Source: Methyloceanibacter sp.
Lineage (GTDB): Bacteria > Pseudomonadota > Alphaproteobacteria > Rhizobiales > Methyloligellaceae
Direction: 5' to 3'
Length of the DNA stretch: 35,890 nt
Assembly (NCBI GenBank): GCA_035260265.1
Contig: DATFVO010000075.1
Span: 1-35,890, forward strand
This document shows, piece by piece, positions 1-35,890 of the stretch. A model generated the notes under the pieces. That model had not been told where the DNA came from and made no database searches. It saw only the letters and a program-made list of their open reading frames with translations. The position numbers and the translations under genes were made by a program. The first letter of the stretch is position 1, and each line of letters starts with the position of its first letter.

Positions 1-297
1 ACTGACGGCCGTATCTACTCGGGGCGTCAAGCGGTTCAGCTCAAGCTAGTCGATGAGATCGGCGACGAGCGGGCCGCCATCGATTGGCTGACCAAGGAGC
101 GCCAGGTTCCCAAGGGATTGACGGTCGTGGATTGGCAACCGGAGAGCGAAAGCTCCGGCTTGTTCGGCTGGCTGTTCCAGTCCTTGGCCGGCGCCTTTGG
201 TTTTTCGGCCGAGAAACTCACTGGGTTGGTGGGCCAAATCTTCTCAACCCTCAAGCTTGACGGTCTTGTTTCGGTTTGGCACCCTGCTGCTAACTAA
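1..297 (+). CDS. sppA: Signal peptide peptidase SppA (S49), 3' partial
   Basis: Frame 1 reads TDGRIYSGRQAVQLKLVDEIGDERAAIDWL...LDGLVSVWHPAAN* (TAA 295-297), a typical SppA C-terminus; sppA-ihfB order is common in Rhizobiales. Confidence 0.85.
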   Translation, partial: TDGRIYSGRQAVQLKLVDEIGDERAAIDWLTKERQVPKGLTVVDWQPESESSGLFGWLFQSLAGAFGFSAEKLTGLVGQIFSTLKLDGLVSVWHPAAN

Positions 298-350
298 TGG
301 GGGGCTAGGGGCTTGAGCCTTTGGGGGGCACGGGCCGGGTGGGGCGTATC

Positions 351-641
351 ATGATCAAGTCGGAGTTGATTCAGCGGGTGGCGACCGCCAATCCGCATCT
401 TTTCCATCGCGACGTTGAACGGATCATCAACATCGTGCTCGATGAGATCACGGGCGCTCTCGCGCGCGGGGACCGGGTCGAGTTGCGTGGCTTCGGGGCT
501 TTCACCGTGAAGCACCGAGCGGCGCGGCAAGGACGCAATCCGCGCACCGGGGATACGGTCTTCGTGGAGGACAAATACGTGCCCTTCTTCAAGACCGGCA
601 AGGAGCTGCGCGAGCGGCTTAACCCTGAAGGCGGCCGCTAG
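351..641 (+). CDS. ihfB: Integration host factor beta subunit
   Basis: [11 protein letters not shown]...[10 protein letters not shown]...GRNPRTG...[14 protein letters not shown]; start moved to ATG 351. Confidence 0.96.
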
Positions 642-689
642 CGGCCTAAGGGCTTGGCCTTTAATTCGAATTTCGTTTGAGGAGCTACC

Positions 690-1037
690 GTGTGGCGTAG
701 GCTCGTTCTCGGCCTCGTGATTCTGCCTTTAGCCGCCCTGCTCGTGGCGCTCGCCGTGGTCAACCGCAAGACCGCGATCCTTGTGCTCGATCCTTTCGGC
801 GGCGTCGAGCCCCGCCTGTCACTCGAAGCGTCATTGTTTCTATTCCTGCTCGGCGCGTTCGCCCTTGGCCTGATCGTCGGCGGCATCGCGACCTGGTTAA
901 GCCAGGGCAAGTGGCGGCGGACGGCGCGTGCCGGAGCCCGTGAAGCGCGCGACCTGCGCCGCCAAACGAGCCGGCTAGAGAAGGAGCTTGAGGGCCTCCA
1001 TTCGGCCCCGCCGCGAGTGCGGCTGCCTGCCGACTAA
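690..1037 (+). CDS. LapA/DUF1049-type small membrane protein
   Basis: Two hydrophobic segments (LAVVNR...LDPF; LFLFLLGAFALGLIVGG...WLSQGKWRR) plus a coiled tail; GAGGAG SD before GTG; usual position downstream of ihfB. Confidence 0.75.
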   Translation: MWRRLVLGLVILPLAALLVALAVVNRKTAILVLDPFGGVEPRLSLEASLFLFLLGAFALGLIVGGIATWLSQGKWRRTARAGAREARDLRRQTSRLEKELEGLHSAPPRVRLPAD

Positions 1038-1137
1038 GGATGGTGCAGTGCGGTAGACTTGGGGGCCCGGATTGGCATAGGGTGGCCCCCGCGCGAGCCC
1101 TTTTGAGCCGCCGAACCCTCATCCGAGAGCAGAGCCA

Positions 1138-1800
1138 GTGCCGGTGAAGGTCAAAATCTGCGGTGTGCGGACGCCCGCCATCATTGATATCGCGGCGAAA
1201 GAGTGTGCCGACTTCATCGGCCTCGTCCTCTTTCCCAAGAGCCCGCGCTTTGTCGAGGTCGAGGAAGCTCGCGTGCTCGCCGCCGTAGCGCGCGGCAAGA
1301 TTGGCAGCGTCGCCGTCATAGTCGATCCTGATGATGAGCTTGTCTATGGCGTCGCCGAGCGAGTGCGCCCCGACCTCCTTCAGCTTCATGGCAAAGAGAC
1401 GCCAGAACGGGTCGCTGCGATCAAGAAACGCGTCGGCTGTCCTGTCATGAAGGCGATTTCGGTCTTCGACGTCGGCGATACACACGAGGCCGCAAACTAT
1501 GCGGGTGTTGCCGACTACATCGTGTTCGATGCGAAGGCAGCGTCAGACGCCGCGCGGCCCGGTGGCAACGGTGTTCCGTTCAACTGGCGTGCCCTTTCTG
1601 GGCTGAAGACCCCCTTTGCGCTCTCGGGCGGGCTCACTCCGGGCAATGTCAGCGAAGCCATTACCCTGACCGGCGCCTCCCTCGTCGATGTCTCCTCTGG
1701 TGTCGAGCGGGCGCCCGGCGAGAAAGATGCCGATCTCGTGCGCAGCTTCATCCGCGCGGCAAAAGCCAACGCCCCACAAGCGAGGGCAAAGGCATCATGA
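1138..1800 (+). CDS. trpF: Phosphoribosylanthranilate isomerase
   Basis: [30 protein letters not shown] motifs. Confidence 0.96.
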
Positions 1801-3038
1801 GCGCGCGAGCCGACCAGAGCCCATTCAATACCTATCGCGGAGGTCCCGACGAGCGCGGCCATTTCGGTCTTTATGGCGGCCGCTTCGTCGCCGAGACGCT
1901 GATGCCGCTCATCCTCGACCTCGAGCGCGCCTACAACGACGCGAAGGCCGATCCCAAATTCCAGGCTGAGATGGACCGCCATCTCGAGACATATGTGGGA
2001 AGACCTTCGCCGCTCTATTTCGCCGAACGGCTCACGCAGCACTGCGGCGGGGCGAAGATCTACTTCAAGCGCGAGGAACTCAATCACACCGGCGCGCACA
2101 AGGTGAACAACGTGCTCGGCCAGATCATGCTGGCCTTGCGCATGGGCAAGACGCGCATCATTGCCGAGACCGGCGCGGGTATGCACGGCGTCGCCACGGC
2201 GACGTTGTGCGCCAAATTTGGTCTGCCCTGCGTCGTCTATATGGGTTCGGTCGACGTCGAGCGACAGAAGCCGAACGTGCTCAGGATGAAGATGCTCGGC
2301 GCTGAAGTTCGCGCCGTCGAATCTGGCTCCAAGACGCTGAAGGATGCGATGAACGAGGCGTTGCGCGATTGGGTCGCCAATGTGCACGACACGTTCTATT
2401 GCATCGGCACGGTGGCTGGCCCGCATCCTTATCCAGCGATCGTGCGCGATTTCCAGTCGGTCATTGGCCGCGAGACGCGCGAGCAGATGCGGACGGCTGA
2501 AGGCCGGCTGCCAGACTCATTGATTGCCTGCATCGGCGGCGGTTCTAATGCCATGGGCTTGTTCCATCCCTTCCTTGACGAGCGCGGCATCGAAATCTAC
2601 GGCGTGGAAGCTGCCGGACACGGTCTCGACAGCGGCAAGCACGCGGCCTCGATCGCCGGTGGCAGACCGGGCGTACTGCACGGCAATCGTACCTATCTGC
2701 TGATGAACGGCGACGGACAGATCGAGGAAGCGCATTCGATATCCGCAGGGCTCGACTATCCGGGCATCGGGCCAGAGCATGCCTGGCTAAATGATGTGGG
2801 CCGGGTGAAATTCCTATCGGCGACCGACGACGAGGCAGTGGCCGCGTTTCAGCTTTGCAGCAAGCTCGAGGGCATCATTCCGGCGCTCGAGCCGGCGCAC
2901 GCGCTCGCCCGCGTGCTCGACATCGCGCCGAAGAAACTCAAGACTCACCTGATGGTTGTCAATCTCTCTGGCCGCGGCGACAAGGACTTGGATTCCGTTG
3001 CGAGCTATTTGAGCGCCAAGATGCGAGGCTCAAACTGA
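1797..3038 (+). CDS. trpB: Tryptophan synthase beta chain
   Basis: LNHTGAHK (PLP lysine), [29 protein letters not shown]; ATGA overlap with trpF. Confidence 0.98.
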
Positions 3039-3055
3039 CTACGGCGAAGACCAAC

Positions 3056-3892
3056 ATGACTCGCATCGACCGCTGCTTTGCTGAGCTGAAGCGCGAGGGG
3101 CGGGCAGGGCTCGTCGCCTTCATCACCGCGGGCGACCCCGACTACGACATCTCGCTTGCCGTCTTGAAAGGCCTGCCATCGGCCGGCGCCGACATCATTG
3201 AGCTCGGCATGCCGTTCTCGGACCCAATGGCCGATGGACCTGCCATCCAGGCCTCGTCCCAGCGGGCGCTAAAAGCCGGCCAGACCATGAAAAAGACGCT
3301 AGCCATGGTTAGGGATTTTCGCGGCCAGGATAACGTCACGCCGATAGTGCTAATGGGCTACTACAACCCCATATATGTGTATCCGGTGCAGCGCTTCATC
3401 GAGGACGCAGTGAAGGCAGGAGTGGACGGCTTGATCGTGGTCGATATGCCTCCGGAGGAGGATGCCGAGCTTAGGCCGCAGGCGGCCGCGGCAGGCCTCA
3501 ACTTCATTCGGTTGGCGACGCCGACGACCGACGCCAAGCGGCTGCCGGCCGTGCTCGCCAATACTTCGGGCTTCGTCTACTACGTGTCGATTGCCGGGAT
3601 CACCGGCACAAAGGCGCCGGACTTAGCAGAGGTCAAAGGCCATGTCGGCCACATCAAGGTGCATACCGATTTGCCGATTGCGGTCGGCTTCGGCGTGAAG
3701 AGCGAAGCGCAGGTGAGCGCGATCGCGAGTGTCGCTGAAGGAGTGGTGGTCGGCTCGGCACTTGTCGCGTCGATTGCGCAAAGTCTCGATGAGAAAGGCA
3801 AGGCGACGCGCGCAACCGAGCCGCAAGTGCTTGGACTGGTAGAACGGCTTGCGGCGGCGCTGCGTCACCCGGCCGAAGCCGTGGCGCTCTAG
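3056..3892 (+). CDS. trpA: Tryptophan synthase alpha chain
   Basis: [40 protein letters not shown]; start set to ATG 3056 (MTRID). Confidence 0.97.
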
Positions 3893-3939
3893 GGTTTTGT
3901 TGTTTACGCGATTTGCATCTTTGAGAGTCTTGTAGACCC

Positions 3940-4971
3940 GTGAACTGGATCAACAGCGTCGTCAGACCGAAGATTCGCAGCATCCTTCGCAAGAAGGAGA
4001 TGCCGGACAATCTTTGGGTGAAATGCCCCGAGACGGGGCAGATGATCTATTACAAGGATCTCGAAGCCAACCAGTTCGTTGTGCCTGGCTCGAATTATCA
4101 CATGCGCATGGCCGCTGCCGCGCGCCTAAAGGCCCTGTTCGACAACGCCGAATTTGAGACCTTAGCCTTGCCGGAGGTGCCGGCCGATCCGCTGAAGTTC
4201 CGCGACGAGCGTCGTTACACCGACAGGCTGAAAGACGCCCGCGGCAAGACCGGCCTCTCCGACGCGGTGCTTGCCGGCGCGGGGCGCCTCGAAGGCCACC
4301 GGATTGTCGCCGCGGTTCAGGATTTCGACTTCCTCGGCGGATCGCTCGGCACCGCCGCCGGCGAAGCGGTGATTGCAGCAATGCGCACGGCGGTCAAGAG
4401 CGAGACGCCGTTCATTCTGTTTGCCGCCTCAGGCGGCGCGCGCATGCAGGAGGGCATTCTCTCGCTCATGCAAATGCCGCGCACCACGGTTGCGGTGCAG
4501 GAGCTGCGCGAGGCGAAGCTTCCTTACATTGTGGTGCTGACCCATCCGACGACCGGTGGAGTGACCGCCTCTTACGCCATGCTCGGTGACATCCATATCG
4601 CCGAGCCAGGCGCGCTGATTGGCTTCGCCGGGCCACGCGTTATCGAGCAGACCATCCGCGAGCAGCTTCCCAACGGGTTCCAACGTGCCGAATATCTCCA
4701 TGACCACGGCATGGTCGACATGGTGGTTCATCGCCATGCGCTGCGCGGCACGCTTGCCCGCATCTGCAATCTCTTGACCCGACGCCGCCCCGGCCGCGAT
4801 ATCGCCGTTTCGGACAAGATCGACGGCAAGGTCGCGCTGAAGGCGCCGCCATCGAGTATCTCGCTGAGCGGCAACGGCCTCGACAGGGTCGGCAACGATC
4901 ACGACGATGACGAGGACTTGGCCGGCGACGCCGCGATCAGCCCCAATCCAAATCAGCCGCAAACGAACTGA
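3940..4971 (+). CDS. accD: Acetyl-CoA carboxylase carboxyltransferase beta subunit
   Basis: [44 protein letters not shown]; extended acidic C-terminal tail. Confidence 0.97.
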
Positions 4972-4984
4972 AAGCGCGGGGGAC

Positions 4985-6337
4985 TTGACCACATTACCGC
5001 ATAGTTTCGGGCGTGCTGAGGCCCGCCTCCGGCCCCCGTCGAGCGAGACGCTGCTCGAGCGGCTGAAGAAGCTGCACCCGCAGTCGATCGACCTGTCGCT
5101 CGGACGCATCGAGCGCTTGCTCGCGGCGCTCGGGCATCCCGAGCGAAGACTGCCCCCGGTTGTGCATGTGGCCGGCACCAACGGCAAAGGTTCGTACCTT
5201 GCCTTCACGCGCGCCATTGCTGAGGCGCTTGGCAAGGGCGTGCATGTCTACACCTCGCCGCATCTCGTCAATTTCCACGAGCGCATTGTGCTTGCCGGGC
5301 CGCATGGCTCAGCGCCCATCGGCGAAGACTTTCTCGTCGATTGCCTCGCCCGCGCCGAAGCTGCCAACGACGGGGAGCTGATCACTCTGTTCGAAATCAC
5401 CACGGCTGCGGCCTTCCTTGCTTTCGCAGAGATCCCCGCCGATCTGCTTCTGCTTGAGACGGGATTGGGCGGGCGGCTCGATGCCACCAATGTCGTCGAC
5501 AAGCCTCTGCTTACCGCAATCACACCGATTTCGATCGACCACGTCTCCTTCCTCGGCGACACCATCACTGCCATCGCCGGAGAGAAGGCCGGCATTCTCA
5601 AGCCTGGCGTGCCTTGCGTCGTCGGAAGGCAGGTGCAGGAGGCCTTCGAGGTGATCGAACGGAGAGCGGAAGCGCTCGGCGCGCCGCTACACGTGGCAGG
5701 CCGTGACTTCGACATGTACGAGCAGCACGGACGCCTCATCTTCCAGACGCCGTCGCGACTGTTGGATTTGCCGCTGCCGCGCCTCAACGGACGTCACCAG
5801 ATCGACAACGCCGGTACGGCCATCGCCGGAGCGAGCATCATCTTCGGCCACGCGCTCACCACGCGAGCGCTTGAGCGTGGGCTGACGCACGCCAAATGGC
5901 CGGCGCGTCTCGACCGGCTCGCGGTCGGCGGGCTCCACGCCTATGTGGTGGATGGAACCGAGATTTGGCTCGACGGCGGGCATAATGCCGCCGGCGGCCA
6001 GGTCATCGCGCATGCGCTCGCCGAGCTCGACGAGCGTATTCCACGCCCGGTGCATCTCGTGTTCGGCATGATGGAAACCAAGGATGCGCATGCCTTCATC
6101 GCCCCCTTCAAGGGCCTGGTCGAGCGCGTCTACACCGTGCCGATTCCTGAGGAGCCCAATGCCTTCAGCGCCGAGGCGCTGGCCGAGGTTGTGCGGGCCG
6201 AAGGATTCGATGTGGTGGCGGCGAGTAGCTTGGCTGATGCCCTGCGGCGGTCGCAGGCGGCACTCGATGGACCTGGGCGGGTCCTGATCTGCGGCTCGCT
6301 CTATCTCGCCGGCCACGCGCTCAAGCTGCACGGCTGA
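4985..6337 (+). CDS. folC: Folylpolyglutamate synthase/dihydrofolate synthase
   Basis: HVAGTNGKGS, YTSPHL, ETGLGGRLDATN, WPARL, DGGHN, CGSLYL; start (TTG 4985) uncertain. Confidence 0.95.
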   Translation: MTTLPHSFGRAEARLRPPSSETLLERLKKLHPQSIDLSLGRIERLLAALGHPERRLPPVVHVAGTNGKGSYLAFTRAIAEALGKGVHVYTSPHLVNFHERIVLAGPHGSAPIGEDFLVDCLARAEAANDGELITLFEITTAAAFLAFAEIPADLLLLETGLGGRLDATNVVDKPLLTAITPISIDHVSFLGDTITAIAGEKAGILKPGVPCVVGRQVQEAFEVIERRAEALGAPLHVAGRDFDMYEQHGRLIFQTPSRLLDLPLPRLNGRHQIDNAGTAIAGASIIFGHALTTRALERGLTHAKWPARLDRLAVGGLHAYVVDGTEIWLDGGHNAAGGQVIAHALAELDERIPRPVHLVFGMMETKDAHAFIAPFKGLVERVYTVPIPEEPNAFSAEALAEVVRAEGFDVVAASSLADALRRSQAALDGPGRVLICGSLYLAGHALKLHG

Positions 6338-6356
6338 GGAAGAATTGCCCCCCATA

Positions 6357-6455
6357 TGTCATTCCCGCGCAAACGGGAATCGAGTAACCACTGCCTTCCG
6401 TTGCTTACGGAGGCCCGAGTTTCCTGGATTGCCCGGTCAAGGCCGGGCAATGACA
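6357..6455. repeat. REP-like palindromic element between convergent folC and trxA
   Basis: Ends TGTCATT...AATGACA; left hairpin ATTCCC-GCGCAAAC-GGGAAT, right hairpin ATTGCCCGG-TCAAGG-CCGGGCAAT. Confidence 0.85.
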
Positions 6456-6472
6456 GGTGCAGTGGGAAGGAC

Positions 6473-6799
6473 TTAGGCGCCGACGGTACCGTTGATCCAA
6501 GCTGCGAGATGATTCTTGGGATAGGCGCCACGAAGCGTTCCGGCGACCTCGCCATTCTTGAACAGGAGCAGGGTCGGGATGGCGCGCACGTTATAGGTGC
6601 CAGGCGTGCGCGGGTTCTCGTCGATGTTGAGCTTCTTGATGCGCACCTTGCCGTTGAGCTCTTTGGCGATCTCTTCCAGAGCTGGCGCAATCTGCCGGCA
6701 TGGGCCGCACCACTCGGCCCAGAAGTCGACGACCACCGGAGTTGAAGATTTGAGCACCTCAGTCTCGAAGGTGTCGTCGGAAACTTTCTCGGTTGCCAT
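6473..6799 (-). CDS. trxA: Thioredoxin
   Basis: [11 protein letters not shown] active site, IPTL; typical position after addA. Confidence 0.97.
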
Positions 6800-6885
6800 T
6801 TGCCTCTCCTAATCGCCGGCGTCGCCCACATAACGATCGGTGTCTTGAATCTAGCATGCGAACCTAGGTATGCGTTCCCATGGCG

Positions 6886-9800
6886 TCAAGGCTGGCGCTG
6901 TTCCGCCAGGAGGCGGCACTCCGCGACATCAAGCGAACTTGATGGGATTTCCATAAGCCGCGGGCCGTCGGTCCACAACAGCCCTGCGCGAATCGCCCGG
7001 CCTGGGAACAGTTTCTTGAGCGCGAGCCGGTAGGCGGCGAGCTGGTTGATATAGGCCGGCGCCACATCCTCAAGCGTCAATGGCGGCGGCCGATTCGTCT
7101 TGTAGTCTAGGATGAGAAGTTCGCCCTCGAGCACCGCGAAGCGATCGATCTGGCCGTCGAGCTCGGAACCGGTCTCGCCTTCACCGATCTTCGCCACGAC
7201 CGGGACTTCGGCGAGGCTGCCCGGCCGGAACAGCGGAGCAAAGGAGGGATCCCGCACGATCGCAAGCGTCTCAGCCAGGATCTCGTCCTTGAGCTTTTGG
7301 TCGAGGGTTGCGTCACGCGCCGCGACGAAGGCGCGTGCAGCCCGCTCCTGGGCCTCGGGGGCTACCTCCGGGAGATGCTGCAATAGGGCATGCACGAGCA
7401 GCCCGCGGGCGTAGCGGCCGCCTTGACTGAGCGCCCTCGGACCGAGCGGCGGCTGCTCGCCGGCGCGCTCTTGCGAGATGCCGTCTGGCCCGAGCGTTAG
7501 CCTCGATGGCGCAAGCCTCCGGCGCGAGCGCTCAGGCTTGGCCGGGGCCAGCGCCCAGTCCAGCAGAGGTGCGGCCTTGTGCTCTTCTTCCTTGGTCTCG
7601 CGCGGCGATACCGCTGCCGCCTGCGCGCTCTCCATCCTGCGTACCGACGTTCCATCGGGGTTGGCGATCTCAACAAGATGACCGGCTAGCCCATCCTTGA
7701 TGAGCTCGTACCAGCACTGCTTTTCGGGGTTATCCCTCTGGCCCTGCCAGCCGCAGATATAGAGCCGGTCGCGCGCGCGCGTCATGGCGACGTAGAGGAG
7801 CCGGTGATATTCCTCGCGCTCGGACTGCTGGAGGCAAGCCTTGGCATCGGACAGTGCCGCAAGGTCGGAGTGGCCTGCTGGCGGCCAGACGAAGTGCTCA
7901 ACCTCGCCGGGTGATGCACCAGGGCGCGGCAAGGGGAAGAGCCGCGGACCCTGCGGCCGCGGCAGCATGCAGGTGTCGGGCAGGAACACGATCGGCGCCT
8001 GCAAGCCCTTGGCGCCATGCACCGTCATGATGCGCACCTCGTCGCGGTCCTGCTCCATGTCGCGCTTGATCTCGATGTCGTCGGTGCGGAGCTTGTCGAT
8101 GAAGCCCTGGAGCGAAGGCGCGGCCTCGCGGTCATACGCAAGCGCGAGGTCGAGGAACTCGTCGATCGCCTCCGCAGCCTCTGGCCCAAGCCTTGTCAGC
8201 ATGCGCTTGCGCATGAGCTGTCCCTCGGCGCCAAGCAGCTCCGAGAAGAACTCGTAGGGCGGCAGGTAGTCCGCGCGTGCGAGCCACGCAGACAGGCGCG
8301 TGCAGGCTTCGGCAAACCGCGTGTCCTCCTTGGCCTTGTCTCCGAGCTGAGACCACAGCGAGCGCGGGCGCCGGTCATAGGCGAGATCGAACAGCGCATC
8401 GTCGTCCAAACCGAACAAAGGACTCTTCAACACTACCGCGAGCGCAAGGTCGTCCTCGGGCATGAGCAGCACGTCGGCGAGCGCGACGAGGTCCTGCACG
8501 GCAAGCTGGTCCATGAGCCGCATGCGGTCCGCGCCGGCGACCGGGATGCCCTCGTGCTTCAGCGCACGGATCATTGGCGTGATGAATGGATCGCGGCGGC
8601 GGACGAGGATCAGAATGTCGCCCGCCTTGACATTGCGGCCTTGCGAAACCAAGGGCTCGCGTTCAGTGAGCCAGCGCTTGATCTGCTTCGCGATGCGTCG
8701 GCAAAGCTGATCGACTGAGCGGGCGCCAGCTGCCTCCTCGTTCCACGGTTCGAACGCCTCGGCAGGCTCAGGCTTGGTCTCGGTCTCGGTTTCCCAGACT
8801 TCCACCAGTCCCGCTTCGCCTTTGCGATGCGCGTGGTGCTTGATGACGCTGGTCGCGAGCGTCATCAACCCTTGCGCGGCCTGCGGCGTGGCGAAGACAT
8901 GATCGACGGCATCAAGAATTGGCTCTGTCGAGCGGAAAGAGAGATTGAGCGGCACGTCGTGCCAAACAAGCCCGGCCGCTTCAGCCCTGCGCTTTAAGGC
9001 GTGGCCAACCTCGCCGAATCGCGCCGGGTCGGCGCCCTGGAAGCTGTAGATCGACTGCTTCTCGTCGCCGACGGCGAACAGCGTGCGCGGCTTTCCGTTT
9101 GCATCGCCCGCGCCTCCGCCGGCGAAGAACTCCTCGGCCAATCGCTCGATAATGGTCCATTGCTGAAGATTGGTATCCTGCGCTTCGTCGACCAGGATGT
9201 GATCGATACCACCGTCGATCTTGTAGAGCACCCAGGCGGCGGCATCGGCACGCGATAGCAGGTTCGATGTCTTGATAATGAGGTCGTCGTAATCGAGCAT
9301 GGCCTCGGCCTGCTTGCGCCGCTCATAGTTGGCCTGGATCGCGTCGGCGAAGGCCAGCACGGCGGCGCTCGCCTCAGCCACGCGCAAATGCGCGAGCTTG
9401 AGATCGAGCGCGGCAAAGCGGTCGCGCGCCTCTTCGAGAGCGGCGCAGAGTGCGGGAACCGCGTCTTTCAGCGCCTTGCTGCAAAATCGTTGGCGCGGCT
9501 CACCTTTGTCGGTGCAGAAGATGGTCCTGAACAGAGAGGCGCGTCCTTCACCGTCCCCGTCCTTGGCCGCCGCGAGGCTCGATTTTAGCCTCTCGTCATC
9601 GGCTGTCGCGGAGTGCATGACGAGAGCTTGCAACAGCGCGTCAATTTCGCTGTCGGTCAGCACGGCCGCGAGCATGGCGGTGAGCGCGTCTTCCTGCTCG
9701 GCCTCGACGCGAAGCAGGCGCTTGAGCGCCAAGCCCTCAACCTCGACCCAGTCAGGACGAGAATCGTGATACGCCATCATGGCGGCGAGCTCCGTGCGCT

Positions 9801-10413
9801 TGCCAAGCACGGTGTTCACCACTTGGCGTAAATACTCCTCGCTGGTCAGCGCGATGACCGTCGCGAGCGCCTTCCCGAGCGTGCTGTCACGCTCTTCTGC
9901 GGCACGGGCGATCGTTGCGTCGAAGGCTTGCCGCCGCATCTCCGCCTGGCCGCGCTCGTCGAGCACCTTGAAATGCGGTGTGACCTGGGCCTCGAACGGG
10001 AAGCGCTGCAACAGGCGCTCGCAGAAGCCGTGGATGGTATGGATCTTCAGCCCGCCCCTCGCTTCGAGCGCGCGGGCGAAGAGGCGCCGCGCGGTGCGTA
10101 GGTGCTCCTCCTCGGTCGCGCGCCCCATCAGCGCAAGCAGCTCTTTGCGCAACTCGCCCTCAGAAGCCGTCGCCCAGCGCGCGAGATCATCGAGTAGCCG
10201 GTTCTGCATCTCTGCCGCGGCCGTCTTGGTGTAGGTGAGGCAGAGGATCGATTCGGGCTTGGAGCCGGCGATGAGGAGGCACAACACCCGCCTGACCAGG
10301 ACCTCGGTCTTCCCCGTGCCGGCATTGGCCGACACCCACGCCGAGGCCTCGGGGTCGGAGGCCCGCGCCTGATTGCGGTCGGTCTCGTGGGGAAGCGGCG
10401 GCTGGTCGTTCAT
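6886..10413 (-). CDS. addA: Double-strand break repair helicase/nuclease AddA
   Basis: SANAGTGKT, LVDEAQD, VGDEKQSIYSFQGA, MTVHGAKGL, LLYVAMTRA, C-terminal GQIDR...DYKT nuclease; ATG 10413 overlaps the addB stop (ATGA). Confidence 0.97.
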   Translation of the reverse strand: MNDQPPLPHETDRNQARASDPEASAWVSANAGTGKTEVLVRRVLCLLIAGSKPESILCLTYTKTAAAEMQNRLLDDLARWATASEGELRKELLALMGRATEEEHLRTARRLFARALEARGGLKIHTIHGFCERLLQRFPFEAQVTPHFKVLDERGQAEMRRQAFDATIARAAEERDSTLGKALATVIALTSEEYLRQVVNTVLGKRTELAAMMAYHDSRPDWVEVEGLALKRLLRVEAEQEDALTAMLAAVLTDSEIDALLQALVMHSATADDERLKSSLAAAKDGDGEGRASLFRTIFCTDKGEPRQRFCSKALKDAVPALCAALEEARDRFAALDLKLAHLRVAEASAAVLAFADAIQANYERRKQAEAMLDYDDLIIKTSNLLSRADAAAWVLYKIDGGIDHILVDEAQDTNLQQWTIIERLAEEFFAGGGAGDANGKPRTLFAVGDEKQSIYSFQGADPARFGEVGHALKRRAEAAGLVWHDVPLNLSFRSTEPILDAVDHVFATPQAAQGLMTLATSVIKHHAHRKGEAGLVEVWETETETKPEPAEAFEPWNEEAAGARSVDQLCRRIAKQIKRWLTEREPLVSQGRNVKAGDILILVRRRDPFITPMIRALKHEGIPVAGADRMRLMDQLAVQDLVALADVLLMPEDDLALAVVLKSPLFGLDDDALFDLAYDRRPRSLWSQLGDKAKEDTRFAEACTRLSAWLARADYLPPYEFFSELLGAEGQLMRKRMLTRLGPEAAEAIDEFLDLALAYDREAAPSLQGFIDKLRTDDIEIKRDMEQDRDEVRIMTVHGAKGLQAPIVFLPDTCMLPRPQGPRLFPLPRPGASPGEVEHFVWPPAGHSDLAALSDAKACLQQSEREEYHRLLYVAMTRARDRLYICGWQGQRDNPEKQCWYELIKDGLAGHLVEIANPDGTSVRRMESAQAAAVSPRETKEEEHKAAPLLDWALAPAKPERSRRRLAPSRLTLGPDGISQERAGEQPPLGPRALSQGGRYARGLLVHALLQHLPEVAPEAQERAARAFVAARDATLDQKLKDEILAETLAIVRDPSFAPLFRPGSLAEVPVVAKIGEGETGSELDGQIDRFAVLEGELLILDYKTNRPPPLTLEDVAPAYINQLAAYRLALKKLFPGRAIRAGLLWTDGPRLMEIPSSSLDVAECRLLAEQRQP

Positions 10414-13400
10414 CGCCACTCCTCCTCGGCCTCTTGGGTGAGCCACTCGTCGACGCGGGCGAGATGGGCGTATTCGTCGTATTCGTAAAGCCGCCTGAAC
10501 ACTGATCTGCGCTTGACCTCGTACGGCATGTCCGGCCGGTAGTAGCGATCGACGAGTGCGGCCAAGTCTTTGAGGGCTCTACTCGCCAAGCTTGCGGGTG
10601 CAGACGTTCCGGCGGCGGTCTCCTCGCCGCCGTCGTTTCGTCCCGAGGCTTTGATGTAGCGAATGGCCTGGACCGGCCGCTTGCCGAGCTCGGCAAAGCC
10701 GCCATGCTCGGCGATCGCCGCTTCTAGCGGAAGCTGCGGGGCGAATAGCGTCTCGACATGTTTCGAAATCGGCACGCTGCCGGTCTTATAGTCGTAGATG
10801 ACGATAGAGCCGTCCTCGCCAATGTCGATGCGATCGGCGCGGGCAGTCAGCTCAAAGTCCGAGGCGAGCTTGAGCGTGCCTGTGACTTCGGTGTGTGTCC
10901 GCTCGGCGAAGGTCCGCCGCGCGGGCTCGGTCGCGGCGAACCAGCGGGCGAATTGCTGGAAGGCAGGCCGCCAGAAGGCCTCCACGCGCGGGGAGCCGCC
11001 CAACTCCTTTAAGGCACGGTCCGCGAAGGTAATCAGCTCGGCGTAAATGTTGGCCGGCAAGCTGTCGGGATAGGCCTCCGCAAAGTCATGCACGGCCCTG
11101 TGCACGATCTGGCCGCGCAAGGCTTGGTCGGGCTCGGTACCGAGCGGCTTCAAGGGTTCGAGCCTCAAGATGTCGCGCGCGAAGATCTCGTAAGGATTGG
11201 CGATCCATTTCTCGATGCGCGTCACGCTGAGCCTGCGCGGCCTCGCGTCGATGGGAGGGCACGGTCTTGGCGGCTTGGCCGGAGCGAAGCCCGGCGTGTG
11301 GTCTCGCTCGCGCGCCCACTCGACCCAAGGCTGCTCGGGCTTGATCTTGTTTTCCAGGCCCGAGGCGGTCACCAGCGCTTCCAGCCGCTGCAGCCAGCGC
11401 GAAGGCACGATCGGCACGCCGTCCACCTTCAGTGCGCGCGTGAGGTAGACGGTGCCAGCGCCGAGCGCCTGCGCGAAATCGTGGGCGGCAAGTCCGATGC
11501 GCCGCTCTGGCGGACTCAATCCGAGCGCCTCGCGCATGGGCCTGCTGAGCCAAGGGCCAGACTCTCGCGGTCGCGGCCAAACGCCTTCGTTAAGGCTGCC
11601 GAGGATCACGACATCGGGTTGCTGGAGTCTCGCCTCGAGCGGGCCCCAGATGAAGAGGCGAGGGTGCAAAGGAAAGCGCGGCCGGACCACTTCGTCTGCG
11701 ATCAGGCTGCGGTAGAAGGGCGGGTAGTCTGCGAGGCCGATGGTGAGGCTGCGCCCGGCATCGATCAGCTCGGCGAGCAGCACCGACAACGCCTCTCCGG
11801 CATCGCCTTGCCACAGTGCTGATGGCGAGCCGCGCTCGTCCCGCGCCAAGGCTTCGGCAACTTCCGCATGGGCTCGTGCGAATTCCGCCGCCTGGCGCGA
11901 AGTCCGGTCCCCGAACAGAGCCGTGAGCGGGGCGAAGGCGACTTCGAGATCGGCGACGAGCTTGAGAGCGACTGTCTGCTCCTGCTCGCTGATTGGTGCG
12001 CGGCGTTGCTTTTCCTCGTCGCGCGCCGCTCGGAGCGCATCGCGCGCGCCCGCGAAGCCTTGTCCAACATAGATGTCGCGGAAGGCGCCGCGCTCGAACG
12101 CCCGCGCCGCAGTCCTGATTGCTGCGGGCGAGCGCCCAAGCAGGGCAAGAGGATGCTTCAGAAGCGCCATCAGCTCTGGCGGCGCAAAGTTTGTCTCGAT
12201 TGCGCCAAGCACCAGATCGAGGAAAGTGCCGGGAACCGTGCGCGCAACAGGCACGCCAGCCGAGTCGTCGATGGTGAGATCATAGCGCTTGAGCTGCGCC
12301 GCCACGCGCCGCGCCAGCACACGGTCGGGCGTGACCAGGGCCGCGGTCTTTCCCGGCGTCTCGATGACGGACTTGAGGATCAGCGCGATGGCTTCGGCCT
12401 CGTCATGGGCTGTCGGCGCGACCACTAAGCGAATACCGGCAAGCGCGTTGGCGAAGCTCGCGCGCGCCAAACCGTCAGCATCGAGGAAGCGCCGCCAATG
12501 CTCGGTGCTCTCAGCCGGCCGGAGCGCCTCGCTCATGAGATGAAGCCGCGCGCGGGCGCTCGCGTTGGGTTCGCTACCCGGCACGAAGGCAACATCCTTG
12601 CGCTCCACGCCGAGCTTGCGCAGCAGCTCAGCCATGCCGGCCTGCGGATGCTCGGGGTGATCTCCGAGCAGCGCCCAGCTTTCATCATCAAGTGAGAGGT
12701 CAAGGCCCGGCAGCACGACGGCGCCGTTCGGCAATGAGGCGATGGTCCTGAGCAGATGCGCAGTCGCAGGCACGGTGCCGGTCGATCCCGCAGCGATCAC
12801 TGGATAGGGTGAGCCTTGCGCCAGGCGCTTGGTCTCTTGCGCCATCAGCAAATTGCGGCGTGTCATGGGTGAGACCAGGCCGTTCTCCTCAAGATGATCA
12901 GGCCAGTGCTCGGTGACGATCTTGAGGAAGTCGACGGTGACCTGCCAATGCGCGGCGAAGTCCTCCGGCACGATCTCGGCGAGCTTGGAAAGATCGACCT
13001 CCTCGCGCTCGACATCGTCCATCAGCCGCGCGAGGTCGGCCGCGAGATAGGAGGCTTGCCCGGGGGTGACCTCCAGCAAAGGTGTCCCCAAGGTGGAGTC
13101 CTCCTGAGCCGGAGCACGCAAGCGGTGGCCTAGGGCCAGCACGAGCTTCATAAGAGCTAAGCGGCGAGGGAGGACGCCGATAGCGGGCGCCCCGATCGCA
13201 CTGTCGTCCTTGGTGCTGTCACCACCACCGAAGATGATTACGGCCTCCTCGTCAGGATCGCCGAGAGCCCTGATGCGCGGAAGGAGCAGCGCTTCGGTTT
13301 CGGCCTCGGCGAGGAAGGCCTCACGCAGGGCGCGCGCGGCACGTCGCGTGGGAAGATAGATGGTGGTGAGAGGAAGCGCGAGCGGATCGGGCTTGGCGCC

Positions 13401-13544
13401 ACCCGCCAGAGGAAAGTCGCCGCCGAGGATCGCCTTGGCGAGGGTTGTAAGGAACGGCGCCGACGGCGGGATGGTGTAGAGCCTCGGCCCCCCTGATAAG
13501 GGTTCAGGTATACTTGGTGGACTCGATTGGACACTCCCTGACAT
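10410..13544 (-). CDS. addB: Double-strand break repair protein AddB; first 12 codons lie inside the integrated element
   Basis: LYTIPPSAPFL, IYLPTRRA, AAGSTG, IWGPLEARLQ, SVTRIE.W..NPY, ARADRID...DYKTG; the in-frame ATG at 13544 is beyond the att repeat. Confidence 0.95.
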   Translation of the reverse strand: MSGSVQSSPPSIPEPLSGGPRLYTIPPSAPFLTTLAKAILGGDFPLAGGAKPDPLALPLTTIYLPTRRAARALREAFLAEAETEALLLPRIRALGDPDEEAVIIFGGGDSTKDDSAIGAPAIGVLPRRLALMKLVLALGHRLRAPAQEDSTLGTPLLEVTPGQASYLAADLARLMDDVEREEVDLSKLAEIVPEDFAAHWQVTVDFLKIVTEHWPDHLEENGLVSPMTRRNLLMAQETKRLAQGSPYPVIAAGSTGTVPATAHLLRTIASLPNGAVVLPGLDLSLDDESWALLGDHPEHPQAGMAELLRKLGVERKDVAFVPGSEPNASARARLHLMSEALRPAESTEHWRRFLDADGLARASFANALAGIRLVVAPTAHDEAEAIALILKSVIETPGKTAALVTPDRVLARRVAAQLKRYDLTIDDSAGVPVARTVPGTFLDLVLGAIETNFAPPELMALLKHPLALLGRSPAAIRTAARAFERGAFRDIYVGQGFAGARDALRAARDEEKQRRAPISEQEQTVALKLVADLEVAFAPLTALFGDRTSRQAAEFARAHAEVAEALARDERGSPSALWQGDAGEALSVLLAELIDAGRSLTIGLADYPPFYRSLIADEVVRPRFPLHPRLFIWGPLEARLQQPDVVILGSLNEGVWPRPRESGPWLSRPMREALGLSPPERRIGLAAHDFAQALGAGTVYLTRALKVDGVPIVPSRWLQRLEALVTASGLENKIKPEQPWVEWARERDHTPGFAPAKPPRPCPPIDARPRRLSVTRIEKWIANPYEIFARDILRLEPLKPLGTEPDQALRGQIVHRAVHDFAEAYPDSLPANIYAELITFADRALKELGGSPRVEAFWRPAFQQFARWFAATEPARRTFAERTHTEVTGTLKLASDFELTARADRIDIGEDGSIVIYDYKTGSVPISKHVETLFAPQLPLEAAIAEHGGFAELGKRPVQAIRYIKASGRNDGGEETAAGTSAPASLASRALKDLAALVDRYYRPDMPYEVKRRSVFRRLYEYDEYAHLARVDEWLTQEAEEEWR
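13496..13508. repeat. att core, left copy
   Basis: ATAAGGGTTCAGG; in context CCTGA-TAAGGGT-TCAGG (13492-13508), i.e. 5-bp inverted repeats around a 7-bp spacer. Confidence 0.88.
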
Positions 13545-13599
13545 TAGCGCCTGAAGTCCTTGTAAATGGCACCGCTGGACATTAAGCCCCGTGGTGGGC

Positions 13600-13617
13600 G
13601 CAACCTAATTGCAACCT
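13600..13617 (+). promoter_or_regulatory. Putative integrase arm-type binding sites, left
   Basis: GCAACCT-AATT-GCAACCT, about 90 bp inside the left core and just upstream of the integrase ATG. Confidence 0.7.
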
Positions 13618-13627
13618 AGGGGCGGCA

Positions 13628-14805
13628 ATGCCAACTTTCACTGACAAAATGCTGAAGGGCCTGAAGCCGCAAACGGCGGGACAAAGAGACGTCTGGGACA
13701 AGGTCCTCCCCTGCTTCGGAGTCCGCGTGGGCAGGAAGGCAAAACATTCTTCGTCGGGGTTAGAATCAATGGTCGCTACCGGCGAATCACCCTAGGGCAA
13801 TACGACAGGCTCAGCCTTAAGGATGCACGTGACAAGGCCCGCGACATTATTAATGACGCACAGAGCGGAATCACTCCCGAGCTAAAGAAGAAGCGAGAAG
13901 CCAAGGGCACCTTCGGAGCAGTAGCCGAAGCCTTCATGACGGATTACGCCAGCGAGCATCGCACTCGTGGCGAGATGCAACGCATGATCAACTCCTATCT
14001 TAAGGAATGGCATGATCGCCCAATCTGCGAGATCACCCGCGGCGAAATTAAAGAGCTTTTGCGCGTGAAAGCGCGGACCGCCCCGGTCATGGCGAATCGA
14101 CTGCTGTCGCTTATCACGAAGATTTTTAATTGGGCTCTGAAAGAGGAGTTGATTGAGTCGTCACCGGCAATGCGGATCGAGCGCCCTGGCCAAGAGACGG
14201 AGCGCGAGAGAAGTCTGTCGGCAGAGGAGATAAGGACTGCGTGGACCGCATTCGACAAGCTCGGTTATCCGTTCGGAGCGGTCTACAAGATGGCTTTGGT
14301 GACCGGCCAGGGGCGCGGCGAGATCGCTGGCATGAAGTGGGCCGAGATCAGTGCCGACGGGTGGAAGCTGCCGGGTGAGCGGGCCAAAAAGGGCAAAGGC
14401 CATTTAGTGCCGCTGTCATCCCTCGCCAGAGATATTCTCGACGGCGCACCCCAGATCGGTGAATTGGTTTTCAGGTCTCATCGTGATGCACCGGTTCAGA
14501 ATTGGAGCAAGGCGGCGAAGCAACTTCGTAAGTTGTGCGGGCCGATGGAGCCGTGGCACTTGCAAGACCTCAGCCGAACATTTGCCACGCACCTACGCAG
14601 CCTCGGGGTTGATCGATTGGTGGCGGGGTCGTTGGTGGTAGCTATCGGATTCCTCGAACTATGCCATGCCGAGGAGCCCTCAAAGAAAGCGTGGCGAACG
14701 AGCCGAGCCGAAATAAAGCGTCACTTGGGGCGACTGGGTTTGCTCGGAACCTTCGGTTCTTCGCAGAGCCGTTTGAGATCCGCATTGGCCTCAGCCTCGG
14801 TCTGA
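13628..14805 (+). pseudogene. Tyrosine integrase with N-terminal arm-binding domain; frameshifted, catalytically degenerate, C-terminally truncated
   Basis: ATG 13628 gives MPTFTDKMLKGLKP...VWDKVLPCFGVRVGRKAK; the -1 frame after the A-run at 13741-13744 continues TFFVGVRINGRYRRITLGQYDRLSLKDARDKAR into ORF 13936-14805 (MANRLLSLITKIFNWA, RERSLSAEEI, TGQGRGE, LQDLSRT). Integrase-like sequence ends near 14622. Confidence 0.9.
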
Positions 14806-14969
14806 TAGGAGTCTTTGCCGACCTTCGTCACGGTTGGATCCTTACCTGTCGGCTGAATGTCGACAACAAGGCACACACCGTCAGCCGACCGAACAATCCA
14901 CCACTCCGCGAGGGCAGGCTTAACAAAAACTCCGACGACAAGACCGGCGGTGATTAAGAGGCGGCGCAT
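14721..14969 (-). CDS. Small secreted protein (82 aa), element cargo
   Basis: Signal peptide MRRLLITAGLVVGVFVKPALA, mature WWIVRS...C...P...VG...Y.TEAEA...C with two Cys; GAGG SD upstream. Confidence 0.75.
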   Translation of the reverse strand: MRRLLITAGLVVGVFVKPALAEWWIVRSADGVCLVVDIQPTGKDPTVTKVGKDSYQTEAEANADLKRLCEEPKVPSKPSRPK

Positions 14970-15297
14970 CGGGACGACCTCATGGTCAGTTGTGCCACGG
15001 TCTTTGAAGAAGGACTGAAATGGCGGACTATGGCCTTGCTAGCAGCAAACCCCTAGGAAATTCCCTGATTAAGGGGAGCGTCGGTAATTTCTCCTGCTGC
15101 TTTGATGCAGTTCATGGTGCCAGGAAAAAGGGCCAACCCGCTATAGGCCACTCTTCCCGATGCCAACAATCGGATGCGAGCTAACGCCCGTTGATAGAGA
15201 CCGAAGTTGGTTTCATATGGCCCCCAGCTCGCCACGCGTTTGCTATCCCGCCCGCACCATTCCGACAACTCCGCCTTCGAGCGTAGGCGCGAGAATT

Positions 15298-15316
15298 GCT
15301 ACCTAATCTGCAACCT
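15298..15316 (+). promoter_or_regulatory. Putative integrase arm-type binding sites, right
   Basis: GCTACCT-AATCT-GCAACCT, a near copy of 13600-13617 in the same orientation, about 85 bp inside the right core. Confidence 0.7.
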
Positions 15317-15347
15317 TTTTTCATTCGCGAAAACCAGAGTCTGTGCC

Positions 15348-15360
15348 TAAGAGCTTGGTA
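15348..15360 (-). promoter_or_regulatory. Putative IHF binding site between arm and core sites
   Basis: Minus strand TACCAAGCTCTTA has one mismatch to WATCAANNNNTTR; a weaker equivalent (TTACAAGGACTTC) lies at 13553-13565. Confidence 0.5.
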
Positions 15361-15401
15361 TTGCTTATATTAGCAGGAAAGGTAGCTTCGTTCCCCCCGA
15401 A

Positions 15402-15414
15402 ATAAGGGTTCAGG
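15402..15414. repeat. att core, right copy, overlapping the murU stop codon
   Basis: ATAAGGGTTCAGG identical to 13496-13508; both copies are preceded by a C6 run. Confidence 0.88.
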
Positions 15415-16135
15415 CACCTTCGCGCTCGAATGAGGCCTCTGCCTCGGCCAAGGCTTCAGGCGTGCCGACATGCATCCAGCGGCCGTCGAGCCTTACCCCG
15501 TAGAGCCTTCCCGTAGCGAGTGCCCTGTCCCAAAGGGCGTTCAGCGAGAACCGCTCCTCCGGTGCGTCCTTGAACAGGCGCTCGTCGCAGAGCGACACGC
15601 CGGCGAAGGCGAAGGGCACGATCTCCTTCTCCCCGCGCCGTTGAAGCCTACCGTCGGGCCCCATCGAGAAGTCGCCTTTGGCGGCATAGCCGATGCTGGT
15701 GGCGACCGGCGCAAGGAGCAGCAGGCAGTCCATGGCGGCGGGGTCCCACAGCCGCAGCATGCGCTGGAGCGCTGGCGTAGCGCCTTCGCTCCACACCGAG
15801 TCGGCGTTGTGGATGAAGAAAGGTCCGGCGCCGAGCAACGGCAGCGCCTTCTTCGCGCCGCCCCCAGTATCGAGCAGGACACCACGCTCGTCGGAGACAA
15901 GAATCTTCGGAGGCTTGCCCTGCCGGTTCAGCACATGAGCCTCGAGCTGATCGGAGAGATAGTGGACGTTGACCACCGCCGTCTTCACGCCGACTTGCAC
16001 CAGCCGACCGAGCACATGATCGATGAGTGGCCGGCCGGCAAGCGGCACGAGCGGCTTCGGCATGCGCAAGGTCAAGGGACGCATGCGCTCGCCAAATCCC
16101 GCAGCAAGCACCATCGCCGTCTTTGCCTCGGTCAT
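15410..16135 (-). CDS. murU: Nucleotidyltransferase, MurU-like (MurNAc-1-P uridylyltransferase)
   Basis: AMVLAAGFGERMRPLT..PKPL, LDTGGG, WMHVGTPE; follows the AmgK-like kinase. Confidence 0.85.
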   Translation of the reverse strand: MTEAKTAMVLAAGFGERMRPLTLRMPKPLVPLAGRPLIDHVLGRLVQVGVKTAVVNVHYLSDQLEAHVLNRQGKPPKILVSDERGVLLDTGGGAKKALPLLGAGPFFIHNADSVWSEGATPALQRMLRLWDPAAMDCLLLLAPVATSIGYAAKGDFSMGPDGRLQRRGEKEIVPFAFAGVSLCDERLFKDAPEERFSLNALWDRALATGRLYGVRLDGRWMHVGTPEALAEAEASFEREGA

Positions 16136-16147
16136 GGTCGCGGCCCT

Positions 16148-17674
16148 TTACAGCACGAGAGGCGGGAGATCGCCTGCGGGCGGCAGCTCACGCGCGTAGA
16201 AGCGGCGAAGCCCGGCAAGCGCCGGGTGGGCGAGGTCGCGCTCGAGATAGCGCGCGACCCGCGGGATATGAGCAAGATAACCGCGCTTGCCGTCACGTTT
16301 CGCCAATCGCGCAAATATGCCGAGGATCTTAGAGTTGCGTTGGGCGCCGAGCGTTGCGTAGAGGGTACGGAACTGATCTGACGAAAAATGCTGGCTCTGC
16401 GCGTTTCGGGCGGCACAGTAGCGAGCGAGTTCGTCCCGTTCAAGCGCTTCCGGAACGTCGAGGCGGGCATCCTGGAGGAGGGAGACGAGGTCGTAGGCGA
16501 GCGGACCTTTGAGGGCATCCTGGAAGTCGAGGATGCCGACTCGCTTGATGTCCTGTCGCTCGGGCAGCCACATCAAGTTGGGTGAGTGATAGTCGCGGAT
16601 CACCCAGCCGGGGTCGGCCTTTGCGGTTCGCTCCAGGAGGGGCCGCCACAGGCCAAGATATTCCTGGCGAAGCGGTTCAGGCACAGGTTTCCCGTGAACC
16701 GCAGGCCAGAACCAATCGATCAGGAGGGAGGTCTCGGTCAGCATTGCGTCCGCGTCGTAGGCGGGCAGCCGGTAAGAGGCGTGGCCCTCAATGGGCAGAA
16801 GGTCTGGTGGGGGCTTGCTGGCGAGCGCCACCAGGACATCGACGGCAGGCCGATAAAGCTCAGCGAGGGGACGGTCCTTGGCGATTTCGCTGGTGAACAG
16901 CCGGTCGCCGAGGTCTTCAAGGATGAGAAAACCTTCATCGAGGTCGAAGGCGTACACGGTTGGTGTCGACAGGCCACGCTCTCTAAGCGCCTCACCCACT
17001 GCCACGAAGGGCGTGACGTCCTCGGCGAGATGAACAAGGGCACTGTAGGGTTTGCCGTCGCGGATCGGTGGACCGTCAGGCTGCCGGGGCGAGTTCATCA
17101 GGATGGCATTGCGGTCGGGCAGCACGAGCCGCGCGTAGGACCGCGTCGACGCGTCGCCCTGAAGGTACGAGGCACCAGCCTCAGCGTAAGGTGTGTTGTC
17201 GAGGAATTTCCGCAGCTCCCTTAAGCGCGTAAGCCGCGGCTCCCAGTTGCCATGCGCAGTGAACACGATGCGGCGGAGGTTCGGGAGCGCCGTCTCGTCC
17301 ATGGCGATGTCGAGCCGGTCCGCCGGCAGCCAGCACGTGGCGCGCTCAGGCCATTCGATGAGCACCACGCCTTCGCCAAGCGCATCTTCGAGGCCGAGCT
17401 CGTCAAGCTCGGACGGCTCGAGCCGGTAGAAGTCGCAATGGGTGAGGGTGAGCCGCTTCGTCTCATAACGCTGCATCAGGGCGAAGGTCGGGCTCGGCAC
17501 CTCGTCTTCGCCGCCAAGTCGCGTGACTAGCGACCGTGCGAAGGTCGTCTTCCCTGCACCGAGCGGACCGCTCAGCGCGATGACATCGCCGGCTTTGAGC
17601 GAAAGCGCGATACGGCTTACGAGGATATCGAGCCCGACCAGGTCGACATCATCGAGACTCCAACTTAAGCTCAT
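16148..17674 (-). CDS. tsaE: TsaE ATPase fused to AmgK-like (APH-family) phosphotransferase
   Basis: GPLGAGKTTF, VPSPTF, HCDFYRL, LIEWPE, then GDASTRSY, LEDLG, RDYHSPNL, LDFQDA; ATG 17674 overlaps the divL stop. Confidence 0.92.
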   Translation of the reverse strand: MSLSWSLDDVDLVGLDILVSRIALSLKAGDVIALSGPLGAGKTTFARSLVTRLGGEDEVPSPTFALMQRYETKRLTLTHCDFYRLEPSELDELGLEDALGEGVVLIEWPERATCWLPADRLDIAMDETALPNLRRIVFTAHGNWEPRLTRLRELRKFLDNTPYAEAGASYLQGDASTRSYARLVLPDRNAILMNSPRQPDGPPIRDGKPYSALVHLAEDVTPFVAVGEALRERGLSTPTVYAFDLDEGFLILEDLGDRLFTSEIAKDRPLAELYRPAVDVLVALASKPPPDLLPIEGHASYRLPAYDADAMLTETSLLIDWFWPAVHGKPVPEPLRQEYLGLWRPLLERTAKADPGWVIRDYHSPNLMWLPERQDIKRVGILDFQDALKGPLAYDLVSLLQDARLDVPEALERDELARYCAARNAQSQHFSSDQFRTLYATLGAQRNSKILGIFARLAKRDGKRGYLAHIPRVARYLERDLAHPALAGLRRFYARELPPAGDLPPLVL

Positions 17675-19908
17675 CCCGCGCGGCTTGACTTGTAAAGCGG
17701 CTGTTCGAGCTCGCCCTCGGCTTCCTGCCCGAGCGGCAGCAACACTTTGACCCGTGTGCCGCGGCCAGGGGCCGAGTCGAGCGAGACCGTGCCGCCGTGC
17801 AGCTCCGCGAGACTCTTGACGATGGAGAGCCCGAGCCCCGCACCGCGATGGCGCGAGCCATGCGAACGGCTCTCGAAGCGATTGAACACGGCCTGCTGAT
17901 AATCCTCTGGAATGCCCACGCCCTGATCCTCTACGGTGAAGGCAAGCATGGAATTTTCCCGCCCGCAATTGAACGCGATCCTGCCGCCCTGCTCCGAAAA
18001 GCCGATCGCGTTGGACAGGAGATTATACAGCATCTGGGTCACGCGCCTGCCGTCGGCGACCAAGCTATTGACGTCGGGCTCGACGCTGATGGCAAGGTAT
18101 ACGTTGTTCTGCTTGAGCCGCTCCTCGACGCCCTGCACCGCCTGACCGATCACGTCGCGCACTTTGACCGGCGACAGCTTCAATTCGAGCGTGCCGGCGT
18201 CGATGGTGGCGAGGTCGAGAATATCGTCGATGATGGAGAGCAGCGTCCGCCCCGAGAGACGGATATCGTTGAGATAGTCGCGCTGCCTGTCGGTGAGCGG
18301 CCCGGCAACCGGGCTCGCCAGAAGCTCGCTGAAGCCGATGATATTGGTGAGCGGCGTGCGCAACTCGTAGGACACATGCGAAATGAAGGCGGTCTTGAGC
18401 CGGTCGGCAGCTTCGAGCGCCTCGGTGCGCTCGATCAGCGCCCGCTCAGCGCGCTTTGCGTCGGATACATCGACATACGTGAGGAGCGTGCCGCCGTCGG
18501 GCAGAGGCAGGGCGGCGCAAGCAAGCACGCTGCCGTCCGGCCGGTCGAACTCGCTTTCGTAGGCGCGCTCAGCGACGAGGGCGGTTACCGCGGCCTTGGT
18601 ACGCTCCCACTCTTCCGGCGCATCATAGAGCTCGCGGCACCAGGAGATGATCTCCTCGATATGCGGCTCGCCGTCGAGCTGATGCGGGTTCAGGCGCCAG
18701 ATATTGGCAAAGGCTTCATTGTAGAGCCTGAGGCGCCCGTTCGGGGCGAACACGGCCACCCCTTCGCGCAATGTCTCGATGGTCTCGCGCTGCACCTGGA
18801 TCAGCGCGTTGTACCGGCTCTCTAGCCCTATGCGCTCGGTGACGTTCTCGTAGAGGTAGGTCACGCCGGCCTCGCCCTCGCTGTCCGCGATGACGTGCAG
18901 GGTGCTGCCGTCGGGGAGGTGCCACTGGTCCTCGATCTGGGCGTTGGTGCCGTAGGACGAGAGCCACGATCTCTTCCATTCGCGATAGTCGGCCTTCTCG
19001 GGCAAACGACGCGCCTGGCGTAGCCGGTCGAGGATCTCACCGTCGCGCGGATGGGTCGCAAGCCATTCGGGATCGAGTTGCCAAAGTCCGACATAGGCCT
19101 GATTGAAATGGGTGAGGCGTTGGCTTCCGTCGAACACGGCGAAGGCTGTGGCCAGCCGGTCGAAGCTCCTGAAGCGCGCCTCGAGGCTCGGCTTTGCCTC
19201 GGTGCGGCCACGCTCCGCCACCACGGCTTGTGCATCTAGCAGCCTGCGCAGCGAGGCGACCTGCTCCTCGAGCCGACGATGTTTTGAGGCGAGCTCGGCA
19301 GCTTCGAGCCGCTGCCCCGCTACATCGCGAACCTTGAGCACGATGGTCCAGCCAGTTGCCCTACCATCGACCTCGACATAACGGTCGCGCAAGGTGGTGA
19401 GCATCAGGTTGAACGCCTCGCCCCGTTCGGCGAGCACCCCGATCGCTTCGTCGAGCTCCTTGACCGATGGCGCGTCAAGCCATCCAGCAAAATTGATGAA
19501 CCTGTCGGCTTGGTCCGGCACGCCGTGACTCGCGGGCAAGGTCGCGACCAGAAGATCGGCCTCGCCAGTCTCCGACACAGTGAGCAGCATTTGGGGCTCC
19601 GCGGCCAGCACCGTGTCGAGCGCATTCTCGCTCAAACGATAGCGCTCAGCCTCGTTCGCCGCCGCTCTCTCAGCCTTGCGCGCGCACTGTGTGGCGCGAA
19701 GGCAAATGATCGCCGTGCCGGCCGCGAAGGCGATGATGCCGAGAGTAATGCCGAGCAAAAGCAGCATGCGCGAATCAAATGCCACGCTGACGGTGCCGGC
19801 CATCGCCACCTGAGCGGAGAGGAGGGTCGCGGCAGAAAAGGCGAGAACGCGGGACAGCACTTTTGGCCACCTTGATGAAGGTAAGGCCTTGCCCCCGCTG
19901 GTCCGCAT
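17671..19908 (-). CDS. divL: PAS-domain pseudo-histidine kinase DivL
   Basis: H-box has Tyr in place of His (SHVSYELRTPL, codon 18367-18369); N-terminal TM, PAS repeats, HATPase motifs; lies between ahcY and tsaE. Start 19908 (has SD) or 19935. Confidence 0.88.
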   Translation of the reverse strand: MRTSGGKALPSSRWPKVLSRVLAFSAATLLSAQVAMAGTVSVAFDSRMLLLLGITLGIIAFAAGTAIICLRATQCARKAERAAANEAERYRLSENALDTVLAAEPQMLLTVSETGEADLLVATLPASHGVPDQADRFINFAGWLDAPSVKELDEAIGVLAERGEAFNLMLTTLRDRYVEVDGRATGWTIVLKVRDVAGQRLEAAELASKHRRLEEQVASLRRLLDAQAVVAERGRTEAKPSLEARFRSFDRLATAFAVFDGSQRLTHFNQAYVGLWQLDPEWLATHPRDGEILDRLRQARRLPEKADYREWKRSWLSSYGTNAQIEDQWHLPDGSTLHVIADSEGEAGVTYLYENVTERIGLESRYNALIQVQRETIETLREGVAVFAPNGRLRLYNEAFANIWRLNPHQLDGEPHIEEIISWCRELYDAPEEWERTKAAVTALVAERAYESEFDRPDGSVLACAALPLPDGGTLLTYVDVSDAKRAERALIERTEALEAADRLKTAFISHVSYELRTPLTNIIGFSELLASPVAGPLTDRQRDYLNDIRLSGRTLLSIIDDILDLATIDAGTLELKLSPVKVRDVIGQAVQGVEERLKQNNVYLAISVEPDVNSLVADGRRVTQMLYNLLSNAIGFSEQGGRIAFNCGRENSMLAFTVEDQGVGIPEDYQQAVFNRFESRSHGSRHRGAGLGLSIVKSLAELHGGTVSLDSAPGRGTRVKVLLPLGQEAEGELEQPLYKSSRAG

Positions 19909-20096
19909 GGTCCCTCGCTCCACGCCGCCGCCCATGGCCTTGCGCTCAGCGCCGCTTATGCTGCCACAGACTTAACGCGGGTCGTTCCGACCCTGCGAGC
20001 TTCAAGGCGAATCACGCTTAGATTAGCTGTATCGCCCAGTCTTGCCCACTAGCGGAAGCGCCTTAGCCTAACTGGCAGAGGCAATCTGGTAGGAAC

Positions 20097-21488
20097 CTAG
20101 TACCGGTAGGAGTCGGTCTTGTAGGGCCCTTCGACCTGCACCCCGATATATTCAGCCTGGTCGGGCTTGAGCTTGGTGAGCTTGGCGCCGACTTTACCGA
20201 GATGGAGCCGCGCCACCTTCTCGTCGAGCTGCTTCGGCAGCACGTAGACCTTCTTCTCGTATTTGCCGGGATTGGTCCACAGCTCCATCTGCGCGATGGT
20301 CTGGTTGGTGAAGGACGCGCTCATCACGAAGCTCGGATGGCCCATGGCGTTGCCGAGATTAACCAGCCTGCCCTCCGACAGAAGGATGATCCGTTTGCCG
20401 TCCGGAAACTCGATCTCGTCCACCTGCGGCTTGACGTTGTCCCATTTGAAGTTGCGCAAGGCCGCGACCTGAATCTCCGAATCGAAATGGCCGATATTGG
20501 CCACAATGGCGCGGTCCTTCATCGCGCGCATGTGGTCTAACGTGATCACGTCCTTGTTCCCGGTCGCGGTGACGAAAATGTCGGCCCGCGGTGCCGCGTC
20601 CTCCATGGTGGTGACCTCGTAGCCTTCCATCGAGGCCTGCAGTGCGCAGATCGGGTCGATCTCTGAGACCATCACCCGGCATCCGGCATTGCGCAGGGAC
20701 GCGGCGGAGCCTTTGCCAACGTCGCCAAAGCCGGCGACCATCGCCACCTTGCCCGCCATCATCACGTCGGAGCCGCGGCGGATGCCGTCGACCAGGCTCT
20801 CGCGGCAGCCGTAGAGGTTGTCGAACTTGGACTTGGTCACGCTGTCGTTGACGTTGATCGCGGGGAACAGCAGCGTGCCATTCTTCTGCATCTCGTAGAG
20901 GCGATGCACGCCGGTCGTGGTCTCCTCGGTCACGCCTCGGATGTTCTTGGCGATCTCCGAGTACCAGCCGGGCTTCTTCCTGAGCCGCTTCTTGATCGCG
21001 GCGAACACGACCTCTTCCTCCTCGTTGGTTGCCTTGTCGAGGAAGGCGGTATCGCCCTTCTCGGCGCGGACGCCGAGATGCACGAGCAGTGTCGCATCGC
21101 CGCCGTCGTCGAGGATCATGTTGGGCGTGCCGCCATCCGTCCACTCGAAGATGCGGTGGGTATAGTCCCAATATTCCTCGAGGCTCTCGCCCTTATAGGC
21201 GAACACTGGGATGCGTTTGGCCGCGATCGCCGCGGCGGCGTGGTCTTGCGTCGAGTAGATGTTGCACGAGGCCCAGCGGATATCGGCGCCGAGCGCCTTC
21301 AGCGTCTCGATGAGGACGGCGGTCTGGATCGTCATGTGCAGCGAGCCGGCGATGCGTGCGCCTTTGAGCGACTGCTTGGCCGCGTATTCCTCTCGCACCG
21401 CCATCAGCCCCGGCATTTCCGTCTCGGCGATGGCGATTTCTTTGCGGCCCCACTCGGCGAGCCCGATATCTCTGACGTGGTAGTTCAT
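20097..21488 (-). CDS. ahcY: Adenosylhomocysteinase
   Basis: [54 protein letters not shown]; start ATG 21488 with AGGAG SD. Confidence 0.98.
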
Positions 21489-21518
21489 GCCCTCTACTCC
21501 TGGCCTCGGATCATAAAG

Positions 21519-21538
21519 ATATAAATAACTCCTTATAC
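21519..21538. promoter_or_regulatory. Putative SahR-type operator upstream of ahcY
   Basis: AT-rich dyad TATAA-ATAACTCC-TTATA about 30 bp upstream of the start, resembling the recalled ATAAAG-N4-CTTTAT motif; extra half site ATAAAG at 21513-21518. Confidence 0.5.
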
Positions 21539-21626
21539 GTTTTCCAGGGGAATGGCCAGTGCTGAGAGCGGGCATGCGAGGCACCGCCGCGGGGAGCGAG
21601 TGAGCACGTTCGGTGGAGCGAAAAGC

Positions 21627-22025
21627 CTAGGACTTGGCTGACAGATAGAGGGCCGCCATGACCAGGCAAAGCGCGATGAATTGCAGCGCGACCCGCCAGC
21701 GCATCAAGGTTTGGCTGATCTCGGGCCTCGGCCTTGCCACCATGTTCCACAGGCCGAGCACAAGCACGACAGCCACTGCGCCCAGCGCGAGGGGAATGGT
21801 GACATAGACAAGCCTGGTCAAGCCGATCTGGGCCGAGGCCTGGGAAAGTGCAGAGATCAGCTTGGCATAGTAGAAGTAGAGGGCAATCACGACGAAGGCT
21901 ATGACGCTGCCGGCAAGCCCGAAGGCGAGCACGTGACGCACGTGGTGTCCCGTGACGCCGGCTCTCGCCTCGACCTCGGAGAGGACCGGCGGGTTATCGT
22001 CGTGCTTCTTTGCCATCGCCGCCAT
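21627..22025 (-). CDS. Membrane protein: N-terminal EARAG-motif TM segment fused to a HIG1-like twin-TM domain
   Basis: C-terminal VLVLGLWNM...SQTLMRWRVALQFIAL is the HIG1/twin transmembrane helix signature; N-terminal EARAGVTGHHVRHVLAFGL precedes a third TM. Confidence 0.75.
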   Translation of the reverse strand: MAAMAKKHDDNPPVLSEVEARAGVTGHHVRHVLAFGLAGSVIAFVVIALYFYYAKLISALSQASAQIGLTRLVYVTIPLALGAVAVVLVLGLWNMVARPRPEISQTLMRWRVALQFIALCLVMAALYLSAKS

Positions 22026-22128
22026 GCTCCCGCTTTACTTCTATCGAGGTCGCGCAGATTGGCCCGCGAAACGGGCCGACGGCCCGTGGGCGGACTACTA
22101 CTGCCTCGTGGGAGCTCGTTCCGGGCCC

Positions 22129-22815
22129 TCAGCTATGATGAGCCGCAACGCTCCTGACACATTCGGACAACACGTCGGTCGGTGCAGCCTGGCCGACATC
22201 GCCGAGACTGAGCATGCCGACCATGCGCTTATTCTTGTTGATGACCGGCAGCCTGCGGATTTGGAGCTGTTCCATGTGCTGCACCGCCTTGGAAAGCTCG
22301 TCGTCCTCTCGGCAACAATGGATTCCCGAAGTCATCACGTCACGCGCCGTCGCGCGGCTTGCATCAAAGCCGTCGTTGGCCAAGCCTTTGCAAACGATAT
22401 CGCGGTCGGTGACCATGCCGATAAGGTGGTCTTTCTCGCCGATCGGAATCGCGCCGATGTCGTACTTACGCATCAATTTCGCGAGCTCAGAGATCGGGGT
22501 CTCCGGACCAACCCACTCTACGCCTTTGTGCATCGCCATCTGGACTTTCATCATGGACCTCCCTTGGCGTGCTGATGCAGCGGCACCGCTGCCACCCATA
22601 TGCTCAAGCTCTTCCTTGCTCGCCTTCTCTAGTCGAGCTTCTTTTTGACCAAGGTCTGCTTCTTTGGCTTCCCGCGGCGCGAATTTCGCAGCGCCGCGTT
22701 CCATGTGCTTCAGCTCTTCTTTGCTCGCCTTCTCCAGTTTGGCTTTCTTCTGGCCAAGGTCGGCTGACCGGCGAGCCTGCCGAACATTCTCGTTCGATTG
22801 GCGCTTACCTGCCAT
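22129..22815 (-). CDS. CBS-pair protein with a hydrophilic repeat N-terminal extension
   Basis: IGAIPI, GMVTDRDIV, ARDVMT, IRRLPV, GMLSLGD; AAGGGAGG SD before both ATG 22815 and the internal ATG 22554/22551. Confidence 0.9.
   Translation of the reverse strand: MAGKRQSNENVRQARRSADLGQKKAKLEKASKEELKHMERGAAKFAPREAKEADLGQKEARLEKASKEELEHMGGSGAAASARQGRSMMKVQMAMHKGVEWVGPETPISELAKLMRKYDIGAIPIGEKDHLIGMVTDRDIVCKGLANDGFDASRATARDVMTSGIHCCREDDELSKAVQHMEQLQIRRLPVINKNKRMVGMLSLGDVGQAAPTDVLSECVRSVAAHHS
22597..22764 (-). repeat. Two 63-bp coding repeats, 105-bp period
   Basis: ADLGQKKAKLEKASKEELKHM (22702-22764) vs ADLGQKEARLEKASKEELEHM (22597-22659), 18/21 aa identical. Confidence 0.9.
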
Positions 22816-22854
22816 TTCGGCCTCCCTTTTGCTTGATTTCCAATTCCACAGGAC

Positions 22855-22879
22855 AACGCCCGCCGAAGCGATTTGTTCG
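22855..22879 (-). promoter_or_regulatory. Putative EcfG (general stress sigma) promoter
   Basis: Minus strand CGAAC-N16-CGTT about 40 bp upstream of ATG 22815; consensus GGAAC-N16-CGTT. Confidence 0.65.
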
Positions 22880-22976
22880 TCTCTTGCCCGGTGCGGGGCA
22901 GAGGCGGAAAGCCCGTTGGGAAATGGGTAAATGCCGGTCGGGTGTGGTCGGCGGAAACCTGCGGAGTTGGCTTTTC

Positions 22977-23309
22977 CTAATCTTCCTCGCCGAAGCCGCT
23001 TTCGACCAGCCTGATCAGCGCCTCAAGCGCAGTATTCGCCTCCTCGCCCTCGGTCTCGATCAGAATCGAGTGGCCTTGGCCAGCGGCGAGCATCATCAGT
23101 CCCATGATAGAAGTGCCGAGGACAGTGTGGCCTTCGCGCGTCACCCGCACCGTGGCGGTGTAGCTCGCCGCGCAGCGTACGAACTGGGCCGAGGCCCGCG
23201 CATGCAGGCCCTTCTTGTTGGGGATCACCAACTCGGCAAAATAGAGGCCGTTGCCAGGCTCTTCCTTGTTCGGCTTAGGCTCTGTCACCTGCTCCATTGC
23301 TTTGGTCAT
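22977..23309 (-). CDS. HPr/NPr family phosphocarrier
   Basis: NKKGLHARAS (phospho-His) and GTSIMGLMML (regulatory Ser). Confidence 0.93.
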   Translation of the reverse strand: MTKAMEQVTEPKPNKEEPGNGLYFAELVIPNKKGLHARASAQFVRCAASYTATVRVTREGHTVLGTSIMGLMMLAAGQGHSILIETEGEEANTALEALIRLVESGFGEED

Positions 23310-23344
23310 CGCTTCGACGTTGGCGTTGGGAAATTTATCACAGG

Positions 23345-23746
23345 CTAGCTCGCGGCGAGGATCTGACTTGCCACGCTAATATACTTGCGTCCGGCTTCTT
23401 GCGCCTGGTTGATCGCTTCTTCCAATTTGCACTCGCCGCGTACGCTCGCAAGTTTCACCAGCATCGGCAGATTGACGCCCGCGATCACCTCGACATTGGA
23501 GCGCTCCATGGCGGAAATGGCGAGATTCGACGGAGTGCCGCCGAACATGTCAGTGAGCACTACGACACCTCCGCCGGTATCGACGCGGGCGAGCGCTGTC
23601 AGCATGTCGCTCCGCCGCACGTCGAGATCGTCGTCAGGGCCGATCGATACGGTTTCGATCTGCTCCTGCGGCCCGACCACATGCTCGAGCGCGGCACGGA
23701 ATTCGTGCGCAAGCTTGCCGTGCGTGACGATGACGACGCCGATCAT
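23345..23746 (-). CDS. PTS EIIA, mannose/fructose type (ManX-like)
   Basis: MIGVVIVTHG, LTDMFGGTPSN, GVNLPML. Confidence 0.95.
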   Translation of the reverse strand: MIGVVIVTHGKLAHEFRAALEHVVGPQEQIETVSIGPDDDLDVRRSDMLTALARVDTGGGVVVLTDMFGGTPSNLAISAMERSNVEVIAGVNLPMLVKLASVRGECKLEEAINQAQEAGRKYISVASQILAAS

Positions 23747-23831
23747 GTTGCCTCTTTGGTGAATGCCGCCCGGCCAAAGGCCGCTATCTTTGTCGGGAGA
23801 GGTGCCATGCGCAAGTCAAAGCTTTCGCACG

Positions 23832-24311
23832 TCAAAGAAGCTGTTCCGGCGCCAGTAAAAGCGCCAGTTTCAATTTGAGGGGCGCCGAGAGCTCGAAGGG
23901 ATCGAGTTTCACCACCGGCACAGGAACGCCCGCGATCACCGTCCGTTCCCATGGCTCGGGCGGCATCCTCGGCACGTTCTCGACGCTGACGAGATCGCAA
24001 ACAAGCACGAGCCTGGCTTGCGCGAGAAACGGCACTGACACAATTCCCAGTCCTCTCACCTCGATCTTGCCGGCGATGGTCTCCGGCGCCGAGACAATGA
24101 GAGACCCATCCGAGCTCGCCTCCGCCCACACCTGGTCGTCGGCAACGAGTTGCGGCTTGAGCGCGCCTTCGCCTTGTAGCGCCAGGAATCTCAGAGCGAG
24201 GTCTGACTTGCCAGCGCCAGAGCCACCGCGCAACAACGCGGCCCGCCGGCCGAGCGCGACGGACGTGCCATGCACAAGCTCGCGCGCCTCTCTCAAACAT
24301 GCCTCGTTCAA
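23832..24311 (-). CDS. hprK: Short HPr kinase/phosphorylase
   Basis: VHGTSVA, GGSGAGKSDLAL, LVADD, IEVRGLG; start uncertain (TTG 24311 or 24296). Confidence 0.88.
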   Translation of the reverse strand: MNEACLREARELVHGTSVALGRRAALLRGGSGAGKSDLALRFLALQGEGALKPQLVADDQVWAEASSDGSLIVSAPETIAGKIEVRGLGIVSVPFLAQARLVLVCDLVSVENVPRMPPEPWERTVIAGVPVPVVKLDPFELSAPLKLKLALLLAPEQLL

Positions 24312-24322
24312 GTCCGGGATGG

Positions 24323-26140
24323 TCAGGTTGCCGGCAGCCGCATCACGAAACGCGCGCCACCGCTTCTGCCAACGCTCGCGTCGCCCTTGCCCCGGCCCAC
24401 ACCCTTCGGCGGACGGTTCTCGGCCCACAGCCTCCCACCATGCGCGACCGCGATCTGGCGCGAAATGTTGAGGCCGAGCCCCGAGTTCTGGCCGAAATTC
24501 TCCCGTGGGCGGTCGGTATAGAAGCGCTCGAAGACGCGCTCGAGGTTCTCCTCGGGGATGCCCGGGCCTTCGTCCTCCACGGCGATCTGGATTTCGTGGC
24601 CGATGCGGCGCGCGAGCACCGCAACGCGGCCTCCTGGCGGGGAGAAGGAGATGGCGTTGTCGAGCAGGTTGACGATGACCTGGCTCAAGCGGCTGTCGTG
24701 GCCCATGACCCTATAGGGCCACGCGCCGGGTGCATAAGCGATGTCGAGCACGACTTCCGGCGTGTCGTCGCGGTGGATGTCGTTGAACAGCGCCACGGTG
24801 GTCCGCAACAGCTCCGCCATGTCGACCGTCTTGGCATCCTCGCGGGCCAGCTCGGCGTCGAGGCGCGAAGCATCGGAGATGTCGCTGATCAGTCGGTCGA
24901 GCCGCTTCACGTCGTGCTTGATGATCTCCATCAGCCGCTCTTTCGACTCGTCCGTCCTGGCGAGCGGAAGCGTCTCGGTGGCGCTGCGCAAGGAGGTGAG
25001 CGGATTCTTCAGCTCGTGCGCCACGTCGGCGGCAAAGCTCTCGATCGCATCGATCCGCTTGTAGAGCGCATTGGTCATGTCGCGTAGCGCGCCGGAGAGA
25101 TGGCCGATCTCGTCGGTACGGTCAGTGAAGTCGGGGATCTCGGCGCGCGCCCTGACGCTGTGGCGTACGCGCTCTGCCGCGGCTGAGAGCCGCTGCACGG
25201 GACCGGCGATGGTGTTGGCGAGGATAATCGAAAGCACGATAGTGACGGCGGCCGCGAACAGCGACACGCGCACGATGCCCCAACGCTCGGCAGCGACGAT
25301 ATTGTCGATATCGCCGCCCCGCGTCGAGAGCAGAAGCACGCCGAGCACGGCGCGCATGTGCTGGATCGGCACGGCGACGGAGACCACAAGCTCGCCCTTG
25401 TCGTTAACGCGCACGATCGGCACGGACGTCCCGGTTAGTGCCGTTGCCACCTCCGGGTAAGCCTTGCCATTGGCCCCGCCGATCTCGGTATAGAGTGGCA
25501 GGTCGTATTGGCTCATGCGCGTGGTCACGGTTTGCCAGAAGCGGCTCAACGCATCGGGCTTTTCCGCATCGGGCGGCGGCAGGTCGTAACGCAACACCTC
25601 GCCGCGCGAGTAGAACGTGTCGGAGTCGAGGATCGGGGCGCCGTCGCGGTTATAGACGCGGGCGCGGCTTCCGGTTGGCTTCACCAGGGGACGCAGGATT
25701 GGGGCGGCGCGCTCCGGATCGATGGTGAAATCGAGCGAGTTCGACAAATCATCGTCGTCGCTTGCCTGGCTATGCTCGGTCTCGAGCAGCTTCTCGGGAT
25801 CGAGCTGCACCTCGTTGGTGTCGACACCGGCGGAGGCAGCGATGGCGCGAGCGATGATCTCGCCTTGCGTGAGCAGGCTCTGCACCTTGGCGTCGATCAG
25901 CCCGGCCCTGAACTGATTGAGATAGAGGATGCCCGAGACGAGGATCGCGAGCCCGATCAGGTTGAGCACGACGATACGCCGGGTGAGGCTCGAGAAGCCG
26001 TTGCGGAACGGGAGATGCTCGACGAGCCAGCCGGCCGTGCTGCGCACACGATTGCGGGCGATGCGCAAGACGCTGCGAACGCGCTCCTTGAGAGTTGCGG
26101 CGTTAGGTCTTTGCCAGGACCTGTCGGCCTCGGCTGTCAT
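24323..26140 (-). CDS. chvG: Sensor histidine kinase ChvG/ExoS
   Basis: SSLTRRIVVLNLIGL..LVSGILYLNQFRAGLIDA, STRGGDIDNIV, HAMP, ADVAHELKNPLTS, SGLGLNIS. Confidence 0.95.
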   Translation of the reverse strand: MTAEADRSWQRPNAATLKERVRSVLRIARNRVRSTAGWLVEHLPFRNGFSSLTRRIVVLNLIGLAILVSGILYLNQFRAGLIDAKVQSLLTQGEIIARAIAASAGVDTNEVQLDPEKLLETEHSQASDDDDLSNSLDFTIDPERAAPILRPLVKPTGSRARVYNRDGAPILDSDTFYSRGEVLRYDLPPPDAEKPDALSRFWQTVTTRMSQYDLPLYTEIGGANGKAYPEVATALTGTSVPIVRVNDKGELVVSVAVPIQHMRAVLGVLLLSTRGGDIDNIVAAERWGIVRVSLFAAAVTIVLSIILANTIAGPVQRLSAAAERVRHSVRARAEIPDFTDRTDEIGHLSGALRDMTNALYKRIDAIESFAADVAHELKNPLTSLRSATETLPLARTDESKERLMEIIKHDVKRLDRLISDISDASRLDAELAREDAKTVDMAELLRTTVALFNDIHRDDTPEVVLDIAYAPGAWPYRVMGHDSRLSQVIVNLLDNAISFSPPGGRVAVLARRIGHEIQIAVEDEGPGIPEENLERVFERFYTDRPRENFGQNSGLGLNISRQIAVAHGGRLWAENRPPKGVGRGKGDASVGRSGGARFVMRLPAT

Positions 26141-26152
26141 TGGCTAGTTCCG

Positions 26153-26848
26153 TCACTCTTTGAACCGGTAGCCAACGCCATATAGAGTCTCGATCACGTC
26201 GAAGCTCGAATCGACCGCCTTGAACTTCTTGCGCAACCGCTTGATGTGGCTGTCGATGGTGCGGTCGTCGACATAAACCTGGTCATCATAGGCCGCATCC
26301 ATGAGGGCGTCGCGGCTTTTCACCACGCCGGGCCGTGCGGCAAGTGATTGCAGGATCAGGAATTCCGTCACTGTGAGGGTGACAGGGCGGTTGTCCCACA
26401 CGCAAGTGTGGCGCTCCGGGTCCATCTTGAGCTTGCCGCGCTCGAGCACCTTGGACTTGTCCTCGACCACAGCGGCGGTATCGCGCGGCTGGGCGCGTCT
26501 CAGCACCGCCTTCACGCGCTCGACCAGAAGCCGCTGCGGGAAAGGTTTGCGGATGAAGTCGTCGGCGCCCATCTTGAGGCCGAACAGTTCGTCGATCTCC
26601 TCATCCTTCGAGGTAAGGAAGATCACCGGCAGCTCGCTCCGCTGGCGAAGCCGGCGGAGCAGCTCCATCCCGTCCATGCGCGGCATTTTGATATCGAGGA
26701 TGGCGAGGTCGGGCGGGCTCTCGGCAAAGCCGTCGAGCGCGCTTGCACCGTCATTATAGGTCTGGGTCTTGTAGCCCTCGGCTTCGAGCACCATACGCAA
26801 GGAGGTGAGAATGTTACGATCGTCGTCGACAAGTGCGATTGTTGGCAT
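26153..26848 (-). CDS. chvI: Response regulator ChvI
   Basis: [51 protein letters not shown]. Confidence 0.97.
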
Positions 26849-26967
26849 TGGGGGCCCCTTGCGGCGATTGACGTGGTTAAAGGGTGTGTTTCAGGGCTGC
26901 GCTCAATTGTGGCAGCATCGGGGCGCGGCTCGCCACCCGTATTTACCGCAATGCAACAAATATCGTT

Positions 26968-27723
26968 ATGGCGCAAGTAAATAAGTCCTTCGACGTGCCC
27001 GCAAAGTCCGAGATCGCGGCCTCTGCGCGGGCGCTTTTGCGACGCGTCTTCAAGGGGTCCCTCGCGACCATCGACCGCAGCAACGGATACCCCTATGGCT
27101 CGCTCATCACGGTCGCGACCGACGCCTCGGGGGCCCCGACCATGCTGATTTCGAACTTGGCGCGTCACACTGCAAACCTCGCCAAGGACCCGCGCGCCTC
27201 GATCATGCTCGACGAGACGGGGGCTCTCGCCGACCCGCTGCAAGGCGCGAGGATCACGGTTTGGGGTCGCGCCGAGAAGGATGCGGAAGAAGGGGTGAGG
27301 CGGAGATTTCTCGCCCGCCATCCAGAGGCTTCCTTCTATGCCGACTTCCCCGACTTCGCCTTTTGGCGGCTCGCGGTCGAAGGCGCTCATTACATCGGCG
27401 GCTTCGGACGTATCTTCGATCTCTCTCCAGGCGCCCTTCTGCTGCAAACCGAAGGCGCGAGGCGTCTTATCGATGCCGAGGCCGATATTGTCGAGCACAT
27501 GAACAGTCACCACGCCGACACCATCGAGCTTTACGCTAAGGCCGTGGGTGCCGCAGCCGGATCGTGGCGGATGACTGGCATCGATCCGGAAGGCTGCGAC
27601 ATCGTTCTCGATGGCGCCGCCCGGCGGATTCTGTTTGCAGTCCCAGTGAGGACACCGGCCGAAGCCCGCAAAGAACTGGTCAGGCTTGCGGGGGAGGCGC
27701 GCTCTAGCGCCGGACCAAACTAG
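26968..27723 (+). CDS. HugZ-like pyridoxamine 5'-phosphate oxidase family protein
   Basis: SLATID..GYPYGS, ISNLARHTANL..DPRAS, YADFPDF, GGFG, HMNSHHAD, GIDPEGCD; start ATG 26968. Confidence 0.88.
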   Translation: MAQVNKSFDVPAKSEIAASARALLRRVFKGSLATIDRSNGYPYGSLITVATDASGAPTMLISNLARHTANLAKDPRASIMLDETGALADPLQGARITVWGRAEKDAEEGVRRRFLARHPEASFYADFPDFAFWRLAVEGAHYIGGFGRIFDLSPGALLLQTEGARRLIDAEADIVEHMNSHHADTIELYAKAVGAAAGSWRMTGIDPEGCDIVLDGAARRILFAVPVRTPAEARKELVRLAGEARSSAGPN

Positions 27724-27754
27724 ACTCGCGCGAGCCACGCGAGGAGCATGGCGG

Positions 27755-29812
27755 GTGAAGCGACTCCTGGTAGCGATCCTTACTTTAGGTACGATGGCCG
27801 CCACCTTGGCGGTGCGGGCAGAGACGGCGAAGGAGCCCGAGAAACCGCTGCCCCCGGTGTTCGACCCGGCGGCCGTCGACCCCAGCGTCAACCCATGCTC
27901 CGACTTCTACCAATACGCTTGCGGCGCGTGGCTGAATACGAACCCGGTTCCACCCGACCATACAGATTGGTGGCGCTTCAGCGAGCTTGACGAGCATACC
28001 CGCAAGGTCTTGGCCTCGATCCTCGACGATGCTGCCGCAGGGAAGGGCGCAAACACCGAAAATCGTCGCAAGCTCGGCGACTTCTATGCGTCCTGCCTCG
28101 ACGAAGCGACGATTGAAACCAAGGGCCTGAAGCCCTTCGAACCAGAACTCGAGCGGATTGCCGCGCTCAAGGACAAGCGCGAGCTCGCCGCTGAGATCGC
28201 GCGCCTGCATCTGATCGGCGCGGCGGCCATGTTCTACTTCTCATCGACGCCTGACTACACTGACGCTGCGATGATGATCGCCGAGGCTGACCAGGATGGC
28301 TTCGCGCTGCCCGACCGCGACTACTATCTCACCGACGATTACAAAAGCGAACGCGCCGAGTACCGACATCATCTCGAGCGCATTTTCCGGCTGCTCGGCG
28401 ACGATACGAAGAAGGCTAAGGCGGAGGCTGACGCCACGCTTCGCGTCGAGACGGCACTTGCCAAAGCCGCAATGAGCTTGGTCGATCGCCGCGAGCCGAA
28501 GAACATTCACCACAAGACGACGCTTGCGGAATTCGTGAAGCTCGCGCCGTCATTCGACTGGACGACCTACCTCGCTGAAATCGGCGCCCCCCCATTCGTA
28601 TCGTTGGATGTAGCCGACCCCGGCTTCTTCCAGGGCCTGGAAGCGTCGCTGAAGTCCTTCTCGCTTGATGACTGGAGGGCCTATCTCCGCTGGACGTTCA
28701 TTGACGGATTACTCTCGGCGGCGCCCAAAGCCTTCGTCGATGAGGATTTCGCGTTCTTCGGCAAGCGGCTCGACGGCCAGGAGCAGATCGAGCCGCGCTG
28801 GAAACGCTGCATCGATGCCACTGACGATCAGCTCGGCGACGCGCTGAGCGAGGCCTATGTGCAGCATGCGTTCAGCCCGGAGGCGAAGGAGCGCGTGCTC
28901 AAGATGATGCGCGAGGTCGCGAAGGCCTTCGAGACCGACATCAAGTCGCTCACCTGGATGAGCGACGAAACGAAAGCGCGCGCTCTCGAGAAGCTCGCCA
29001 ATGTTGGCTTCAAGGTCGGCTATCCCGAGAAGTGGCTCGACTATTCGAAGCTCGAAATCGCGCGCGGCGACGTTTTCGGGAATCTGACGCGCGCTTCGAA
29101 GTTCGATGTGCGGGATGACCTCGCCAAGATCGGCAAGCCGGTCGATCGCGACGAATGGGGCATGACCGCCCCCACCGACAACTCCTATTACGATGAGCAG
29201 TTGAACGCGATCTACTTTCCCGCCGGTGTCCTCCAGCCGCCCAATTTCGACATGGCTGCCGACGATGCGGCTAATTACGGCAACCTCGCTTCGCTCATCG
29301 GTCACGAGCTGACCCACGGCTTCGACGATGAGGGCCGCCACTACGATGCGCAGGGCAACCTGAAGGACTGGTGGACGAAAGAGGACGCTGCTTCGTTCGA
29401 CGCGCGTGCCGCGGGCCTCGTTCGCGAATACAATGTGTTCGTCGCTGTCAAAGGTCGGGGCGGCCGGTCCACGGACGTCCACGTGAACGGAGAACTGACG
29501 CTCGGCGAGAACACGGCGGACAATGGCGGCGCGCGGCTTTCTTATGAAGCGTTCCGGACTGCGCCGGGCGCGAAGGCAGGGTCCGATGCTCACGGCTTTA
29601 CTCTGGAACAGCGCTTCTTCTTGAGCTACGCCCAGGGCTGGTGCGAGAACCACACGGAGGAATCGGCCAGAGAAGACGCTAAGACTAACCCGCATGCCCC
29701 CGGCAAATATCGCGTCAACGGCGTGCTCGCGAACCTGGAAGGCTTTCGTAAGGCGTTTGTCTGCAAGACAGGCACACCCATGGCTCCGGATAAGATCAAC
29801 CGGGTCTGGTAG
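27755..29812 (+). CDS. Secreted M13 (neprilysin/PepO-like) zinc metallopeptidase
   Basis: Signal peptide; PCSDFYQYACGAW, GHELTHGFDD (HExxH), GENTADNGG, HAPGKYRVNG; GAGGAG SD before GTG 27755. Confidence 0.95.
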   Translation: MKRLLVAILTLGTMAATLAVRAETAKEPEKPLPPVFDPAAVDPSVNPCSDFYQYACGAWLNTNPVPPDHTDWWRFSELDEHTRKVLASILDDAAAGKGANTENRRKLGDFYASCLDEATIETKGLKPFEPELERIAALKDKRELAAEIARLHLIGAAAMFYFSSTPDYTDAAMMIAEADQDGFALPDRDYYLTDDYKSERAEYRHHLERIFRLLGDDTKKAKAEADATLRVETALAKAAMSLVDRREPKNIHHKTTLAEFVKLAPSFDWTTYLAEIGAPPFVSLDVADPGFFQGLEASLKSFSLDDWRAYLRWTFIDGLLSAAPKAFVDEDFAFFGKRLDGQEQIEPRWKRCIDATDDQLGDALSEAYVQHAFSPEAKERVLKMMREVAKAFETDIKSLTWMSDETKARALEKLANVGFKVGYPEKWLDYSKLEIARGDVFGNLTRASKFDVRDDLAKIGKPVDRDEWGMTAPTDNSYYDEQLNAIYFPAGVLQPPNFDMAADDAANYGNLASLIGHELTHGFDDEGRHYDAQGNLKDWWTKEDAASFDARAAGLVREYNVFVAVKGRGGRSTDVHVNGELTLGENTADNGGARLSYEAFRTAPGAKAGSDAHGFTLEQRFFLSYAQGWCENHTEESAREDAKTNPHAPGKYRVNGVLANLEGFRKAFVCKTGTPMAPDKINRVW

Positions 29813-29825
29813 GTAAGCAAAGCTC

Positions 29826-29861
29826 CGTGAGTATGTCTGGAGTCGCGAGTATGTCTGGAGT
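29826..29861 (+). repeat. 18-bp tandem duplication
   Basis: CGTGAGTATGTCTGGAGT followed directly by CGCGAGTATGTCTGGAGT (17/18 identical). Confidence 0.9.
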
Positions 29862-29867
29862 GAAGCA

Positions 29868-30392
29868 ATGACCGCTCGGCAAACGCTCGGTGGCCTCGCT
29901 CTTCCCCTCGTGATCGGTTTGCTCGCCTTCTCCGGCACAGCTCCCGCCAAAGAGCATTGGGCCACCTGCTTAAATCCGCGCTTCGGCGCCGCGGCCGACT
30001 ATCCGGCGGACCTCTTCACCGTAAAGGATGCGCCGCCGGAGAATGGCGACGGGCAGACTTTTCACACCGCGGATGGGCGCGCGGAGTTGGCGATCTATGG
30101 CGGCTACAACATCGATGGCGAGCGGCCGGAGGCCTACCTCTCACATAACGTTAACCTCAGCGACGTCACCTATAAGAAGATCGGTTCCGATTTTTACGCG
30201 GTGTCCGGAGCCCGCGGTGCGAACATCTATTACGAGCGCTGCAACTTTCCGAACCGTGATGTGCTGAGCTGCTTCTACGTCTCCTACCCAGCCACGGACC
30301 CAAATTGGGCAATCCTTGCATCTTGCTCAGACGGGCTCCCAGTAGCCGGTACGGCAAGGCCTTGTGCCCCCCTGGCGCTGCCCTTGCCTTGA
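29868..30392 (+). CDS. Secreted hypothetical protein, C-terminus possibly degenerate
   Basis: Signal peptide; NPRFG...[18 protein letters not shown]....IYYERC, SYPA motifs resembling an alphaproteobacterial periplasmic hypothetical family (recalled). Confidence 0.7.
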
Positions 30393-30468
30393 AAGCCCGC
30401 CAATTTCAGTGCTAGGTGAGACAAGGCCTCGCCAGAAATCCACTAACTCGCGCCAGGAAACCGCCCGC

Positions 30469-32307
30469 ATGAGCGTACAGCCAAAAATCGCGCCTGAAGC
30501 ATCGAAGATTGCGCCTGAAGGAGCAAAGACGACAAATCCGAAGGTGCTCGCCTTCGTCGAAGAGGCGGGCGCGCGGTTCAAGCCGGAGGCGGTGCGCTGG
30601 TGCGACGGCTCGAAGGCCGAATACCAGGAGCTTCTGAAGCTGCTCGTCGATTGCGGCACGGCGATGTGGCTGAACCCAGAAAAGCGCAAAAATTCGATCC
30701 TGGTGCGCTCTGACCCCGCCGACGTCGCCCGCGTCGAGGACCAGACCTATATCTGCTCGAAGTCGAAAGACGACGCCGGGCCGACCAACAACTGGTTCGA
30801 TCCGGCCGAGATGAAGGCCACGCTGACCAAGCTCTATGATGGCGCCATGGTCGGCCGCACCATGTATGTGTTGCCTTATTCGATGGGCCCGGTCGGCTCT
30901 CCCATCGCTGGCATCGGCATCATGATTACCGACAGTGCTTACGCCGTTGCCAACATGCACATCATGACGCGGGTCGGCGACAAGGTGCTGAAGGCGCTCG
31001 GCCAGAGCGAAGACTTCGTGCGCGGCTTGCACACTGTGGGCTATCCCTTGCCGACGCCACAGACCGCCGACGTGCCGTGGCCCTGTAACAAGACGAAGTA
31101 CATCTCGCATTTCCCCGAGACGCGCGAGATCTGGTCCTACGGCTCTGGCTATGGCGGCAATGCGCTACTCGGCAAGAAGTGCCATGCGCTGAGGATCGCG
31201 AGCGTCAAGGCGCGCGACGAGGGCTGGATGGCCGAGCACATGCTGATCCTCAAGCTCACCAATCCGGAGGGCAAAGTGAAGTACATGGCCGCTGCCTTCC
31301 CAAGCGCGTGCGGCAAGACCAACCTCGCCATGCTCAATCCCACCATCCCCGGTTGGAAGGCGGAGACCATCGGCGACGACATTTGCTGGATGAAGTTCGG
31401 TGCTGACGGCAGGCTCTACGCCATCAATCCCGAGACCGGCTTCTTCGGCGTGGCGCCTGGTACCTCAGAGGCGAGCAATCTCAACGCCATGAAGGCGCTG
31501 AACGAGAATTGCATCTTCACCAATGTCGGGCTCACCGACGACGAAGATGTTTATTGGGAGCAGATGACTGCAGAGGAGCCGGCGCGAGCGATTGACTGGA
31601 TGAGGCGTCCATGGTCGCCGAAGTCGGGACGTCCGGCAGCGCATCCTAACGCGCGCTTCACCGCTCCTGCAGCGCAATGTCCGGTGATCGCGCCGGAGTG
31701 GGAGGACCCGAAAGGCGTGCCCATCGATGCGATCATGTTCGGCGGGCGCCGCGCCACCGTCGTCCCGCTCGTCATCGAGGCGACCGGCTGGAAGCACGGC
31801 ACGTTCCTGGGTTCGATCATGGCGTCGGAGAAGACTGCGGCTGCGGCCGGCAAGATCGGCGATCTCCGGCGCGATCCGATGGCCATGCTGCCCTTCTGCG
31901 GCTACCACATGGGCGACTATTTCGCCCATTGGCTGAAGATGGGCGAGAAGGGCGGCAACAAGATGCCGAAGATCTTCTACGTGAATTGGTTCCGGAAGGA
32001 CGGCAACGGCAAGTTCATGTGGCCCGGCTATGCTGAGAACTCGCGCGTGCTGAAATGGATCTTCGAGCGCTGCGACGGCACGGCCAAGGCGGTCGATACG
32101 CCGATCGGCCGGCTTCCTGCCGAGGGGTCGCTCGATGTCTCCGGGCTCAAGGTTGCGCCAGACACGGTCAAGGCGCTGACCACTGTCGATGTCGAAGGTT
32201 GGAAGGCGGAGCTTCCGCTGATCAAGGATCATTTCGCCATCTTTGGCGCGAAGCTACCCAAGAGTTTGGGAGAGGAGTTCTCCGCGCTCGAGCGGCGTTT
32301 GGGCTGA
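30469..32307 (+). CDS. pckG: Phosphoenolpyruvate carboxykinase (GTP)
   Basis: [78 protein letters not shown]; start ATG 30469. Confidence 0.97.
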
Positions 32308-32377
32308 GCTCCGTCTATTCCATTGGCTCGGCATGGCCGGGCTTGCCGCGCCGGCGGGTTCGCCCTAGGCAAACTTC

Positions 32378-33901
32378 ATGAGCAACACCAAAGGCGTGGT
32401 TGCAGCGGGCCATGAGCTGACCGCACGCGCCGGCGCCGAAATCCTCGAAGACGGCGGCAACGCCTTCGACGCGGCGCTTGCCGGCGTCTTCATGACCTTC
32501 GTCGCCGAGGCGGTCTTTTCATCGCCCGGCGGCGGCGGTTTCCTCATGGCGAGGCGCGACGGCAGCGACTCCGTGAAGCTATTCGACTTCTTCACCGAGA
32601 CGCCGCGGAGGTGTCGGCAGGCAAACGAGGTCGCGTTCTTCCCTATCTATGCCGATTTCGGTCCTGCCAAGCAGGAGTTCTATATCGGGCTTGGATCCAG
32701 CGCGACGCCGGGCGCGGTGCCAGGGCTGTTCCTGTGGCACGAGGCACTTTGCACGCTGCCGATGAAACGCCTGATCGAGCCGGCGGTGCGTGCCGCGCGC
32801 ATAGGTTTCGCCCTGACCGAATTCCAGGCCTACCTCTTCACCGTCATCGCCCCGATCCTCACCGCAAGCGGTGGCGTATCCAAGATCTTCGCACCTAGCG
32901 GCAAGCTGATGAAGGCCGGGGGGACCTTTCGCAACGAGGGACTCGCCGAGACGCTTGAATGGCTCGCGGAGGATGGTGCGCGGCTGTTCGTCGACGGCGA
33001 TGTGGGCAAGGCAATCGTGGCGCAGTCGCGCTCGCTCGGCGGACATCTCACTTCTGACGATCTCAAGCATTACCGCGTCGAATTGCGCGAGCCGCTTTAC
33101 TGGCGGCACAGAGACGCGACGGTCGCGCTCAATCCTCCGCCGGCGGCAAGCGGGCCGCTAATCGCCTTCGGTCTCGCCTATATCGAGGCGCTGCAAGGGG
33201 TGGGTGGCAAGATTGACGCAATCGCGCTCAAGCGCGCCATGGAGGCGACCAACGAAGCGCGCATCACCCATGGGGAGGGACTCGCCGCGCGACTCGCCGG
33301 AGGTGTGCTTGCTCGAGAGCTGCGCGAGGCTCAGCGCCATCCGCAGGCTTATCGCGGCACGACCCATGTCAGCGTGATCGACGCGAAGGGAAACGCAGCC
33401 TCTGTCAGTCTCTCCAACGGCGAGGGCAACGGTTATATCGTCGGAAACTTCGGCTTCATGCTGAACAATATGCTCGGCGAGGAGGACTTGGCGGCCGGAG
33501 GACTCCACGCCTGGCGGGAAGACACGCGGCTCTCATCAATGATGGCGCCCACAATCATCCTAGAGGCCGATGGAACAGTGACGGCGCTCGGCACCGGCGG
33601 CTCGAACCGCATCAGAACCGCGATTCTCCAGGTCGCCGTCAATCTGCTCGACCACGGCATGAGCTTGCAGGACGCCGTCGAGGCGCCACGGCTTCATGTC
33701 GAGCCTGACGGCAAGACGAGCTTCGAGCCATGCCTGCCGGAGGCTGCGCAGTCGGAGTTCCTTGCGCTCGGCGAGAAGGCGCATGCCTGGCCTGCGCAGA
33801 ACCTGTTCTTCGGCGGGGTGCATGCTGCGCGCCGCCATCCTGGAGAAGGAATGGAAGGTGCCGGCGATCCGCGCCGCCAGGGTCAGACAAGGGTGGTGTA
33901 G
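32378..33901 (+). CDS. Gamma-glutamyltransferase family (Ntn hydrolase), no signal peptide
   Basis: GGNAFDAA, PGGGGF, TTHVSVID (nucleophile Thr), LNNMLGE, SSMMAPTI, GGSNRI, GAGDPRR. Confidence 0.92.
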   Translation: MSNTKGVVAAGHELTARAGAEILEDGGNAFDAALAGVFMTFVAEAVFSSPGGGGFLMARRDGSDSVKLFDFFTETPRRCRQANEVAFFPIYADFGPAKQEFYIGLGSSATPGAVPGLFLWHEALCTLPMKRLIEPAVRAARIGFALTEFQAYLFTVIAPILTASGGVSKIFAPSGKLMKAGGTFRNEGLAETLEWLAEDGARLFVDGDVGKAIVAQSRSLGGHLTSDDLKHYRVELREPLYWRHRDATVALNPPPAASGPLIAFGLAYIEALQGVGGKIDAIALKRAMEATNEARITHGEGLAARLAGGVLARELREAQRHPQAYRGTTHVSVIDAKGNAASVSLSNGEGNGYIVGNFGFMLNNMLGEEDLAAGGLHAWREDTRLSSMMAPTIILEADGTVTALGTGGSNRIRTAILQVAVNLLDHGMSLQDAVEAPRLHVEPDGKTSFEPCLPEAAQSEFLALGEKAHAWPAQNLFFGGVHAARRHPGEGMEGAGDPRRQGQTRVV

Positions 33902-34010
33902 CTGCGCTGTCCTATGTCGCAAACCGTCAATCAGATGTCGCTAATCGTCAAATAGGCGTTGGCCGCTCGGCACAAAATGCGCCAGTGCTGGAGCCTCTGA
34001 GAGAAGCATC

Positions 34011-34718
34011 ATGAAGAACGCAATCGCCATTCGCCACGTCGCTTTCGAAGATGCGGGCACGCTCGCCGGCGTGCTGAAGGACCGCGGCATCGCGCTCCAC
34101 TACGTCGAGGCCGGCGTGGACGATCTCAGCCCGGCAAAGACTGCCGACCTCCTCGTCGTGCTCGGCGGACCGATCGGCATCTACGAGGTCGATCGCTATC
34201 CCTTCCTGAAGGGGGAGCTCGCGACCATCGAAACGGCGGTGAAGAAGGGCGTGCCTACAATAGGGATTTGTCTCGGCTGCCAGGCGCTTGCTGCGGTTCT
34301 TGCGGCACGCGTCTATCCGGGCAAGGAGAAGGAGCTCGGCTGGGACGAGATGATGTTGACCAAAGAGGGCAAAGCCTCTCCGCTTGGCGCGATCGACGGC
34401 GTTCGCGTGCTGAACTGGCATGGCGACACATTCGACTTGCCGTCCGGCGCGACGCGGCTCGCCTTGACCAAGATCACTCCGAATCAGGCCTTCACCTACG
34501 GTCCCAAAGTGCTCGCGCTGCAATTCCATGTGGAACTTCCCCAGAGAGACCTTGAGCGCTGGCTGATCGGGCACACGCTGGAGCTTGCCAACTCCAAGGT
34601 CGATCTCGCCAAGATGCGGGCCGAAACTGCGCGCTTCGCGCCAGCCGCCAACGCAGCGGGCACTCGCCTGTTCAACGATTGGCTCAACGGAATTAGCGCC
34701 TCATCCGCCGCCGCCTGA
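34011..34718 (+). CDS. Class I glutamine amidotransferase-like protein
   Basis: VLGGPIG, GICLGCQ (Cys nucleophile), WHGDTFDLP, LQFHVE. Confidence 0.92.
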   Translation: MKNAIAIRHVAFEDAGTLAGVLKDRGIALHYVEAGVDDLSPAKTADLLVVLGGPIGIYEVDRYPFLKGELATIETAVKKGVPTIGICLGCQALAAVLAARVYPGKEKELGWDEMMLTKEGKASPLGAIDGVRVLNWHGDTFDLPSGATRLALTKITPNQAFTYGPKVLALQFHVELPQRDLERWLIGHTLELANSKVDLAKMRAETARFAPAANAAGTRLFNDWLNGISASSAAA

Positions 34719-34720
34719 AT

Positions 34721-35215
34721 TTATAGCGGCGTTTGCGGCTTACGCTCTTCGGGCGGCGTCACCGTCTCGCCCGGCTGGGTCGGCAGCTCCTTGGTTTCGG
34801 GGCTCGTCACAATCTCGCTCTTGGCATTCAACCAGGTCGACGCGTAGGTCGCGCCATTGCTGCGCTTGGTGAGATGGGTCCATACCACCTCACCGGGATA
34901 ATAGTAGACGGCCCACGGGCCAACGATCGATTTCGGCACGGCGCGCCAGGTTACGAGCACAGACTCGCCGGGCTTCACGTCGCCCTTCTTGACCTCCTTC
35001 ACTTCGAGCTTGGCGAGATAGCTGGGAAGGTCTTCGCCCGTCTGCTCGTCCTTGGTGACGGTGGTGCACGTCACGGAGAGCACGCGGACGAGCGCAACGA
35101 GATCGCTCTTGTCGGTGAGCTCCTGCTCGGACAGCGGCGCGGGCACGGCTAGGGCAGCCGTGGCGATGCCGCCGGCAAGTAACGTAAGGGCAAGCATTGT
35201 GAACAAGCGGATCAT
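34721..35215 (-). CDS. Secreted hypothetical protein, paralogue 1
   Basis: Signal peptide ending ALA; shares KSDLVALVRVLSVTCT and GPW.VYYYPGE.V.THL with the upstream gene. Confidence 0.85.
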   Translation of the reverse strand: MIRLFTMLALTLLAGGIATAALAVPAPLSEQELTDKSDLVALVRVLSVTCTTVTKDEQTGEDLPSYLAKLEVKEVKKGDVKPGESVLVTWRAVPKSIVGPWAVYYYPGEVVWTHLTKRSNGATYASTWLNAKSEIVTSPETKELPTQPGETVTPPEERKPQTPL

Positions 35216-35246
35216 CGGACTTCCTTCGCAGCTTGCCTAGGCATCG

Positions 35247-35732
35247 TCAATTGCCGGGGTGGCTGGTGCGGCGCGGCACCTCGACCGTCTCGCCGGTCTT
35301 AGTCGGCAGCTCGGTGATGATGGGCTTGTTGACCAGCTCCCCGCGGCCGTTCCACCAGGTCGTGGTATAGGCATCGCCGTCGCGAACCAGATGGGTAAAC
35401 ACCATCTCGCCAGGGTAGTAGTAGACGGTCCAAGGTCCAAGAAGGTCGGTCGGGACGGCGTGGAAGGTGATGCTGACGTCGTCGCCTTTTGCCACGTCGC
35501 CTTTGACGACTTCCATCAGCTCGGCATTGGCTTTGTAGCTCGGCAGTGCCTCGCCGGTACGCTCGTCCTTGTCGACGCCAGTGCACGTGACCGAGAGGAC
35601 GCGGACGAGCGCGACGAGATCGCTCTTGGCGAGGAGCTCATCGTCGGACATCGGCGCAGCCAGCGCGAGCGCAGGGCCGGCAACGAAGCCCAACAGCAGG
35701 AAGAAGCTGGAAAGGAGCAGGGATCGGCGCAT
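35247..35732 (-). CDS. Secreted hypothetical protein, paralogue 2
   Basis: Signal peptide ending ALA; colinear with 34721-35215; GAGGA SD. Confidence 0.85.
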   Translation of the reverse strand: MRRSLLLSSFFLLLGFVAGPALALAAPMSDDELLAKSDLVALVRVLSVTCTGVDKDERTGEALPSYKANAELMEVVKGDVAKGDDVSITFHAVPTDLLGPWTVYYYPGEMVFTHLVRDGDAYTTTWWNGRGELVNKPIITELPTKTGETVEVPRRTSHPGN

Positions 35733-35747
35733 TGGATTCCTCTGAGC

Positions 35748-35890
35748 CTAAGTCGCCGGCGCGGGCTCTATCGCGCTCTCGGGCGGCGGGCTCGCAGCCT
35801 CCGCCTGCAAGTGCCAAATTCTGTCGATGATCGCGATCAAGATGAGATCGAGCGGAATGTCGAGCGCGTCGGATGCGATCGAGATCCCCG
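35748..35890 (-). CDS. 3' end of a probable membrane protein running off the window
   Basis: Reads GISIASDALDIPLDLILIAIIDRIWHLQAEAASPPPESAIEPAPAT* (stop 35748-35750); too short to assign a family. Confidence 0.55.
   Translation of the reverse strand, partial: GISIASDALDIPLDLILIAIIDRIWHLQAEAASPPPESAIEPAPAT

What the first reader, a model, noticed from the sequence alone, without database searches (positions are those of the whole stretch)
13488..15417. Integrative element targets the addB start and swaps its N-terminus: a candidate recombination switch on AddAB DNA repair
Seen: joining the two 13-bp repeats gives, on the minus strand, GAAG-GTG-CCT-GAA-CCC-TTA-TCA-GGG-GGG-CCG-AGG-CTC-TAC. That is addB starting at a GTG (15417) that overlaps the murU stop. 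In the integrated state this GTG leads to a 15-aa dead end (MPEPLFRGERSYLSC*, stop 15370-15372). addB instead stays open to an element-encoded ATG at 13544, which adds MSGSVQSSPPSI, head to head with the integrase. Known: elements that integrate into the 5' end of a repair or competence gene can act as switches (SpyCI at mutL, the Listeria comK prophage). AddAB is the RecBCD equivalent and also degrades linear foreign DNA. Inference: this element family uncouples addB-addA from the divL-tsaE-murU transcript and puts host end-processing under element control. I do not recall addB as a described att site, but cannot verify novelty.
Basis: partly seen in the sequence, partly recalled or inferred. 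Interest (0 to 1): 0.88.

Follow-up and report, generated by a model that had tools for sequence, protein, structure and literature searches.

The report
Dead island supplies addB start codon
A small mobile element sits in the first codons of the DNA-repair gene addB in a soil bacterium and likely supplies the gene's new start, but its integrase is broken in this species, so it is most likely a stuck, gene-restoring insertion rather than a working repair switch.

Summary
A 1,906-bp element with 13-bp att cores (13496-13508, 15402-15414) splits the murU-addB junction, which is uninterrupted in 110 of 112 other genomes of the genus with a match. addB stays open to an element ATG at 13544.

The switch is not supported for this copy. 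Its integrase is frameshifted, lacks both catalytic arginines and is truncated. The second arginine is missing in every same-species copy checked, and 4 soil runs show the insertion with no empty-site joint. addB and addA stay intact and under purifying selection.

The ATG belongs to an arm repeat and lies at the same distance and frame in 7 of 19 sister elements at other sites. The wider integrase family hits at least 16 sites, mostly TGA-N7-TCA palindromes, tRNA anticodon loops among them.

What is new: a distinct addB-associated integrase subclade. One sister contig has an intact 387-aa integrase at the same site with the same in-frame ATG. I found no report of addB as an att site, but could not see the key catalogue. 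It works like dusA islands or SXT at prfC, and has become a locked relic like SpyCIM5. Expression was not tested.

The parts
6886..10413 (-). addA, intact; its ATG overlaps the addB stop
   Evidence: TIGR02784, 1218 bits; translation
10410..13544 (-). addB, 1044 aa in the integrated state; codons from 13508 down are host-derived
   Evidence: TIGR02786, 1029 bits, model starts at residue 21
13509..13544 (-). Element-derived 12 codons (MSGSVQSSPPSI) replacing the native GTG; the ATG is the reverse complement of the third arm repeat TGACAT (13539-13544)
13488..13508 (.). attL; 13-bp identity block 13496-13508; core is a 5-bp inverted repeat around a 7-bp overlap (CCTGA-N7-TCAGG)
13518..13616 (+). 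Left arm: three TGGACA-like repeats, the GGACATTAAG motif and GCAACCT/TGCAACC repeats; lacks a 24-bp piece holding one TGCTACC repeat that L100 and L105 retain
13628..14623 (+). Tyrosine-integrase pseudogene (Arm-DNA-bind_3, Phage_int_M, Phage_integrase): one-base frameshift near 13740, first catalytic Arg to Gly, HxxR read as QxxS, C-terminal His and Tyr deleted
14623..14624 (.). Deletion junction that shortened a larger element; shared by 4 of 7 same-species assemblies, while 3 assemblies and 3 runs continue into the full integrase C-terminus
14721..14969 (-). 82-aa cargo ORF with a hydrophobic N-terminus and no family match; has an internal stop in 3 of 3 other copies
15297..15315 (+). Right arm repeat (TGCTACC ... 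TGCAACC)
15370..15417 (-). Dead-end 15-aa ORF from the native addB GTG
15394..15414 (.). attR; identity block 15402-15414, containing the murU stop codon
15410..16135 (-). murU-like nucleotidyltransferase, complete in both states
   Evidence: best hit NF045697, below its cut-off
16148..17674 (-). tsaE-amgK fusion
   Evidence: PF02367 + PF01636; TIGR00150 and NF045698
17671..19935 (-). PAS histidine-kinase-like gene with Tyr at the H-box (the divL label is recalled, not from a call)

Best explanation
A tyrosine-integrase element sits in the first codons of addB, where it likely supplies a replacement start codon that keeps addB-addA working, and in this species its integrase is broken, so the insertion is likely locked in place rather than acting as a switch. 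Step 1 (shown): the element belongs to a Methyloceanibacter family whose cores are mostly TGA-N7-TCA palindromes; here the murU stop codon supplies one TGA. Step 2 (inferred): one subclade shifted from tRNA-type sites to the addB palindrome and has used it long enough to diverge into several variants. Step 3 (geometry shown, cause inferred): a pre-existing arm repeat puts an ATG 12 codons from the core in the addB frame, so insertions in this orientation were survivable and persisted. Step 4 (shown): in this species the integrase lost its second catalytic Arg; some strains also carry the frameshift, the loss of the first Arg, an arm deletion and a large internal deletion. Step 5 (inferred, untested): addB-addA is transcribed from an element promoter or by read-through, and translated from ATG 13544.
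For: Empty junction in 110 of 112 congeners. 7 of 28 metagenome hits of the family's left-end motif lie at addB. The addB integrases form one clade (100/100, stem 0.27). Between the window and L100, integrase dS is 0.32 (dN 0.037) against 0.053 for addB and 0.059 for addA, so the elements diverged well before the host loci. The ATG lies exactly 12 codons from the core, in the same register and open, in 7 of 19 non-addB ends; 11 of 19 have some open ATG in that register. Frameshift in 7 of 7 same-species assemblies. Ser for the HxxR Arg in 11 of 11 listed database proteins at least 98% identical to the window copy that cover the motif. addB is open over 1031-1032 codons in L096, L100, L105 and L112. 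Purifying selection between window and L100: p = 3e-5 for addB, 2e-6 for addA. 4 of 4 runs bridge attL and 2 of 4 bridge attR, with no empty-site joint listed. Precedents: dusA islands supply a new 5' end (PMC4482086); SpyCIM5 has a dead integrase and rescued mutL (PMC3430984).
Against: No promoter was found: the sigma-70 scan gave 0 sites in 13300-15600 (shuffle mean 0.7). The ribosome-binding context of ATG 13544 is weak. No RNA data were obtained. dN/dS between window and L100 is 0.40 for addB and 0.38 for addA, above the 0.18 seen against the nearest empty genome G081 (Fisher p = 0.007). Recent divergence inflates this ratio (established knowledge), but some relaxation is not excluded. Only one contig (L100) shows an intact integrase at addB; the sites of clusters P0002-P0005 are unknown. 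Assembled contigs drop rare variants, so low-level excision by a helper integrase is not excluded.
Confidence: 0.68

Rival explanations
1. In the lineages with intact integrases (L100 type, perhaps P0002-P0005), regulated excision and re-integration toggle addB between a murU-coupled GTG and an element-driven ATG and so tune AddAB. The window copy would be a locked descendant of such a switch.
For: L100 has all catalytic residues and the same core and in-frame ATG. At least five clusters at 88-100% identity are catalytically intact. attL and attR overlaps are identical. SpyCI at mutL includes a locked, rescued member (PMC3430984 abstract).
Against: An element that carries a replacement start follows the ordinary gene-restoring rule; regulated gene integrity is described as the exception that lacks a replacement (PMC10111431 passage). 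The ATG is family-wide. The site is rare in the genus (5 of 110). A whole species does without excision while keeping addAB under selection. No empty site or circle was seen.
Confidence: 0.12
2. A single off-target insertion by a site-promiscuous integrase was inherited vertically; there is no addB-specific lineage, and the extra divergence between the two elements comes from recombination.
For: The family uses at least 16 sites. P0143 looks like a mosaic of two variants. All known addB copies lie in two close host lineages (addB dS 0.053), and none was found in the other genus genomes.
Against: The addB clade has a long stem (0.27) with no tRNA-site member inside it. Divergence is spread along the whole element (5-17 differences per 100 bp, against 1-6 in addB) with dN/dS about 0.12. 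The element-side arm of attR resembles addB beyond the core (18 of 21), which fits a long association with this site.
Confidence: 0.12
3. The fixed element lowers addAB expression for good, giving a partial knock-down of double-strand-break end processing that could favour retention of foreign DNA.
For: No promoter found and a weak ribosome-binding context. dN/dS of both addB and addA is raised to about 0.4, while ppdK at similar dS gives 0.11 (L111 may come from a different organism). The genome holds several other relics of this family.
Against: Both genes stay intact and significantly constrained while the neighbouring integrase and cargo ORF decay. The time dependence of dN/dS (established knowledge) can account for the rise.
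Confidence: 0.08

Closest known systems
dusA-associated genomic islands (PMC4482086) and SXT/R391 ICEs at prfC (PMC2786100)
   Same: Tyrosine integrase, site in the 5' end of a conserved coding gene, native 5' end left at the far border, element supplies a new in-frame 5' end (seen in passages for dusA; recalled for SXT, Hochhut and Waldor 1999).
   Different: The target is addB. The replacement is an exapted arm repeat rather than a look-alike of the lost sequence. The site is not conserved across the genus. The window copy is dead.
SpyCI at mutL in Streptococcus pyogenes, especially SpyCIM5 (PMC3430984, abstract)
   Same: An element in the 5' end of a DNA-repair gene within an operon. SpyCIM5 has an inactivated integrase, is stuck, and repair genes are still expressed from an element promoter.
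   Different: Active SpyCI blocks mutL and excises with growth phase. Here the integrated allele has an in-frame start and stays under selection, and no excision was seen.
IntSXT/P4-like arm-binding tyrosine integrases with tRNA sites (PMC8138268)
   Same: Arm-binding plus catalytic domain architecture, 7-bp overlap flanked by inverted repeats, arm repeats; 7 of 19 sister ends lie at tRNA-His, -Thr or -Lys anticodon loops.
   Different: That paper describes clusters with fixed targets. This family changes target often, including into coding genes. The closest annotated phage and plasmid integrases listed are only about 25-33% identical.

Membership tests
Arm-binding tyrosine-integrase island (IntSXT/P4-like) | N-terminal arm-binding domain plus catalytic domain | tested here: met
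   PF13356, PF22022 and PF00589 on L100 above cut-off and on the window fragment; that PF13356 equals DUF4102 is recalled
Arm-binding tyrosine-integrase island (IntSXT/P4-like) | Hybrid attL/attR with a shared overlap, and an empty site in relatives | tested here: met
Arm-binding tyrosine-integrase island (IntSXT/P4-like) | Intact catalytic residues | tested here: not met
   Not met in the window species; met in L100 and P0002-P0005
Gene-restoring 5'-end islands (works like dusA islands, SXT/prfC) | Element supplies an in-frame new 5' end | tested here: met
   ATG 13544 and the L100 equivalent
Gene-restoring 5'-end islands (works like dusA islands, SXT/prfC) | Element supplies a promoter or transcription is otherwise kept | tested here: inconclusive
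   0 consensus promoters; no RNA data; selection on addAB is indirect support
dusA-island or SXT/R391 family proper | Target is dusA or prfC | tested here: not met
   Target is addB; not a member
Regulated-gene-integrity switch (SpyCI/mutL, comK prophage) | Target gene inactive while integrated, no replacement sequence in the element | tested here: not met
   In-frame start present; addB and addA intact and constrained in integrated lineages; criterion from PMC10111431
Regulated-gene-integrity switch (SpyCI/mutL, comK prophage) | Functional integrase and detectable excision | tested here: not met
   Dead integrase and no empty-site joint in 4 runs for the window species; L100-type populations were not examined
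Regulated-gene-integrity switch (SpyCI/mutL, comK prophage) | Condition-dependent excision with a repair phenotype | not testable with these tools
   Needs cultures or raw reads under stress

The most novel reading that the evidence does not exclude
An addB-specific lineage of phage-satellite-like elements, still active in L100-type hosts, has taken over the start codon and promoter of the AddAB operon and changes the cell's double-strand-end processing by excising and re-integrating. This would be a recombination switch on a RecBCD-type enzyme that I could not find described; the window would show a locked descendant.
Probability: 0.12. Interest if true: 0.75.

Novelty: new member of a known kind. 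Interest (0 to 1): 0.33.

Why it matters
It adds addB to the coding genes used as integrase targets, as far as my searches reach. It also catches three steps in one small clade: a move from tRNA-type palindromes to a gene start, use of an arm repeat as a start codon, and stepwise decay into a fixed piece of the host operon. That is a tidy case of att-site diversification and domestication, of moderate interest to mobile-element specialists. It would matter much more if the active relatives proved to regulate AddAB.

Tried and rejected
Assembly artefact: rejected. L092 and L096 span both junctions and run contigs bridge them.

Genus-wide addB hotspot: rejected. No insertion in 112 other genomes with a match. 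The closest genome integrases (60-72%) lie at tRNA-His or an intergenic site.

Wider spread: no match at E 1e-75 in 400 other genomes drawn from the order (only 4 candidates scored per genome). No close relative in IMG/VR or among the phage and plasmid records listed.

ATG as an addB adaptation: rejected.

Helper integrase in the same genome: only a decayed 71% fragment at a contig end and two distant integrases (32% and 28%) were found; the assembly is 91.6% complete.

ruvC as a second repair-gene target (my first guess for L093): wrong; the gene is a GAF/adenylate-guanylate cyclase.

Promoter and terminator scan: uninformative. No RNA coverage was obtained, so transcription is open. The 82-aa cargo ORF matched nothing in Pfam or PHROGs; no atlas answer was obtained.

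Paper search returned irrelevant hits. PMC2654960 (passages) and PMC5443536 (passages) gave nothing usable. Mageeney et al. 2020 and its supplements were not held.
Full report
Setting. The window is contig C75 of G000, a 2.17-Mb assembly in 352 contigs, 91.6% complete. A same-genus record carrying the nearest genome integrase is titled Methyloceanibacter, and the runs holding the stretch are soil metagenomes. The minus strand reads PAS kinase (divL-like; label recalled from the Tyr in the H-box), tsaE-amgK, murU, the insert, addB, addA and a thioredoxin gene.

Observation. A 13-base repeat alone would be weak. But of 113 genus genomes with a match to a relative's junction, 110 of the 112 other than G000 align across it in one piece; G015 and G137 have local gaps without an insertion. 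In the 28 relatives' loci where the addB start region was aligned, murU lies directly upstream and a GTG lies at or within three codons of the matching position. The swap is small: one initiator codon becomes 12 codons, in a stretch that varies among relatives and lies before the start of the AddB model.

The element is a relic. The integrase frame breaks near 13740, both catalytic arginines are replaced and the C-terminus is cut off. A scan of JGI metagenomes with the family's left-end motif gave 28 loci, 7 of them at addB. Six belong to the window's species (addB about 99%). With the window, 7 of 7 share the frameshift, 6 of 7 lack the first Arg, 6 of 7 lack a 24-bp arm piece and 4 of 7 share the large deletion. 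Four runs from different samples were laid. All four bridge attL, two bridge attR, and neither of the two listed joints is the empty site; the piece table was cut, and contigs drop rare variants. In X10, depth is 38.8 across attL and 37.7 across attR against 31.1 on the murU side. Two runs have the frame intact and three continue into the full C-terminus, yet the difference counts on their contigs leave no room for a change at the second Arg codon. Among 30 listed members of two clusters (79 members in all) plus P0070, 11 of 11 proteins at least 98% identical to the window copy that cover the motif have Ser there. So the lesion shared by all copies seen is catalytic, and the other losses are strain-specific.

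A dedicated subclade exists. L100 (addB 95% identical) has a complete 387-aa integrase at the same core, with MSEGVQPSPPGR in frame. Against the window, integrase dS is 0.32 (dN 0.037), while addB is 0.053 and addA 0.059; the excess runs along the whole element. In a 23-row DNA tree the addB elements are one clade (100/100, stem 0.27). Three rows were under half filled, and ends without enough integrase sequence were left out. A protein search found five clusters at 88-100%, then a gap to 75% or less (120 of 257 listed); all five are catalytically intact, but only the first is placed at addB. P0143 looks mosaic, so recombination between variants may add to the divergence.

The wider family is site-promiscuous. 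Of 19 distinct non-addB left ends, 7 lie at tRNA genes (His 5, Thr 1, Lys 1). ARAGORN calls support these for L085, L073 and C132, and the rest are assigned by sequence match. The other 12 lie at 12 other places, including inside a peptidoglycan-binding-domain gene in G000 itself, the first codons of a cyclase gene, the start codon of a HAMP sensor gene, and behind ppdK and a DUF1491 gene. Most cores read TGA-N7-TCA, like an anticodon stem-loop; at addB the murU stop supplies one TGA. That palindrome is rare at addB: 5 of the 27 pattern matches coincide with an addB junction, so 5 of 110 congeners carry it, none with the exact overlap. The nearest genome, G081, lacks it. One complete sister of about 12 kb encodes a DNA polymerase A fragment and a head-protein-like ORF, which suggests a satellite or small prophage origin (inference).

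The start codon. ATG 13544 is the reverse strand of the arm repeat TGACAT. That repeat is present in 9 of 19 non-addB ends; in 7 of 19 it gives an ATG open for exactly 12 codons in the same register, and 11 of 19 have some open ATG in that register. These ends are related, so the counts show that the feature is ancestral, not a probability. The in-frame start therefore needs no addB-specific design; survival of compatible insertions explains it (inference).

Is addB still used? addB is open in L096, L100, L105 and L112, and both genes show purifying selection between window and L100, while the integrase and cargo ORF beside them decay. Against this, dN/dS is about 0.4 compared with 0.18 to G081, no promoter was found and no RNA evidence was obtained. 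How addB is transcribed remains open.

Comparison with what is known. Passages of PMC4482086 describe islands that replace the 5' end of dusA and probably keep it working. PMC2786100 (passage) places SXT/R391 in the 5' end of prfC; its restoration of prfC is recalled. PMC10111431 (passage) states that carrying a replacement is the rule and regulated gene integrity the exception; PMC12884075 (passages) agrees and mentions site-promiscuous clades. The abstract of PMC3430984 describes switching SpyCI and the stuck, rescued SpyCIM5, the nearest picture of this locus. PMC8138268 (passages) defines the integrase subgroup.

Novelty. One search found 0 papers with at least 4 of addB, attB, integrase, AddAB and genomic island. 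In one search none of the 20 listed papers (of 26) contains addB. In one search, 1 of 12 listed (of 23) mentions it once (PMC10883770, listing only, not read). The main texts of PMC12884075, PMC13626063 and PMC11476347 have no addB; their supplements were not searched. Mageeney et al. 2020 and the TIGER database could not be seen and may list the site. Our own index had nothing for this genome or sequence.

Verdict. A real, apparently unreported target gene for a known kind of gene-restoring integrative element, locked in this species. A switch in active relatives is possible but unsupported. Interest 0.33.

Noticed in passing
G000:C331:5250-5845 (L083, L146) and G000:C105 near 15550 (L145): A second element of the same family splits a long coiled-coil gene with a C-terminal peptidoglycan-binding domain (podJ-like; label recalled). 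Its integrase is also decayed, and an arm ATG is in frame with the C-terminal half (33 codons). The same open frame occurs in a tRNA-His sister (L104).
   Followed up: partly
G000:C132 8136-8277; C169 near 2253; C201 near 172: Three more right-arm repeats of this family, one beside tRNA-Lys, suggest that the genome holds about five such elements or relics.
   Followed up: partly
L086, L088, L101, L103, L108, L113 (L086 about 1266-1280): A sister element sits exactly on the start codon of a HAMP/Tar-like sensor gene, with the ATG inside the 7-bp overlap.
   Followed up: partly
L093 and L098; empty site in G000:C225 near 10250: A sister element is inserted in the first codons of a GAF/adenylate-guanylate cyclase gene. 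With addB and the sensor gene, that makes three gene-start targets, perhaps because start/stop junctions are rich in TGA.
   Followed up: partly
L073 2100-14031 (G025:C35): A complete element of about 12 kb at tRNA-Thr has a decayed integrase, a DNA polymerase A fragment, a topoisomerase/primase-like ORF and a major-head-protein-like ORF; it may be a capsid-forming satellite.
   Followed up: partly
window 13618, run X4: One run follows the element only to 13618 and then continues with about 300 unlike bases, probably another decay form of the element.
   Followed up: no
P0143: An integrase with the window-type N-terminus and the P0002-type intact remainder, suggesting recombination between element variants.
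   Followed up: no
L026 (G028) addB start: The usual GTG is GCG here, but another in-frame GTG lies two codons upstream inside murU.
   Followed up: no
window 16148-17674: tsaE and amgK are fused in one ORF upstream of murU.
   Followed up: no
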